Below, in pieces: positions 1 through 64,000 of a stretch of DNA of 64,000 bases. The position numbers were made by a program, and so were the translations under genes. Numbering within the stretch: the first letter of the stretch is position 1; every line of letters starts with the position of its first letter. The notes beneath the pieces were generated by a model. The model searched no databases. It saw only the letters and a list, made by a program, of their open reading frames with translations, and was not told where the DNA came from. The DNA is from Escherichia coli. GTDB taxonomy: Bacteria; Pseudomonadota; Gammaproteobacteria; Enterobacterales; Enterobacteriaceae. The DNA is taken from NCBI RefSeq assembly GCF_050920415.1, contig NZ_CP169309.1. The stretch is one strand, 5' to 3'.

Positions 1-224
1 TAACCCTCAGCAAGAAAGGCCAGCTCAGGGAGTTTTTTCCAGCCCGTAAGTCGTTTATTCAGGTCGAAAGCTGACGGAATTTTTCCGCCCGCGTCATGAA
101 TGCTCAGTGTTTCATTCAGTGCATAGTTCCAGACAAAGCGAGCGCAACCGCACAACTGACGCAACCTTTGCGCCTGCTGGTCAGTGGGGTAGAGCCTGTA
201 TTTATATGCTTTCTGGATTAACAT
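1..224 (-). CDS. tnpB: IS605-family TnpB (OrfB) N-terminal fragment; gene continues beyond window start
   Basis: Reverse strand from ATG at 224 reads MLIQKAYKYRLYPTDQQAQRLRQLCGCARFVWNYALNE..., the characteristic TnpB N-terminus (AYKYRLYPT...FGCxRFVxNxAL); divergent from tnpA; truncated by window edge. Confidence 0.6.
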   Translation of the reverse strand, partial: MLIQKAYKYRLYPTDQQAQRLRQLCGCARFVWNYALNETLSIHDAGGKIPSAFDLNKRLTGWKKLPELAFLAEG

Positions 225-236
225 TTTGCATTCAGT

Positions 237-689
237 ATGTGGTTATTTAGAATGTACAATATATCCACATTTTTTTGGGAGGATCAATACGTGTGCGAAA
301 TCAATCGTTCACGCTATTCAGCTTACCTGTTGCATGTTCACGTTGTTTTTATGACAAAATACCGCCGTCCAGTTTTTGGTGAATTGCATCATGCAAACAT
401 GCGTCAGTATGTAGCGGAGGTATGCGCGGACTTTGGCGCCGAGTTAAAGGAATGTGACGGCGAGGCAGATCATGTTCACATGCTGATTGAATACCCACCG
501 TTGGTGCAACTCACAAAGCTGGTAAACAGCCTTAAGTCCGTTACCAGTAGGCGGCTGCGGAATGATTTTATTGATTTGCGCGCCGCGTATTCAAAGCCCG
601 TACTCTGGTCACGCTCTTATTTCATCGGTTCATGTGGTGGAGCACCGCTGGAAGTTGTGAAAAAGTATATTCAGAATCAGCGTGGCTGA
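237..689 (+). CDS. tnpA: IS200/IS605-family Y1 (HuH) transposase TnpA
   Basis: 150-aa ORF with HVHVVF...KYRRPVF, HuH motif HVHMLIEYPP and C-terminal catalytic Tyr region WSRSYFIGSCGGAPLEVVKKYIQNQ; true start may be an internal Met/GTG (252 or 291). Confidence 0.8.
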   Translation: MWLFRMYNISTFFWEDQYVCEINRSRYSAYLLHVHVVFMTKYRRPVFGELHHANMRQYVAEVCADFGAELKECDGEADHVHMLIEYPPLVQLTKLVNSLKSVTSRRLRNDFIDLRAAYSKPVLWSRSYFIGSCGGAPLEVVKKYIQNQRG

Positions 690-759
690 TAAACTGCGGG
701 CTTAACAGCCCAAATTCCCCTCCCGCCTACGTTGGGGGGGAGTACCCAGTGGAGGAAGG

Positions 760-2061
760 ATGGCTCAGGAAATCGAATTAAAGTTTATTGTTAATCACAG
801 TGCCGTTGAGGCGTTGCGTGACCATCTCAATACGCTGGGCGGCGAGCACCATGACCCCGTGCAGTTGCTGAATATTTACTACGAAACGCTGGATAACTGG
901 CTGCGTGGGCACGACATGGGCTTACGTATCCGTGGCGAAAACGGTCGCTATGAGATGACCATGAAAGTTGCAGGAAGAGTGACAGGCGGCTTACACCAGC
1001 GCCCGGAATATAACGTGGCGTTGAGCGAACCGACGCTCGACCTGGCGCAGTTACCGACGGAAGTCTGGCCGAACGGTGAGTTACCAGCCGATCTCGCGTC
1101 CCGCGTGAAGCCACTGTTCAGCACCGATTTTTATCGCGAAAAATGGTTGGTGGAGGTCGATGGCAGCAGCATTGAAATCGCTCTCGATCAGGGCGAGGTG
1201 AAAGCGGGTGAATTTGCTGAGCCTATCTGCGAGCTGGAACTGGAGTTGCTTAGCGGCGATACGCGCGCGGTACTGAAACTGGCGAACCAACTGGTATCGC
1301 AAACCGGATTACGTCAGGGCAGCCTGAGCAAAGCCGCGCGCGGCTATAATCTGGCGCAGGGCAATCCCGCGCGTGAAATCAAACCGACCACCATTTTGCA
1401 TGTTGCGGCAAAAGCTGATGTGGAACAGGGGCTGGAAGCGGCGCTCGAGCTGGCGTTAGCGCAATGGCAGTATCATGAAGAACTGTGGGTACGTGGCAAC
1501 GATACGGCGAAAGAGCAGGTGCTGGCAGCCATCGGTCTGGTCCGTCATACGCTGATGCTGTTCGGCGGTATTGTGCCGCGTAAAGCGAGCACTCACTTAC
1601 GTGATTTGCTGACTCAATGCGAAGCGACCATCGCTTCAGCGGTGTCTGCCGTAACGGCGGTCTACTCTACCGAAACGGCGATGGCGAAGCTGGCGTTGAC
1701 CGAATGGCTGGTAAGCAAAGCCTGGCAGCCGTTTTTAGATGCCAAAGCGCAGGGCAAAATCAGCGATTCTTTCAAACGCTTTGCCGATATCCATCTTTCC
1801 CGCCATGCCGCTGAACTGAAAAGCGTTTTCTGCCAGCCATTAGGCGATCGCTACCGTGACCAATTGCCGCGCCTGACGCGTGACATTGACTCAATATTGT
1901 TGCTGGCGGGTTACTACGATCCTCTCGTCGCGCAAGCCTGGCTGGAGAACTGGCAGGGACTGCGTCATGCCATTGCGACCGGGCAACGCATTGAAATTGA
2001 ACATTTCCGTAATGAGGCAAACAATCAGGAACCGTTCTGGTTGCACAGCGGAAAACGTTAA
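760..2061 (+). CDS. ygiF: Inorganic triphosphatase (CYTH-CHAD protein)
   Basis: 433-aa ORF recognised as YgiF; RBS GGAGGAAGG upstream; precedes glnE. Confidence 0.9.
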
Positions 2062-2083
2062 TCAGGCAAGGATAAAATCGCTT

Positions 2084-4924
2084 ATGAAGCCGCTCTCTTC
2101 ACCGTTACAGCAGTACTGGCAGACCGTTGTTGAGCGGCTGCCAGCGCCTTTAGCCGAGGAATCACTTAGTGCACAGGCGAAGTCAGTACTTACTTTTAGT
2201 GATTTTCTGCAGGACAGCATAATTGCGCATCCAGAGTGGCTGACGGAACTGGAAAGCCAACCGCCGCAGGCCGACGAATGGCAGCATTACACTGCATGGT
2301 TGCAGGAGGCGCTCAGTAATGTGAGTGACGAAGCCGGGTTAATGCGCGAGCTGCGGCTATTCCGGCGGCGCATTATGGTGCGCATCGCCTGGGCGCAAAC
2401 GCTGGCACTGGTTACTGAAGAGAGCATTTTGCAGCAGCTCAGTCATCTGGCGGAGACGCTGATTGTTGCGGCGCGTGACTGGCTGTATGACGCTTGCTGC
2501 CGCGAGTGGGGAACGCCGTGCAATGCGCAGGGCGAAGCGCAACCGCTGCTGATTTTAGGCATGGGTAAGCTGGGCGGTGGGGAGCTGAATTTCTCCTCAG
2601 ATATCGATCTGATTTTTGCCTGGCCGGAACATGGTTGCACGCAGGGCGGACGCAGGGAACTGGATAACGCTCAGTTCTTTACCCGCATGGGTCAGCGGCT
2701 GATTAAAGTGCTGGATCAACCAACGCAGGATGGCTTCGTCTATCGCGTGGATATGCGACTGCGTCCGTTTGGCGAAAGTGGCCCGCTGGTGCTGAGCTTT
2801 GCGGCACTGGAAGACTATTACCAGGAGCAGGGGCGCGACTGGGAGCGATACGCCATGGTCAAGGCGCGGATTATGGGCGATAGCGACGGCGTCTATGCTA
2901 ACGAGTTGCGTGCGATGCTGCGCCCGTTTGTTTTCCGCCGTTACATCGATTTCAGCGTGATCCAGTCGCTGCGCAACATGAAAGGAATGATTGCCCGTGA
3001 AGTGCGCCGACGCGGTTTGACCGACAACATCAAACTTGGCGCGGGTGGCATTCGCGAAATTGAATTTATCGTCCAGGTATTCCAGCTCATTCGCGGCGGG
3101 CGCGAACCGTCGCTGCAATCGCGCTCTTTACTGCCAACGCTCAGCGCCATTGCCGCGCTGCATCTGCTTTCTGAAAACGATGCTGAACAATTGCGAGTGG
3201 CGTATCTGTTCCTGCGGCGCCTGGAAAACCTGCTGCAAAGCATTAACGACGAACAAACCCAGACACTTCCTTCTGATGAGCTTAACCGTGCGCGGCTGGC
3301 GTGGGCGATGGACTTTGCTGACTGGCCGCAACTGACCGGGGCGCTGACCGGACATATGACCAATGTGCGCCGGGTGTTTAACGAATTGATTGGCGATGAC
3401 GAAAGCGAAACTCAGGAAGAGTCGCTGTCGGAACAGTGGCGTGAGCTGTGGCAGGATGCGTTGCAGGAAGATGACACTACGCCAGTACTGGCGCATCTTA
3501 GCGAAGATGATCGCAAACAGGTGCTAACACTGATTGCCGATTTCCGCAAAGAGCTGGATAAGCGCACAATCGGGCCGCGAGGACGTCAGGTGCTCGACCA
3601 TCTGATGCCGCATCTGCTAAGTGATGTCTGTGCGCGTGAAGACGCTGCTGTCACGCTGTCGCGCATTACCGCCTTGCTGGTGGGGATTGTTACCCGCACT
3701 ACCTATTTAGAATTGCTTAGTGAATTCCCCGCGGCGCTTAAGCATTTGATTTCTCTGTGTGCCGCATCGCCGATGATTGCCAGCCAACTGGCGCGTTATC
3801 CATTATTGCTGGACGAACTGCTCGATCCAAACACTCTCTACCAGCCGACGGCGACGGATGCCTACCGTGATGAACTGCGCCAGTATTTGCTGCGCGTGCC
3901 GGAAGATGACGAAGAGCAACAGCTTGAGGCGCTGCGTCAGTTCAAACAGGCGCAACTTTTACGCATCGCGGCGGCGGATATCGCCGGTACGCTACCGGTC
4001 ATGAAAGTGAGCGATCACTTAACCTGGCTGGCAGAAGCCATGATAGATGCTGTCGTACAACAGGCATGGGTTCAAATGGTTGCCCGCTACGGTAAGCCAA
4101 ATCACCTGAACGAACGCGAAGGGCGTGGTTTTGCGGTGGTCGGCTACGGCAAGCTGGGCGGCTGGGAGTTAGGCTACAGTTCCGATCTTGACCTGATCTT
4201 CCTCCATGATTGCCCAATGGATGCAATGACTGACGGCGAGCGGGAAATCGACGGACGACAGTTTTATCTGCGTCTGGCGCAACGCATTATGCATCTGTTC
4301 AGTACGCGCACCTCTTCCGGCATTTTGTATGAAGTGGATGCTCGACTGCGTCCGTCCGGGGCGGCGGGAATGCTGGTCACCTCTGCAGAAGCGTTTGCCG
4401 ATTATCAGAAAAACGAGGCCTGGACGTGGGAACATCAGGCGCTGGTGCGTGCGCGTGTAGTGTACGGCGATCCGCAGCTCACCGCGCACTTTGACGCGGT
4501 GCGTCGCGAGATTATGACGCTGCCGCGTGAAGGTAAAACTCTGCAAACGGAAGTGCGGGAAATGCGCGAGAAAATGCGCGCTCATCTCGGCAATAAACAT
4601 CGCGATCGCTTTGATATCAAAGCCGATGAAGGCGGAATTACCGATATCGAATTTATTACCCAATATCTGGTGTTGCGCTACGCTCATGAAAAACCGAAGT
4701 TAACGCGCTGGTCAGACAACGTGCGTATTCTGGAGCTGCTGGCGCAAAACGACATTATGGAAGAGCAGGAAGCGATGGTGCTGACCCGTGCTTACACTAC
4801 GCTGCGCGATGAACTTCATCATCTGGCATTACAGGAATTGCCGGGCCATGTGTCGGAGGATTGCTTCACCGCAGAGCGTGATCTGGTGCGGGCAAGCTGG
4901 CAGAAGTGGCTGGTGGAAGAATGA
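2084..4924 (+). CDS. glnE: Bifunctional glutamine synthetase adenylyltransferase / adenylyl-removing enzyme
   Basis: 946 aa from ATG 2084 (track ORF 1880.. is a 5' extension overlapping ygiF); duplicated nucleotidyltransferase motifs [18 protein letters not shown] and [18 protein letters not shown]. Confidence 0.95.
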
Positions 4925-4971
4925 AGTATGGTATTATCGCGCGCAAATTTTGAATCTCTCAGGAGACAGGA

Positions 4972-6405
4972 ATGAAAGTAACGCTGCCAGAGTTTGAACG
5001 TGCAGGAGTGATGGTGGTTGGTGATGTGATGCTGGATCGTTACTGGTACGGTCCCACCAGCCGTATCTCGCCGGAAGCGCCGGTGCCCGTGGTTAAAGTG
5101 AATACCATCGAAGAACGTCCGGGCGGCGCGGCTAACGTGGCGATGAATATCGCTTCTCTCGGTGCTAATGCACGCCTGGTCGGGTTGACGGGCATTGACG
5201 ATGCGGCGCGCGCGCTGAGTAAATCTCTGGCCGACGTCAACGTCAAATGCGACTTCGTTTCTGTACCGACGCATCCGACCATCACCAAATTACGGGTACT
5301 TTCCCGCAACCAACAGCTGATCCGTCTGGATTTTGAAGAAGGTTTCGAAGGGGTTGATCCGCAGCCGCTGCACGAGCGGATTAATCAGGCGCTGAGTTCG
5401 ATTGGCGCGCTGGTGCTCTCTGACTACGCGAAAGGTGCGCTGGCAAGCGTGCAGCAGATGATCCAACTGGCGCGTAAAGCGGGCGTTCCGGTGCTGATTG
5501 ATCCAAAAGGCACCGATTTTGAGCGCTACCGCGGCGCTACGCTGTTAACGCCGAATCTCTCGGAATTTGAAGCTGTTGTCGGTAAATGTAAGACCGAAGA
5601 AGAGATTGTTGAGCGCGGAATGAAACTGATTGCCGATTACGAATTCTCGGCTCTGTTGGTGACCCGTTCCGAACAAGGGATGTCGCTGCTGCAACCGGGT
5701 AAAGAGCCGCTGCATATGCCAACCCAGGCGCAGGAAGTGTATGACGTCACCGGTGCGGGCGATACGGTGATTGGTGTGCTGGCAGCAACGCTGGCGGCGG
5801 GTAATTCGCTGGAAGAAGCCTGCTTCTTTGCCAACGCGGCGGCCGGTGTGGTGGTTGGCAAACTGGGAACATCCACGGTTTCGCCGATCGAGCTGGAAAA
5901 TGCAGTACGTGGACGTGCAGATACCGGCTTTGGTGTGATGACCGAAGAGGAACTGAAGCTTGCTGTAGCGGCGGCGCGTAAACGCGGTGAAAAAGTGGTG
6001 ATGACCAATGGCGTCTTCGACATCCTGCACGCCGGGCACGTCTCCTATCTGGCAAATGCCCGCAAACTGGGTGACCGCCTGATTGTCGCTGTGAACAGCG
6101 ATGCCTCCACCAAACGGCTGAAAGGGGATTCCCGCCCCGTTAACCCTCTCGAACAGCGTATGATTGTGCTGGGGGCACTGGAAGCGGTCGACTGGGTGGT
6201 GTCGTTTGAAGAAGACACGCCGCAGCGCTTGATCGCCGGGATCTTGCCAGACCTGCTGGTGAAAGGCGGCGACTATAAACCAGAAGAGATTGCCGGGAGT
6301 AAAGAAGTCTGGGCCAACGGTGGCGAAGTGCTGGTGCTCAACTTCGAAGACGGTTGCTCAACCACTAACATTATCAAGAAGATCCAGCAGGATAAAAAAG
6401 GCTAA
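4972..6405 (+). CDS. hldE: Bifunctional D-glycero-beta-D-manno-heptose-7-phosphate kinase / heptose-1-phosphate adenylyltransferase
   Basis: 477-aa ORF; N-terminal ribokinase-like and C-terminal cytidylyltransferase-like halves; RBS AGGAGACAGG. Confidence 0.95.
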
Positions 6406-6485
6406 CCGGAAAGCGGTTCACAGTTCTCGCGTTGTGCCGGATAGTCCTATTGACGCTGTTGTTTTTTCAACCTAAAGTAAAGGAA

Positions 6486-6627
6486 CAAGGGTAAGGGAGG
6501 ATTTCTCCCCCCTCTGAATGGCCGTTAATAAGCGTGGAAACTTATCAGTAACAGCACAATCAGTATGATGACGAACTTCATCATAACCCTTTCCTTATAC
6601 AAGGCCCCTTCTTCGGGAGGGGCTTTC
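6486..6627 (+). ncRNA. sib: Sib-type antisense sRNA (antitoxin of ibs), copy 1
   Basis: Promoter TTGACG-17 bp-TAAAGT at about 6450-6478; fully overlaps the ibs ORF on the opposite strand; terminator hairpin GCCCCTtcttcgggAGGGGC followed by TTT at about 6604-6626. Confidence 0.55.
6525..6584 (-). CDS. ibs: Ibs-family small hydrophobic toxin (19 aa, MMKFVIILIVLLLISFHAY)
   Basis: 19-codon ORF on minus strand, translated by hand; too short for the ORF track; matches the Ibs toxin pattern MMK-hydrophobic-SF-AY. Confidence 0.7.
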   Translation of the reverse strand: MMKFVIILIVLLLISFHAY

Positions 6628-6861
6628 CCGTTTCAGCCCCTTGCTGATTCCCCGATTGTTGATGAGCGCCAGACCCCGCGCAATGCTTTCCCTGATGCAC
6701 TTTTCTCTTCCCCGAGTCGGCTCGCAAAACGCTGTAACAACCTGATCATTTGTACTTTTTAGCGGAACGCAGATATAAAAAATCCCCGGCTTTTTGGGCC
6801 AGGGATATGTGTTAATGAAACCTTCTTGACGCTGATTTTTTTTCAACCTAAAGTAAAGGAA

Positions 6862-7003
6862 CAAGGGTAAGGGAGGATTTCTCCCCCCTCTGAATTGGTT
6901 GTTAGTAAGTCGGGAAACTTAACAGTAACAACACAATCAGTATGATGACGAACTTCATCATAACCCTTTCCTTATACAAGGCCCCTTCCTCGGGAGGGGC
7001 TTT
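6862..7003 (+). ncRNA. sib: Sib-type antisense sRNA (antitoxin of ibs), copy 2
   Basis: Promoter TTGACG-17 bp-TAAAGT at about 6826-6854; terminator GCCCCTtcctcgggAGGGGC followed by TTT at about 6981-7003. Confidence 0.55.
6902..6961 (-). CDS. ibs: Ibs-family small hydrophobic toxin (19 aa, MMKFVIILIVLLLLSFPTY)
   Basis: 19-codon minus-strand ORF in the second repeat unit, translated by hand. Confidence 0.7.
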   Translation of the reverse strand: MMKFVIILIVLLLLSFPTY

Positions 7004-7199
7004 CCCGTTTCAGCCCCTTGCTGACTCCCCGATTGTTGATGAGCGCCAGACCCCGCGCAATGCTTTCTCTTATGCAGTTTTCTCTTCCCCGAGTCGGCTC
7101 GCAAAACGCTGTAACAACCTGATCATTTGTACTTTTTAGCGGAACACAGATATAAAAAATCCCCGACTTTTTGGGCCAGGGATGTTCATGGTTGAAAAT

Positions 7200-8861
7200 T
7201 TATTCTATGTTTTCTGCTACGGGAGTTGTTGAGGTTAAGGGTGAAGTCAATGCCGCTAGCGAGCCGCCTGAAACACCAATTTCATTGAGCAAGGAGTCAA
7301 TCAGCGGTGCCTGTGTGCGGTAAGAAAGCGCGGCTGATAACGCTTGTTCCGCCAGATTTCCTCCACCAACGCTACCTGATATTGCATCCCCTGCGGTACC
7401 ACCACGGTTCAGACCATCGACCTGAATAATCTTAATACCGTCGATAGACTTCATTGGTTCCACAGATTTCTCAATTACCGCAGGGAGCGCCTGCAACAAT
7501 GCCAGCTTGAATTTAAGGCTGGTTTGCTCGTCAGAAAGTACGTTGATAGCATCGTTCAGCGCACGTTGCGCTTCTGCTTCCGCCAGGCCTTTTTTACGCG
7601 TAGCTTCGGCTAACTCAACGATCGCCGCCGCCTGCATCTCTGCGGCTTCTTTCTCTGCTTTCGCCCGCACGGTCAGTTCAACCGCTTTGGTTTCTGCATC
7701 CTGCGCGGCAGCGATTAGGGCAACTTGTTTAGCACGATCGGCTTCTGCGGTCTGGCGAGTGGTTTCTACGTTTTGCTGGGCGCTTACCGCTTCTGCAAGT
7801 GCAAGGTTGGCACGCGCTTCCGTTTGTGACTGCTGTTCCGATTTGGCGGCAATAGCGATCGATTTCGTCTGGTTGGCGATTTCGGTGACCTGCTGCTGTT
7901 CGATCTCTTTAATGCGAACTTCACGTTCAGCTTCAACTTTTCTGGAACGGACGGCCTGTTCGCGGTCGATTTCCGTTTCCTGAATCTGTCGTTCAGCCAG
8001 AATTCGCGTCTGCTCTGCTTCCCGACGACGCTCGGCCTCAAAAGCCGCAATTTTCGCATTCTGCTCAGCGGTACGGGTTTTAACCTGCTGCTCCTGCTCA
8101 AGCGTCATAAACGCTTCTTGCTGTTCAATCTCCAGCTTCCGCGAAAGCGCATCACGGTTTTTCTCACGCACCGCAACTTCTACATCCTGTTCAACTTCGT
8201 TACGTTCGCGACGACGGCGCTCCGTCTCCTGCGTCAGCTTGGTTAAACCTTCGGCGTCAAAGGCGTTGTTAGGATTGAAATGTTCTTTCGACGTCTGGTT
8301 AAAGTTGGTAAGTGAAACGCTTTCCAGTTCCAGGCCGTTTTTCGACAGATCTTCAGCAACGGTATTTTGTACGCCCTGCACGAAGTTCTCGCGGGTATCC
8401 TGTAACTCATGCATGGTCATTTGTGCAGCTGTTGCACGGAGGGCATCGACAAATTTATCTTCAACCAACATACGTAAGTCTTCAGGCGACAGGGTGCGTT
8501 GCCCCAGCGTCTGGGCGGCGGTGGCAATACCTTCCACTGACGGTTTTACCCGCACAAAGAAAGCGACAACGACATCGACGCGCATACGATCTTTCGTAAT
8601 CAGGCTATCAATGGTTGAGCGGCTGACTTCCAGCTTCAGAGTATTCATATTGATGGGGATTATTTCATGAAAGATCGGCATCACGATTGCGCCACCGCTC
8701 ATTACCACTTTTTGCCCACCTAAACCAGTACGAACAAAAGCTTGCTCTGCCGAAGCGCGACGATAGAGCCTGGCGAAAATAATTCCAATAATTAACAGAA
8801 TGCATACGGCAATAATTGCGGTAAACATCCAGGAGGGCACAGAATTAACAATATCATCCAT
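7200..8861 (-). CDS. yqiK: SPFH / band 7 (flotillin-like) membrane protein with long coiled-coil region
   Basis: 553-aa ORF; N-terminal TM helix, SPFH-like region, Ala/Glu/Gln-rich coiled coil; downstream partner of yqiJ. Confidence 0.9.
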   Translation of the reverse strand: MDDIVNSVPSWMFTAIIAVCILLIIGIIFARLYRRASAEQAFVRTGLGGQKVVMSGGAIVMPIFHEIIPINMNTLKLEVSRSTIDSLITKDRMRVDVVVAFFVRVKPSVEGIATAAQTLGQRTLSPEDLRMLVEDKFVDALRATAAQMTMHELQDTRENFVQGVQNTVAEDLSKNGLELESVSLTNFNQTSKEHFNPNNAFDAEGLTKLTQETERRRRERNEVEQDVEVAVREKNRDALSRKLEIEQQEAFMTLEQEQQVKTRTAEQNAKIAAFEAERRREAEQTRILAERQIQETEIDREQAVRSRKVEAEREVRIKEIEQQQVTEIANQTKSIAIAAKSEQQSQTEARANLALAEAVSAQQNVETTRQTAEADRAKQVALIAAAQDAETKAVELTVRAKAEKEAAEMQAAAIVELAEATRKKGLAEAEAQRALNDAINVLSDEQTSLKFKLALLQALPAVIEKSVEPMKSIDGIKIIQVDGLNRGGTAGDAISGSVGGGNLAEQALSAALSYRTQAPLIDSLLNEIGVSGGSLAALTSPLTSTTPVAENIE

Positions 8862-8887
8862 TATTAAATTTCCTTTTGATTAATAAA

Positions 8888-9517
8888 TTACAGTATTTGG
8901 GGCCAGGGATTTTTTTCCGCCAAATATCGCGTTGCAGAAAGTCGGCAAATAATTAATACTTTGTCTCCTTTAGTGAAAGTTTTTTCTTCTTCAGGTTCCA
9001 GTAGTAAATAATGTATTTGGCCAAATTGATCGGTGAGTTTTCCTTCACAGGGGTTACCTGAAGTGGCCTGATGTCCGGTAATTAATGCCATGCAGCCAAT
9101 ATAATCGTCTTCTGTAATAGCAGTGCTATGATCTCGTGGTAACCAGGGCGCAATTCCTTTACCGGTATAATGCACTGCAATAATCGTTAGCAGTAAACTG
9201 ACAGGAACCACAAACAGATTTGTGAGTGGTGATTGCCAGACCATGATGCAGACCTGCTGTAGCAGGATGCCAATAAGGCCAAAAAAACCAGCATGTAAGC
9301 AGAGAACGACGAGAGCTGGCAATCTTCCAAAATTGAGATAATGAAGTGCCTGGCTAATATGACCTGTGGTTATGGAATCATAATGGTCAAGATGTGCATC
9401 AAGAGCACCGGAAAGCATGTGACCGCAGATAAGTGCAAAAATTTCTAAAAGGCCGATCAAAAGTACAAAAGAAATAGCGAAAAGATAAGGGGTGTTATAG
9501 TCAGCGAATAAACTCAT
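8888..9517 (-). CDS. yqiJ: NfeD-like inner membrane protein
   Basis: 209-aa ORF with multiple hydrophobic helices and C-terminal OB-like part; immediately upstream of yqiK. Confidence 0.85.
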
Positions 9518-9786
9518 ATGTCACTCCAATGTCCATTTAGTGACGCAATATTTATTTTGCGATAATTTCCTTGCTTACATTTATCTTTGTTAATAATAAC
9601 ACATGTTAGAGATGTTCTGAAAGAGAAAGTCTTTTAATGTTGTTTTTTTATTTTTCACTAAAAAGTGTGATCGGGAACAATATATTTACGCACGTTATGT
9701 TTAAAGGCACTACACTGATTGGGGAATACTGAAATCAGAAAAAGCATATGGCCTTAAAAGGTATGCGATAACCGGAGGAGGTGCTT

Positions 9787-9987
9787 ATGGATCATAGTCT
9801 TAATTCTTTAAATAATTTCGATTTCCTGGCGCGTAGTTTTGCCAGAATGCACGCAGAAGGTCGCCCGGTCGATATTCTGGCCGTTACTGGTAACATGGAT
9901 GAAGAACATAGAACCTGGTTTTGCGCACGTTATGCCTGGTATTGCCAACAAATGATGCAAACCAGAGAACTGGAATTAGAACATTGA
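9787..9987 (+). CDS. glgS: Surface composition / glycogen-associated regulator GlgS
   Basis: 66 aa from [10 protein letters not shown] (track ORF has 2 extra codons); RBS GGAGGAGG upstream. Confidence 0.9.
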
Positions 9988-9991
9988 TATT

Positions 9992-10014
9992 ACGGGCCGT
10001 CTGGCCCGTTTTTG
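9992..10014 (+). terminator. Rho-independent terminator after glgS, shared 3' region with convergent ubiK
   Basis: ACGGGCCgtctGGCCCGT followed by TTTTT. Confidence 0.6.
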
Positions 10015-10021
10015 TGGTGCT

Positions 10022-10321
10022 TTATTCTGCTTTATCAACCGGCGGGATAGCCGGAGGAGATTGAAGATCTGCTACCGAATTATTGCGCGCTTCCAGTTCA
10101 CTGATGCGCTGCTCCAGTAATGCCAGTTTCTCACGAGTCCGTAACAGGACTTGCGTCTGTACGTCGAATTCTTCGCGGCTCACCAGATCGAGACGCGTCA
10201 ACTGCGCTTGTAGGGTTTGGCGGATTTTTTTCTCCACATCTTCCCCGAACTCCCTGATTCCTTTAGGCATTGATTCGTGAACCTGGCGAGCGATTTGCTC
10301 AATTTTTTTCGGGTCAATCAT
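10022..10321 (-). CDS. ubiK: Ubiquinone biosynthesis accessory factor UbiK (YqiC), coiled-coil
   Basis: About 99 aa from [14 protein letters not shown] (track ORF has a 20-codon extension); BMFP-type coiled-coil. Confidence 0.8.
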
Positions 10322-10440
10322 TGTAGTTTCCCTGTACTGATAGGTGTTGAGTGCCATTGTAGTGCGATAAGGGTAAGTCATAAACCAGAATTATGTGAAG
10401 CTATGCGTTGCTGCCGCTAATCATTAGCGTTATAGTGAAT

Positions 10441-34577: not shown

Positions 34578-35315
34578 ATGCTATATATCTTTCGTCTTAT
34601 TATTACCGTGATTTACAGCATCTTAGTCTGTGTATTCGGCTCCATTTACTGCCTTTTCAGCCCGCGTAACCCGAAACATGTAGCCACCTTTGGGCATATG
34701 TTTGGTCGTCTTGCGCCGCTGTTCGGCCTGAAAGTTGAGTGTCGCAAACCTGCAGATGCTGAAAGCTACGGCAATGCTATTTATATTGCTAACCACCAGA
34801 ACAACTATGACATGGTGACAGCATCGAACATCGTGCAACCGCCGACGGTGACGGTAGGTAAAAAGAGTTTGCTGTGGATCCCCTTCTTTGGTCAGTTGTA
34901 CTGGCTAACCGGCAACTTATTGATCGACAGAAATAACCGCACTAAAGCTCACGGCACCATTGCAGAAGTAGTGAATCACTTCAAAAAACGCCGTATTTCC
35001 ATCTGGATGTTCCCGGAAGGTACCCGCAGCCGTGGTCGCGGCCTGCTGCCGTTCAAGACCGGAGCATTTCACGCGGCAATTGCGGCAGGCGTCCCGATTA
35101 TTCCCGTGTGCGTCTCTACAACTTCGAATAAGATTAATCTTAATCGGCTACACAACGGTCTGGTGATTGTCGAAATGCTGCCGCCAATTGACGTCAGTCA
35201 GTATGGCAAAGATCAGGTTCGCGAGTTGGCTGCCCATTGTCGTTCGATAATGGAACAAAAAATCGCTGAGCTCGATAAAGAAGTCGCAGAGCGCGAAGCC
35301 GCCGGAAAAGTTTAA
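34578..35315 (+). CDS. plsC: 1-acyl-sn-glycerol-3-phosphate acyltransferase
   Basis: 245-aa ORF; acyltransferase motifs NHQNNYD and FPEGTR. Confidence 0.9.
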   Translation: MLYIFRLIITVIYSILVCVFGSIYCLFSPRNPKHVATFGHMFGRLAPLFGLKVECRKPADAESYGNAIYIANHQNNYDMVTASNIVQPPTVTVGKKSLLWIPFFGQLYWLTGNLLIDRNNRTKAHGTIAEVVNHFKKRRISIWMFPEGTRSRGRGLLPFKTGAFHAAIAAGVPIIPVCVSTTSNKINLNRLHNGLVIVEMLPPIDVSQYGKDQVRELAAHCRSIMEQKIAELDKEVAEREAAGKV

Positions 35316-35389
35316 GTCGGCAATCTGTATTTTTGCGGGGAACACTTTCCTGCACGGTATTACTTTAGCCAGTTTTACATGGAGCAAAT

Positions 35390-36802
35390 ATGTCACTCAG
35401 TCGGCGTCAGTTCATTCAGGCATCGGGGATTGCACTTTGTGCAGGCGCTGTTCCCCTGAAGGCCAGCGCAGCCGGGCAACAGCAACCGCTACCCGTTCCG
35501 CCGCTGCTTGAATCTCGCCGTGGGCAACCGCTGTTTATGACTGTACAACGTGCGCACTGGTCATTTACGCCAGGGACACGCGCATCGGTCTGGGGAATCA
35601 ATGGTCGTTACCTGGGGCCGACTATCCGCGTCTGGAAGGGCGATGATGTTAAGCTGATCTACAGTAACCGCCTGACAGAAAATGTCTCAATGACGGTGTC
35701 TGGTTTACAGGTGCCTGGCCCGCTGATGGGCGGTCCGGCACGGATGATGTCGCCAAACGCTGACTGGGCACCCGTATTACCCATTCGCCAGAACGCAGCG
35801 ACATTGTGGTATCACGCTAATACCCCCAATCGCACGGCTCAGCAGGTCTATAATGGCCTTGCCGGAATGTGGCTGGTGGAAGATGAAGTCAGCAAGTCGC
35901 TGCCTATCCCAAACCATTATGGTGTGGATGATTTTCCGGTCATTATCCAGGATAAACGGCTGGATAACTTTGGTACGCCAGAATACAACGAACCGGGAAG
36001 CGGCGGCTTTGTTGGAGATACGCTGCTGGTCAACGGTGTACAAAGCCCGTACGTTGAAGTCTCGCGTGGCTGGGTGCGCTTGCGTCTGTTGAACGCGTCG
36101 AACTCTCGTCGCTATCAACTACAGATGAGCGATGGTCGCCCGTTACATGTGATTTCTGGCGATCAGGGATTCTTGCCTGCTCCTGTATCGGTGAAGCAAC
36201 TTTCGCTGGCACCGGGCGAGCGCCGCGAGATTCTGGTGGATATGAGCAACGGTGATGAAGTGTCGATCACCTGTGGTGAAGCGGCGAGCATTGTAGATCG
36301 TATTCGTGGCTTCTTTGAGCCATCCAGCATTCTGGTTTCTACGCTGGTGCTAACGCTGCGCCCGACCGGCCTTCTGCCGCTGGTCACAGACAGTCTTCCG
36401 ATGCGCTTGCTGCCAACTGAAATCATGGCCGGTTCGCCGATTCGCAGTCGCGATATCAGTCTGGGTGATGACCCAGGTATTAATGGACAACTGTGGGACG
36501 TCAACCGTATTGATGTCACCGCGCAGCAAGGAACGTGGGAACGCTGGACGGTACGCGCGGACGAGCCGCAAGCGTTCCATATTGAAGGCGTGATGTTCCA
36601 GATCCGTAACGTGAATGGCGCGATGCCATTCCCGGAAGACAGAGGCTGGAAAGATACCGTTTGGGTTGACGGACAAGTGGAGCTGCTTGTTTATTTCGGT
36701 CAGCCTTCCTGGGCGCACTTCCCGTTCTACTTCAACAGTCAGACGCTGGAAATGGCGGACCGTGGCTCGATAGGGCAACTGTTGGTCAATCCGGTACCGT
36801 AA
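35390..36802 (+). CDS. ftsP: Cell division protein FtsP (SufI), multicopper-oxidase-like Tat substrate
   Basis: 470-aa ORF; twin-arginine signal SRRQFIQASGIALCAGA. Confidence 0.9.
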   Translation: MSLSRRQFIQASGIALCAGAVPLKASAAGQQQPLPVPPLLESRRGQPLFMTVQRAHWSFTPGTRASVWGINGRYLGPTIRVWKGDDVKLIYSNRLTENVSMTVSGLQVPGPLMGGPARMMSPNADWAPVLPIRQNAATLWYHANTPNRTAQQVYNGLAGMWLVEDEVSKSLPIPNHYGVDDFPVIIQDKRLDNFGTPEYNEPGSGGFVGDTLLVNGVQSPYVEVSRGWVRLRLLNASNSRRYQLQMSDGRPLHVISGDQGFLPAPVSVKQLSLAPGERREILVDMSNGDEVSITCGEAASIVDRIRGFFEPSSILVSTLVLTLRPTGLLPLVTDSLPMRLLPTEIMAGSPIRSRDISLGDDPGINGQLWDVNRIDVTAQQGTWERWTVRADEPQAFHIEGVMFQIRNVNGAMPFPEDRGWKDTVWVDGQVELLVYFGQPSWAHFPFYFNSQTLEMADRGSIGQLLVNPVP

Positions 36803-36852
36803 TGGACCAATTCAATGCCCCACAGAGTGGTGGGGCGATACAAGGATGAATC

Positions 36853-38277
36853 ATGGATGGCATGGGATGGATGATTATTTTGGTACTTCCCTTTCTTTGG
36901 ATGGGCTATGGACTGGCGTTGTTAATCATAACGGGGTGCGCTTTTGAATCTAAGAGGATTCGTCGCATTCTGCTATGGGGTGTTGCGCCCCAGTTTATTA
37001 TTCTTTGTATTACGACCTTATTGCTTTATTGGATTAACTCTCGGTTAATTTATGTTTTTGTCTTTTTTCAGCCAGTTTTATGCATCACTACGGCAATTTT
37101 TTTGTTTGCTGGTAAAAAAACACAATATTCCAGATTGCTGTTTACTCTGTCTCATGTGATTTTTCTTGCTGGAGTTTTATATCAGGGGCATAGGGAAAAT
37201 CTGCAACACATAATTAATAGCGACTGGAAGGAATATAAAATAACGCGTTTATTTGAGCAAGTGCAGGACAATGGAGCGCATGCGCTGAATAACGATGTAA
37301 CTTGTTCAGAATTAATGCAACTACTCACCCTGGCAGCGGAACGTGATGACGTCAAAGAAGAGACGTTACGTACTCTTATTGCAAAGAGAGTATCGCCATT
37401 TCTGACAATGTCAGATAACTGTACGGGTGAGGATTCAGTAGAGATTTATTCTGTAGATACTACACCTTTTATGGCGGCTATTCAGAATCATAATATACAT
37501 TCTGTTCGTTTTTTTAGTCAATTGCTTATGGGAAACTCACCAAAAGCAAAAAATAATCGTGACATTGTGCGCCGGGCAAACCCTTTGATCGAAGTGTATA
37601 AATATAGTCATGGTTCAAAAAAACAACGTAACTCAGGGTTAGAAATAAGTAAGCAATTAATGGCTATTATGCCAGAACTATTAACAGATGCCGTCTGGCG
37701 TGCCGTGCTCAATGTATATGATGCCGATGCAGCACGATGGTTCTGGCGTAAGCAACCACCAGAAAATCGGTTGTATCGCTTAAAGGCTATGGCATTAATA
37801 CCACAAACAGATGCGCTGTTGGCAGAGATTCGACATACTCCAGAGGTACTGAATATCTCGTCTGAGGGGGACCTGAATGAAGAGGAGTTTCTCCATTTCT
37901 TAATTTATGGAGGAGATACCGCTGTAATACATGCACTGGTTGAAAAAGGAATAGTTAACTGGCAGCACCTTATGAACATTGAGGGGTTTGATAAGGACCC
38001 CTTAATATGGTCTATTTCAAAACTGGGAGAAAACGACAATGACCGGGAGGTTTTGGCATTAATTATTCATGATATTAATGCGCAAAACGCACTGCCGGAG
38101 GAACGCATTGCCAAATATTTAACGTGGACGGGAGCAATGGGCGAGATTTTTTTAAAGGCGGGCGTACATTGTGATAAGTTATATGCGGCAATTGAGTCCG
38201 ACAAAAAGCGAAATAATGGCATGTATAGTCAAAACGCCAGGGAAGAAGTGGATCGCGTATGTACGCCCACAAAATAG
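36853..38277 (+). CDS. Hypothetical polytopic membrane protein with C-terminal ankyrin-like repeats (accessory)
   Basis: 474-aa ORF; N-terminal ~110 aa with 3-4 hydrophobic helices; downstream motifs resembling ankyrin repeats (TPFMAAIQNHNIHSVRFFSQLL; DKDPLIWSISKLGENDNDREVLALIIHDINAQN); visibly AT-rich. Confidence 0.6.
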   Translation: MDGMGWMIILVLPFLWMGYGLALLIITGCAFESKRIRRILLWGVAPQFIILCITTLLLYWINSRLIYVFVFFQPVLCITTAIFLFAGKKTQYSRLLFTLSHVIFLAGVLYQGHRENLQHIINSDWKEYKITRLFEQVQDNGAHALNNDVTCSELMQLLTLAAERDDVKEETLRTLIAKRVSPFLTMSDNCTGEDSVEIYSVDTTPFMAAIQNHNIHSVRFFSQLLMGNSPKAKNNRDIVRRANPLIEVYKYSHGSKKQRNSGLEISKQLMAIMPELLTDAVWRAVLNVYDADAARWFWRKQPPENRLYRLKAMALIPQTDALLAEIRHTPEVLNISSEGDLNEEEFLHFLIYGGDTAVIHALVEKGIVNWQHLMNIEGFDKDPLIWSISKLGENDNDREVLALIIHDINAQNALPEERIAKYLTWTGAMGEIFLKAGVHCDKLYAAIESDKKRNNGMYSQNAREEVDRVCTPTK

Positions 38278-38295
38278 GAGCAGTTTGGGGCGGTT

Positions 38296-39213
38296 AAGGG
38301 ATAAAAAATAAATGCCTTTCGCTATCTGTCAGGGCGAATCTCACCATTTGCTATACCTTCCATTGGCGATGAACAGTATTCTACACGCACTTTTTTTACG
38401 ATTGCGTTGAAGCATTACAACGCCCGCGCCATCCGCGCGTTTAGCCGCTTTCTGCAAGGAAATTCCTCAAAAGCGTAGGAATATCGCGCGATTGTTCATC
38501 AAAAAAATCCACTGCAGCAGATGTACCGGGGAATAAGTTTGCCAATTCGTTTTAGTGAAGAAGAGATCGCCCGCCACATTGTTGCCGCTCGCGAGATAAG
38601 CCTCACCTTGCTGCCCCTGATGCCAGAATTATTAAACGAAGAGGCGTATGAAAATGTCATTGATGCTAATGACAGCGCAACGCTGAAGGCTTTTTGGCAG
38701 ATCCAGCTGCCGCCCACGCCGGTTTTACGCCTGGAAACGATGTCGGTAATTCCCATGACAGCGGCACTGGTTCAACAGGTGAGGGAGTCACCAAAGCGGC
38801 TTGAACTGGAAGATAAAAGTGGCAGGACAGTACTAACTTACATCGTGCGCTTTGGGAATATTGCCGCAGTACAGGCACTGATTGACGCTAATCTGATCGA
38901 CTGGCAACGGCTCCGCCAATCGACAGGAAGGTCAACACCATTATTACTGGCGATCTGGCGACAAAAATACGACGATGATTATGTAATCTTCCCATTGATT
39001 TTAAAGGACATGCTGGCAAAAAATGCGCCACCCTCAGCAGAGGAAATAATGAACTGCATTAAGGATGGTATGACCGCAGATGATTTTTTATCTGCCGGAA
39101 TGAGCAACACGCAATTCTGTTCTGCGATTGAACAAAGCCTCCAGGCGAAAACGTCAGTATTACCGGCGAATCGATTACGCCATCTGCAATCCTCGCGGTG
39201 TGCAAAGCTGTAA
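38296..39213 (+). pseudogene. 5'-truncated, amber-interrupted paralogue of the upstream ankyrin-like gene
   Basis: Track ORF 38521..39213 (230 aa) aligns to the C-terminal half of the 474-aa protein; the same frame upstream reads ...TRTFFTIALKHYNARAIRAFSRFLQGNSSKA-TAG(38476..38478)-EYRAIVHQKNPLQQ-M..., matching TPFMAAIQNHNIHSVRFFSQLLMGNSPKAKNNRDIVRRANPL of the full-length gene. Confidence 0.5.
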
Positions 39214-39328
39214 CCAACCGGAAGTTAAGTCATCCGCTGAAAACATCGCATTAACTTTTCGATTTCTCTTTCGTTCCGGCTTATAATCCCCGGCCTTTGA
39301 TTATTTTTTTATCATTTCTGGAAGCAAA

Positions 39329-41548
39329 ATGAGCTCTATCTCCCTGATCCAACCGGATCGCGACCTGTTCTCCTGGCCGCAGTACTGGGCCGCCTGTTTT
39401 GGACCGGCACCGTTTTTGCCGATGTCTCGTGAAGAGATGGATCAACTTGGCTGGGATAGCTGCGACATCATTTTGGTTACTGGCGACGCGTATGTCGATC
39501 ACCCAAGCTTCGGGATGGCGATTTGCGGTCGTATGCTGGAAGCGCAGGGCTTCCGTGTCGGGATCATCGCCCAGCCAGACTGGAGCAGCAAAGACGACTT
39601 TATGCGTCTGGGTAAACCGAATCTGTTTTTCGGTGTTACTGCTGGCAACATGGACTCGATGATCAACCGCTATACTGCCGATCGCCGTTTACGTCATGAC
39701 GATGCCTACACGCCGGATAACGTTGCGGGTAAGCGCCCGGATCGCGCCACACTGGTTTACACCCAACGTTGTAAAGAGGCGTGGAAAGATGTGCCGGTGA
39801 TCCTCGGCGGTATTGAGGCTAGTTTGCGTCGTACCGCGCATTATGATTACTGGTCTGATACCGTGCGCCGTTCCGTGCTGGTGGATTCCAAAGCCGACAT
39901 GCTGATGTTCGGTAACGGTGAGCGTCCGCTGGTGGAAGTGGCGCATCGTCTGGCGATGGGTGAGCCGATTAGTGAAATCCGCGATGTGCGTAATACTGCG
40001 ATTATCGTAAAAGAGGCGTTGCCAGGCTGGAGCGGCGTGGATTCCACCCGTCTCGATACCCCAGGGAAAATCGACCCGATCCCGCATCCGTATGGCGAAG
40101 ATCTGCCGTGCGCGGATAACAAACCTGTTGCGCCGAAAAAGCAGGAAGCGAAAGCCGTAACCGTGCAGCCGCCGCGCCCGAAACCGTGGGAAAAAACCTA
40201 CGTATTGCTGCCTTCTTTCGAGAAAGTGAAGGGCGATAAAGTGCTGTACGCCCATGCTTCGCGCATTCTGCACCACGAAACCAACCCTGGCTGCGCCCGC
40301 GCATTGATGCAAAAACACGGCGACCGCTATGTGTGGATCAACCCGCCTGCTATCCCGCTTTCTACCGAAGAGATGGACAGCGTCTTTGCGCTGCCGTACA
40401 AGCGCGTGCCGCATCCGGCTTACGGTAATGCCCGAATTCCGGCTTACGAAATGATCCGTTTCTCGGTCAACATTATGCGTGGCTGCTTTGGCGGCTGCTC
40501 TTTCTGCTCTATTACCGAGCATGAAGGTCGCATTATTCAGAGCCGTTCGGAAGATTCGATCATCAACGAGATTGAAGCGATCCGCGACACCGTGCCAGGC
40601 TTTACGGGCGTGATTTCCGATCTCGGTGGGCCAACTGCCAACATGTATATGTTGCGCTGCAAATCGCCGCGCGCCGAGCAGACTTGCCGCCGTTTATCGT
40701 GCGTTTACCCGGATATTTGTCCTCATATGGACACTAACCACGAACCGACGATCAACCTCTATCGCCGCGCGCGTGATCTGAAAGGCATTAAAAAGATCCT
40801 CATCGCTTCCGGCGTGCGTTATGATATCGCCGTGGAAGATCCGCGCTATATCAAAGAGCTGGCGACCCATCACGTTGGCGGTTATCTGAAGATTGCCCCG
40901 GAACATACCGAAGAAGGGCCGTTATCGAAGATGATGAAGCCGGGCATGGGCAGCTATGACCGCTTTAAAGAGCTGTTCGATACTTACTCGAAACAGGCAG
41001 GTAAAGAGCAATATCTGATCCCGTATTTCATCTCCGCACACCCGGGTACGCGTGATGAAGATATGGTGAATCTGGCGCTGTGGCTGAAAAAGCATCGCTT
41101 CCGTCTCGACCAGGTACAGAACTTCTACCCGTCGCCGTTGGCTAACTCCACCACCATGTATTACACCGGGAAAAACCCGCTGGCGAAGATTGGTTACAAG
41201 AGTGAAGACGTCTTCGTACCGAAGGGCGACAAACAGCGTCGTTTGCATAAAGCGTTGTTGCGTTACCACGATCCGGCAAACTGGCCGTTAATCCGTCAGG
41301 CGCTGGAAGCGATGGGTAAAAAGCATCTGATTGGCAGCCGTCGTGATTGCTTAGTGCCTGCGCCAACCATTGAAGAGATGCGCGAAGCCCGCCGTCAGAA
41401 CCGCAATACCCGTCCGGCGTTGACTAAACATACGCCGATGGCGACCCAGCGTCAGACACCTGCTACGGCAAAAAAAGCGTCGTCTACGCCATCTCGCCCG
41501 GTGAATGCTGGCGCGAAGAAACGCCCTAAAGCGGTGGCAGGTCGTTAA
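39329..41548 (+). CDS. ygiQ: Radical SAM protein YgiQ (UPF0313)
   Basis: 739-aa ORF; CxxxCxxC-type radical SAM cluster region ([10 protein letters not shown]). Confidence 0.9.
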
Positions 41549-41586
41549 GTGAAATGTGCCCGGCAGCAATGATGCTGCCGGGAAAT

Positions 41587-41817
41587 TTATAACCTTGGTT
41601 TATAAGGACTGTTACGAACGTCTAAGCGGTAATGCGCTCTTGCTGTTTCGTCTTTAACTTGCTGAATTTCCGGACGCAGGGCGTCAATATCCTGTTGCAG
41701 TTGATTAATTTTGTTATTCAATGCCTGAATATCATGTTCCAGGTGTTCAATTTTGGCATTGCTGGTACAGCCAGCAAGACACAGCGCCAGCGGAATGGAT
41801 AAGATAAGTTTGTTCAT
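41587..41817 (-). CDS. Lpp-like small lipoprotein (Braun lipoprotein paralogue)
   Basis: About 76 aa from MNKLILSIPLALCLAGC (lipobox LAGC); mature part CTSNAKIEHLEHDIQALNNKINQLQQDIDALRPEIQQVKDETARAHYRLD resembles Lpp heptad repeats. Confidence 0.6.
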   Translation of the reverse strand: MNKLILSIPLALCLAGCTSNAKIEHLEHDIQALNNKINQLQQDIDALRPEIQQVKDETARAHYRLDVRNSPYKPRL

Positions 41818-41834
41818 TATGAATTCCAGAACCG

Positions 41835-42092
41835 TCATTCCGCATACATACGTAAGCAGCGCAGGCAATCGAAATAGTCCTGGGCGTCAAGGCGCGTATT
41901 GGCTCTGTTAGCGTCGGATTTGGCAGCATAGATTTGCGGGCGTAATGCTTTCATATCCTGCTCAAGTCGGGCAATTTTGGCATTTAACGTCTGTACGTTG
42001 CTCGCCAGCTGATTGACCTTTTGCTCATTGACGCAGCCGCTGAGCAAGCAGGTTGCCAGAACAACAGCCCCCACGGTGAAAATCGTTTTCAT
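41835..42092 (-). CDS. yqhH: Lpp-like outer membrane lipoprotein
   Basis: 85-aa ORF, lipobox LSGC, Lpp-like heptad region [32 protein letters not shown]. Confidence 0.75.
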
Positions 42093-42141
42093 ATAGTATT
42101 CCCTTTTATTTATTGTTCCGACTAATTGTTATTTAATTCAG

Positions 42142-43068
42142 CTATTGCTTTAATCTGGCGGCGGTTTTTGCCTCAATTTGCTTAAGTAGGCTGCCGCTGT
42201 TCGGGCGGATAAAATCAGCGATTTCCCACTTACCTTCGCGCCGCTGTAAAACCAGTTCTTGCTCTTCGTTGTTGCCATTGGTCAGCGTAAAACGAACATG
42301 AATGCGGGCGGAATCGGTGGTTTTCTCCAGGACACGGATTTCATCAACGCGTGAAAATAGCGACTCTTCGCCAAAACAGATCGGATTGTCGTAAATAAAT
42401 TGCCGTTCTATTTGCATATCTTCATCGGGATTGTTGGCAGTCTTGAAGGTGGTTTTATAGAAGGCATTGACCGCCTGGCGGTAAGAGTCGGAAACCACCC
42501 ACGTCCACGGCCAGCTATAATCAGCAATATGTTCAAAGAGTTCGGCAACAAAGGCTTCCGGCTGTTCTTTTTGCAACGAAGCTATAGCTACCAGCGTTTT
42601 TTCATTCTCGCTATTAACTGCTTGTAAGACGCTGCCATGATTGCTGACAATATCGTCAATGACCCAACGACCATTTTCCGCCACCATTTTCAGTGTCTGC
42701 GTGGTCTTTTCTTTATCGTCTTTAAAGATACGAAAGCGCACAACGGCATCGGCATGATCGGCGTCAGGTTGGGTTATCGCTACGCTTTCTAACACCAGAT
42801 CGCCAAAATCCTGACAATCACAAACTGGATCATAATCCAGCCAGCCAATATTGCCCGGCAGCGTAAGATTGTCGTTCAGGGTAAGCGCCTGTTGAATACG
42901 CGCAGAAGTTATCGCTCGCTCTCCGGTTTCACCAAAATAAGGCGTACTGGCATCTGATTTATAGTTCTGATAAATCTGCCGGACTGTTTGTTCTACGGTC
43001 TGTGAAGGAGGCTGCGCGTGTACGGTAAAACTTGCCAGGGCTGCTAAAAACAGAAGTATTATTTTCAT
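42142..43068 (-). CDS. yqhG: DUF3828 periplasmic protein
   Basis: 308-aa ORF with signal peptide. Confidence 0.8.
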   Translation of the reverse strand: MKIILLFLAALASFTVHAQPPSQTVEQTVRQIYQNYKSDASTPYFGETGERAITSARIQQALTLNDNLTLPGNIGWLDYDPVCDCQDFGDLVLESVAITQPDADHADAVVRFRIFKDDKEKTTQTLKMVAENGRWVIDDIVSNHGSVLQAVNSENEKTLVAIASLQKEQPEAFVAELFEHIADYSWPWTWVVSDSYRQAVNAFYKTTFKTANNPDEDMQIERQFIYDNPICFGEESLFSRVDEIRVLEKTTDSARIHVRFTLTNGNNEEQELVLQRREGKWEIADFIRPNSGSLLKQIEAKTAARLKQ

Positions 43069-43267
43069 CTGTTTTTCACCTCTCCGTTGCGTTCATCCCG
43101 GATGTAAATGAGTTGTTCCTTTAAGAGCTTCCGGCTCTGCATGATGATGCCCTTATATTTGGCGTTCCTGAACAAGGAAGAGTAACAATGGGCGTGACGC
43201 GAGGGGAATAAATGATTTCTGAAAAGTCCGGTAGCGGAACATTACCGCCACCGGAAGAATTTGCGCG

Positions 43268-44095
43268 TTAGCCGCCGAACTGGTCGGGATCGGGGCCGAG
43301 GCGTTTGCCCTGGTCGAGTTTGGCAATTTCACCTAGCTCGTCTTTGTCGAGACGGAAATCCCAGACATCAAAGTTTTCGGCAATACGTGAAGGTGTGACC
43401 GATTTCGGGATCACCACCAGGCCGTTATCCAGATGCCAGCGGATAACAATCTGCGCCGGGGTTTTGCCGTATTTATCTGCCAGATCGCGAATGACTTTCT
43501 GATCGAAAACGCCTTTCCCTCCTTGCGCTAATGGGCTCCAGGATTCGGTCTGGATTTTGTGTGTCGCGTTCCAGGCGTGAAGCTGGCGTTGCTGCATCAG
43601 CGGGTGGAGTTCAATCTGGTTTATCACCGGCGTCACGCCAGTTTCATCAATCAGGCGTTGCAGGTGGTGGATCTGGAAGTTGCACACGCCGATGCTTTTG
43701 ATTAAGCCCTCTTTTTGCAATTCGATCATGCCCTTCCATGCTTCGACATAATGGTCGATAGCAGGAACGGGCCAGTGCATTAAGTAAAGGTCGACATAAT
43801 CAAGCTGGAGTTTTTTCAGGCTGTCGAGCAGGGCTTCGCGGGGGCGCTTGTGGTCGTCGTTCCACAGTTTAGTGGTGATGAACAGTTCTTCTCTGTTAAC
43901 TGAGGCATTTTTCAGGGCTTTGCCGACACCTTCTTCGTTCTTATAGGCCGCGGCGGTATCAATCGAGCGATAACCCACGTCTAACGCTTTTTGAATGGCA
44001 GTGATTACTTCCTCATTACTTGCTTGCCAGACGCCCAGTCCCAGCTGGGGCATGACATTGCCATCCTGTAGCTTAATAACGGTTGGATTAGCCAT
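43268..44095 (-). CDS. dkgA: Aldo-keto reductase (2,5-diketo-D-gluconate / methylglyoxal reductase)
   Basis: 275-aa ORF, AKR family sequence recognised. Confidence 0.9.
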   Translation of the reverse strand: MANPTVIKLQDGNVMPQLGLGVWQASNEEVITAIQKALDVGYRSIDTAAAYKNEEGVGKALKNASVNREELFITTKLWNDDHKRPREALLDSLKKLQLDYVDLYLMHWPVPAIDHYVEAWKGMIELQKEGLIKSIGVCNFQIHHLQRLIDETGVTPVINQIELHPLMQQRQLHAWNATHKIQTESWSPLAQGGKGVFDQKVIRDLADKYGKTPAQIVIRWHLDNGLVVIPKSVTPSRIAENFDVWDFRLDKDELGEIAKLDQGKRLGPDPDQFGG

Positions 44096-44199
44096 ACGTT
44101 CCTCCTTTATATGAACTCACCGGAGCTGGCTCCGGTGAGGTGTTGTGAACTTAAGTCTGGACGAAATGCCCGAAAACGAAAGTTTGAGGCGTAAAAAGC

Positions 44200-45363
44200 T
44201 TAGCGGGCGGCTTCGTATATGCGGCGGCTGACATCCAGCGTAATGTCATGATTTTCACCCAGTTGGGTCATACCGTGCTCTTCCAGTTTTTTCAACAAAG
44301 CCGGGATGGAGCTGCCGTCCAGACCGTAGTCGGAGAGGTGGGTCGGCACGCCTAATTGCTCAAAGAAATTGCGGGTTGCGGCAATCGCGGCGTCAATACG
44401 CTCATCGTCAGAACCTTCTGTGATGTTCCAGACGCGTTCAGCATATTGCAGCAGTTTAGCGCGTTTAGTGTCGCGTTTCTCATTCCACAGTGCAGGCAGG
44501 ACGATAGCCAGCGTTTGCGCGTGATCCAGACCGTGCATCGCAGTCAGTTCGTGGCCCAGCATATGCGTTGCCCAATCCTGGGGTACACCTGCGCCAATTA
44601 AACCGTTCAGCGCCTGAGTCGCCGCCCACATAACGTTGGCGCGTACATCGTAGTTTTCTGGCTCTTTCAGGGCTTTCGGACCATCTTCGATCAGCGTCAG
44701 CAAAATGCCTTCTGCGAAACGGTCCTGAATTTTGGCATCAACCGGTTTGGTAACATACTGTTCCACGGTGTGCACAAAGGCATCCACTACACCGTTAGCC
44801 ACCTGACGCGGCGGCAGAGTGTAGGTATAAACCGGATCGAGCACGGCAAATACCGGCTGAACATGGGCAGAATGGAACGCCTGCTTGTCGCCTGTAGTTT
44901 TACGGGAGATGACCGCACCTGCGTTGGATTCTGAACCGGTTGCTGGCAGCGTCAGCACACAGCCCATCGGGATGGCGCTTTTAATCTCTTTACCGCCCGT
45001 TTGTAGAATGTGCCACGGATCGATATTTTCCGGATAATTAGCCGCTGCGGCGATAAATTTGGTGCCGTCCAGTACAGAACCGCCGCCAACCGCCAGCAGG
45101 AAAGTCACTTTTTGTTCGCGAACCAGTTTCACGGCATTCATCAGCGTTTCATAAGCCGGGTTTGGCTCAATACCGCCAAATTCCAGCACGTCCATGCCTT
45201 TCAGGGCATCCAGAACTTGATCGAGAACGCCGGTTTTTTTCACGCTGCCGCCGCCGTAGGTAATCAATACGCGAGCATCGTGAGGAATTTGTTCGCGTAA
45301 ACCAGCGATTGCGCCTTTACCAAAAAGAATGCGGGTTGGGGTGTGCAGATTAAAGTTGTTCAT
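44200..45363 (-). CDS. yqhD: NADPH-dependent aldehyde reductase (iron-containing alcohol dehydrogenase family)
   Basis: 387 aa from [15 protein letters not shown] (track ORF has an 8-codon extension). Confidence 0.9.
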
Positions 45364-57621: not shown

Positions 57622-59321
57622 GCCAGAGAATTACTATTGATCCGGTAACCCGAATTGAAGGGCATTTACGCATCGATTGCGAAATCGAAAATGGCGTCGT
57701 TTCGAAAGCATGGGCTTCCGGTACCATGTGGCGCGGCATGGAAGAGATCGTGAAAAACCGCGATCCGCGCGATGCATGGATGATTGTGCAACGTATCTGT
57801 GGCGTATGTACTACCACTCACGCGCTGTCTTCTGTCCGTGCGGCAGAGAGTGCGCTGAATATCGACGTTCCGGTTAACGCGCAATACATCCGTAACATCA
57901 TTCTGGCTGCGCACACCACGCATGACCATATCGTTCATTTCTATCAGCTTTCGGCGCTGGACTGGGTGGACATCACTTCTGCACTGCAAGCTGATCCAAC
58001 CAAAGCCTCCGAAATGCTGAAAGGCGTTTCGACCTGGCATCTGAACAGCCCGGAAGAGTTCACTAAAGTTCAGAACAAGATCAAAGATCTGGTTGCCAGC
58101 GGTCAGTTGGGTATTTTCGCTAATGGCTACTGGGGGCACCCGGCAATGAAACTGCCGCCGGAAGTGAACCTGATTGCGGTAGCGCACTACCTGCAGGCGC
58201 TGGAGTGCCAGCGTGACGCTAACCGCGTCGTGGCGCTGCTGGGCGGTAAAACGCCGCACATTCAGAACCTGGCGGTAGGCGGTGTCGCGAACCCAATCAA
58301 CCTCGACGGTTTGGGCGTGCTGAACCTTGAGCGCCTGATGTACATCAAGTCTTTCATCGACAAACTGAGCGACTTTGTTGAGCAGGTTTACAAGGTTGAT
58401 ACCGCAGTTATCGCCGCGTTCTACCCGGAATGGCTGACGCGCGGTAAAGGTGCGGTGAACTACCTGAGCGTGCCGGAATTCCCGACCGACAGCAAAAATG
58501 GTAGCTTCCTGTTCCCGGGCGGCTACATCCAGAATGCCGATCTGTCGACTTACCGTCCGATCACTTCTCATTCCGATGAATACCTGATCAAAGGGATTCA
58601 GGAAAGCGCGAAGCACTCCTGGTATAAAGACGAAGCGCCGCAGGCACCGTGGGAAGGTACCACCATTCCGGCTTACGACGGTTGGTCTGACGACGGTAAA
58701 TATTCCTGGGTGAAATCACCGACTTTCTACGGCAAAACGGTAGAAGTGGGTCCGCTGGCTAACATGCTGGTGAAACTGGCGGCAGGTCGCGAATCTACCC
58801 AAAACAAACTGAATGAAATCGTTGCGATTTATCAGAAACTGACTGGCAACACGCTGGAAGTGGCGCAGCTGCACTCCACGCTGGGCCGTATCATTGGTCG
58901 TACCGTTCACTGCTGCGAATTGCAGGATATCCTGCAAAATCAATACAGTGCACTGATCACCAATATCGGCAAAGGCGATCACACCACCTTTGTTAAGCCG
59001 AACATTCCGGCAACGGGTGAGTTCAAAGGCGTTGGCTTCCTTGAAGCACCGCGCGGTATGCTCTCTCACTGGATGGTGATCAAAGACGGTATTATCAGTA
59101 ACTACCAGGCAGTTGTTCCATCAACCTGGAACTCTGGCCCGCGTAACTTCAATGACGACGTTGGTCCTTACGAACAGTCGCTGGTGGGCACGCCGGTTGC
59201 TGATCCGAATAAACCGCTGGAAGTGGTGCGAACCATTCACTCCTTTGACCCGTGCATGGCCTGTGCGGTACACGTAGTGGATGCCGACGGCAACGAAGTG
59301 GTTTCAGTGAAGGTACTGTAA
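57618..59321 (+). CDS. hybC: Hydrogenase 2 [NiFe] large subunit
   Basis: 567-aa ORF; N-terminal RICGVC and C-terminal DPCMACAVH nickel-binding motifs. Confidence 0.95.
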   Translation: MSQRITIDPVTRIEGHLRIDCEIENGVVSKAWASGTMWRGMEEIVKNRDPRDAWMIVQRICGVCTTTHALSSVRAAESALNIDVPVNAQYIRNIILAAHTTHDHIVHFYQLSALDWVDITSALQADPTKASEMLKGVSTWHLNSPEEFTKVQNKIKDLVASGQLGIFANGYWGHPAMKLPPEVNLIAVAHYLQALECQRDANRVVALLGGKTPHIQNLAVGGVANPINLDGLGVLNLERLMYIKSFIDKLSDFVEQVYKVDTAVIAAFYPEWLTRGKGAVNYLSVPEFPTDSKNGSFLFPGGYIQNADLSTYRPITSHSDEYLIKGIQESAKHSWYKDEAPQAPWEGTTIPAYDGWSDDGKYSWVKSPTFYGKTVEVGPLANMLVKLAAGRESTQNKLNEIVAIYQKLTGNTLEVAQLHSTLGRIIGRTVHCCELQDILQNQYSALITNIGKGDHTTFVKPNIPATGEFKGVGFLEAPRGMLSHWMVIKDGIISNYQAVVPSTWNSGPRNFNDDVGPYEQSLVGTPVADPNKPLEVVRTIHSFDPCMACAVHVVDADGNEVVSVKVL

Positions 59322-59815
59322 TGCGTATTTTAGTCTTAGGGGTTGGCAATATTTTGCTGACCGATGAAGCCATCGGTGTGCGGATTGTCGAAGCGTTAGA
59401 GCAACGATACATTCTGCCGGATTATGTTGAGATCCTCGATGGCGGCACGGCGGGAATGGAGCTGCTTGGCGACATGGCAAATCGCGATCATCTGATTATC
59501 GCCGATGCCATTGTGTCGAAAAAGAACGCGCCGGGAACGATGATGATCCTGCGGGATGAAGAAGTTCCGGCGTTGTTTACCAACAAAATCTCTCCGCATC
59601 AGCTTGGCCTGGCTGACGTATTGTCGGCCCTGCGCTTCACCGGCGAGTTTCCGAAAAAGCTGACCCTGGTCGGCGTGATCCCGGAATCGCTGGAGCCGCA
59701 CATCGGCTTGACGCCGACGGTCGAAGCGATGATTGAACCTGCGCTTGAGCAGGTTCTGGTTGCGCTGCGCGAATCAGGCGTGGAAGCCATCCCACGGGAG
59801 GCGACTCATGAATGA
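59321..59815 (+). CDS. hybD: Hydrogenase 2 maturation endopeptidase
   Basis: 164 aa from MRILVLGVGNILLTDE; ATG overlaps hybC stop (TAATG). Confidence 0.85.
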   Translation: MRILVLGVGNILLTDEAIGVRIVEALEQRYILPDYVEILDGGTAGMELLGDMANRDHLIIADAIVSKKNAPGTMMILRDEEVPALFTNKISPHQLGLADVLSALRFTGEFPKKLTLVGVIPESLEPHIGLTPTVEAMIEPALEQVLVALRESGVEAIPREATHE

Positions 59816-60296
59816 AGAGATAGCAGGTTTTCAGACCTCCCCGAAGGCGCAAGTACAGGCAGCGTTTGAAGAAATTGCCCGGCGTTCGATGCACGATCTC
59901 TCTTTTCTGCATCCTTCAATGCCGGTGTATGTTTCTGACTTTACGCTGTTCGAAGGTCAGTGGACGGGGTGTGTGATCACCCCGTGGATGCTGAGTGCAG
60001 TTATCTTCCCCGGCCCGGATCAACTCTGGCCGCTGCGCAAAGTGAGTGAAAAAATCGGTCTGCAACTGCCGTATGGCACCATGACCTTTACCGTTGGCGA
60101 ACTGGACGGTGTTTCGCAATATCTCTCCTGCTCGCTGATGTCGCCGCTTTCGCACAGCATGTCGATTGAAGAGGGCCAACGGCTGACGGATGACTGCGCG
60201 CGGATGATCCTTTCGCTGCCGGTCACCAATCCGGATGTACCACACGCAGGGCGTCGTGCCCTGCTATTTGGCCGCAGGAGTGGCGAAAATGCATGA
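59808..60296 (+). CDS. hybE: Hydrogenase 2-specific chaperone
   Basis: 162 aa from MNEEIAGFQTSPKAQ; overlaps hybD end. Confidence 0.8.
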   Translation: MNEEIAGFQTSPKAQVQAAFEEIARRSMHDLSFLHPSMPVYVSDFTLFEGQWTGCVITPWMLSAVIFPGPDQLWPLRKVSEKIGLQLPYGTMTFTVGELDGVSQYLSCSLMSPLSHSMSIEEGQRLTDDCARMILSLPVTNPDVPHAGRRALLFGRRSGENA

Positions 60297-60630
60297 GTTG
60301 TCGCTTTGCCAAAGCGCCGTTGAAATTATCCAACGGCAGGCGGAGCAGCATGATGTTAAGCGCGTCACCGCCGTGTGGCTGGAAATTGGCGCGCTATCCT
60401 GCGTTGAGGAGAGCGCCGTCCGTTTTAGTTTTGAAATTGTCTGCCACGGAACGGTGGCGCAAGGGTGCGATTTACATATCGTCTATAAACCCGCCCAGGC
60501 CTGGTGCTGGGATTGTAGCCAGGTAGTGGAGATTCATCAGCACGATGCGCAATGCCCGCTCTGTCACGGTGAGCGGTTGCGCGTCGATACCGGCGATTCG
60601 CTAATCGTCAAAAGTATTGAAGTTGAATAA
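60289..60630 (+). CDS. hybF: Hydrogenase nickel incorporation protein (HypA-like)
   Basis: 113 aa from MHELSLCQSAVEII; zinc-finger CxxC...CxxC. Confidence 0.85.
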   Translation: MHELSLCQSAVEIIQRQAEQHDVKRVTAVWLEIGALSCVEESAVRFSFEIVCHGTVAQGCDLHIVYKPAQAWCWDCSQVVEIHQHDAQCPLCHGERLRVDTGDSLIVKSIEVE

Positions 60631-60642
60631 CCGGAGTTAACA

Positions 60643-60891
60643 ATGTGTATTGGCGTTCCAGGCCAGGTGCTGGCTGTCGGTGAAGATATTCACCAGCTTG
60701 CGCAGGTTGAAGTATGTGGTATCAAGCGCGACGTGAATATCGCCCTGATTTGTGAAGGTAATCCTGCCGATCTGCTGGGCCAGTGGGTACTGGTACACGT
60801 CGGATTTGCCATGAGCATCATCGACGAAGATGAAGCCAAAGCCACATTAGACGCACTGCGCCAAATGGATTACGACATTACCAGCGCGTGA
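60643..60891 (+). CDS. hybG: Hydrogenase maturation chaperone (HypC-like)
   Basis: 82-aa ORF starting MCIGVPGQV. Confidence 0.85.
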
Positions 60892-60899
60892 TGATTAGC

Positions 60900-60990
60900 T
60901 TTTGTAGGCCTGATAAGACGCGGCTGCATCGCATCAGGCATTGTGCACGATTGCCGGATGCGGCGTGAACGCCTTATCCGGCCTGGATGG
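60900..60990. repeat. REP elements / BIME between hybG and yghU
   Basis: GTAGGCCTGATAAGACGCGGCTGCATCGCATCAGGCA and TTGCCGGATGCGGCGTGAACGCCTTATCCGGCCTGG. Confidence 0.6.
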
Positions 60991-61013
60991 CTTGCTGCGA
61001 CGAACACCAACCC

Positions 61014-61880
61014 TTACCCCTGACGCTTATCTTCCGTATTCGTCTCGAAATCACTGGCGTCATGGCGCTCATGCAACTGCTCATTCAGCGGTCCGTTGGT
61101 GCGGTTAACAATACGCCCACGCTTCACCGCCGGACGCTCGCCTACTTCTTTCGCCCAGCGTTGTACATGCTTATAACTGCCCGCATCAAGAAACTCTGCG
61201 GCATCATACACACCACCTAACACAACGTTGCCAAACCACGGCCAGATTGCCATATCCGCAATGGTGTACTCATCGCCCGCAACAAACTTATGCTGTGCCA
61301 GTTGCTTATCCAGCACGTCGAGCAGGCGCTTGGCTTCCATGGTAAAGCGGTTGATGGCGTATTCAATTTTCACCGGCGCGTAATGGTAAAAGTGACCAAA
61401 ACCACCGCCGAGGAACGGCGCGGCACCCTGTAACCAGAACAGCCAGTTCATTGCTTCAGTACGTTTCGCCAGATCCTGCGGCAGGAAGTAGCCAAATTTC
61501 TCCGCCAGATAAAGCAGAATCGATCCAGACTCAAACACGCGGATCGGCGGAGTATGGGTATGATCGCGTAGCGCCGGGATCTTCGAGTTTGGGTTCACTT
61601 CGACAAAGCCGCTGGAGAATTGATCGCCATCGCCAATACGAATCAGCCAGGCGTCGTACTCTGCACCAGTAACGCCCAGCGCCAGCAGCTCCTCAAGCAT
61701 AATTGTCACTTTCTGACCGTTTGGCGTGCCCAGAGAATAGAGCTGCAACGGGTGCTTGCCCACCGGCAGCGTTTTCTCATGCGTTGGACCAGAAACCGGG
61801 CGATTGATATTGGCGAACGCGCCGCCAGCGGATTTATCCCACGTCCAGACTTTCGCGGGCTGATAAGTATTGTCTGTCAT
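61014..61880 (-). CDS. yghU: GST-like disulfide-bond reductase
   Basis: 288 aa from MTDNTYQPAKVWTWD (track ORF starts at an upstream GTG). Confidence 0.85.
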   Translation of the reverse strand: MTDNTYQPAKVWTWDKSAGGAFANINRPVSGPTHEKTLPVGKHPLQLYSLGTPNGQKVTIMLEELLALGVTGAEYDAWLIRIGDGDQFSSGFVEVNPNSKIPALRDHTHTPPIRVFESGSILLYLAEKFGYFLPQDLAKRTEAMNWLFWLQGAAPFLGGGFGHFYHYAPVKIEYAINRFTMEAKRLLDVLDKQLAQHKFVAGDEYTIADMAIWPWFGNVVLGGVYDAAEFLDAGSYKHVQRWAKEVGERPAVKRGRIVNRTNGPLNEQLHERHDASDFETNTEDKRQG

Positions 61881-62084
61881 AGTGAGTTGCCTTCTGAGTG
61901 GTAGTGTTGAAGCAGTGTAGCAGGTCACTTGCTGTACAGAATGTGAATTTTTTAACCCTTTGCGCCAGCCGCTGCGATGAGGTGTATGATTAGTCTGACC
62001 TCTGTCCGGTTAATGTCGCTGAGCAGGTAATCAGAGCACAACAATTACGCCAACTGCTTAGGTTGTATTGTTAAAGGTAAAGTG

Positions 62085-63944
62085 ATGAGCAAAGGAACGA
62101 CCAGCCAGGATGCCCCGTTCGGGACATTATTGGGCTACGCCCCAGGTGGGGTAGCAATCTACTCTTCAGATTACAGTTCTCTCGATCCGCAGGAATACGA
62201 AGATGACGCCGTATTCCGTAGCTATATCGACGACGAATATATGGGCCACAAATGGCAATGCGTTGAATTTGCTCGCCGTTTTCTCTTTCTGAATTACGGT
62301 GTGGTCTTCACTGACGTGGGTATGGCGTGGGAGATTTTCTCGCTGCGCTTCCTGCGTGAAGTGGTTAATGACAACATCCTGCCATTGCAGGCATTTCCTA
62401 ACGGCTCGCCGCGTGCGCCGGTCGCGGGTGCGCTTCTTATCTGGGATAAAGGCGGTGAATTTAAAGACACTGGCCATGTCGCCATCATTACTCAATTGCA
62501 TGGCAACAAAGTCCGTATTGCGGAACAGAACGTGATTCATTCCCCGTTACCGCAAGGGCAACAGTGGACACGCGAGCTGGAGATGGTGGTCGAAAACGGC
62601 TGCTATACCCTTAAAGACACGTTTGATGACACCACCATTCTGGGCTGGATGATCCAGACGGAAGATACCGACTACAGCTTACCGCAGCCGGAAATTGCAG
62701 GCGAGCTGCTGAAAATCAGCGGAGCGCGTCTGGAAAACAAAGGTCAGTTTGACGGTAAATGGCTGGATGAAAAAGATCCGCTACAAAATGCCTACGTGCA
62801 GGCCAACGGTCAGGTGATCAATCAGGATCCGTATCATTACTACACCATTACCGAGAGCGCAGAGCAGGAGCTGATTAAAGCCACCAACGAGCTGCACCTG
62901 ATGTATCTTCACGCAACCGACAAGGTGCTAAAAGATGACAACCTGCTGGCGCTGTTCGACATTCCGAAAATCCTCTGGCCACGTTTGCGTCTCTCCTGGC
63001 AGCGTCGCCGTCACCATATGATCACCGGTCGTATGGATTTCTGCATGGACGAACGTGGCCTGAAGGTCTACGAATACAACGCCGATTCCGCCTCCTGTCA
63101 TACCGAAGCGGGCTTGATCCTCGAACGTTGGGCGGAGCAGGGCTATAAAGGCAACGGCTTCAATCCTGCGGAAGGGCTGATTAACGAACTGGCTGGTGCC
63201 TGGAAACACAGTCGTGCACGTCCGTTTGTCCATATCATGCAGGACAAAGATATCGAGGAAAACTATCACGCGCAGTTTATGGAGCAGGCGCTGCACCAGG
63301 CGGGCTTTGAAACGCGTATCTTGCGTGGGTTGGATGAACTGGGCTGGGATGCTGCCGGGCAACTGATTGATGGGGAAGGGCGACAGGTTAACTGTGTGTG
63401 GAAAACCTGGGCGTGGGAAACCGCGTTTGATCAGATTCGTGAAGTTAGCGACCGTGAGTTTGCTGCGGTGCCGATCCGTACCGGTCATCCGCAAAATGAA
63501 GTGCGTTTAATTGACGTATTGCTGCGCCCGGAAGTGCTGGTCTTTGAGCCGCTGTGGACGGTGATCCCCGGCAACAAAGCGATTCTGCCGATCCTCTGGT
63601 CGCTGTTCCCGCACCATCGTTACCTGCTGGATACCGATTTCTCCGTGAATGATGAACTGGTGAAAACCGGTTACGCCGTGAAGCCGATTGCCGGTCGCTG
63701 TGGCAGCAATATCGACCTTGTCAGCCATCATGAAGAGGTGCTGGACAAAACCAGCGGTAAATTTGCCGAGCAGAAAAACATTTACCAGCAACTGTGGTGC
63801 TTGCCGAAAGTGGACGGTAAATACATCCAGGTATGTACTTTCACCGTTGGCGGCAACTACGGCGGTACTTGCTTGCGCGGTGATGAATCACTGGTCATCA
63901 AAAAAGAGAGTGATATTGAACCGTTAATTGTGGTGAAAGAGTAA
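62085..63944 (+). CDS. gss: Bifunctional glutathionylspermidine amidase / synthetase
   Basis: 619 aa from MSKGTTSQDAPFG; N-terminal CHAP-like amidase, C-terminal ATP-grasp synthetase. Confidence 0.9.
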   Translation: MSKGTTSQDAPFGTLLGYAPGGVAIYSSDYSSLDPQEYEDDAVFRSYIDDEYMGHKWQCVEFARRFLFLNYGVVFTDVGMAWEIFSLRFLREVVNDNILPLQAFPNGSPRAPVAGALLIWDKGGEFKDTGHVAIITQLHGNKVRIAEQNVIHSPLPQGQQWTRELEMVVENGCYTLKDTFDDTTILGWMIQTEDTDYSLPQPEIAGELLKISGARLENKGQFDGKWLDEKDPLQNAYVQANGQVINQDPYHYYTITESAEQELIKATNELHLMYLHATDKVLKDDNLLALFDIPKILWPRLRLSWQRRRHHMITGRMDFCMDERGLKVYEYNADSASCHTEAGLILERWAEQGYKGNGFNPAEGLINELAGAWKHSRARPFVHIMQDKDIEENYHAQFMEQALHQAGFETRILRGLDELGWDAAGQLIDGEGRQVNCVWKTWAWETAFDQIREVSDREFAAVPIRTGHPQNEVRLIDVLLRPEVLVFEPLWTVIPGNKAILPILWSLFPHHRYLLDTDFSVNDELVKTGYAVKPIAGRCGSNIDLVSHHEEVLDKTSGKFAEQKNIYQQLWCLPKVDGKYIQVCTFTVGGNYGGTCLRGDESLVIKKESDIEPLIVVKE

Positions 63945-63958
63945 TACATGTTGTAGCA

Positions 63959-63994
63959 ACCCCGTACTGATTATGAAGAATAGTCAGTACGGGG
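63959..63994 (+). terminator. Hairpin after gss (possible terminator)
   Basis: CCCCGTACTGAttatgaagaaTAGTCAGTACGGGG, 11-bp perfect stem. Confidence 0.5.
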
Positions 63995-64000
63995 ATTAAT

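Follow-up and report, generated by a model that had tools for sequence, protein, structure and literature searches.

A structurally complete IS200/IS605 element with divergent tnpA and tnpB at the start codon of ygiF in Escherichia coli

Results

Features of the locus

The window, by which we mean the whole 64,000-nucleotide stretch of DNA analysed, is part of the genome of E. coli MFDS1022581. Its first positions lie inside a mobile element that is followed directly by ygiF and then glnE, and the features considered here are as follows.

1–224, minus strand: 5' part of tnpB, codons 1–74 of 401 (from translation); the gene leaves the left edge of the window
225–290, no strand: divergent tnpB–tnpA control region (consensus promoter scan)
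225–253, plus strand: promoter-like TTTGCA-17-TAGAAT, facing tnpA and ygiF
287–258, minus strand: promoter-like TTGATC-18-TATATT, facing tnpB
291–689, plus strand: tnpA, a Y1 HUH transposase, probable GTG start, 132 aa (domain matches and IS608 alignment)
690–759, minus strand (tnpB-sense, active strand): left end (LE), 5'-CCTTCCTCCACTGGGTACTCCCCCCCAACGTAGGCGGGAGGGGAATTTGGGCTGTTAAGCCC... (family alignment, empty-site boundary, ssDNA folds)
751–759, plus strand: IS-derived Shine-Dalgarno sequence GGAGGAAGG, replacing the native TAAAGGC(C/T) before the ygiF ATG
760–763, minus strand (active strand): target tetranucleotide 5'-CCAT-3', present in empty sites and the inferred TnpB TAM
760–2061, plus strand: ygiF (inorganic triphosphatase), then glnE, directly 3' of tnpA

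The initial annotation had recognized an IS200/IS605 element immediately 5' of ygiF in which tnpA and tnpB diverge, and both domain matches and RefSeq annotation agree with it: RefSeq already names the tnpA product "IS200/IS605-like element ISEc41 family transposase" and its partner "RNA-guided endonuclease InsQ/TnpB". The assignment to ISEc41 is used here as a RefSeq protein name only, and in the literature we found no characterization of ISEc41, of TnpB in connection with CFT073, or of a CCAT TAM.

tnpB and tnpA

That the window opens inside a minus-strand TnpB gene, as had been proposed, is borne out by the 74 stop-free codons translated from 1–224 (MLIQKAYKYRLYPTDQQAQRLRQLCGCARFVWNYALNE...) and by the intact gene that continues beyond the edge. 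A tnpB stop just past the window, named at the outset as the mark of a remnant, does not occur in the source genome, whose sequence agrees fully with window 1–4760; there and in six other carriers TnpB is uninterrupted at 401 aa, and TnpA is intact too. The rest of tnpB, the predicted omega-RNA scaffold and the right end (RE) occupy the ∼1,082 bp preceding the first position of the window. TnpB matches the Pfam domains HTH_OrfB_IS605, OrfB_IS605 and Cas12f1-like TNB zinc ribbon, the NCBIfam model guided_TnpB (355 bits; cut-off 100), and the TnpB of ISDra2 from Deinococcus radiodurans (PDB 8exa and 8h1j; E 7e-49, alignment over residues 2–379). Its RuvC triad is complete (the D of GLDAGI, the E of IEDL and the D of ANAD, equivalent to D191, E278 and D361), its zinc ribbon has two CxxC motifs (CxxC...CxxC), and the triad and zinc-ribbon residues are kept in 7/7 alleles. 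Among those alleles tnpB evolves nearly neutrally, under relaxed constraint, with 13 nonsynonymous versus 6 synonymous variable codons.

TnpA had been described as complete with an HVHML motif, and so it is: the protein of window 237–689 (+) matches Pfam Y1_Tnp (6.8e-39) and NCBIfam transpos_IS200 (139.9 bits; cut-off 55), with the HUH motif in DHVHML at 471–479 aligned to H64/H66 of IS608. The catalytic tyrosine was misplaced, however, since the Tyr of WSRSYF aligns to C111 of IS608; the real one is Y144 of VVKKYIQNQ (666–668), aligned to IS608 Y127 (2a6m), and Q148 of the same motif (678–680) aligns to Q131 (2a6m). RefSeq starts tnpA at ATG 237, the longest ORF (237–689 +, 150 aa), but GTG 291 is the likely start. 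This codon is preceded by a Shine-Dalgarno motif (GGGAGG, 277–282), family conservation begins at it, the 132-aa form is long enough to match the whole NCBIfam tnpA profile, and the sole promoter-like site on the plus strand (225–253) would start transcription 3' of ATG 237. Because tnpA probably begins at GTG 291, the two start codons are likely 66 bp apart; the spacing of about a dozen bp given earlier holds for the longest ORF (ATG 237 versus the tnpB ATG at 224–222) but not for GTG 291. The promoter assignments between the genes are weak consensus matches (9/12) from a scan that returned 4 sites versus 1.0 expected.

Boundary with ygiF

Comparison of filled with empty sites gives an element of 1,842 bp that ends at window 759, directly adjoining the A of the ygiF ATG at 760. 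In the empty sites of K-12 and MS20654, GTAAAGGC(C/T) runs straight into ATGGCT, whereas the filled site reads GGC(C/T), then TTGACATCC...GGAGGAAGG, then ATGGCT, and no target duplication is present. A comparison of the ygiF upstream region with IS-free strains had been suggested, and it is these two strains that fix the boundary between 759 and 760. The element had itself been thought to end 15–70 bp before ygiF, in which case ygiF would still have its own ribosome-binding site, perhaps its promoter too, and the IS would only perturb upstream regulation. From the window alone host DNA is indeed suggested there, as 70 bp separate the tnpA stop from the ATG and the hairpins extend only to about 742, but this reading is almost certainly wrong: besides being refuted by the empty versus filled sites, it would assign to the host a stretch (690–759) no part of which is present in IS-free strains and whose last 17 positions (743–759) align to the left-end termini of plasmid relatives.

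On the tnpB-sense strand the insertion point is 3' of CCAT. CCAT here is complementary to ATGG, which comprises the ygiF start codon and the base after it, so the element separates position −1 from the A of that start codon. The insertion route would be single-strand "peel and paste" transposition by the mechanism of IS608 and ISDra2. No further copies of the element ends or of the guide target were found in the window.

Element ends and family target

Terminal inverted repeats are absent; both ends instead carry subterminal imperfect palindromes on the same strand. Of the hairpins noted earlier after the tnpA stop, GGGCT/AGCCC (698–711) is intact, but the main LE palindrome (720–742) is disturbed in the ygiF copy by a C.C mismatch and one additional C and folds as ssDNA no better than shuffled sequence (z = −0.5, versus −3.5 for a relative); for the right end folded as ssDNA, z = −2.7. 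The family consensus on the tnpB-sense strand is CTCCCGCC-loop-GGCGGGAG for the LE and CCCCCTCC-loop-GGTGGGGG for the right-end palindrome. The right end has the form GAAT-hairpin-...GATGTCAA, sharing its guide and cleavage tetranucleotides with IS608, whose right guide (GR) is GAAT and right cleavage site (CR) is TCAA (PMC5934647).

Across 11 independent insertions of the family, the right end finishes ...GGAGGATGTCAA in every case and the left end is preceded by CCAT in 10, CTAT standing there in the other. These contexts comprise plasmids of Klebsiella, E. coli, Salmonella, Citrobacter and Arsenophonus, chromosomes of Xenorhabdus and a Rhodocyclaceae MAG, and an IS-sized Aeromonas contig; relatives with TnpB at ≤60% identity, whose ends were missed by the nhmmer end profiles, were left out. 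Looked for by analogy with IS608, a left guide (GL) 5' of the LE hairpin would be GGTA, which could pair with CCAT, but the variants GATA, GGGA and GGTG occur without target co-variation and the CTAT site alters the wrong position, so that GGTA is at most a candidate. Because CCAT complements ATGG and the LE has GGAG 5–9 nt before it, we also examined a family preference for start codons and found none: among 10 insertion sites, only in ygiF does a long ORF begin at the ATG. By GC skew the active strand is the leading-strand template, the orientation disfavoured for excision (PMC5027513). This is also the less usual orientation for the family.

If the locus held no complete element but a degraded remnant whose tnpB is truncated or a pseudogene, this would be in keeping with the mere 74 tnpB codons in the window, the imperfect LE palindrome, the relaxed constraint on tnpB and the existence of a 63-nt remnant at the same site in ten genomes. 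Yet the 401-aa TnpB and TnpA are intact with their catalytic residues in the source genome and six carriers, and both ends fit the family consensus; as regards structural completeness these genes and ends refute the remnant reading, and we hold it to be very improbable. We conclude that in all likelihood a structurally complete IS605-type element of the IS200/IS605 family, 1,842 bp long, lies at the ygiF start, and that window 1–759 holds the 41% of it on the tnpA side. Because the LE palindrome is imperfect and tnpB shows the 13:6 codon pattern, present activity of either protein on the ygiF copy is uncertain. As a cause of immobility the LE mismatch is suggestive only, and we do not favour it: the same stem position is mismatched (A.C, T.T) in other members, multi-copy plasmid ones included.

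A predicted omega-RNA

A guide RNA had been expected at the tnpB 3' end beyond the window, and a covarying RNA structure does lie there: 170 nt with a conserved fold, predicted to be the omega-RNA scaffold. Since an E-value-mode Rfam search of the whole element and flanks gave no match, and none at this region, the case for it comes from covariation. In an RNAalifold alignment of 13 family members, 14 of 42 pairs have compensatory changes; 94.2% of cells are paired versus 40–49% with partners slid, and 0/500 shuffles reach the observed value. The single-sequence fold has z = −4.7. Because the region is partly coding and its last helix is the right-end DNA hairpin, some of this covariation may reflect DNA or protein constraints.

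Distribution among E. coli

The full element is found in ∼147 of 5,426 complete E. coli genomes (2.7%; 146 genome matches, all with the ISEc41-family tnpA and InsQ/TnpB), as one chromosomal copy per genome and always at ygiF. Ten further genomes, RM14723 among them, have at the same site the 63-nt remnant, which retains the terminus of the LE, a single hybrid hairpin and the TCAA terminus of the right end and is a single in-situ deletion product across GGGGGA microhomology that has not multiplied. With a single copy at one site, the element behaves as a sedentary one. In seven strains the IS alleles differ by 0–0.87%, versus up to 4.1% in cca, 5.6% in ygiF and 5.5% in glnE, while the ygiM/intergenic and ygiF 5' flanks are 98.7–99.8% identical across E. 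coli. Between E. coli backgrounds it would move not by transposition but through homologous recombination in the flanking DNA. The low IS divergence beside high flank divergence could also mean that ygiF and glnE have been repeatedly overwritten by imports stopping at the IS.

Discussion

The element is of a known kind, and the concepts needed stay within established IS200/IS605 and TnpB biology. Like IS608 of Helicobacter pylori, it has a Y1 HUH TnpA with the catalytic Tyr on a C-terminal helix (E 2e-20 to 2a6m), subterminal imperfect palindromes, insertion 3' of a tetranucleotide that leaves the target unduplicated, a left-end cleavage site ∼17–19 nt before the hairpin, and a right end built as GAAT-hairpin-∼10 nt-TCAA with identical GR and CR. 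It differs in having divergent rather than co-directional tnpA and tnpB, in its target (CCAT versus TTAC), and in its hairpin sequences, the LE palindrome of the ygiF copy having the C.C mismatch. With ISDra2 it shares, besides the TnpB alignment, the equivalents of D191/E278/D361 and the zinc ribbon, a structured RNA (predicted here) that overlaps the 3' end of tnpB and the right end and whose guide begins past the cleavage site of that end. However, its TnpB has a ∼15-aa insertion after the catalytic Glu, its inferred TAM is CCAT (4 nt) rather than TTGAT, and its omega-RNA has no recognisable sequence similarity to that of ISDra2. Nearer relatives of the ISEc41 type lie on Enterobacterales plasmids, 467 of which carry elements covering ≥80% of the query; the full-length ones examined are 70–78% identical and have gene order, ends and CCAT target in common with the ygiF copy, but all plasmid copies seen are >20% diverged from it, and it is chromosomal and single-copy. 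The 63-nt remnant resembles the PATE/MITE-like miniatures of IS200/IS605 in keeping both termini; as a single deletion product that has not multiplied, it is unlike them.

The suggestion that the element may supply or disrupt the ygiF-glnE promoter understated its effect. Insertion at −1 moved the native ygiF 5' UTR, ribosome-binding site and promoter 1.84 kb away, and the IS end provides the Shine-Dalgarno sequence. The ygiF-glnE genes would have lost their native 5' UTR, Shine-Dalgarno sequence and promoter proximity, and ygiF translation would use the IS-borne GGAGGAAGG, which is unpaired in the RNA minimum-free-energy fold. In its terminal 15 nt the LE departs at 4 positions from the closest relative, and from the family consensus, which gives rise to GGAGGAAGG. 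As no terminator intervenes (no terminator-like site was found in 1–900, hence none between tnpA and ygiF), the most probable source of ygiF transcripts is read-through from the tnpA promoter region. Another promoter might instead be responsible: one pointing outwards from the left end or from the 3' part of tnpA, or else one internal to glnE, with which ygiF expression would be dispensable. The weak 9/12 match of the tnpA promoter leaves room for this, as does the native K-12 intergenic region, where no ygiF-facing consensus promoter was found either and for which the literature gave nothing usable; but the consensus scan found no plus-strand promoter-like site in 254–759, and tnpA and ygiF have no terminator between them, so that we consider another promoter possible but the less probable source.

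The position of the element also bears on what its nuclease would do. TnpB would bind an omega-RNA composed of the 3'-terminal ∼170 nt of tnpB and the right end; going by the anatomy of the insertion only, we infer that the 16-nt guide would be the adjacent ygiM-side flank, GGCCTTTACTTATCGG, and the TAM would be CCAT. With this guide and TAM, TnpB would cut exactly the empty ygiM-ygiF allele. Transcript, omega-RNA, cleavage and transposition of the ygiF element are likewise deduced from its sequence. Under such circumstances, empty alleles bearing CCAT and GGCCTTTACTTATCGG might be cut and repaired from the IS copy, a form of homing that goes beyond passive recombination alone. The exact match of predicted guide and TAM to the empty allele, the intact TnpB catalytic triad, and IS alleles ≤0.9% apart in backgrounds 3–5% apart are all consistent with homing. 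However, its functional side is a prediction from sequence, ordinary recombination through the conserved ygiM/intergenic and ygiF 5' flanks accounts for the pattern just as well, the presence of the element in only 2.7% of genomes argues against efficient drive, and tnpB evolution is nearly neutral; we therefore think homing unlikely. More speculative still is a full co-option, in which GGAGGAAGG and the tnpA promoter express ygiF-glnE while TnpB and its omega-RNA act as a site-specific drive converting or eliminating empty alleles. Such a combination would explain one young IS lineage (≤0.9%) at the identical nucleotide with neighbours 3–5% different.

For annotation, these results fix exactly where the element begins and ends, which tyrosine is catalytic, where tnpA probably starts, and CCAT as the family target and putative TAM. 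In ∼3% of complete E. coli genomes, including CFT073, Nissle 1917 and ATCC 25922, ygiF is without its native 5' region, so ygiF, plus glnE if co-transcribed, must use IS-borne expression signals, which is relevant to studies of the triphosphatase, to control of glutamine-synthetase adenylylation and to the engineering of Nissle. As a mobile element the ygiF insertion is ordinary; what is unusual is the precision of its position. Because the full IS, the 63-nt remnant and the empty allele all occur at one nucleotide, the locus offers a natural test case for whether TnpB cleavage contributes to IS retention and spread.

Identity, limits and target of the element

Window 1-760, which the initial annotation had read as an IS200/IS605-family insertion, matched 146 of 5,426 complete E. 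coli genomes by megablast, at one chromosomal place per genome, with at least 99% identity and always spanning the junction; the RefSeq names in all 146 were "IS200/IS605-like element ISEc41 family transposase", "RNA-guided endonuclease InsQ/TnpB family protein" and ygiF. The tnpB frame does not stop just outside the window, being an uninterrupted 401-aa gene in the source genome (in the DNA left of the window) and in six other carriers. The element is genuine and complete, belongs to the ISEc41 type of IS200/IS605 and had already been annotated; its layout is as follows.

Window 1-224, minus strand: 5' part of tnpB, stop-free translation MLIQKAYKYRLYPTDQQAQRLRQLCGCARFVWNYALNE...
Window 237-689, plus strand: longest tnpA ORF, 150 aa (ORF reading)
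Window 760 onward: ygiF, then glnE

Sites with and without the element around the ygiF start (a slash marks each junction)
K-12, empty: ...GTAAAGGCC / ATGGCT
MS20654, empty: ...GTAAAGGCT / ATGGCT
Carriers, filled: ...GTAAAGGC(C/T) / TTGACATCC...GGAGGAAGG / ATGGCT

Comparison of empty and filled sites gives a length of 1,842 bp (1,841 in the Nissle/CFT073 allele) with no target duplication, and places the end of the element at window 759, directly against the ATG at 760, rather than 15-70 bp before ygiF as had been proposed. Family bases were told from relatives, comprising plasmid elements 70-78% identical (from Citrobacter, Klebsiella, E. coli, Salmonella and Arsenophonus) and copies from Xenorhabdus, Aeromonas and a Rhodocyclaceae MAG. 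On the tnpB-sense strand, 5'-CCAT precedes the left end in 10 of the 11 independent contexts and CTAT in the eleventh, and the right end terminates in ...GGTGGGGGAGGATGTCAA in every case. The right end runs GAAT, imperfect hairpin, 9-10 nt, TCAA; at the left end, the cleavage site lies ~17 nt ahead of a homologous hairpin. GAAT and TCAA are also the guide (GR) and cleavage (CR) tetranucleotides of IS608 (PMC5934647), so the family shares both with that element; the anatomy is standard for IS200/IS605, and the CCAT target is new. At ygiF, CCAT and ATGG are complementary, and the CCAT copy used lies on the strand antisense to ygiF; in K-12-type empty alleles (C at -1) the site is the palindrome CCATGG, which presents CCAT on both strands. 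Across its insertion sites, the family showed no preference for start codons.

Klebsiella-type plasmids (L007 3332-3556 and 3777-4751; L011 1-231) carry nested family members, one IS copy having inserted where another TnpB gene encodes its zinc ribbon, and there the right-end flank GTAGCTGAACATTTCCAGGAA is common to two different family variants. A truncated copy with partial tnpB and tnpA sits on an E. coli plasmid (L004 3502-4466 and 5063-6852), with umuDC on one side and, on the other, a CRISPR array that has a Csf2 (type IV) gene.

Transposition proteins and the tnpA start

TnpB contains HTH_OrfB_IS605, OrfB_IS605 and TNB zinc ribbon domains, scores 355 bits against guided_TnpB and aligns along its length with ISDra2 TnpB (8exa/8h1j; E 7e-49), with GLDAGI, IEDL and ANAD at the ISDra2 catalytic residues D191, E278 and D361 and both CxxC pairs kept. 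All seven carrier alleles compared keep open reading frames and the catalytic residues; their variable tnpB codons comprise 13 nonsynonymous and 6 synonymous. TnpA matched Pfam Y1_Tnp (6.8e-39), NCBIfam transpos_IS200 and IS608 TnpA structures (E 2e-20). The HUH motif named in the initial annotation stands, since DHVHML (window 471-479) holds the HUH histidines in the IS608 alignment; the tyrosine of WSRSYF, initially taken as catalytic, aligns instead with IS608 C111, and it is Y144 and Q148 of VVKKYIQNQ (window 666-668 and 678-680) that correspond to IS608 Y127 and Q131.

We favour GTG 291 as the probable tnpA start because family conservation (n = 7) begins at ...V(C/H/Q)EINRSR, which in the ygiF copy falls at this GTG with GGGAGG eight bases 5' of it, because the resulting 132-aa form spans the NCBIfam profile end to end, and because transcription from the only promoter-like site on the tnpA strand (TTTGCA-17-TAGAAT, window 225-253) would begin 3' of ATG 237. 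The divergent control region would therefore be 66 bp; the spacing of about a dozen bp in the initial annotation holds for ATG 237 (12 bp). Within this region the IS alleles differ only at window 283, in or next to the tnpA Shine-Dalgarno (SD) sequence (GGGAGGA or GGGAGGG), and at window 245, in the spacer just 5' of the promoter-like site's -10 hexamer.

A predicted omega-RNA

A guide RNA had been anticipated at the tnpB 3' end, outside the window, and a covarying structure is present there. For the 170 nt that lead up to the right-end terminus, aligned from 13 family members, the RNAalifold consensus has 42 pairs, 14 of them with compensatory double changes; 94.2% of cells pair on this structure, sliding the partners by 1-3 columns lowers this to 40-49%, and none of 500 column shuffles reached the observed covariation. 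The single-sequence fold gives z = -4.7, and no Rfam family matches the region. By analogy with ISDra2 and IS608, we infer that the guide would be the 16 nt 3' of TCAA (GGCCTTTACTTATCGG in the window strain) and the target-adjacent motif (TAM) CCAT. Together, the predicted TAM and guide match the empty ygiM-ygiF allele exactly; once the element is in place, the DNA that matches the guide has TCAA rather than CCAT in front of it.

Consequences for ygiF-glnE expression

The insertion has put the native ygiM-ygiF intergenic region (241 bp), and with it any native promoter and weak SD, at 1.84 kb from ygiF, past a head-on tnpB. Immediately 5' of the ygiF ATG stand nine IS-borne bases, GGAGGAAGG, which the predicted mRNA fold leaves unpaired. 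A scan found nothing resembling a terminator between tnpA and ygiF, and the most economical reading, drawn from weak consensus matches, is that ygiF would be co-transcribed with tnpA from the latter's promoter region. At the left-end terminus, the last 15 nt read CCTTCCTCCACTGGG in the ygiF copy and CTTTACTCCAAAGGG in its closest relative, and the four differences create a strong SD; that these changes are an adaptation is speculation.

Mobility of the ygiF copy

There are reasons to think that this copy is sedentary, namely its left-end palindrome, its orientation and the tnpB codon variation. A palindrome does follow tnpA, as the initial annotation had noted, but it is mismatched (a C.C mismatch and an extra C), and its ssDNA fold is no better than shuffled (z = -0.5, compared with -3.5 in a relative); other family members tolerate mismatches at this stem position. 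GC skew is positive on the plus strand in 8 of 8 blocks, making plus the leading strand throughout 1-64000; the active, tnpB-sense strand therefore lies on the leading-strand template, and tnpB is head-on to replication. This placement is reported to be unfavourable for excision and integration (PMC5027513), and IS200/IS605 insertions have it less often than the opposite one.

Other features of the window

Window 6450-7184 holds two tandem ~360-bp repeats, ~95% identical, each with an Ibs type I toxin gene (6526-6585 and 6903-6962 by annotation of a related genome), and is an ordinary ibs/sib duplication. Around window 38390-40750 (coordinates and annotation from related genome L051), the ftsP-ygiQ interval encodes a 474-aa hypothetical protein and an ankyrin-repeat protein, a pair that may be a small accessory insert in L051.

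Population pattern

The full element occurs in 146-148 of the 5,426 genomes, always in single copy and at the same nucleotide, and a remnant marks the same site.

L006 2501-2563 (E. coli RM14723; site equivalent to window 759/760): 63-nt remnant, the form found in place of the IS in ten complete genomes

The remnant is a fusion of right-end (45 nt) and left-end (18 nt) sequence across a GGGGGA microhomology, with one hybrid hairpin, and retains the IS-derived SD before ygiF. Among seven carriers (L001, L002 and L052-L056, L052 being the source-genome locus), IS alleles differ by 0-0.87%, as against up to 4.1% in cca, 5.6% in ygiF and 5.5% in glnE of the same strains, a disparity which indicates that the IS lineage is much younger than its backgrounds. 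The window strain and carrier 2013C-4282 are 96.4-98.8% identical over 50 kb and identical over window 1-889; identity to other carriers is likewise perfect to window 889 and ~95% beyond. Window 891-2890 (the ygiF 3' and glnE 5' parts) is a rare allele, matched at 99% or more in 2 of 5,426 genomes and at no more than 96% in the rest, which suggests a mosaic or imported segment adjoining the IS. Either the IS has moved among backgrounds or its flanks have been swapped around it, by homologous recombination.

The interpretation in the initial annotation is supported, with four details corrected (element end, catalytic tyrosine, tnpA start and left-end hairpin quality), and the exact start-codon junction, the CCAT target/TAM, the omega-RNA covariation and the population pattern are added. 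TnpB-assisted homing may contribute to the same-site spread but is not needed to explain it, and all findings on the ygiF element stay within known biology.

What the first reader, a model, noticed from the sequence alone, without database searches (positions are those of the whole stretch)
6449..7194. Tandem pair of Ibs/Sib type I toxin-antitoxin loci hidden in the hldE-yqiK intergenic region
The 0.75 kb between convergent hldE and yqiK is a direct tandem duplication of a ~372 bp unit. On the minus strand each unit carries a 19-codon ORF encoding a highly hydrophobic peptide (MMKFVIILIVLLLISFHAY at 6584..6525; MMKFVIILIVLLLLSFPTY at 6961..6902), the hallmark of Ibs membrane toxins. On the plus strand each unit has a near-consensus sigma70 promoter (TTGACG-17-TAAAGT) and a GC hairpin plus U-run terminator bracketing the toxin ORF, matching the cis-antisense Sib sRNA antitoxins. 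The ORF track instead shows a 65-aa plus-strand ORF in each unit, which I regard as spurious. The two toxin copies differ at the C-terminus (ISFHAY versus LSFPTY), consistent with diverged paralogues. The unit ends in an imperfect hairpin that on the minus strand reads as a terminator (ATCCCTGGcccaaaaagCCGGGGAT + T-run), so the yqiK terminator appears to have been co-duplicated.
Basis: partly seen in the sequence, partly recalled or inferred. Interest (0 to 1): 0.55.

Follow-up and report, generated by a model that had tools for sequence, protein, structure and literature searches.

The report
Known Sib/Ibs toxin-antitoxin tandem pair

Summary
Window 6450-7195 is a 1.9-copy tandem repeat with a 377-bp period and 95% identity. 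Each unit gives a full-length Rfam SIB_RNA hit on the + strand (149 and 144 bits; gathering score 56). Each unit also holds a 19-codon hydrophobic ORF on the - strand, lying wholly inside the Sib RNA.

The window is 100% identical to E. coli MFDS1022581. The region aligns without rearrangement, at 95% identity, to the K-12 yqiK-sibD/ibsD-sibE/ibsE-hldE locus, which has been characterised experimentally.

The 65-aa + strand ORFs are frame-shifted in K-12 and match no family, so they are spurious. The duplicated - strand terminator hairpin is real and is found only in the D/E units.

One mildly interesting extra emerged. The Sib target-recognition domains are shuffled between the two slots across E. 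coli strains. Unit 1 carries a rare TRD1 allele (12 of 5,426 genomes). Both window units share an identical TRD2, which predicts some cross-repression.

The parts
6450..7195 (.). Tandem direct repeat of two Sib/Ibs units, 376-377 bp each and about 93-97% identical
6450..6478 (+). Sib promoter of unit 1 (hldE side, K-12 sibE position): TTGACG-17-TAAAGT
   Evidence: The 35 bp at 6450-6484 match 34 of 35 bases upstream of K-12 sibE.
6485..6628 (+). Sib antitoxin RNA of unit 1, 144 nt, +1 = A, ending in an 11-bp G+C hairpin (6601-6626) followed by UUUCC
   Evidence: Rfam RF00113 hit at 149.4 bits over 6450-6599 (the model includes the promoter). Ends were mapped from the K-12 sibE annotation through alignment A1. 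Fold -52.6 kcal/mol, z = -4.4.
6525..6584 (-). ibs toxin ORF of unit 1, 19 aa, MMKFVIILIVLLLISFHAY (WP_100733770.1); Shine-Dalgarno-like AAGGAAAGGG at 6596..6587
   Evidence: GRAVY 2.29; 16 of 19 residues match IbsC and IbsD.
6531..6553 (+). TRD1-equivalent of Sib unit 1, a rare allele. The TRD2-equivalent lies at 6584-6602.
   Evidence: Mapped from SibC +46..+68 and +99..+115 (Han 2010) by alignment. The allele is in 12 of 5,426 genomes.
6655..6683 (-). Predicted ibs promoter of unit 1 (TTGCGC-17-AACAAT), with a TSS predicted near 6646-6649 and an mRNA of about 160 nt ending near 6486 after the hairpin at 6513..6494
   Evidence: Inference from the sequence, from the 18-nt 5' overhang and ~160-nt ibs mRNA length in Han 2010, and from the fold. 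The consensus scan did not detect it.
6776..6806 (-). Internal copy of the yqiK-type intrinsic terminator (ATCCCTGG-loop-CCGGGGAT followed by a T-run), between the two units and upstream of the unit 1 ibs promoter
   Evidence: Conserved in K-12; absent from the sibA/B/C units.
6826..6854 (+). Sib promoter of unit 2 (yqiK side, K-12 sibD position)
   Evidence: The 35 bp at 6826-6860 are 35/35 identical to the K-12 sibD minimal promoter.
6861..7005 (+). Sib antitoxin RNA of unit 2, 145 nt, +1 = A, terminator hairpin at 6978-7003
   Evidence: Rfam RF00113 hit at 143.7 bits. Ends mapped from K-12 sibD. Fold -55.9 kcal/mol, z = -5.0. TRD1 (6908-6930) and TRD2 (6961-6979) are identical to K-12 SibE.
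6902..6961 (-). ibs toxin ORF of unit 2, 19 aa, MMKFVIILIVLLLLSFPTY (WP_071821827.1)
   Evidence: 17 of 19 residues match K-12 IbsE.
7032..7060 (-). Predicted ibs promoter of unit 2 (same TTGCGC-17-AACAAT)
   Evidence: Sequence read directly, in register with unit 1. Inference.
7153..7183 (-). Intrinsic terminator 17 nt downstream of the yqiK stop codon; the original of the duplicated hairpin
6565..6762 (+). 65-aa ORF (with a twin at 6942-7139), judged spurious
   Evidence: No NCBIfam hit. Reading frame lost in both K-12 units. Not annotated.

Best explanation
The region holds two adjacent type I toxin-antitoxin modules of the Sib/Ibs family. They are the positional orthologues of E. coli K-12 sibE/ibsE (unit 1, next to hldE) and sibD/ibsD (unit 2, next to yqiK).

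In each unit a sigma-70 promoter on the + strand makes a Sib RNA of about 144 nt. This RNA is perfectly complementary to the whole ribosome-binding site and 19-codon ORF of the ibs mRNA, which is about 160 nt long and transcribed from a weak promoter on the - strand.

Sib contacts the ibs mRNA first through two variable recognition domains: TRD1, inside the ORF, and TRD2, over the translation-initiation region. Pairing then spreads, translation is blocked, and the duplex becomes an RNase III substrate.

If Sib is lost, the very hydrophobic Ibs peptide inserts in the inner membrane and stops growth. In E. coli it damages the envelope. In Salmonella, IbsA binds the Fo a and b subunits and blocks proton translocation.

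What is shown here: the sequence features, the family membership and the orthology. What is inferred from K-12 and Salmonella experiments: expression, repression and toxicity in this strain.
For: Rfam SIB_RNA hits over the full model at 149.4 and 143.7 bits, against a gathering score of 56.

The window is 100% identical to NZ_CP169399.1, where both ORFs are annotated as Ibs family toxins at the same coordinates.

The region aligns at 95% identity, without rearrangement, to K-12 yqiK-sibD/ibsD-sibE/ibsE-hldE.

The Sib promoters match K-12 at 35/35 and 34/35 positions, with +1 = A.

Both ibs ORFs lie wholly inside their Sib RNA.

The peptides match K-12 Ibs peptides at 16-17 of 19 residues and have GRAVY about 2.2-2.3.

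The Sib folds are stable (z = -4.4 and -5.0) and end in terminator hairpins.

The mechanism comes from Han et al. 2010, PMC2943612, which also summarises Fozo et al. 2008. The toxin target comes from bioRxiv 10.1101/2025.05.26.656083.
Against: No expression or toxicity data exist for this strain.

The NCBIfam hmmscan of the peptides (extended to 25 aa to meet the tool's minimum length) returned nothing. This is most likely a length and filter limitation.

The ibs promoter is weak and was not found by the consensus scan.

K-12 annotation calls IbsD only a 'putative' toxic peptide.
Confidence: 0.97

Rival explanations
1. The two modules are not orthogonal in this strain. Because both Sib RNAs carry the same TRD2, each can repress the other's ibs mRNA, so the pair acts as a partly redundant double antitoxin rather than as two independent systems.
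For: The TRD2-equivalents (6584-6602 and 6961-6979) are identical at 19/19 positions, whereas K-12 SibD and SibE differ there (16/19). TRD1 differs at 4 of 23 positions. Han 2010 reports that TRD1 and TRD2 function independently and that swapping either one redirects specificity.
Against: TRD2 needs a specific structural context (Han 2010). Cross-repression was measured for SibC and SibD constructs, not for these alleles. The 9 other differences between the two RNAs might still discriminate. This refines the main explanation rather than replacing it.
Confidence: 0.4
2. One of the two copies is a decaying, non-functional duplicate, either a silent toxin gene or a dead antitoxin.
For: About 27% of complete E. 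coli genomes manage with a single unit at this locus. K-12 IbsD is annotated only as 'putative'.
Against: Both units keep an intact promoter, +1 A, full-length covariance-model match, terminator, Shine-Dalgarno-like sequence and a 19-codon ORF without frameshift. Their scores are nearly equal (149 and 144 bits).
Confidence: 0.08
3. The 65-aa + strand ORFs (6565-6762 and 6942-7139) are the real genes, and the small ORFs and RNA motifs are incidental.
For: The ORFs are present, with the same length, in both units. One other genome lists a 'hypothetical protein' under the match (H12; not examined).
Against: In K-12 the same start gives a 59-aa product with a different C-terminal half in one unit and a 27-aa stub in the other, because of 1-nt indels. 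There is no NCBIfam family and no annotation in the identical genome or in K-12. The ORF starts inside an RNA with a strong covariance-model match.
Confidence: 0.02

Closest known systems
E. coli K-12 sibD/ibsD and sibE/ibsE (b4447/b4664 and b4611/b4666; formerly the QUAD1d repeat) between yqiK and hldE
   Same: Same flanking genes, same order and orientation, two units spaced 376 bp apart, and 95% identity across the intergenic region. The Sib promoters match at 35/35 and 34/35 positions. The terminator hairpins are the same, and both loci have 19-aa Ibs peptides.
   Different: The recognition-domain content of the slots differs. The window's yqiK-side unit (the sibD position, with a sibD-type promoter) carries TRD1 and TRD2 identical to K-12 SibE and an IbsE-like peptide (..LLSFPTY). 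The hldE-side unit carries a TRD1 that matches no K-12 Sib (best 20/23, to SibC) and has the peptide C-terminus ISFHAY. Both peptides have F instead of L at residue 4.
K-12 sibA/ibsA-sibB/ibsB (tandem) and sibC/ibsC
   Same: Same family and the same antisense architecture. Homology runs from the Sib -35 hexamer to just past the ibs transcription start.
   Different: Different genomic sites, and only about 70% identity over the RNA. These units lack the yqiK-type - strand terminator hairpin. The sibC unit has an unrelated terminator after serA at the equivalent place.
Other chromosomal type I toxin-antitoxin systems found in tandem copies (ldr/rdl, hok/sok, zor/orz)
   Same: A small hydrophobic membrane toxin repressed by an antisense RNA, often duplicated within one intergenic region (Fozo 2010, PMC2887945).
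   Different: In Sib/Ibs the antitoxin RNA overlaps the entire toxin ORF and translation-initiation region (Han 2010). There is no sequence relationship to those families.

Membership tests
Sib antitoxin RNA (Rfam RF00113) | Match to the family covariance model (sequence plus structure) at or above the curated gathering score | tested here: met
   149.4 and 143.7 bits against a gathering score of 56, model positions 1-147 of 147, + strand. The reverse-strand hits, at 31-34 bits, fall below the gathering score.
Sib antitoxin RNA (Rfam RF00113) | Own sigma-70 promoter and intrinsic terminator giving an RNA of about 140 nt | tested here: met
   TTGACG-17-TAAAGT promoters match K-12 sibD and sibE at 35/35 and 34/35 positions. 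Each RNA ends in an 11-bp G+C hairpin followed by UUUCC. The lengths mapped from K-12 are 144 and 145 nt.
Ibs type I toxin | An 18-19 aa, highly hydrophobic peptide homologous to IbsA-E | tested here: met
   19 aa, GRAVY 2.2-2.3, 16-17 of 19 residues identical to K-12 IbsC, IbsD or IbsE. In RefSeq the same proteins, WP_100733770.1 and WP_071821827.1, are named Ibs family toxins.
Ibs type I toxin | Match to a curated protein-family HMM | tested here: inconclusive
   The NCBIfam hmmscan of 25-aa N-terminally extended versions gave no hit. The tool's minimum length is 20 aa, and Pfam's profile_search needs at least 30 aa, so the native 19-mers could not be submitted.
Sib/Ibs type I toxin-antitoxin module | Antitoxin RNA encoded antisense to the toxin and overlapping the whole ORF and translation-initiation region | tested here: met
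   ORF 6525-6584 lies inside Sib 6485-6628, and ORF 6902-6961 lies inside Sib 6861-7005.
Sib/Ibs type I toxin-antitoxin module | Orthology to an experimentally characterised locus (same flanking genes) | tested here: met
   Aligns without rearrangement to K-12 yqiK-sibD-sibE-hldE. A match of at least 80% coverage is present in 5,403 of 5,426 complete E. coli genomes.
Sib/Ibs type I toxin-antitoxin module | Toxicity of Ibs on overexpression and repression by the cognate Sib | not testable with these tools
   Known for K-12 pairs only (Fozo 2008 as summarised in Han 2010; Han 2010).

The most novel reading that the evidence does not exclude
The hldE-yqiK site may behave as a one- or two-slot cassette locus. 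Sib/Ibs recognition-domain alleles (at least five TRD1 and five TRD2 variants in 12 strains) are reshuffled between slots by gene conversion or unequal crossing-over. Selection acting on RNA-RNA recognition, not on the peptide, may keep the two slots different.

The window carries a slot combination seen in no other of 5,426 complete genomes. It includes a rare TRD1 allele (12 genomes) and two units with identical TRD2.
Probability: 0.3. Interest if true: 0.3.

Novelty: already known. Interest (0 to 1): 0.08.

Why it matters
It matters little as a discovery. The Sib/Ibs loci between yqiK and hldE have been known since the QUAD/Sib work and Fozo et al. 2008. Their recognition mechanism was dissected in 2010, and both toxin ORFs are already annotated in this strain.

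The practical value is for annotation. The two Sib RNAs are not annotated in the RefSeq record, and the 65-aa ORFs that an ORF track shows there should be ignored.

The population side-observation could be a compact natural data set for studying how cis-antisense pairs keep or lose specificity. It covers shuffled recognition domains, a single-unit state in about 27% of genomes, and all four CTN Leu codons used at the centre of TRD1. It is an extension of known biology, not a new kind of system.

Tried and rejected
1. The NCBIfam hmmscan of the two peptides (25-aa extended forms) and of the two 65-aa ORFs found no family. For the peptides this is uninformative, because they are too short. For the 65-aa ORFs it agrees with their being spurious.

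2. The consensus scan did not report the Sib terminators, because their U-run is interrupted, and did not report the weak ibs promoters. I placed the terminators from the folds. I placed the promoters by reading the - strand and using the ibs mRNA length and overhang from Han 2010.

3. I considered that the - strand hairpin at 6806..6782 might be the terminator of the unit 2 ibs mRNA. I rejected this as the main 3' end, because ibs mRNAs are reported to be about 160 nt and a hairpin plus T-rich tail lies at the right distance (6513..6494 in unit 1). The 6806..6782 hairpin may still stop read-through.

4. I considered that this hairpin might be an integral part of every Sib/Ibs unit rather than a copy of the yqiK terminator. 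I rejected this because it is absent from the K-12 sibA, sibB and sibC units.

5. I looked for a second, upstream ibs promoter around the conserved TTTGCGAG block (6728..6721). No conserved -10 element lies at a proper spacing in the five units, so the block remains unexplained.

6. I tried to read Fozo et al. 2008 and the 2008 MMBR review. Neither is held in the library.

Full report

Yes. Tandem Repeats Finder reports one array at 6450-7183, with period 377, 1.9 copies, 95% matches and no indels. The repeat finder gives the same two units in register, with spacing 376-377 bp and 93-97% identity. The unit is therefore 376-377 bp, not ~372 bp.

The array fills the gap between hldE (4972-6405, +) and yqiK (7200-8861, -), which converge on it.

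The two 19-codon - strand ORFs are at exactly the stated coordinates. They encode MMKFVIILIVLLLISFHAY (6584..6525) and MMKFVIILIVLLLLSFPTY (6961..6902).

The + strand promoters TTGACG-17-TAAAGT are at 6450-6478 and 6826-6854. The - strand hairpin-plus-T-run sites are at 6806..6782 and 7183..7159.

**2. What is it?**

A covariance-model scan against Rfam gives two full-length SIB_RNA (RF00113) matches on the + strand. They lie at 6450-6599 (149.4 bits) and 6826-6976 (143.7 bits), against a gathering score of 56. The opposite strand scores only 31-34 bits.

The window is 100% identical over this region to E. coli strain MFDS1022581 (NZ_CP169399.1). In that RefSeq record both small ORFs are already annotated as "type I toxin-antitoxin system Ibs family toxin" (WP_100733770.1 and WP_071821827.1). 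Their positions convert exactly to 6525-6584 and 6902-6961.

E. coli K-12 has yqiK, sibD/ibsD, sibE/ibsE and hldE at the orthologous place. The two intergenic regions align end to end at 95% identity.

Carrying the K-12 RNA ends through that alignment gives these Sib RNAs:
- Unit 1 (K-12 sibE position): 6485-6628, 144 nt.
- Unit 2 (K-12 sibD position): 6861-7005, 145 nt.

Both start with A, 7 nt after the -10 hexamer. Both end in an 11-bp G+C hairpin followed by UUUCC. Both fold far better than shuffled controls (z = -4.4 and -5.0).

The 35 bp upstream of +1 match K-12 sibD at 35/35 positions and K-12 sibE at 34/35. Each ibs ORF, with its Shine-Dalgarno-like AAGGAAAGGG, lies wholly inside its Sib RNA.

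**3. The - strand transcription unit**

Han et al. 2010 (PMC2943612) mapped the ibsC and ibsD starts. They used ibs mRNAs of 159-163 nt and state that the ibsC mRNA overhangs the SibC 3' end by 18 nt.

Applied here, this puts the unit 1 ibs start near 6646-6649. That is 6-7 nt downstream of a weak TTGCGC-17-AACAAT promoter (6683..6655, read). The TTG of its -35 hexamer is conserved in all five unit types.

The 3' end would then fall near 6486, after the hairpin at 6513..6494 and its T-rich tail. The same elements occur in unit 2 at 7060..7032. These placements are inferences.

**4. The 65-aa ORFs**

They exist at 6565-6762 and 6942-7139, but several points count against them:
- They start inside the Sib RNA.
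- They match no NCBIfam family.
- They are not annotated in the identical genome or in K-12.
- They are not conserved as reading frames. In K-12, 1-nt indels give a 59-aa product with a different C-terminal half in one unit and a 27-aa stub in the other.

**5. The duplicated terminator**

The hairpin at 7183..7159 lies 17 nt after the yqiK stop codon. A near-identical copy ends unit 1 at 6806..6782. Both copies are also present in K-12.

The hairpin is absent from the K-12 sibA and sibB units. At sibC, an unrelated terminator follows serA at the equivalent place.

A plausible role for the internal copy is to shield the unit 1 ibs promoter from read-through coming from the unit 2 ibs gene or from yqiK. 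This role is an inference.

**6. Mechanism**

The mechanism is established for K-12 and inferred here:
- Sib RNAs are made constitutively and repress the cognate ibs mRNA. [quoted passage not shown]
- Recognition starts at TRD1, which lies in a loop within the ORF, and at TRD2, which lies over the translation-initiation region. The two domains act independently and pairing then spreads. The duplex is cut by RNase III in vitro.
- In Salmonella, IbsA binds the Fo a and b subunits, blocks proton translocation and lowers ATP (bioRxiv 10.1101/2025.05.26.656083).
- K-12 SibD is largely NAD-capped in stationary phase, through its 35-bp minimal promoter (PMC12956327). That promoter is identical in unit 2 here, so the same is expected. 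This too is an inference.

**7. What differs from K-12**

I aligned the two window RNAs with the five K-12 Sib RNAs.

Unit 2 sits in the sibD slot and has the sibD-type promoter. Even so, its TRD1 (23/23) and TRD2 (19/19) are identical to K-12 SibE, and its peptide is IbsE-like.

Unit 1 sits in the sibE slot. Its TRD1 matches no K-12 Sib (best 20/23, to SibC), and it encodes ...ISFHAY.

The two window units share an identical TRD2. They differ at 10 positions, 8 of them in or just before TRD1. Han 2010 showed that either domain can suffice, so some cross-repression between the two modules is predicted. This has not been tested.

**8. Population context**

- A match covering at least 80% of the query is present in 5,403 of 5,426 complete E. 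coli genomes.
- The inter-unit junction is present in 3,928 genomes, so about 72% have the tandem. Most of the rest have a single unit.
- In 12 sampled strains (21 units) there are five TRD1 alleles, with peptide C-termini PTY, AAY, HAY, QAY and ATY, and five TRD2 variants. They occur in shuffled combinations and in either slot, while the promoter signature mostly stays with the slot.
- Strain R32_14_1F has the window's two peptides in the opposite order.
- The unit 1 TRD1 allele occurs in 12 of 5,426 genomes. The SibE-type allele occurs in 4,907.
- Nucleotide diversity peaks in and just before TRD1 (0.14), upstream of the ibs promoter (0.10) and in TRD2 (0.08). It is 0.02-0.04 in the remaining segments, apart from 0.06 in the - strand terminator hairpin.
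- Leu codon 13, at the centre of TRD1, uses all four CTN codons. This fits selection on RNA pairing.

The sample is small and the strains are not phylogenetically independent. Identical tandem units would also be lost easily by recombination. I therefore report this only as a side-observation.

**9. Verdict**

It is an already known, already annotated system. It is known that ibs-sib loci are duplicated within one intergenic region and that ORF callers often miss them (Fozo et al. 2010, PMC2887945). Interest is low.

Noticed in passing
window 6531-6553, 6584-6602, 6908-6930, 6961-6979; loci L005-L014: Sib recognition-domain alleles are shuffled between the two slots among E. coli strains. In 12 strains there are five TRD1 and five TRD2 variants, and one strain has the window's two peptides in reverse order. 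All 9 sampled tandem strains have a different TRD1 in each slot. The window's two units share an identical TRD2.
   Followed up: partly
window 6506-6556: The unit 1 TRD1 allele (peptide ending ISFHAY) is rare, found in 12 of 5,426 complete E. coli genomes. The full 881-bp arrangement is matched at 99% identity or better only by the source strain itself.
   Followed up: yes
window 6785-6855 (inter-unit junction): Copy number varies at this locus. The junction is present in 3,928 of 5,426 genomes. Many of the others have a single Sib/Ibs unit between hldE and yqiK, and at least one genome (H78) matches only at the hldE end.
   Followed up: partly
window 6721-6728 (+ CTCGCAAA; - strand TTTGCGAG): This 8-nt block is invariant in both window units and in the K-12 sibA, sibB and sibC units, although the surrounding sequence cannot be aligned between the unit types. 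It lies about 75 nt upstream of the predicted ibs start. No conserved -10 element accompanies it, and its function is unknown.
   Followed up: partly
window 6404-6418 (- strand): A weak terminator-like hairpin (AACCGCTTTCCGGTT followed by AGCCTTTTTT) overlaps the hldE stop codon on the opposite strand. It could stop ibs-strand transcripts from running antisense into hldE. No + strand terminator was found between hldE and the first Sib promoter.
   Followed up: no
window 6826-6860: This 35-bp promoter is identical to the K-12 sibD minimal promoter, which was reported in 2026 to be sufficient for NAD+ capping of transcripts. The unit 2 Sib RNA starts with A and is predicted to be NAD-capped.
   Followed up: partly
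window 10443-10591 (+): FMN riboswitch aptamer (RF00050, 120.9 bits).
   Followed up: no
window 44134-44197 (-) and 60907-60983 (-): Rfam hits to the ES173 sRNA (99 bits) and to naRNA4/CssrE (87 bits).
   Followed up: no
H12 (NZ_CM128605.1): One genome lists a 'hypothetical protein' under the match, in addition to the two Ibs toxins. It may be the spurious 65-aa ORF called there.
   Followed up: no

Follow-up and report, generated by a model that had tools for sequence, protein, structure and literature searches.

The DNA between positions 7200 and 9517 of the window, i.e. of the whole stretch of 64,000 nucleotides that was analyzed, is the ordinary chromosomal yqiJ-yqiK operon of Escherichia coli, already catalogued and represented here by a divergent lineage. 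The overall explanation that we propose, and consider quite probable, is that the products of this operon would form an SPFH cage that includes YqiJ, and that the motif GGGCCAGGGAT, recurring around the operon and the adjacent sib/ibs repeats, is an arm of the yqiK terminator plus a chance third copy. Identical DNA in strain MFDS1022581 carries the RefSeq annotation yqiJ and yqiK. Moreover, existing annotation and publications already cover the operon, the SPFH/NfeD-type character of the pair and its location beside sibD/E-ibsD/E.

According to the list of open reading frames, the span consists of exactly two adjoining ORFs, both on the minus strand. The upstream gene, yqiJ (9517..8888), encodes 209 aa with three predicted TM helices and, after them, an OB-fold barrel at the C-terminus, and the downstream gene, yqiK (8861..7200), encodes 553 aa with an N-terminal membrane anchor, an SPFH domain, a long A/E/Q-rich helix and a C-terminal Flot domain. 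The spacer between the genes is only 26 nt long, and such a short same-strand gap suggests that yqiJ and yqiK are co-transcribed. The ribosome-binding site of yqiK read from the sequence, AAGGAA (8870..8875, minus strand), is situated in this spacer, 8 nt 5' of the yqiK ATG. A candidate sigma-70 promoter (TTCAGA-17-TATTAT with an extended -10 TG; 9593..9621, minus strand) was found 5' of yqiJ by a consensus scan, but the scan produced 7 promoter-like sites against 4.3 expected, and thus this assignment is tentative. A reading of the locus as an anti-phage defence system was dropped, as neither YqiJ nor YqiK matches any PADLOC-DB model at E<=0.01.

Judging from its domain content, YqiK is an SPFH/flotillin-type protein, as the original prediction had it. 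The Pfam Flot profile (PF15975) is covered completely by residues 406-530 (E=1.3e-40, 138.8 bits with the cut-off of 27), and the Band_7/SPFH profile (PF01145), proposed earlier as a check, matches residues 39-192 (E=1.9e-7, 31.8 bits with the cut-off of 23.6), both scores being above the curated cut-offs. The YqiK family profile also matches the SPFH domain of human flotillin-1 (9bq2/9l3g; E-values of 8e-8 and about 1e-7); sequence searches of PDB yielded nothing closer to YqiK, and the search of PDB with the single YqiK sequence yielded nothing useful. The long Ala/Glu/Gln-rich stretch noticed previously is located at residues 200-405, where 47% of residues are A, E or Q, with no Pro or Gly at all. 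At the N-terminus there is a hydrophobic segment (residues 4-37, Kyte-Doolittle peak 3.03) with a helix predicted at residues 10-39 in a low-confidence model, which corresponds to the membrane anchor of the flotillin family.

The structural model of YqiK was based on an alignment of 10 sequences built from neighbor genes, the homologues listed by the search being near-identical only, and its confidence is low (pLDDT 59.6). It contains long predicted helices at residues 203-348 and 369-441, and the Foldseek search with this model ranks flotillin-1 and flotillin-2 first, over 411-465 columns, which at this level of model confidence is weak support. With the NCBIfam profile of the FloT equivalog (NF058507), YqiK scores 88.4 bits, far below the cut-off of 700. 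Hence, YqiK is homologous to FloT from Bacillus subtilis but is not its equivalog.

The description of YqiJ as NfeD-like turned out to depend on the level of comparison. YqiJ has both domains of its own family, YqiJ_N and YqiJ_OB (PF21001 and PF07290), with scores above the thresholds (8e-16, 58.7 bits with the cut-off of 23, and 7.7e-15, 55.1 bits with the cut-off of 25.4, respectively), and the exhaustive search gives 992 representatives of the family at E<=1e-3. The Pfam NfeD profile (PF01957), the other check proposed with the original prediction, does not match YqiJ even at E<=10. Similarly, the hhalign comparison of the YqiJ family profile with one PF01957 protein is not significant (E=0.19, probability 0.3), no NfeD chains were found in PDB by sequence with the YqiJ profile, and the single YqiJ sequence gave nothing useful there.

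At the level of the fold, the AF2 model of YqiJ (pLDDT 92.1) has five C-terminal strands (residues 143-146, 157-162, 168-174, 186-192 and 197-202), forming an OB barrel like those of the solved NfeD domains, and the three best PDB matches of the model in Foldseek are NfeD C-terminal OB domains (3wwv, 2k5h and 2k14). The E-values of these matches are modest (1.4e-3 to 2.7e-3), with the probability of 1.00 and TM (target) of 0.55-0.78. OB folds in general are common, which calls for caution with fold matches of this kind. The N-terminal region is predicted to span the membrane, as hydrophobic segments 8-39, 63-95 and 96-119 coincide approximately with model helices 6-30, 68-94 and 100-125. The ClpP-class serine protease domain of long NfeD proteins (e.g. 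PH1510 from P. horikoshii) is absent, the 209 residues holding YqiJ_N and YqiJ_OB only, so YqiJ is a short, protease-less form. In the published classification, YqiJ has been placed in the NfeD2 group (Hinderhofer et al. 2009). Thus, the term NfeD-like holds for the predicted fold and gene context of YqiJ, not for Pfam family membership, and the PF01957 test alone would have wrongly refuted a relationship that exists at the former level.

The gene pair is conserved across taxa. A gene with the Band_7 and Flot domains is located immediately downstream of yqiJ, on the same strand, in all six distant loci with YqiJ homologues (28-41% identity), which speaks for a functional coupling of the two genes and agrees with the operon-like pair that had been predicted. 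In three of these six loci, a PspA_IM30 gene immediately precedes the YqiJ homologue, in agreement with the published PspA-YqiJ/YuaF-flotillin neighborhoods; in the present E. coli locus this partner is absent. Within the species, 5337 of the 5426 complete genomes contain the locus with a query coverage of 80% or more, and most E. coli genomes are only 92-94% identical over 3.4 kb here. Relative to K-12, the amino acid identity is 91.9% for YqiJ and 98.2% for YqiK, and the dN/dS values of 0.17 (yqiJ) and 0.04 (yqiK), at dS around 0.24-0.28, indicate that both genes are under strong purifying selection.

Downstream of yqiK, the operon runs into two tandem sib/ibs type I toxin-antitoxin units (6450..7183), which are direct repeats with a 377-bp unit. 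The Sib RNAs are encoded on the plus strand (6450-6599 and 6826-6976; Rfam SIB_RNA, 149 and 144 bits), and the ibs toxin ORFs on the minus strand (6525-6584 and 6902-6961; translations MMKFVIILIVLLLISFHAY and MMKFVIILIVLLLLSFPTY). The terminator scan identified an intrinsic terminator of yqiJK at 7149..7183 (minus strand), with a 9-bp stem AUCCCUGGC/GUCGGGGAU, a 7-nt loop and the U-tract UUUUUUAUAU. This hairpin (RNA fold, centroid -12.7 kcal/mol) begins 16 nt past the yqiK stop codon and at the same time is the outer end of the second repeat copy. Its duplicate at 6772..6806 (minus strand; terminator scan, fold -15.9 kcal/mol, z-score -2.06) ends the first repeat copy, 377 bp away, and separates the two ibs toxin genes on the strand that encodes them.

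The real link between yqiK and sib/ibs is therefore that the hairpin of the yqiK terminator forms the outer edge of the duplicated unit. Since the terminator was duplicated with the 377-bp unit, a copy of it is found upstream of each same-strand ibs toxin gene, where it may insulate ibs from the operon. The terminator-bearing 80 nt are present in 5424 of the 5426 E. coli genomes, in 1-4 copies per genome (median 2), and with so few copies they are specific to this locus. The ibs genes follow yqiJK immediately and in the same orientation, with one or two copies of this moderately strong hairpin in between, and one could imagine that read-through upon yqiJK induction yields ibs-containing transcripts or, as a separate alternative, that in-frame indels in the helical region of YqiK tune the height of the cage between strains; we regard such scenarios as quite improbable. 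If true, the read-through would couple the induction of a flotillin operon to the expression of a membrane-depolarizing toxin. A wider association of sib/ibs with flotillin operons was considered and dropped, since no SIB RNA was found in the six distant YqiJ-flotillin loci.

In the original prediction, it was the motif that connected the 3' region of yqiK to the sib/ibs repeats. The 11-mer GGGCCAGGGAT indeed has exactly three occurrences in the window, but they start at 6796, 7173 and 8900 and not at 6796, 7172 and 8902. The copies at 6796 and 7173 occupy the equivalent position in the 377-bp tandem unit, where they belong to the two terminators (the 7173 copy, adjoining the yqiK 3' end, is contained in the 5' arm of the hairpin). 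The third copy (8900..8910, plus strand), to which the connection had been assigned, lies outside the repeat, in the last codons of yqiJ and upstream of the yqiK start, being antisense of the N-P-W-P codons AAT-CCC-TGG-CCC (residues 203-206), and so it does not tie the 3' region of yqiK to the ibs/sib unit as had been proposed. It has no complementary arm, and RNA folding shows no hairpin or terminator at this site on either strand (z-scores -0.5 and +0.1).

A possible objection is that the three copies form a functionally related set, for instance, sites of protein binding or recombination, or remains of a duplicated yqiJ 3'-end, mechanistically linking yqiJK to sib/ibs. We find this very improbable. 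Shuffling gives an expectation of 0.02 copies for an 11-mer chosen in advance, but this test ignores both the duplication and the post-hoc choice of the motif, and the signal was erased in tests accounting for the look-elsewhere effect; hence, the three-fold occurrence was not accepted as significant. In particular, tandem duplication accounts for two of the copies, and the third is not above chance, as it was chosen post hoc from about 178 shared 11-mers, 10 of which, at six separate sites, are also present in other parts of the window, one even as a 14-mer. With blastn-short, the match at 8900 has E=4.5, and six other 11-mers that the unit shares with the remainder of the window score equally. 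It is true that the motif falls precisely on the outer edge of both repeat units, that the match at the yqiJ site becomes slightly longer, TTTGG[G]GCCAGGGAT, if one gap is allowed, and that K-12 retains all three copies despite roughly 7% divergence. However, the conservation of the 8900 site is explained by the conserved NPWP peptide, since this tail of YqiJ is kept across Enterobacterales, even in a homologue with as little as 41% identity, in whose locus no Sib RNA was found. The absence of a second arm in the yqiJ copy and the restriction of the terminator-bearing sequence to this locus also argue against a functional set. Thus, two of the GGGCCAGGGAT copies serve as the 5' hairpin arm in the yqiK terminator and its duplicate, the third is a coincidence, and the motif has no bearing on the function of YqiJ and YqiK.

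As for the function of the pair, minus-strand transcription of yqiJK would start at a promoter between glgS and yqiJ and end at the intrinsic terminator past yqiK. YqiK would be anchored in the membrane by its single N-terminal hydrophobic segment, with the SPFH domain, a helical region of roughly 240 residues and the Flot domain on the cytoplasmic side (for this orientation we rely on published work), and YqiJ would be a three-helix membrane protein with a cytoplasmic NfeD-type OB-fold domain. The SPFH domains and the parallel helices would mediate homo-oligomerization of YqiK, and the dome or cage formed in this way, on the cytoplasmic side of the inner membrane, would fence a membrane patch; YqiJ would be situated within this patch, and its OB domain would bind the base of the YqiK helical region, promoting or stabilizing oligomerization. 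The resulting assembly may act as an ATP-independent membrane-stress or protein-stabilizing scaffold, needed under specific conditions only. All solved SPFH complexes are cages confining a membrane patch, and, by analogy with these homologues, a cytoplasmic-face SPFH cage nucleated or stabilized by YqiJ is the most likely arrangement. Given the low confidence of the YqiK model, the cage should be considered an analogy rather than a result.

A different arrangement is suggested by the S. aureus FloA-NfeD pair, which, at about 8 A resolution, was described not as a closed cage but as a dimer shaped like a clamp and assembling into fragile rings, so the geometry of YqiJ-YqiK could differ from a closed cage as well. 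By this logic, YqiJK would bind unfolded membrane proteins as an ATP-independent holdase of the clamp type, rather than fence a lipid patch as a closed cage. The architecture of the two pairs is indeed alike, with an OB-fold membrane protein and a flotillin comprising the SPFH, coiled-coil and C-terminal regions, and in S. aureus the OB domain has been reported to bind the coiled-coil region and mediate multimerization, with client stabilization and oxidative-stress survival. Still, the authors of these low-resolution maps themselves ask for validation, the high-resolution SPFH structures, including human flotillin and E. coli QmcA-YbbJ, are all closed or openable cages, and E. coli SPFH mutants, including the yqiK deletion, have no matching phenotype; we thus consider a clamp-type holdase rather unlikely. 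The two models are compatible, as a cage could hold clients.

It could also be argued that in E. coli the operon is decaying and by now serves little or no function. Published data show that YqiK expressed from the native locus is barely detectable, that attempts to find native YqiK in DRM fractions did not detect it owing to low expression, and that neither the yqiK deletion nor the quadruple SPFH mutant has a growth or stress phenotype, consistent with the earlier remark that the function in E. coli is poorly defined. Moreover, yqiJ alleles frameshifted at a T7 run are widespread, with one truncated cluster on 573 contigs, in-frame indels in YqiK are many, and the upstream PspA partner of other bacteria is missing. 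Yet the low dN/dS values of both genes across a deep split and the retention of the locus in nearly all complete genomes are at odds with decay, and every YqiK indel is in-frame and confined to the helical region, which makes a remnant hardly credible. The cage with YqiJ remains our preferred reading.

The discovery value of these observations is small; the contribution of the analysis is to correct strand and coordinates and to reduce the motif to a terminator arm with one chance match.

Among known systems, human flotillin-1/flotillin-2 (9bq2, 9l3g) is the best PDB match of YqiK by profile (SPFH domain, about 1e-7), and in Foldseek the low-confidence model is matched along almost its entire length, with about 21% identity. 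The layout of the SPFH domain, long helix and C-terminal region is common to both, but this model superposes poorly on human flotillin (rmsd about 80 A, TM about 0.2). The human proteins also differ in being a eukaryotic hetero-oligomer, with no such TM anchor and no NfeD partner.

Close bacterial parallels are YuaF-FloT (YuaG) from B. subtilis and NfeD-FloA from S. aureus, where likewise a membrane protein with an NfeD-type C-terminal OB domain is encoded beside a flotillin-type SPFH gene. The soluble domain of YuaF (2k14) is among the three best fold matches of the YqiJ model, and Hinderhofer et al. grouped YuaF with YqiJ and YuaG with YqiK as SPFH2/NfeD2. At the same time, the sequence similarity to these pairs is low, YqiK falls under the FloT equivalog cut-off, and, according to the literature, the phenotypes of the Firmicutes systems are not seen in E. 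coli.

E. coli itself has a second pair, QmcA-YbbJ, which also faces the cytoplasm and combines an SPFH gene with a small membrane OB-fold protein; it is reported to form a cage of 26 SPFH-NfeD heterodimers (Tan et al. 2024). QmcA, unlike YqiK, is stomatin-like, shorter and has no Flot domain, YbbJ, unlike YqiJ, is a member of the Pfam NfeD family (PF01957), and the gene order is reversed, with qmcA upstream of ybbJ and yqiJ upstream of yqiK.

Finally, YqiJ (b3050) and YqiK (b3051) from E. coli K-12 are orthologues of the proteins studied here. At the nucleotide level, yqiJ is 92.2% and yqiK 93.7% identical; 17 amino acids differ in YqiJ and 10 in YqiK, the last residues (AENIE versus EEKAE) among them, and the gene order past glgS is not the same. 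On the other hand, the order and relative strand of the two genes, the protein lengths (209 and 553 aa) and the 26-nt spacer are common to both strains, as are the downstream terminator, the sibD/ibsD-sibE/ibsE units and all three copies of the motif.

The interval 7200-9517 contains two adjoining ORFs on the minus strand and no more according to the ORF scan, yqiJ (9517..8888, 209 aa) and yqiK (8861..7200, 553 aa), with a gap of 26 nt and a ribosome-binding site, AAGGAA, read from the sequence 8 nt before the yqiK ATG. A RefSeq search shows that the 3.4 kb around them are 100% identical to the DNA of E. coli strain MFDS1022581, where the genes are annotated as encoding an 'OB-fold-containing protein' (yqiJ) and a 'flotillin family protein' (yqiK). 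The neighbours on one side are hldE and two Ibs toxin genes, and those on the other are glgS, ubiK and ribB. Hence both ORFs and the labels on identical DNA confirm the two-gene operon proposed in the original prediction; it was previously known, and its name is correct. Of its two products, one is an SPFH protein of the flotillin type and the other a membrane protein that has three helices and an OB fold of the NfeD type; a predicted intrinsic terminator closes the operon.

The assignment of YqiK to SPFH/band 7 proteins passed the PF01145 check, as residues 39-192 match Band_7/SPFH (E=1.9e-7) and residues 406-530 match Flot (E=1.3e-40), both above the curated cut-offs. The protein has one strong hydrophobic segment at the N-terminus, and the predicted long Ala/Glu/Gln-rich coiled coil is visible in residues 200-405, where these amino acids constitute 47% and Pro and Gly are absent. 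In the PDB, a small YqiK family profile matches human flotillin-1 (the solved flotillin complex, 9bq2 and 9l3g) at about 1e-7. AF2 modelled YqiK poorly (pLDDT 59.6); with this low-confidence model, Foldseek ranks flotillin-1/2 highest, over 411-465 columns, ahead of prohibitin, stomatin and HflK/C, offering weak corroboration of the flotillin kinship. YqiK was rejected as an NCBIfam FloT equivalog (88 bits, the cut-off being 700), and PADLOC defence models match neither YqiK nor YqiJ.

In E. coli, Shigella and Salmonella the aligned YqiK sequences are between 527 and 575 aa long, and this variation comes wholly from in-frame indels between short direct repeats in the helical region (window 7650-8050, codons ~275-405). 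The repeat units are AERRREAEQTRIL (zero, one or two copies), AEKEA (one, two or three) and, in Salmonella, QNVETTRQTAEADRAK (one or two); further deletions remove 9 and 26 residues. The indel sizes are not heptad multiples, and if YqiK forms a cage, such indels would alter the height of its wall.

YqiJ was predicted to be NfeD-like, to be checked with PF01957. This check gave no match even at E<=10; the protein matches Pfam YqiJ_N and YqiJ_OB, a 91-sequence YqiJ family profile found no NfeD chains in the PDB, and its alignment with a PF01957 protein was not significant. Still, the confident model built from the 91-sequence alignment (pLDDT 92.1) shows three transmembrane helices followed by a C-terminal barrel of five strands, and the three PDB entries that match it best (3wwv, P. 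horikoshii 1510-C; 2k5h, MTH693; 2k14, B. subtilis YuaF) are without exception C-terminal OB domains of NfeD proteins. Thus the term is supported by the modelled fold and gene context and not by Pfam membership, in agreement with Hinderhofer et al. (2009), who classed both YuaF and YqiJ among the NfeD homologues that pair with SPFH2 proteins and also published NMR shifts of the YqiJ C-terminus. Many database entries for E. coli YqiJ are shortened to ~115-145 aa. Two 120-aa clusters, one of which (O145:H28) is present on 573 contigs, diverge just past residue 78, as would be expected from a 1-nt deletion in the T7 run at 9281-9287 (minus strand, codons 77-80). It appears that yqiJ is a recurrent pseudogene in some lineages, with yqiK remaining intact.

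The 11-mer GGGCCAGGGAT had been reported at 6796, 7172 and 8902, linking the yqiK 3' region to the duplicated sib/ibs unit. Three copies do exist, and 6796 is right, but the other two sites are 7173 and 8900. The distance between the former two, 377 bp, is the period of the tandem duplication, in which Rfam identifies a pair of plus-strand SIB RNAs, the Ibs toxins being encoded on the minus strand. According to the terminator scan and RNA folding, the motif at these two sites, read on the minus strand, provides the 5' arm of a typical intrinsic terminator, AUCCCUGGC-CCAAAAA-G(U/C)CGGGGAU followed by UUUUUUAUAU. The copy at 7183..7159 begins 16 nt past the yqiK stop and is therefore the predicted yqiJK terminator. 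The outer edge of this hairpin is precisely where similarity between the two units stops, so the duplication took the terminator along, placing one upstream of each ibs gene on the ibs coding strand. Of 5426 complete E. coli genomes, 5424 contain the terminator-bearing 80 nt (9532 places; 1-4 per genome, median 2), and, judging by this distribution, the segment belongs to the yqiJK locus and not to other sib loci. The copy number of the unit (6450-7183) is polymorphic: several genomes, ST131 and Nissle 1917 among them, align as two separate segments and have only one annotated ibs gene.

The third copy lies not in the yqiK 3' region but at the very end of the yqiJ coding sequence (AAT CCC TGG CCC, N-P-W-P), where a complementary arm is lacking and folding gave a hairpin on neither strand. 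Of the 178 11-mers common to both units, ten recur elsewhere in the window, one as a 14-mer; the match at 8900 has E=4.5 in blastn-short, and six further 11-mer matches score equally, which in sequence terms is chance level. The site is also present in K-12, because the NPWP tail of YqiJ is kept across Enterobacterales. No Sib RNA was found in the distant YqiJ-flotillin loci. Therefore the motif link is artefactual, the product of a duplication and a chance match.

Compared with K-12, yqiJ has 92.2% nucleotide and 91.9% amino acid identity (dN/dS 0.17), and yqiK 93.7% and 98.2%, respectively (dN/dS 0.04); by these ratios, both genes are under purifying selection. The flanking core genes are likewise divergent (95-97% identity to K-12), and dS is similar throughout (~0.17-0.28), so the source of the window is an E. 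coli lineage that is divergent overall, and not an import at this one locus. Among 5458 matching RefSeq records (5426 complete genomes), 2 show at least 99% identity over 6400-9800, and 5428 fall in the 90-95% band. Such divergence from K-12 is unusual for a strain labelled E. coli, and the source strain may represent a deep or cryptic lineage. The gene order also differs (window 9787-17000): glgS adjoins ubiK, followed by the FMN riboswitch and ribB, whereas in K-12 ygiL-yqiGHI lies between ubiK and glgS. Past ribB there is a fimbrial operon broken by IS2, its genes being only 65-77% identical to K-12 ygiL and yqiH, with no match to yqiI in the window-vs-K-12 comparison. In the MFDS1022581 region (L002, 620-2290), ygiM and ygiF are separated by an IS200/IS605-type element with ISEc41 tnpA and a gene for a TnpB/InsQ RNA-guided endonuclease; in window coordinates this stretch runs from before position 1 to about 700.

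Every solved SPFH complex (HflK/C, QmcA-YbbJ, flotillin, prohibitin) is a large cage enclosing a membrane patch; for E. coli QmcA-YbbJ, the reported cage consists of 26 SPFH-NfeD heterodimers and projects into the cytoplasm. In S. aureus, higher-order assembly is mediated by the NfeD OB domain, which binds flotillin where its coiled-coil region begins; the complex keeps unfolded proteins stable independently of ATP. By analogy with these relatives, YqiK most likely homo-oligomerises into a dome on the cytoplasmic side of the inner membrane, where YqiJ would act as its OB-fold co-factor within the membrane, and the dome may serve a conditional membrane-stress function. Our confidence is high for the identity and architecture of both proteins, moderate for the putative cage geometry, and low for any specific physiological role, since neither yqiK deletion nor a quadruple SPFH mutant has a phenotype, native YqiK is barely detectable, and suggested effects are limited to motility and ampicillin.

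The pairing, predicted to be conserved, is indeed conserved across bacteria. An exhaustive search yielded 992 YqiJ family representatives; the genomic context was examined for six of these, with 28-41% identity to the window protein, all of which have a Band_7+Flot gene downstream on the same strand, directly or past one small ORF. At L007, a metagenomic contig, the flotillin is 77% identical to YqiK and YqiJ only 30% identical, which indicates at the sequence level that YqiJ evolves much faster than its partner. The same contig carries a classical NfeD (PF01957)-Band_7 pair within 3 kb (8561-9927, minus strand), so the two SPFH/OB-fold systems coexist as distinct modules. In three of the six homologues a PspA_IM30 gene is immediately upstream of YqiJ, forming a three-gene module with gaps of 6-50 nt (L005 19-3033, L009 3278-6431, L010 4331-7424); pspA in E. 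coli sits elsewhere in the genome. This is the arrangement that Ravi et al. reported for PspA-associated 'YqiJ/YuaF plus Band-7/flotillin' neighbourhoods, and E. coli has an abbreviated, two-gene version of the PspA-YqiJ-flotillin module.

Follow-up and report, generated by a model that had tools for sequence, protein, structure and literature searches.

The window, that is, the whole 64,000-nt stretch of Escherichia coli DNA analysed here, carries between ftsP and ygiQ an intact gene (gene 1) followed by the remnant of a paralogue (gene 2). We propose that gene 1 encodes an inner-membrane protein in which a four-helix module with neither end in the cytoplasm would hold an ankyrin-like alpha-solenoid of about 360 residues in the periplasm. 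The anatomy and the evolutionary history of the locus are described with high confidence. An immunity-type function, argued by analogy with known systems, is offered as a tentative proposal. Anatomy, history, orientation and function taken jointly form the best explanation that we can give, and we hold it with somewhat less than even confidence.

Locus, composition and carriers

Both open reading frames (ORFs) described in the first-pass annotation were found on the plus strand: gene 1 (474 aa) at the position given in Table 1 and a 230-aa ORF (ORF2) at 38521..39213, with all peptides quoted for them present in the translations. Megablast matches to other E. coli genomes stopped at 36836 on the left and began at 39254/39257 on the right. 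Junction alignments showed that in the K-12-type haplotype a spacer of ~37 nt with a different hairpin replaces the block. The accessory status claimed for the block was borne out: it was found in 13 of 5,426 complete E. coli genomes, each time in the chromosome and at the ftsP-ygiQ site, and ftsP and ygiQ are 110 bp apart in the laboratory strain DTU-1.

Table 1. Coordinates of the features of the ftsP-ygiQ spacer in the window.
Feature	Position	Strand	Remarks
Block relative to the K-12-type haplotype	36804..39253	.	Junction alignments
Hairpin	36816..36837	+	Stems GCCCCACA / UGGUGGGG; directly past the ftsP stop codon; RNA fold
Shine-Dalgarno-like AAGGA	36842..36846	+	7 nt upstream of the gene 1 ATG; read from the sequence
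Gene 1	36853..38277	+	ORF of 474 aa, intact, between ftsP and ygiQ
Four-helix transmembrane module, residues 1-113	36853..37191	+	Hydropathy and AF2 helices; predicted N-out/C-out
Soluble all-alpha repeat domain, residues 114-474 (~360 aa)	37192..38274	+	Predicted periplasmic
Two repeats with recognisable ankyrin signature, residues 340-411	37870..38085	+	EFLHFLIYGGDTAVIHALVEKG... / PLIWSISKLG...REVLALIIHDINAQN; Pfam Ank_2
C-terminal helical hairpin with conserved cysteine pair	38170..38262	+	Cys440 (38170-38172), Cys470 (38260-38262)
Deletion scar, 519 bp lost	38309..38310	+	5-nt AAAAT microhomology; alignment with strain GF4-3
Gene 2 remnant (pseudogene)	38310..39213	+	3' ~300 codons of the paralogue

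The block had also been described as AT-richer than its flanks, and this was confirmed by both windowed and per-gene values. Windowed GC content was 0.375-0.43 in gene 1, 0.46-0.51 in ORF2 and 0.53-0.59 in ftsP and ygiQ. GC and GC3 were 0.408 and 0.381 for gene 1, 0.483 and 0.506 for ORF2, 0.558 and 0.586 for ftsP, and 0.550 and 0.622 for ygiQ. The AT-richness is thus strong in gene 1 and only mild in ORF2.

The hairpin between ftsP and gene 1 had a folding energy of -16.7 kcal/mol with a weak score (z -1.75). It lacks a T-tract and is therefore probably a leaky terminator or a stabiliser. The 34 nt past ftsP that include the hairpin region (36803-36836) were 100% identical to the sequence downstream of ftsP in strain JJ2434, so that the left 34 nt of the block are common to the B2-type TRAP-island haplotype. 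As the promoter/terminator scan found no sigma-70-like promoter between ftsP and gene 1 (the site count was not above that of shuffled sequence), we infer that gene 1 is co-transcribed with ftsP.

Gene 2 and selection

ORF2 had been read as a decayed paralogue and tandem partial duplicate of gene 1. Decay and paralogy stood, and the partial duplication did not: alignment with strain GF4-3, whose gene 2 is intact, shows that a full-length gene of 469 aa was cut by the 519-bp deletion and additionally interrupted by a nonsense codon. The deletion took the ribosome-binding site, the start codon and codons 1 to ~167 of gene 2, that is, the whole membrane module, and an in-frame TAG stands at 38476-38478, where relatives have CAG. 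ORF2 lies inside the remnant and begins at an ATG with no Shine-Dalgarno sequence before it; it is part of the dead 3' end of a tandem full-length paralogue. Full-length gene 2 was intact in nine of the 13 carrier genomes and in E. whittamii, and dead in the remaining four carriers. Its protein shared 26% identity with that of gene 1 over 468 residues (E 1e-43); the paralogy is genuine, far beyond chance.

Estimates of dN/dS were 0.19-0.29 for gene 1, at synonymous distances of up to 0.55-0.86, and 0.20-0.23 for gene 2. The remnant compared with the intact GF4-3 copy gave 0.41, a value derived from 19 changes only. The ratio stayed below 0.5 in every region; no region exceeded 1, so that the coarse regional test gave no hint of an arms race. 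Compared with the flanking core genes, nonsynonymous rates of the family were higher by a factor of roughly 10-70. The dN/dS of ~0.2-0.3 marks gene 1 as a functional gene, and this low ratio, its intact state in all 13 carriers and the retention of the motifs and the cysteine pair described below together indicate long-term purifying selection.

Membrane module and topology

The membrane anchor reported for gene 1 was recovered as four hydrophobic helices within residues 1-113 by Kyte-Doolittle hydropathy and AF2, the AF2 helices spanning residues 3-30, 34-61, 66-85 and 90-113. We summed the charged residues of the tail and loops over an alignment of 18 family members, which share ~20-37% identity apart from one close orthologue at 74%. 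The counts of K+R and D+E were 6 and 17 in the N-terminal tail, 44 and 3 in loop 1, 5 and 12 in loop 2, and 43 and 1 in loop 3, so that loops 1 and 3 together held 87 K/R and four D/E. On these counts, the positive-inside rule is strongly and uniformly satisfied only by an N-out/C-out arrangement. Because of these loop charges and the invariant C-terminal cysteine pair, the repeat domain is predicted to lie in the periplasm and not in the cytoplasm, an orientation that we consider probable. We infer both the topology and the disulfide from rules of thumb and from a predicted model, in which the membrane part has a pLDDT of 50-65.

In TM2, Pro46-Gln47 was invariant or nearly invariant in the 18 aligned members; the invariance of Arg37 in loop 1 was limited to the 11 closer relatives. 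The family-wide conservation of Pro46-Gln47 suggests that the module is more than a mere anchor. In a Pseudocitrobacter paralogue, the whole 4-TM module is doubled to 8 TM, which keeps the N-out/C-out topology. ORFs of 120-132 aa comprising TM segments only were seen at three homologue loci (L005, L006 and L010). Immunity proteins of pore-forming colicins have three to four TM segments in ~110-180 aa, a resemblance to the 4-TM module in size and topology only.

Repeat domain

In the predicted model, the soluble domain is a stacked helix-turn-helix solenoid of eight to nine helix-hairpin repeats with ankyrin-like geometry, and conservation was highest at residues 201-335. The ankyrin-like repeats proposed for gene 1 were sub-threshold in Pfam, with Ank_2 at E 1.7 (residues 340-411) and 3.9. 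The gene 2 remnant matched Ank_2 with an i-E of 2.6e-4 (21.9 bits, ORF2 residues 90-149). When the 18 family members were searched singly against Pfam, none matched at E<=0.001 and three did at E<=0.1. The family profile searched against the PDB matched the ankyrin domains of KANK1/2/3 and designed ankyrins (E 3e-4 to 4e-3). At profile positions ~320-365 it also picked up ~90 multi-repeat proteins, with as many as 30 matches in a single protein; the one of these that was checked (P0051) was canonical Ank by Pfam. These matches to ankyrin proteins span only one to two repeats. Alignment of the family with a single consensus DARPin by hhalign paired the right region with a non-significant probability of 2%, and Foldseek against the PDB returned armadillo/importin matches only, all non-significant.

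Taken with the model, the profile matches argue for similarity of fold to an ankyrin-type solenoid. Compared with canonical ankyrin proteins (Ank PF00023, Ank_2 PF12796; DARPins, KANK, ankyrin-1), however, most repeats have diverged too far for Pfam to recognise, repeat lengths are irregular, and the family of gene 1 has a polytopic membrane anchor and a predicted periplasmic location. The cysteine pair of the last hairpin was kept in all 16 full-length members (alignment A4), and in five of them these were the sole cysteines of the soluble domain. Cys440-Cys470 is probably a periplasmic disulfide, as yet a candidate, that would staple the last helical hairpin.

Family, distribution and history

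Gene 1 is entered in RefSeq as a 'membrane protein' (WP_000348902.1) and in UniProt as 'uncharacterized' (A0A1Q6B411), and has orthologues at 95%, 91% and 74% identity. Foldseek matches in AFDB50 at E<=0.001 were almost all uncharacterised Enterobacterales relatives, with one eukaryotic exception, and none was an annotated homologue. The earlier statement that neither protein belongs to a characterised family agreed with our searches of NCBIfam (nothing meaningful for either protein), Pfam, PADLOC-DB v2 (no family for gene 1 or full-length gene 2) and PHROGs v4 (best match E 0.36). The two proteins belong to a small family that has no name and was seen in Enterobacterales alone.

Relatives occupy the ftsP-ygiQ spacer in Escherichia, Salmonella salamae, Superficieibacter, Pseudocitrobacter and one MAG. 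Members located away from ftsP were found in Atlantibacter, Enterobacter cancerogenus, S. enterica and the P0047 lineage. Copies in Salmonella and other genera were often split or truncated. Divergence from E. whittamii was lower in the block than in the upstream core genes (dS 0.20 versus 0.58; identity 92-95% versus 87-91%). As relatives lie in the same spacer across genera, the family seems to be a long-standing occupant of the site that has been lost many times, and not foreign DNA inserted there, with at most exchange within the genus, and we propose that most E. coli lost the gene pair from this spacer.

The earlier reading of a horizontally acquired insertion is accordingly too simple, given these relatives and the lack of plasmid or phage copies: tblastn found no homologue in the plasmid collection or in 50,697 phage records, and mobile-element cargo was rejected. 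Simple insertion into an empty site of the K-12 kind was also rejected, as the spacer of K-12 is not empty but holds an unrelated hairpin segment of 37 nt, and the left 34 nt of the block are those of the B2 TRAP-island haplotype. The unrelated TRAP-transporter island that also occupies the spacer is GR21 (PMC12928451). The ftsP-ygiQ spacer is therefore a general variable spot with multiple haplotypes.

Proposed function and known systems

The protein of gene 1 would act in the envelope as a membrane-tethered surface that binds another protein. Because its cytoplasmic loops comprise only ~10 residues, it would be unable to signal inward by itself. The likeliest role would be to capture or neutralise a foreign protein acting in the periplasm, which would make gene 1 an 'orphan' immunity-type factor akin to Tli. 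The population traits of the family are immunity-like: divergent tandem paralogues, frequent pseudogenisation, patchy distribution, solitary genes without operon partners and the raised nonsynonymous rates given above. A defence or immunity role had also been suggested in the first-pass annotation and is speculative, with no PADLOC hit. In the ~12 contexts examined, no toxin, T6SS, CDI, colicin, phage or defence gene adjoined the family and no neighbour gene was conserved; lipase, VgrG, PAAR, Rhs and CdiA genes were absent both from these contexts and from the window. Neighbours seen in single cases were a Barstar-like gene beside the E. cancerogenus copy and a LemA/M48 pair in Pseudocitrobacter.

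A more specific form of the immunity reading is that the family represents a new class of polytopic-anchored periplasmic ankyrin immunity proteins, orphan guards against T6SS lipases or hydrolases, CDI or colicin domains from competing Enterobacteriaceae, kept as a diversifying and decaying tandem array at the ftsP-ygiQ spacer. We regard this form as rather doubtful. Under it, the Pro-Gln-bearing 4-TM module might give added protection against membrane-inserting toxins.

The closest precedent is Tli of Enterobacter cloacae, a periplasmic, lipid-anchored protein whose six ankyrin repeats cup the incoming type VI lipase (PMC11470151; as a periplasmic ankyrin binder also bioRxiv 10.1101/2023.03.28.534661). 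Tli, the partner of Tle ('Tle6'; PDB 9CYS, 7UBZ), shares with the gene 1 protein, as predicted here, an all-alpha ankyrin-type solenoid at the inner membrane that faces the periplasm and acts by binding only. Unlike Tli, which is anchored by a lipoprotein signal, the gene 1 protein has four TM helices and no lipoprotein signal or lipobox. Tli is always encoded beside its lipase, whereas the family of gene 1 had no linked toxin in the contexts inspected; Tli is also shorter and has a second, cytoplasmic activating role. Membership in the Tli family was rejected, since neither search of the PDB with family profiles returned 9CYS or 7UBZ (E<=1 with alignment A3; E<=10 with A4).

AnkB of Pseudomonas aeruginosa is a periplasm-facing ankyrin-like protein that supports the catalase KatB by direct binding, according to the account of Howell 2000 and others given in PMC10294975. 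Related to it are the AnkB/CatB pair of Xanthomonas and Cj1386 of Campylobacter. AnkB is small and co-transcribed with the catalase gene, whereas no catalase gene was found next to any family member inspected, and the membrane module, the C-terminal cysteine hairpin and the ~360-aa solenoid of the gene 1 protein have no counterpart in AnkB. Ankyrin-type immunity proteins ('Imm-Ank') of polymorphic toxin systems were reportedly described by Zhang, Aravind and colleagues in 2012. Like the family of gene 1, these and orphan immunity arrays come as divergent paralogues in tandem that are patchily distributed, often decayed and quick to evolve. Imm-Ank proteins are, however, typically small, cytoplasmic and encoded beside toxin genes or their remnants, none of which was seen for this family.

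Alternative explanations

Gene 1 might instead encode an endogenous helper or scaffold whose periplasmic domain attaches to an envelope protein of the cell itself; the obvious candidate is FtsP, the periplasmic divisome protein whose gene lies directly upstream on the same strand. In five spacer loci, the first family member starts 33-137 bp past ftsP on the same strand, a location that recurs in at least four genera and one MAG; the window has no promoter-like site between ftsP and gene 1, and the AnkB/KatB pair, as recounted in PMC10294975, provides a precedent. Yet >99% of E. coli have ftsP without gene 1, and the members in Atlantibacter, E. cancerogenus, S. enterica and the P0047 lineage lie far from it. 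In Pseudocitrobacter, two genes on the opposite strand stand between ftsP and the family genes, and the presence of an unrelated TRAP-transporter island in the same spacer makes it look like a site of general variability. We consider a helper role unlikely. Phage exclusion, with the periplasmic domain binding ejection or tape-measure proteins and blocking genome entry, or abortive infection with the 4-TM module as effector, would be compatible with an AT-rich, rare, fast-evolving, solitary membrane protein bearing a repeat sensor-like domain, and with the family-wide conservation of Pro46-Gln47 (Arg37 being conserved only among close relatives). The absence of matches in PADLOC, PHROGs and the 50,697 phage records, and of any prophage or defence-island context among the loci inspected, makes it a decidedly unlikely reading.

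The locus could also be a relic with little or no present function, a decaying ancestral Enterobacteriaceae locus kept by chance in a few lineages or reintroduced by recombination from a sister species. Absence of the block from 5,413 of 5,426 genomes, loss of gene 2 in four of 13 carriers, the split copies elsewhere, the low GC3 and the closeness of the block to E. whittamii (dS 0.20 against 0.58) would all fit. A gene 1 intact in 13 of 13 carriers, with dN/dS at ~0.2-0.3 and with motifs and a cysteine pair conserved across genera at ~20% identity, speaks against a relic, which we judge improbable. Many bacterial ankyrin proteins are host-targeting effectors, and NCBIfam gave very weak matches to the Legionella AnkX/AnkG models (E 0.14-0.15); at ~10 bits against cut-offs of 500-1400, however, these are noise. 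A cytoplasm-facing ankyrin protein is strongly contradicted by the charge distribution. The four-helix membrane module, unexpected in a T3SS/T4SS substrate, and the carriers, which are ordinary commensal, food or animal isolates, speak against a secreted eukaryote-like host-interaction effector. Either form is very improbable.

Significance

Bacterial ankyrin proteins are mostly discussed as secreted, host-directed effectors. The periplasmic ones are few (AnkB and Tli), each with a binding-based role, and the unnamed Enterobacteriaceae family of gene 1 would join them with an architecture that is new, combining a 4-TM anchor with a predicted periplasmic ankyrin-like solenoid and a predicted disulfide-stapled tail. 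The ftsP-ygiQ spacer thereby offers a case of one family persisting across genera yet gone from >99% of E. coli. Should the immunity reading be false, gene 1 would be an ordinary accessory gene; if it is true, gut enterobacteria would possess a larger repertoire of 'orphan' protection genes.

The ftsP-ygiQ spacer

Over its whole length the window matches the chromosome of E. coli strain MFDS1022581 exactly (positions 705,961-769,960). Two ORFs on the same strand occupied the spacer between ftsP and ygiQ, exactly where the first-pass annotation had placed them. RefSeq labels gene 1 "membrane protein" and ORF2, which lies within the remnant of a tandem paralogue (gene 2), "hypothetical protein"; the identical 474-aa sequence in UniProt/AFDB is uncharacterised. 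The block had been called AT-rich, which is clearly true of gene 1 (GC 0.408, GC3 0.381, against 0.558 and 0.586 for ftsP and 0.550 and 0.622 for ygiQ) but only mildly so of ORF2 (GC 0.483, GC3 0.506). It is also accessory, as had been proposed: 13 of 5,426 complete E. coli genomes carried it, in every case on the chromosome and at this site.

The spacer is a multi-haplotype variable site, for which E. coli shows no fewer than three forms: K-12-like, TRAP-transporter island, and the present block. In strain DTU-1, the K-12-like spacer measures 110 bp and contains a hairpin of its own. The island fills the spacer in B2-type strains such as JJ2434, and this region corresponds to "GR21 ygiQ..ftsP" (PMC12928451). 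The first 34 nt after ftsP, the site of a GC-rich hairpin, are common to the block and TRAP haplotypes. At that position, K-12 has an unrelated segment of ~37 nt, so its spacer was rejected as a clean empty insertion site for the block. In an Escherichia-like contig (L006), an ORF for the membrane module only, gene 2, and the TRAP operon all lie in the spacer, a combination that points to a larger ancestral locus from which parts were lost differentially.

Coordinates of the features discussed (in the window unless a homologue locus is named)
Feature	Locus	Position	Strand	Remark
Ibs-family toxin genes	window	5189-5248; 5566-5625	-	between hldE and yqiK
Broken fimbrial operon	window	10066-12332		between ribB and zupT
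Pilus assembly pseudogene	window	10066-11016		truncated
IS2 element	window	11104-12332
ygiV-parC interval	window	31749-32085
Pseudogene fragment	window	31877-31948		72 nt
ftsP	window	35390-36802		upstream flank
Segment shared with TRAP haplotype	window	36803-36836		34 nt
GC-rich hairpin	window	36816-36837
Gene 1	window	36853-38277	+	474 aa
519-bp deletion point	window	38309/38310
CAG to TAG	window	38476-38478		in frame
ORF2	window	38521-39213	+	230 aa
ygiQ	window	39329-41548		downstream flank
Lpp-like gene	window	41587-41868	-	between ygiQ and yqhH
TM-only ORF	L005, Superficieibacter	9433-9795
TM-only ORF	L006, Escherichia-like contig	7444-7842
TM-only ORF	L010, Pseudocitrobacter	8447-8818
587-aa paralogue	L010, Pseudocitrobacter	5178-6941
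Barstar-family gene	L015, E. cancerogenus	9425-9847	-

Gene 2 as a deletion remnant

Gene 2 in the window is a pseudogene. A version of the block longer by 519 bp was found in 10 of the 13 carriers, nine of which have a full-length gene 2 (469 aa, e.g., strain GF4-3) with its own four-helix membrane module. In the window and its close relatives 2013C-4282 and WL297, these 519 bp are missing at an AAAAT microhomology of 5 nt, and gene 2 has lost its ribosome-binding site together with codons 1 to ~167. The window additionally has a CAG codon changed to TAG upstream of the ORF2 start codon, and no Shine-Dalgarno sequence precedes that ATG. In EC2641, the fourth genome without an intact gene 2, an IS1 element lies between the genes and gene 2 is split. 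Aligned from end to end, with the membrane module, gene 1 and full-length gene 2 share 26% identity (E 1e-43) and are thus old tandem paralogues. ORF2, previously taken for a tandem partial duplicate, is indeed a decayed paralogue, but one shortened by deletion from a full-length gene.

Members, spread, and history of the family

No family in Pfam, NCBIfam, PADLOC, or PHROGs covers these proteins, in line with the initial failure to recognise them. Word-indexed protein searches brought up close relatives only, from E. coli, E. whittamii, Escherichia sp., and Superficieibacter. Searching 1.84 billion representatives with an 11-sequence profile yielded ~20-25 clusters of relatives, either full-length (~460-590 aa) or fragments, the named ones being from Salmonella enterica, subsp. 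salamae, Pseudocitrobacter, Atlantibacter hermannii, and Enterobacter cancerogenus, plus ~90 very large proteins with many matches each, confined to profile positions ~320-365. Structure search added uncharacterised proteins of Phytobacter, E. albertii, Klebsiella grimontii/pasteurii, and Budvicia. Split or truncated copies were common (e.g., 130 + 310 aa pairs in Salmonella). No copies were detected by tblastn in 72,556 plasmids or 50,697 phage records.

Family members occupy the ftsP-ygiQ spacer in several genera: both genes intact in E. whittamii; a 476-aa member of the gene 1 type with a 397-aa ORF after it in contig L018; one gene and a 120-aa TM-only ORF in Superficieibacter electus; 587-, 472-, and 123-aa members in Pseudocitrobacter corydidari; one gene in Salmonella salamae; and 463- and 327-aa members in a MAG (L020). 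Outside the spacer, solitary copies with unrelated surroundings were found in Atlantibacter, E. cancerogenus, the lineage of one protein-search match (P0047), and an IS-flanked S. enterica island. Across the inspected contexts no neighbour gene was kept, and none of the genes next to a family member encoded a toxin, a secretion-system or phage component, or a catalase. The simplest reading is that the family is an old, repeatedly lost resident of this spacer in Enterobacteriaceae; a horizontally acquired insertion, as originally proposed, is therefore too simple, although the accessory status stands. Compared with E. whittamii, gene 1 of the window has diverged less (dS 0.20, 92-95% identity) than ftsP has (dS 0.58, 87-91%), although the gene 1 protein evolves much faster; this hints at exchange within Escherichia.

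The stand-alone ORFs of 120-132 aa consist of the four-helix module only, with its conserved "PQ" motif, and adjoin full-length family genes. Such ORFs may have arisen by decay or may be small membrane partners in their own right. Behind the solitary E. cancerogenus member come a gene of the Barstar family (RNase inhibitor or immunity) and a pair of small ORFs, the single context with an immunity-type neighbour.

Membrane module and repeat domain

Membrane anchoring, suggested earlier, agrees with four hydrophobic helices in residues 1-113. Charges were counted in 18 members (~20-37% mutual identity, plus one close orthologue at 74%). Lysine and arginine against aspartate and glutamate totalled 6 and 17 in the N-terminal tail, 44 and 3 in loop 1, 5 and 12 in loop 2, and 43 and 1 in loop 3. 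Under the positive-inside rule (von Heijne), positively charged loops are cytoplasmic. Loops 1 and 3 would thus be cytoplasmic and both termini outside, so that the C-terminal repeat domain of ~360 residues is predicted to face the periplasm. In the 587-aa Pseudocitrobacter paralogue, the whole module is tandem-duplicated ahead of the repeat domain (eight predicted helices, two "PQ" motifs), which preserves the topology. A cysteine pair, with one residue opening the penultimate helix (or lying a turn further on) and the other near the C-terminus, was present in 16/16 full-length members (Cys440 and Cys470 in gene 1) and accounted for the only soluble-domain cysteines in five. Retention in so divergent a family is typical of extracytoplasmic disulfides, and the pair is a candidate for one. 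Both features agree with an N-out/C-out topology. Pro46-Gln47 (TM2) is invariant or nearly so in the 18-member alignment and Arg37 (loop 1) is invariant among the 11 closer relatives only; this conservation hints at a role of the module beyond passive anchoring.

The AF2 model of gene 1 contains helices only and shows 8-9 helix hairpins (mean pLDDT 74.6; 80-93 across most of residues 130-330). A closer-relative profile matched KANK ankyrin domains and designed ankyrins (E 3e-4 to 4e-3), and one of the very large multi-match proteins (P0051) is a canonical ankyrin protein by Pfam. In Pfam, neither gene 1 (E 1.7) nor any of the 18 members tested one by one had a significant match; only the ORF2 remnant matched Ank_2 (i-E 2.6e-4). 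A match to one consensus DARPin was weak (hhalign), and armadillo-type Foldseek matches in the PDB were non-significant. We conclude that the domain is probably an ankyrin-like solenoid with two recognisable repeats (residues ~340-411), the rest being degenerate; the ankyrin resemblance noted at first is thus upheld by profiles and model, but not by Pfam for gene 1 itself.

Selection

Gene 1 had dN/dS values of 0.19-0.29 and gene 2 values of 0.20-0.23, at synonymous distances up to 0.86, compared with 0.004-0.02 for ftsP and 0.002-0.011 for ygiQ. The values for genes 1 and 2 stayed below 0.5 in every region, with the strongest constraint at residues 201-335, and thus point to genes maintained by selection yet fast-evolving. 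No coarse sign of positive selection was seen in region-level dN/dS. The gene 2 remnant had a dN/dS of 0.41 against the intact copy, from 19 changes only.

Other loci in the window

One additional gene, for an Lpp-like lipoprotein (WP_001037461.1; named "LPP leucine zipper domain-containing protein" by PGAP), was present in 18/5,426 complete E. coli genomes and in E. whittamii, together with the ankyrin block in window-type strains and elsewhere without it. Between ygiV and parC, where K-12 has mqsR-mqsA-ygiS, the sole annotation is a pseudogene fragment; the strain appears to lack ygiS and the mqsR-mqsA toxin-antitoxin pair. Upstream of parC, E. whittamii and L006 retain an SBP_bac_5 gene resembling ygiS. 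The truncated pilus assembly gene of the broken fimbrial operon adjoins an IS2 element, and RefSeq annotates two tandem Ibs-family type I toxin genes.

Proposed function

With cytoplasmic loops of ~10 residues, the gene 1 protein would have no means of cytoplasmic output, and its action would be limited to membrane and periplasm, where it may serve as a tethered binding surface. Two periplasmic ankyrin binders offer precedents. Tli of E. cloacae, lipid-anchored and with six ankyrin repeats, wraps and neutralises an incoming T6SS lipase (PMC11470151; bioRxiv 10.1101/2023.03.28.534661); AnkB of P. aeruginosa is reported to support the catalase KatB (cited in PMC10294975). Unlike Tli, gene 1 has no lipobox, and homology between its family and Tli was not detectable.

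Family members might be immunity-type or "orphan guard" factors. We rank this role first, since the family's population traits (divergent paralogues in tandem, many pseudogenes, a patchy distribution, genes standing alone, and rapid change at the protein level) fit it better than a housekeeping helper. Our confidence is low, given the two differences from Tli and the lack of a linked toxin or sign of positive selection. A rival reading is that the protein helps an envelope protein of the cell itself; FtsP is a possible partner, as gene 1 tightly adjoins ftsP on the same strand. Phage exclusion and a nearly functionless relic are further rivals. Gene 1 represents a new architecture among bacterial periplasmic ankyrin-type binders, of moderate-to-low interest unless the immunity-type role holds.

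What the first reader, a model, noticed from the sequence alone, without database searches (positions are those of the whole stretch)
38296..38530. Second ankyrin-like gene is 5'-truncated and interrupted by an in-frame amber codon
The frame of the 230-aa ORF, extended upstream of its ATG (38521), keeps reading protein-like sequence homologous to the middle of the 474-aa gene (TRTFFTIALKHYNARAIRAFSRFLQGNSSKA / EYRAIVHQKNPLQQ versus TPFMAAIQNHNIHSVRFFSQLLMGNSPKAKNNRDIVRRANPL), broken only by a TAG at about 38476..38478 where the full-length copy has a Lys/Asn-rich stretch. This looks like a recent nonsense mutation in a partial tandem duplicate, leaving either a pseudogene or a shorter product restarted at the downstream Met.
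Basis: seen in the sequence. Interest (0 to 1): 0.4.

Follow-up and report, generated by a model that had tools for sequence, protein, structure and literature searches.

The report
Decayed remnant of membrane ankyrin-like gene
The second ankyrin-like gene in this E. coli window is an ordinary decaying gene: a 519-base deletion removed its start and membrane anchor, and a later C-to-T change added the amber stop, while other strains keep the intact 469-residue gene.

Summary
The window is E. coli chromosome, in the order parC-plsC-ftsP-[gene 1, 474 aa]-[gene 2 remnant]-ygiQ. The frame upstream of ATG 38521 still encodes protein homologous to gene 1 (40% identity over 70 aa, E 2e-11). It is broken by TAG at 38476-38478.

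Orthologous loci explain it. In at least five other complete E. coli genomes, gene 2 is an intact 469-aa paralog with four N-terminal transmembrane helices and an ankyrin-fold C-terminal domain. The window strain and two other complete genomes share a 519-bp deletion. The junction is at 38309-38313, with AAA microhomology. It removed the ribosome-binding site, the ATG and codons 1-169.

The TAG is CAG (Gln225) in every other allele, including those that carry the deletion. It is therefore a later, lineage-private nonsense mutation in sequence that was already untranslatable. It recurs in three independent assemblies, so it is not a sequencing error.

The "partial tandem duplicate" reading is wrong. 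The paralogs are only 26% identical, share no nucleotide similarity, and form an old tandem pair conserved next to ftsP in related genera. Gene 2 carries several independent lesions elsewhere in E. coli. Whether the residual 224/230-aa ORF is translated is untested. This is ordinary gene decay and of low interest.

The parts
36803..39253 (+). Two-gene accessory islet between ftsP and ygiQ. E. coli K-12 has a 34-nt hairpin spacer here instead. GC is about 40-48%, against about 54% in the flanks.
   Evidence: Present in 13 of 5426 complete E. coli genomes. Boundaries come from BLASTN against K-12. The same site is occupied in other Escherichia and in Superficieibacter.
36853..38277 (+). Gene 1: intact 474-aa paralog with four N-terminal transmembrane helices and a helical, ankyrin-like C-terminal domain.
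   Evidence: ORF. PGAP annotates it as 'membrane protein' WP_000348902.1. It is 26% identical to full-length gene 2 over 468 aligned positions, E 1e-43.
38278..38309 (+). Remaining gene 1 to gene 2 intergenic sequence, up to the deletion junction. It contains the in-frame TAA at 38302-38304 that closes the remnant's frame upstream.
38310..38312 (+). Junction of the 519-bp deletion (AAA microhomology). The deletion removed gene 2's ribosome-binding site (AAGGA), its ATG and codons 1-169, which include all four TM helices.
   Evidence: Alignment with L002, L004, L005, L007 and L012. The same junction is present in L003 and L006 and in L013-L015.
38311..38520 (+). Remnant of gene 2 codons 170-239. 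It has no start codon upstream and cannot be translated as part of the original protein.
   Evidence: E 2e-11 to gene 1; identical register to the intact 469-aa proteins.
38476..38478 (+). Amber codon TAG, equivalent to Gln225 (CAG) of the intact gene. It is a C>T change private to the window lineage.
   Evidence: CAG in L002-L005, including L003, which carries the deletion. Scored as codon 225. TAG is present in L013-L015.
38521..39213 (+). Residual 230-codon ORF, equal to gene 2 codons 240-469 (the ankyrin-fold part). PGAP annotates it as a 224-aa CDS starting at TTG 38539. It carries two lineage-private substitutions: A283E (38651) and A312T (38737, an invariant family column).
   Evidence: The product is UniProt A0A0L6ZW44, 'uncharacterized protein'.

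Best explanation
Window 38296-39213 is the decaying 3' two-thirds of a once full-length gene. The ancestral state, still present in other E. coli, is a tandem pair of old paralogs between ftsP and ygiQ. Each paralog encodes a protein of about 470 aa with four N-terminal transmembrane helices and an ankyrin-repeat-fold C-terminal domain. In the lineage leading to this strain, a 519-bp microhomology-flanked deletion removed gene 2's ribosome-binding site, start codon and the whole membrane anchor (shown). Later, within a sub-lineage that includes this strain, CAG (Gln225) mutated to TAG in the already start-less remnant. Two amino-acid changes, one at an invariant family position, also accumulated downstream (shown). 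From this I infer that the locus is a pseudogene evolving without constraint. I also infer that the 224/230-aa ORF called by annotation pipelines is a leftover reading frame rather than a maintained gene. If it is translated at all, most plausibly from TTG 38539, the product would lack its membrane anchor. By the positive-inside rule it would also sit in the wrong compartment.
For: Intact 469-aa gene 2 at the orthologous site: L002, L004, L007, L008, L009 and L012 have open frames with no indels.

Deletion of 519 bp with an identical junction in the window, L003, L006 and L013-L015.

The TAG is CAG in all four other alleles aligned (L002-L005), including the deletion-bearing L003. All four window-versus-L003 differences in the remnant are derived in the window lineage: one synonymous, two non-synonymous, one nonsense.

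A312 is an invariant column of the 12-sequence family alignment.

The intact gene is under purifying selection across Escherichia (dN/dS about 0.18-0.20 against the 70%-identical ortholog), so it was a real gene.

Independent inactivating lesions of gene 2 occur in other E. coli: R178* (L025/26), T7>T6 and A7>A6 frameshifts (L022-L024), and a +1 C frameshift with a product seen on 101 contigs (L005/P0018).

Gene 1 is also hit elsewhere, by IS1, a 5' frameshift and a 132-aa remnant.

No start codon lies between TAA 38302 and TAG 38476 except a TTG at 38407 without a Shine-Dalgarno match. ATG 38521 has none either.

K/R-rich loops between TM1-2 and TM3-4 and an acidic N-terminus predict an N-out/C-out topology, meaning a periplasm-facing ankyrin domain (crude).
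Against: The residual 230-codon frame is still open, and PGAP annotates it as a CDS rather than a pseudogene.

TTG 38539 has SD-like pairing (-5.7 kcal/mol), comparable with real starts nearby.

The remnant is probably still transcribed from gene 1's promoter, because no convincing terminator separates them.

The deletion allele is common: its products are seen on hundreds of contigs. A neutral hitch-hiker or a tolerated, useful fragment would both produce that.

Divergence within the deletion clade is too low (4 changes in 900 bp) for a meaningful dN/dS test.

No expression data were available.
Confidence: 0.88

Rival explanations
1. The deletion created a new, shorter functional gene. A soluble 224-230-aa ankyrin-repeat protein would be translated from TTG 38539 or ATG 38521 and retained by selection. 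On this view the TAG merely trims useless upstream translation.
For: The downstream frame is open in all deletion-bearing alleles seen. An SD-like GGGGAA lies 5 nt before TTG 38539. PGAP calls it a CDS. The allele is frequent. There is a precedent that a cytosolic, anchor-less form of an ankyrin-repeat protein can have its own role: Tli of Enterobacter cloacae (bioRxiv 10.1101/2023.03.28.534661).
Against: The window lineage has A312T at a family-invariant position, plus A283E, in this very ORF, with no synonymous change there. The fragment starts in the middle of the helical repeat domain at codon 240 or 246, cutting off repeats that are conserved between paralogs. SD-like energies this strong occur at 16% of positions in the region. 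Several unrelated lesions elsewhere in gene 2 indicate that E. coli tolerates its loss.
Confidence: 0.08
2. One reading: a recent partial tandem duplication of the 474-aa gene, later hit by a nonsense mutation.
For: The two ORFs are adjacent, on the same strand and homologous.
Against: The copies are only 26% identical at protein level. BLASTN finds nothing beyond chance 16-nt matches. Full-length second copies exist at the same site in E. coli, in other Escherichia (88%, 76% and 70% orthologs) and as adjacent pairs in Pseudocitrobacter. The truncation is a mapped 519-bp deletion.
Confidence: 0.01
3. The TAG is an assembly or sequencing error, or it is read through (suppressed), so the upstream part is still coding.
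For: None beyond the a priori possibility.
Against: TAG is present in a complete genome identical to the window and in three independent draft assemblies, one with clearly different flanks. Even with readthrough, no start codon lies upstream, because the deletion removed it.
Confidence: 0.01

Closest known systems
Bacterial pseudogenes formed by a 5' deletion followed by secondary nonsense mutations (ordinary reductive gene decay of accessory genes)
   Same: An intact ortholog exists at the same chromosomal site in sister strains. The start codon and N-terminal domain were lost through a microhomology-flanked deletion. Point lesions followed. Independent lesions occur in other lineages.
   Different: Nothing unusual. 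The only notable point is that annotation pipelines still call the leftover frame a CDS ('hypothetical protein' or 'ankyrin repeat domain-containing protein') rather than a pseudogene.
Ankyrin-repeat proteins (Pfam Ank clan; for example KANK ankyrin domains, designed ankyrin repeats 1N0R)
   Different: Pfam Ank models do not reach significance on single sequences (best E 0.0015). The domain is fused to a 4-TM N-terminal anchor. The family is confined to Enterobacteriaceae and has no characterised member.
Tli, the ankyrin-repeat immunity protein of the T6SS phospholipase Tle in Enterobacter cloacae (PDB 7UBZ; bioRxiv 10.1101/2023.03.28.534661)

Membership tests
Pseudogene / gene remnant | An intact full-length homolog exists at the orthologous position in related genomes | tested here: met
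   A 469-aa open gene 2 lies between gene 1 and ygiQ in L002, L004, L007-L009 and L012.
Pseudogene / gene remnant | Loss of the translation start or an essential part of the coding sequence | tested here: met
   The 519-bp deletion removes the ribosome-binding site, the ATG and codons 1-169, which include all four TM helices.
Pseudogene / gene remnant | Premature in-frame stop relative to the intact allele | tested here: met
   CAG>TAG at codon 225, window 38476-38478.
Pseudogene / gene remnant | Relaxed selective constraint on the remnant | tested here: inconclusive
   Derived changes in the window lineage are one synonymous, two non-synonymous (one at an invariant column) and one nonsense. 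L014 adds one non-synonymous change. This fits neutrality, but there are too few events to test.
Pseudogene / gene remnant | No functional protein product | not testable with these tools
   This needs Ribo-seq, proteomics or genetics. Only Shine-Dalgarno energies could be computed.
Ankyrin repeat proteins (Pfam Ank clan) | Significant match to Pfam ankyrin repeat models | tested here: inconclusive
   Gene 2: Ank_2 i-E 0.0015 at residues 329-387. Gene 1: E 1.7 to 9 only.
Ankyrin repeat proteins (Pfam Ank clan) | Profile-level similarity to proteins with solved ankyrin structures or to multi-repeat proteins | tested here: met
   The family profile hits the KANK2 ankyrin domain at E 2.9e-4 and 1N0R at 3.5e-3. 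Profile positions about 326-390 match up to 30 stretches in long repeat proteins.
Ankyrin repeat proteins (Pfam Ank clan) | Ankyrin repeat fold (stacked helix-turn-helix repeats) | tested here: met
Recent (partial) tandem duplication | High nucleotide or protein identity between the adjacent copies | tested here: not met
   26% protein identity and no nucleotide similarity.
T6SS Tli-type ankyrin immunity protein | Encoded next to a cognate effector gene | tested here: not met
   The neighbours are ftsP and ygiQ in all loci. There are no PADLOC or NCBIfam toxin or immunity hits.
T6SS Tli-type ankyrin immunity protein | Sequence relationship to Tli (7UBZ) beyond the generic ankyrin fold | tested here: not met

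The most novel reading that the evidence does not exclude
The interesting object is the intact family, not the pseudogene. It is an uncharacterised, Enterobacteriaceae-restricted tandem pair of 4-TM-anchored ankyrin-repeat proteins, and the repeat domain is predicted to face the periplasm. The pair is kept next to ftsP in several genera yet repeatedly lost or broken in E. coli and Salmonella. That pattern would fit a conflict-type role, for example orphan immunity against an envelope-acting effector. On that reading, the anchor-less fragment in this strain might retain a cytosolic activity, as cytosolic Tli does.
Probability: 0.06. Interest if true: 0.45.

Novelty: new member of a known kind. 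Interest (0 to 1): 0.12.

Why it matters
The main value is for annotation. RefSeq/PGAP and UniProt list the leftover frame as a normal protein: WP_001122589.1, WP_227456947.1 and A0A0L6ZW44, named 'ankyrin repeat domain-containing protein' or 'hypothetical protein'. Comparison with intact alleles shows it is the tail of a gene that has lost its start and membrane anchor. The locus is also a clean, datable example of stepwise decay, deletion first and nonsense second, at the variable ftsP-ygiQ spot. Finally, it points to a small uncharacterised family of membrane-anchored ankyrin-like proteins in Enterobacteriaceae. None of this would surprise a specialist.

Tried and rejected
- NCBIfam and PADLOC scans of both full-length proteins and of the 230-aa ORF found nothing meaningful.
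- The Rfam scan of 36700-39400 at E<=1 gave only a chance miRNA hit. There is no RNA element in the remnant.
- The promoter/terminator consensus scan found no more sites than shuffled controls, and none positioned to drive the residual ORF.
- A literature search for the locus (ftsP, ygiQ, ankyrin) found nothing relevant.
- The word-indexed protein search found only close Escherichia and Superficieibacter relatives. The exhaustive profile search was needed to see the wider family.
- My automated lesion scan misaligned the deletion-bearing loci L003, L006, L013 and L014, because the extracted segment ran into gene 1. I ignored those rows and used the proper alignments.
- The 268-aa product P0017, which looked like another truncation, is only a late start call on an intact gene.
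- dN/dS within the deletion clade was attempted, but there are only four substitutions.

Full report
**Where the window comes from and what the region holds**

The region is E. coli chromosome. Window 36700-39400 is 100% identical to strain MFDS1022581 (NZ_CP169399.1). The gene order is parC, plsC, ftsP (35390-36802), a 474-aa ORF (36853-38277), a 230-aa ORF (38521-39213) and ygiQ (39329-41548). PGAP annotates the first ORF as 'membrane protein'. It annotates the second as a 224-aa 'hypothetical protein' starting at TTG 38539.

**Checking the observation**

Reading upstream from ATG 38521 in the same frame gives KINAFRYLSGRISPFAIPSIGDEQYSTRTFFTIALKHYNARAIRAFSRFLQGNSSKA*EYRAIVHQKNPLQQ. The amber codon is at 38476-38478, and a TAA at 38302-38304 closes the frame upstream. 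These 72 codons align to residues 176-245 of the 474-aa protein with 40% identity (E 2e-11). The 230-aa ORF aligns to residues 264-461 (E 5e-27).

**What orthologous loci show**

The two-gene block (window 36803-39253) is rare. It is found in only 13 of 5426 complete E. coli genomes. K-12 has a 34-nt hairpin spacer in its place.

In nine of the 13 genomes the matching stretch is 519 bp longer. I read five of them: LD91-1, GF4-3, PT62, AH04 and CX12. In all five the second gene is an uninterrupted 469-aa ORF. The other four have the same match length and annotation pattern.

The window strain, 2013C-4282 and WL297 share one deletion with an identical junction. On the left side it reads ...GGAATAAAAAATAAA|GGACTAAGCCATG..., and on the right ...CCTCTGAAAA|TGCCTTTCGC.... 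The two sides join through an AAA microhomology at window 38310-38312. The deletion removes the AAGGA ribosome-binding site, the ATG and codons 1-169, which is the whole transmembrane part. The remnant therefore begins at Asn170.

**The amber codon**

Position 38476 is C, giving CAG (Gln225), in all four other alleles aligned. That includes 2013C-4282, which carries the deletion. The order of events is therefore deletion first and nonsense second. The TAG fell in sequence that already had no initiation codon.

All four differences between the window and 2013C-4282 inside the remnant are derived in the window lineage:
- 38385: synonymous.
- 38476: nonsense.
- 38651: A283E.
- 38737: A312T.

Ala312 is invariant in a 12-sequence alignment spanning both paralogs.

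The TAG is not an error. Three independent draft assemblies (L013-L015) carry it, and one of them has 52 differences in its flanks. The window-type product is on 83 contigs as the 230-aa call, including E. coli M863, and on 34 contigs as the 224-aa call. The CAG-type truncated products are on several hundred contigs.

**Not a recent or partial duplication**

Full-length gene 2 and gene 1 align end to end at 26% identity (E 1e-43). BLASTN between them finds nothing beyond chance. Gene 2 orthologs of 88%, 76% and 70% identity exist in other Escherichia, and a relative of about 50% identity exists in Superficieibacter electus. The three loci I inspected (88%, 70% and about 50%) all lie immediately downstream of ftsP.

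The exhaustive profile search found about 18 further family representatives of about 470 aa at E<=1e-30. The named ones come from Salmonella, Pseudocitrobacter (an adjacent pair), Atlantibacter and Enterobacter cancerogenus. Foldseek added Phytobacter and Klebsiella. All are 'hypothetical' or 'uncharacterized'. The pair is thus an old tandem arrangement.

Across Escherichia the shared 300 codons evolve at dN/dS of about 0.18-0.20. The intact gene is therefore a real gene under selection.

**Decay is recurrent**

Other E. coli carry independent lesions in gene 2:
- CGA>TGA at codon 178 (L025/26).
- A T7>T6 frameshift (L022).
- An A7>A6 frameshift (L023/24).
- A +1 C frameshift in EC2641, whose 333-aa product is seen on 101 contigs.

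Gene 1 is also hit elsewhere: an IS1 insertion near its 3' end (EC2641), a 5' frameshift (L018) and a 132-aa remnant (L010). Split forms of 130 + 310 aa are common in Salmonella as well. The homopolymer frameshifts in drafts could in part be sequencing errors. The nonsense, the IS insertion and the deletion cannot.

**What the protein is**

Pfam gives only a marginal Ank_2 hit (E 0.0015, residues 329-387 of gene 2). NCBIfam and PADLOC give nothing.

A crude hydropathy and charge count puts K/R in the TM1-2 and TM3-4 loops and shows an acidic N-terminus. By the positive-inside rule this predicts N-out/C-out, meaning a periplasm-facing repeat domain. This is an inference and was not tested with a dedicated predictor.

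**Can the leftover ORF be expressed?**

The evidence is weak in both directions:
- ATG 38521 has no Shine-Dalgarno complementarity (+1.6 kcal/mol).
- TTG 38539 has GGGGAA 5 nt upstream (-5.7 kcal/mol), similar to real starts nearby. However, 16% of positions in the region score as well.
- No terminator separates the remnant from gene 1, so it is probably still transcribed.
- Any product would start in the middle of the repeat domain and would lack the anchor.
- In this lineage the product would also carry a change at an invariant residue.

I rate a maintained function at under 10%.

**Verdict**

This is an ordinary, well-documented case of stepwise pseudogenisation of an accessory gene at the variable ftsP-ygiQ site. 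Its interpretation is right about the nonsense mutation and the pseudogene. It is wrong about the origin of the truncation and about the age of the duplication.

Noticed in passing
window 36803-39253; L016 (K-12), L017 (SF-088), L010: The ftsP-ygiQ intergenic site is a variable spot. K-12 has only a 34-nt hairpin spacer. SF-088 and the Escherichia contig L010 carry a TRAP-transporter, Ldh, ADH and mannitol-dehydrogenase island there. In L010 that island sits next to a degraded gene 1 and an intact gene 2.
   Followed up: partly
L005 (EC2641) 2021-2796: An IS1B element is inserted just before the stop of gene 1, changing its C-terminus (annotated as 478 aa). The same strain also has a +1 C frameshift in gene 2.
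   Followed up: partly
L025/L026, L022, L023/L024, L018: Further independent lesions occur in other E. coli assemblies. Gene 2 has R178* and T7>T6 and A7>A6 homopolymer frameshifts. Gene 1 has a 5' frameshift in L018. The homopolymer cases might be draft-assembly errors.
   Followed up: partly
P0009 (Escherichia whittamii gene 1, 483 aa); equivalent to window 38275-38304: In E. whittamii the gene 1 stop codon is lost. The protein reads through ...DVQFGAVKG to the TAA that corresponds to window 38302-38304.
   Followed up: no
window 41587-41868 (-) and 41835-42092 (-): Two adjacent small Lpp-like lipoprotein genes lie downstream of ygiQ: an 'LPP leucine zipper domain-containing protein' and yqhH. 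The related Escherichia contig L012 has only one at this position.
   Followed up: no
Salmonella family members (clusters of P0038, P0030; UniProt Q8Z3P6/Q8Z3P5 in S. Typhi): Homologs in Salmonella enterica are often split into pieces of about 130 + 310 aa, or 327 + 230 aa. This suggests the same family is also decaying in Salmonella lineages.
   Followed up: no
window 36750-38500: Gene 1 is markedly AT-rich (GC about 37-43%) compared with gene 2 (about 48%) and the core flanks (about 54%), although the two are paralogs at one locus.
   Followed up: no

Follow-up and report, generated by a model that had tools for sequence, protein, structure and literature searches.

Gene order and features of the ygiQ-yqhD region

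The window (the whole stretch of 64,000 nucleotides of Escherichia coli contig NZ_CP169309.1 that was analysed) contains, in this order, ftsP, a 2.45-kb insert, ygiQ (plus strand), the minus-strand genes gene2, yqhH, yqhG and dkgA, and yqhD. The locus is 100% identical to that of E. coli strain MFDS1022581 (NZ_CP169399.1). The gene considered here, which we call gene2, lies between yqhH and the 3' end of ygiQ, with the following features around it:

39329..41548, plus strand: ygiQ (radical SAM), the convergent neighbour of gene2
41559..41582, no strand assigned: G+C-rich hairpin CCCGGCAGC-ATCATT-GCTGCCGGG, found by folding, between the convergent stops of gene2 and ygiQ
41566..41834, no strand assigned: segment missing from K-12, delimited by BLAST breakpoints and comprising gene2, the spacer and part of the hairpin
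41587..41817, minus strand: gene2, encoding a 76-aa Lpp-family lipoprotein; the PGAP coding sequence at the same place is WP_001037461.1
41818..41838, minus strand: the 17-nt spacer between yqhH and gene2, together with an alternative ATG at 41838-41836, from reading of the sequence
41835..42092, minus strand: yqhH, whose 85-aa product is an Lpp paralogue (lipobox LSGC) with Cys in its C-terminus; the gene has this name in K-12 and in every matching genome
42142..43068, minus strand: yqhG (DUF3828; YbjP/YqhG or YqhG/Tai3 family), with a Pfam DUF3828 score of 153.5 bits

The first-pass annotation had described two adjacent minus-strand ORFs with the lipoboxes LAGC and LSGC at this position. Both ORFs were found at their coordinates, and both motifs, LSGC in YqhH and LAGC in gene2, fit the consensus [LVI][ASTVI][GAS]C. 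It had also given yqhH as the only such gene named here in K-12, which agrees with the K-12 annotation, and had raised the idea of an unnamed small gene between ygiQ and yqhH in that strain, which does not exist. The yqhH gene of K-12 MG1655 ends at 3,158,884 and ygiQ at 3,158,927, with a 42-bp gap between them that contains a hairpin only. When the window was compared with K-12 by BLAST, homology was lost right after the yqhH stop (41835) and regained at 41565, 17 nt past the ygiQ stop, so that positions 41566-41834 of the window (269 bp) stand in place of 27 bp in K-12. A hidden, unannotated K-12 gene is ruled out by the 42 bp between yqhH and ygiQ and by the lack of homologous DNA there; gene2 is a rare accessory gene, and the segment is absent from 5,408 of 5,426 complete E. 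coli genomes.

The yqhG gene is located upstream of yqhH on the same strand, 49 bp apart, and the two may belong to one operon. Neither a hairpin or terminator nor a promoter-like site was found in the spacer between yqhH and gene2, and a consensus promoter scan of positions 41300-43400 gave no match; gene2 is likely co-transcribed with yqhH. On its other side, the hairpin at 41559-41582 has a fold energy of -22.3 kcal/mol (z = -5.2 against shuffled sequences in RNA folding), and was missed by a consensus terminator scan because its U-tract is weak. Comparable hairpins are found 3' of the Salmonella gene2 orthologue and 3' of yqhH in K-12, and this one is probably a terminator common to gene2 and ygiQ.

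Three start codons were considered for gene2, whose ORF has its stop end at 41587. The longest mechanical form begins at TTG 41868 and has 93 aa; ATG 41838, which overlaps the yqhH stop as ATGA, gives 83 aa and is chosen by some gene callers (proteins P0001 and P0064); and ATG 41817, the PGAP start, gives 76 aa with the N-terminus MNKLILSIPLALCLAGC. For the orthologue on Logan contig L003, the ATG is preceded by AGGAGG at 8 nt and no further in-frame start occurs upstream, and the ATG of the Salmonella orthologue is preceded by AAGGAA. The proteins of gene2, L003 and Salmonella all begin with MN[KN]. Since the L003 gene lacks an upstream start and the orthologues begin with MN[KN] after a Shine-Dalgarno sequence, ATG 41817 was taken as the start, and on the same evidence the 93-aa and 83-aa forms are less likely. 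The Shine-Dalgarno sequence before ATG 41817 is weak (GGA only), while strong ones precede the conserved ATG in the orthologues.

The gene2 protein as a member of the Lpp family

The signal peptide of gene2 (MNKLILSIPLALCLAG) is short, with 16 residues followed by Cys17 as the lipidation residue. The lipobox varies to LVGC, LSGC and LASC in the other gene2 allele and in the orthologues, with the Cys unchanged throughout. Gene2, which has Cys or Tyr at position -4, does not match the older, strict lipoprotein pattern of PROSITE, and the n-region of the L003 orthologue contains no Lys or Arg. Judged by sequence, gene2 has a lipoprotein signal peptide with an L-A-G-C lipobox. Asp at position +2 of a mature lipoprotein is a signal for Lol avoidance; this residue is Thr in gene2 and Ser in the orthologues, so no such signal is present. 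The mature gene2 protein has 60 residues and ends in NSPYKPRL (example mature peptide: IEHLEHDIQALNNK).

The mature regions of both proteins had been described as Lpp-like, and profile searches and alignments concur. Both exceed the gathering score of Pfam PF04728 (LPP; 29.1 bits), with 42.1 bits for gene2 and 46.2 bits for YqhH. Residues 17-73 of gene2 (57 residues) can be aligned with the mature Lpp chains 9rld and 1eq7 of the PDB with no gap (E = 3e-13 to 4e-12). The comparison with Lpp and YqhH that had been proposed gave 47% identity to Lpp and 39% to YqhH. None of three curated NCBIfam cut-offs is reached by gene2: it scored 71.4 bits against NF011925 (major outer membrane lipoprotein Lpp; cut-off 108), 53.8 bits against NF007428 (YqhH equivalog; cut-off 120), for which the neighbouring yqhH scored 196.9 bits, and 36.2 bits against NF040598 (Lpp/OprI alanine zipper; cut-off 43). 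Gene2 is an ordinary, uncharacterised and strain-variable representative of a well-known family and carries an annotation already.

The similarity to Lpp extends to the L-A-G-C lipobox, the start of the mature protein (C-[ST]-S-N-A-K-I), the heptad core and a predicted single long helix, and the mature lengths are close (60 residues in gene2, 58 in Lpp). At the 14 a/d core positions of the Lpp-56 structure, the residues of gene2 are I L I L I L I L I V T A L R and those of Lpp are I L V L V L V M V A A A L M, so that 12 of these positions are still hydrophobic in gene2. An AlphaFold2 monomer model, built from a 10-sequence alignment, predicted a single helix from residue 3 to residue 68 (pLDDT 90-98 for residues 21-60), followed by a non-helical stretch of the last eight residues (69-76, NSPYKPRL). 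Differences from Lpp include the alanine-zipper changes A38 to V and A42 to T, and a Pro in the ALRP motif (mature P33, midway along the predicted coiled coil) in place of Lpp S33; the modelled monomer helix runs through P33, and the same Pro is found in YqhH. The two also differ in standing, since Lpp is a core, highly expressed protein and gene2 is a rare accessory gene.

The other difference is at the C-terminus, where Lpp ends in YRK and gene2 in YKPRL. [quoted passage not shown] The first-pass reading that the downstream protein ends without this canonical Lys holds, since Lpp K58 aligns with P74 of gene2. Both types of orthologue end in SPFSPRL, with no Lys there at all, and gene2 and its orthologues share a conserved non-helical tail, SP[YF]xPRL. 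YqhH also lacks a terminal Lys, and on these C-terminal residues both gene2 and YqhH are predicted not to be cross-linked to peptidoglycan.

A covalent link to peptidoglycan could be imagined through the near-terminal Lys73 of the E. coli protein (YKPRL), which is four residues from the C-terminus and aligns with Lpp R57, one position before K58. We consider it highly unlikely that the protein is attached in this way: both types of orthologue have Ser instead of this Lys, Pro-Arg-Leu comes after it, and Lpp attachment is described, in the passages searched of a recent preprint, as occurring via the C-terminal lysine (bioRxiv 10.1101/2025.11.13.688167).

The proposal of a diverged paralogue with altered anchoring is therefore only partly sustained. 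The missing Lys agrees with it, but YqhH lacks the Lys too, so that altered anchoring applies to both genes alike, and gene2 is closer to Lpp than to YqhH. YqhH (K-12 b3014) adjoins gene2 on the same strand and is likewise an Lpp-family lipoprotein with ALRP and no terminal Lys. It differs in its longer tail with two Cys (DYFDCLRCL...), whereas gene2 has only the lipidated Cys and ends in PRL. They differ also in abundance: almost every one of the 5,426 E. coli genomes was found to contain yqhH, against 0.3% for gene2.

Distribution, orthologues and origin of gene2

The gene2 segment was found in 18 of the 5,426 complete E. coli genomes, always on the chromosome and with 98.4-100% identity; strains MFDS1022581, 2013C-4282 and WL297 are among the carriers. 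PGAP annotates it in all 18 carriers as 'LPP leucine zipper domain-containing protein', under two accessions that correspond to two protein alleles, WP_001037461.1 (LCLAGC) and WP_001037462.1 (LYLVGC). These differ in the signal peptide only, and five E. coli copies that were compared had one and the same mature sequence. Within a collection of 15 billion proteins, the exact 76-aa protein occurs on 918 contigs and the 83-aa call of gene2 on 617, with deposited names such as 'murein-lipoprotein [E. coli MS 78-1]' and 'Major outer membrane lipoprotein Lpp'. The gene is rare but has long been deposited, and is not new to RefSeq.

A tblastn search of plasmids and phages returned no copy of gene2, only Lpp or YqhH at no more than 46% identity, and a search with PADLOC models gave only generic coiled-coil noise (E ~2e-4 or weaker). 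A mobile, phage or defence origin of gene2 was rejected on these two results.

A word-indexed protein search with gene2 returned 3 proteins, and an exhaustive HMMER scan of 1.84 billion cluster representatives gave 60 matches at E <= 0.001. Beyond its own cluster and one frameshifted or truncated orthologue (P0004), these were mostly ordinary Lpp-family proteins with roughly 30-54% identity, and a few long coiled-coil proteins. Orthologues with 71% identity were found in two places, on contig L003 (protein P0002) and in Salmonella enterica. The gene order on L003 is dkgA, a CarboxypepD_reg lipoprotein on the opposite strand, gene2 and convergent ygiQ; this contig is probably from another genus, because its dkgA DNA is 84% identical to that of E. 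coli. On the S. enterica contigs L006 and L007 (assembly GCA_005550495.1), gene2 follows a gene for an Lpp-like protein (P0023, ending ...CYHPPRL) and is convergent with ygiQ. Two sequence variants of the Salmonella orthologue each occur on at least 1,000 contigs, and on contig L005, which has the Salmonella-type gene order, the copy of gene2 is frameshifted. All copies of gene2 are convergent with the 3' end of ygiQ, and the orthologue loci do not contain yqhH.

Two pattern scans of 100,044 GTDB species-representative genomes detected no gene2 orthologue, and returned only 82-aa relatives from E. whittamii and Escherichia sp. E1V33 and one spurious match in Thermoleophilia. As no GTDB species-representative genome carries it, gene2 is accessory in Salmonella too. 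The dN/dS values between gene2 of the window and its orthologues were 0.20-0.23 (dS 0.72-0.81), indicating purifying selection. The dS of ygiQ between the window and Salmonella was 1.09, of the same order as the 0.72 of gene2, which fits orthology of gene2 at this site going back roughly to the separation of Escherichia and Salmonella. In other genera, too, the ORF is unbroken, lies in the same synteny and evolves under purifying selection, and so gene2 can be regarded as a real gene rather than a chance ORF. At the same time it is dispensable, given its loss from most E. coli, its absence from the GTDB species representatives and its frameshift on one Salmonella-type contig. The first-pass annotation would have been contradicted by a lack of conservation or by annotation of both genes in K-12; orthologues are conserved and K-12 is without gene2.

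The same rarity could be read as the trace of a decaying remnant, a pseudogene of an ancestral Lpp paralogue that is no longer expressed in E. coli. The restriction to 18 of the 5,426 complete E. coli genomes, the absence from all GTDB species representatives, the weak Shine-Dalgarno sequence of the E. coli copy, the frameshifted orthologue on the Salmonella-type contig and a metagenomic gene2 variant with a 14-aa deletion are all compatible with decay. However, the ORF is intact in every carrier checked and annotated by PGAP in 18 of 18, dN/dS is 0.2 across genera, the E. coli alleles differ only in the signal peptide, where the change from LAGC to LVGC leaves the lipobox valid, and the gene is intact on thousands of Salmonella contigs, making a remnant improbable.

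It had also been implicit in the first-pass annotation that gene2 is a recent derivative of yqhH. The two genes are in tandem, 17 nt apart, and share ALRP, with Pro at the equivalent of Lpp S33, and the absence of a terminal Lys, as a tandem duplicate that diverged in place would. Against this, gene2 is 39% identical to YqhH and 47% to Lpp, its score of 53.8 falls below the YqhH equivalog cut-off of 120, and orthologues of gene2 are found beside ygiQ in S. enterica and on L003, where yqhH and yqhG are absent. A recent duplication of yqhH was rejected on the identities and on these orthologues, and we give it very little credence; because the orthologues occur without yqhH, any common origin of gene2 and yqhH would predate the divergence of these genera.

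How gene2 came to be in so few E. coli genomes is a separate question. When genomes are ranked by their match to the flanking yqhG-dkgA-yqhD segment, the top 18 (98.2-100% identity) are precisely the 18 carriers, and the genome ranked after them has 97.7%, indicating that gene2 goes with a distinct haplotype. The ygiQ gene is unusually polymorphic: the window differs from K-12 by a dS of 0.24 and from E. whittamii by a dS of 0.30, with mosaic mismatch profiles. The GC content is 42% in gene2, 51-55% in ygiQ, yqhH, dkgA and yqhD, and 47% in yqhG.

The most economical reading is that gene2 predates the separation of Escherichia and Salmonella, disappeared from most E. coli and was kept on a divergent haplotype, and this ancestral presence with widespread loss is favoured because the position is conserved across genera. 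Import of gene2 with a divergent dkgA-ygiQ block, by homologous recombination from an Escherichia or other enterobacterial donor, is possible but less probable; it is an alternative for the origin only. The coincidence of carriers with the best flank matches and the drop to 97.7% would be expected from such an import, as would the mosaic ygiQ, whose dS from K-12 is near that from E. whittamii, and the low GC of gene2. The flank pattern, however, is also expected from one clonal lineage retaining an ancestral gene, and the low GC may come from a composition rich in Asn, Lys, Ile and Gln. No donor was found, gene2 being present in no GTDB species-representative genome, and the closest orthologues outside E. 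coli are only 71% identical.

The ygiQ gene is a conserved anchor for genes of this kind, since gene2-type and related Lpp paralogues adjoin it in every genus examined. The order in E. whittamii and Escherichia sp. E1V33 is yqhG, a gene for an 82-aa lipoprotein ending in HPPRW, yqhH and convergent ygiQ, and database members of the 82-aa protein cluster come from E. ruysiae and unclassified Escherichia. Contig L017 has the E. whittamii-type order with a protein ending in NPPRY, contig L008 has dkgA, a HIT-family gene, the gene for P0016 (ending HPPR) and convergent ygiQ, and other Lpp paralogues are located beside ygiQ on L021 and beside dkgA on L022. The ygiQ-proximal interval thus contains a variable set of one to three Lpp paralogues, of which K-12 has only yqhH.

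The paralogues with PPR[LWY] tails (the 82-aa proteins of E. whittamii, E. ruysiae and cryptic Escherichia clades, and the Salmonella proteins P0023, P0016 and P0009) resemble gene2 in being Lpp-like lipoproteins without a terminal Lys, with a Pro-Arg plus hydrophobic or aromatic end, encoded between dkgA or yqhG and ygiQ. Their identity to gene2 is only 37-56%, their tails are longer, e.g. RWPDGIWAHPPRW, and their genes in Escherichia lie upstream of yqhH, whereas gene2 lies downstream of it. Many proteins of the interval end in Pro-Arg-[Leu/Trp/Tyr], a likeness that homology and convergence would both give.

Proposed function and significance

Taken together, gene2 is best regarded, with a probability of about 0.7, as a genuine gene of the chromosome that encodes a small Lpp-family lipoprotein of the outer membrane, an old paralogue rather than a new copy of yqhH. 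Translation would probably begin at ATG 41817, on a transcript joint with yqhH. From established lipoprotein biology, the precursor would be processed by Lgt, LspA and Lnt at Cys17, and the protein would be taken to the outer membrane by the Lol pathway, a sorting expected from a +2 residue of Thr or Ser instead of Asp. In that membrane it would form an Lpp-like parallel trimeric coiled coil projecting into the periplasm. Since the acceptor Lys is missing, it should not be linked to meso-DAP by LdtA/B/C, and would be an Lpp that exists in the free form only.

The best functional analogy for gene2 is Salmonella LppB, the second, tandemly encoded Lpp paralogue of the lppA-lppB pair, which in the searched passages of the same preprint forms heterotrimers with Lpp and reduces cross-linking (bioRxiv 10.1101/2025.11.13.688167). 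The paralogues named in those passages are LppA and LppB of Salmonella and YqhH of E. coli, and the passages contain no mention of ygiQ-adjacent paralogues (bioRxiv 10.1101/2025.11.13.688167). LppB differs from gene2 in keeping a terminal Lys with a Cys beside it, and in being encoded at the lpp locus and not at ygiQ. By this analogy, gene2 might mix into Lpp or YqhH trimers and lower tethering to the wall, and so it may, speculatively, tune Lpp tethering; alternatively, its PRL tail might bind another periplasmic partner.

A broader idea, which we hold to be doubtful, is that the interval between dkgA or yqhG and ygiQ could be a conserved enterobacterial site for variable tandem arrays of non-cross-linkable Lpp paralogues, with Cys tails in the YqhH type and Pro-Arg-[Leu/Trp/Tyr] tails in gene2 and the 82-aa type. 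Such proteins would be strain-variable, dominant-negative modulators that co-assemble with Lpp trimers and set the stapling of the outer membrane to the wall, and the PR[LWY]-COOH tail would dock a periplasmic partner. If this were true, vesiculation, envelope stiffness and sensitivity to phages or antibiotics would be affected.

Current understanding is not overturned by gene2, which already has a domain-based name in RefSeq. It is a third, strain-variable Lpp paralogue in E. coli, with orthologues that are common in Salmonella, and the ygiQ-adjacent locus is shown to house a changing set of Lpp paralogues. Attention is only now turning to paralogues that are not linkable to the wall (YqhH and, in part, LppB) as possible tuners of the link between Lpp and the wall, and gene2, as a natural Lys-less variant of Lpp, would offer a small and clean test of whether such a paralogue poisons Lpp tethering.

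Divergence and possible recombination around yqhH and ygiQ

The genes and the insert compared in the window were as follows.

36804-39256, 2.45-kb insert between ftsP and ygiQ (43.8% GC)
36853-38277, insert ORF of 474 aa, annotated 'membrane protein' (WP_000348902.1)
38521-39213, insert ORF of 230 aa, hypothetical
39329-41548 (+), ygiQ
41587-41817 (-), gene2, the Lpp-family lipoprotein gene between yqhH and ygiQ
41835-42092 (-), yqhH
42142-43068 (-), yqhG

Comparison of yqhH between the window and L015, the locus of another gene2 carrier, showed 15 synonymous and no non-synonymous changes (dS 0.33), so that both encode the same YqhH protein (WP_000848523.1). About a dozen of the 15 changes were private to the window in the alignment of five carriers. 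The neighbouring gene2 sequences of the window and L015 were identical, and the 41400-42300 region was found at 99% identity or more in only two of 5,426 genomes. Taken together, these patterns of sequence variation suggest that a recombination event had its breakpoint between the two genes and that YqhH is very strongly constrained.

The ygiQ gene was also unusually divergent within E. coli, with a dS of 0.24 between the window and K-12, close to the value obtained against E. whittamii (0.30). The YgiQ protein was nearly unaltered (dN 0.002), and the mismatch profiles of ygiQ were mosaic across the carriers. The insert on the other side of ygiQ was missing from K-12 and from four other strains that carry gene2. 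Both of its ORFs produced ankyrin-repeat matches below threshold and nothing else, and a PADLOC search gave no match for either of them.

Lpp-like genes in related genomes and phages

In Salmonella enterica GCA_005550495.1 (L006 and L007, 1-9 and 4001-4252), the neighbourhood of ygiQ contains as many as three Lpp-like genes, none of which is the familiar lppA or lppB. They comprise a gene2 orthologue, an LPP gene of 77 or 84 aa located upstream of an Amidohydro_3 gene, and a gene for an 83-aa protein (P0023) with two Cys and the C-terminus HPPRL. Contig L005, which shares the Salmonella-type gene order of L006, contains a frameshifted gene2 orthologue (4001-4227), in which residues 1-55 and 49-76 lie in separate frames, leaving a truncated 64-aa product (P0004).

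An E. coli-type gene2 variant (P0003) with a 14-residue in-frame deletion, NKINQLQQDIDALR, was encoded on an ENA metagenome contig (L004, 121-330). The deletion spans exactly two heptads and would therefore keep the coiled-coil register, but it may be an assembly artefact, since the coverage of this contig is very low (1.18).

An additional Lpp-like lipoprotein, 82 aa long and distinct from the gene2 product, has the tail RWPDGIWAHPPRW or similar. It is encoded between yqhG and yqhH in E. whittamii (L010, 4001-4249), Escherichia sp. E1V33 (L011, 3959-4207) and another enterobacterium (L017, 3501-3749). This gene is upstream of yqhH, whereas gene2 is downstream.

Lpp homologues with 36-42% identity to gene2 are also encoded by large Salmonella, Cronobacter and Erwinia phages (records H61-H72), such as Salmonella phage PVPSE1 (GU070616.1) and Erwinia phage FBB1 (MT920315.1), some of them annotated as 'major outer membrane lipoprotein'.

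Naming of yqhG and a candidate role for the cluster

Some current RefSeq records name the yqhG product 'YqhG/Tai3 family protein'. Tai3 denotes proteins that confer immunity to the amidase effectors of type VI secretion. It is conceivable that the yqhG-yqhH(-gene2) cluster as a whole has a wall-related role.
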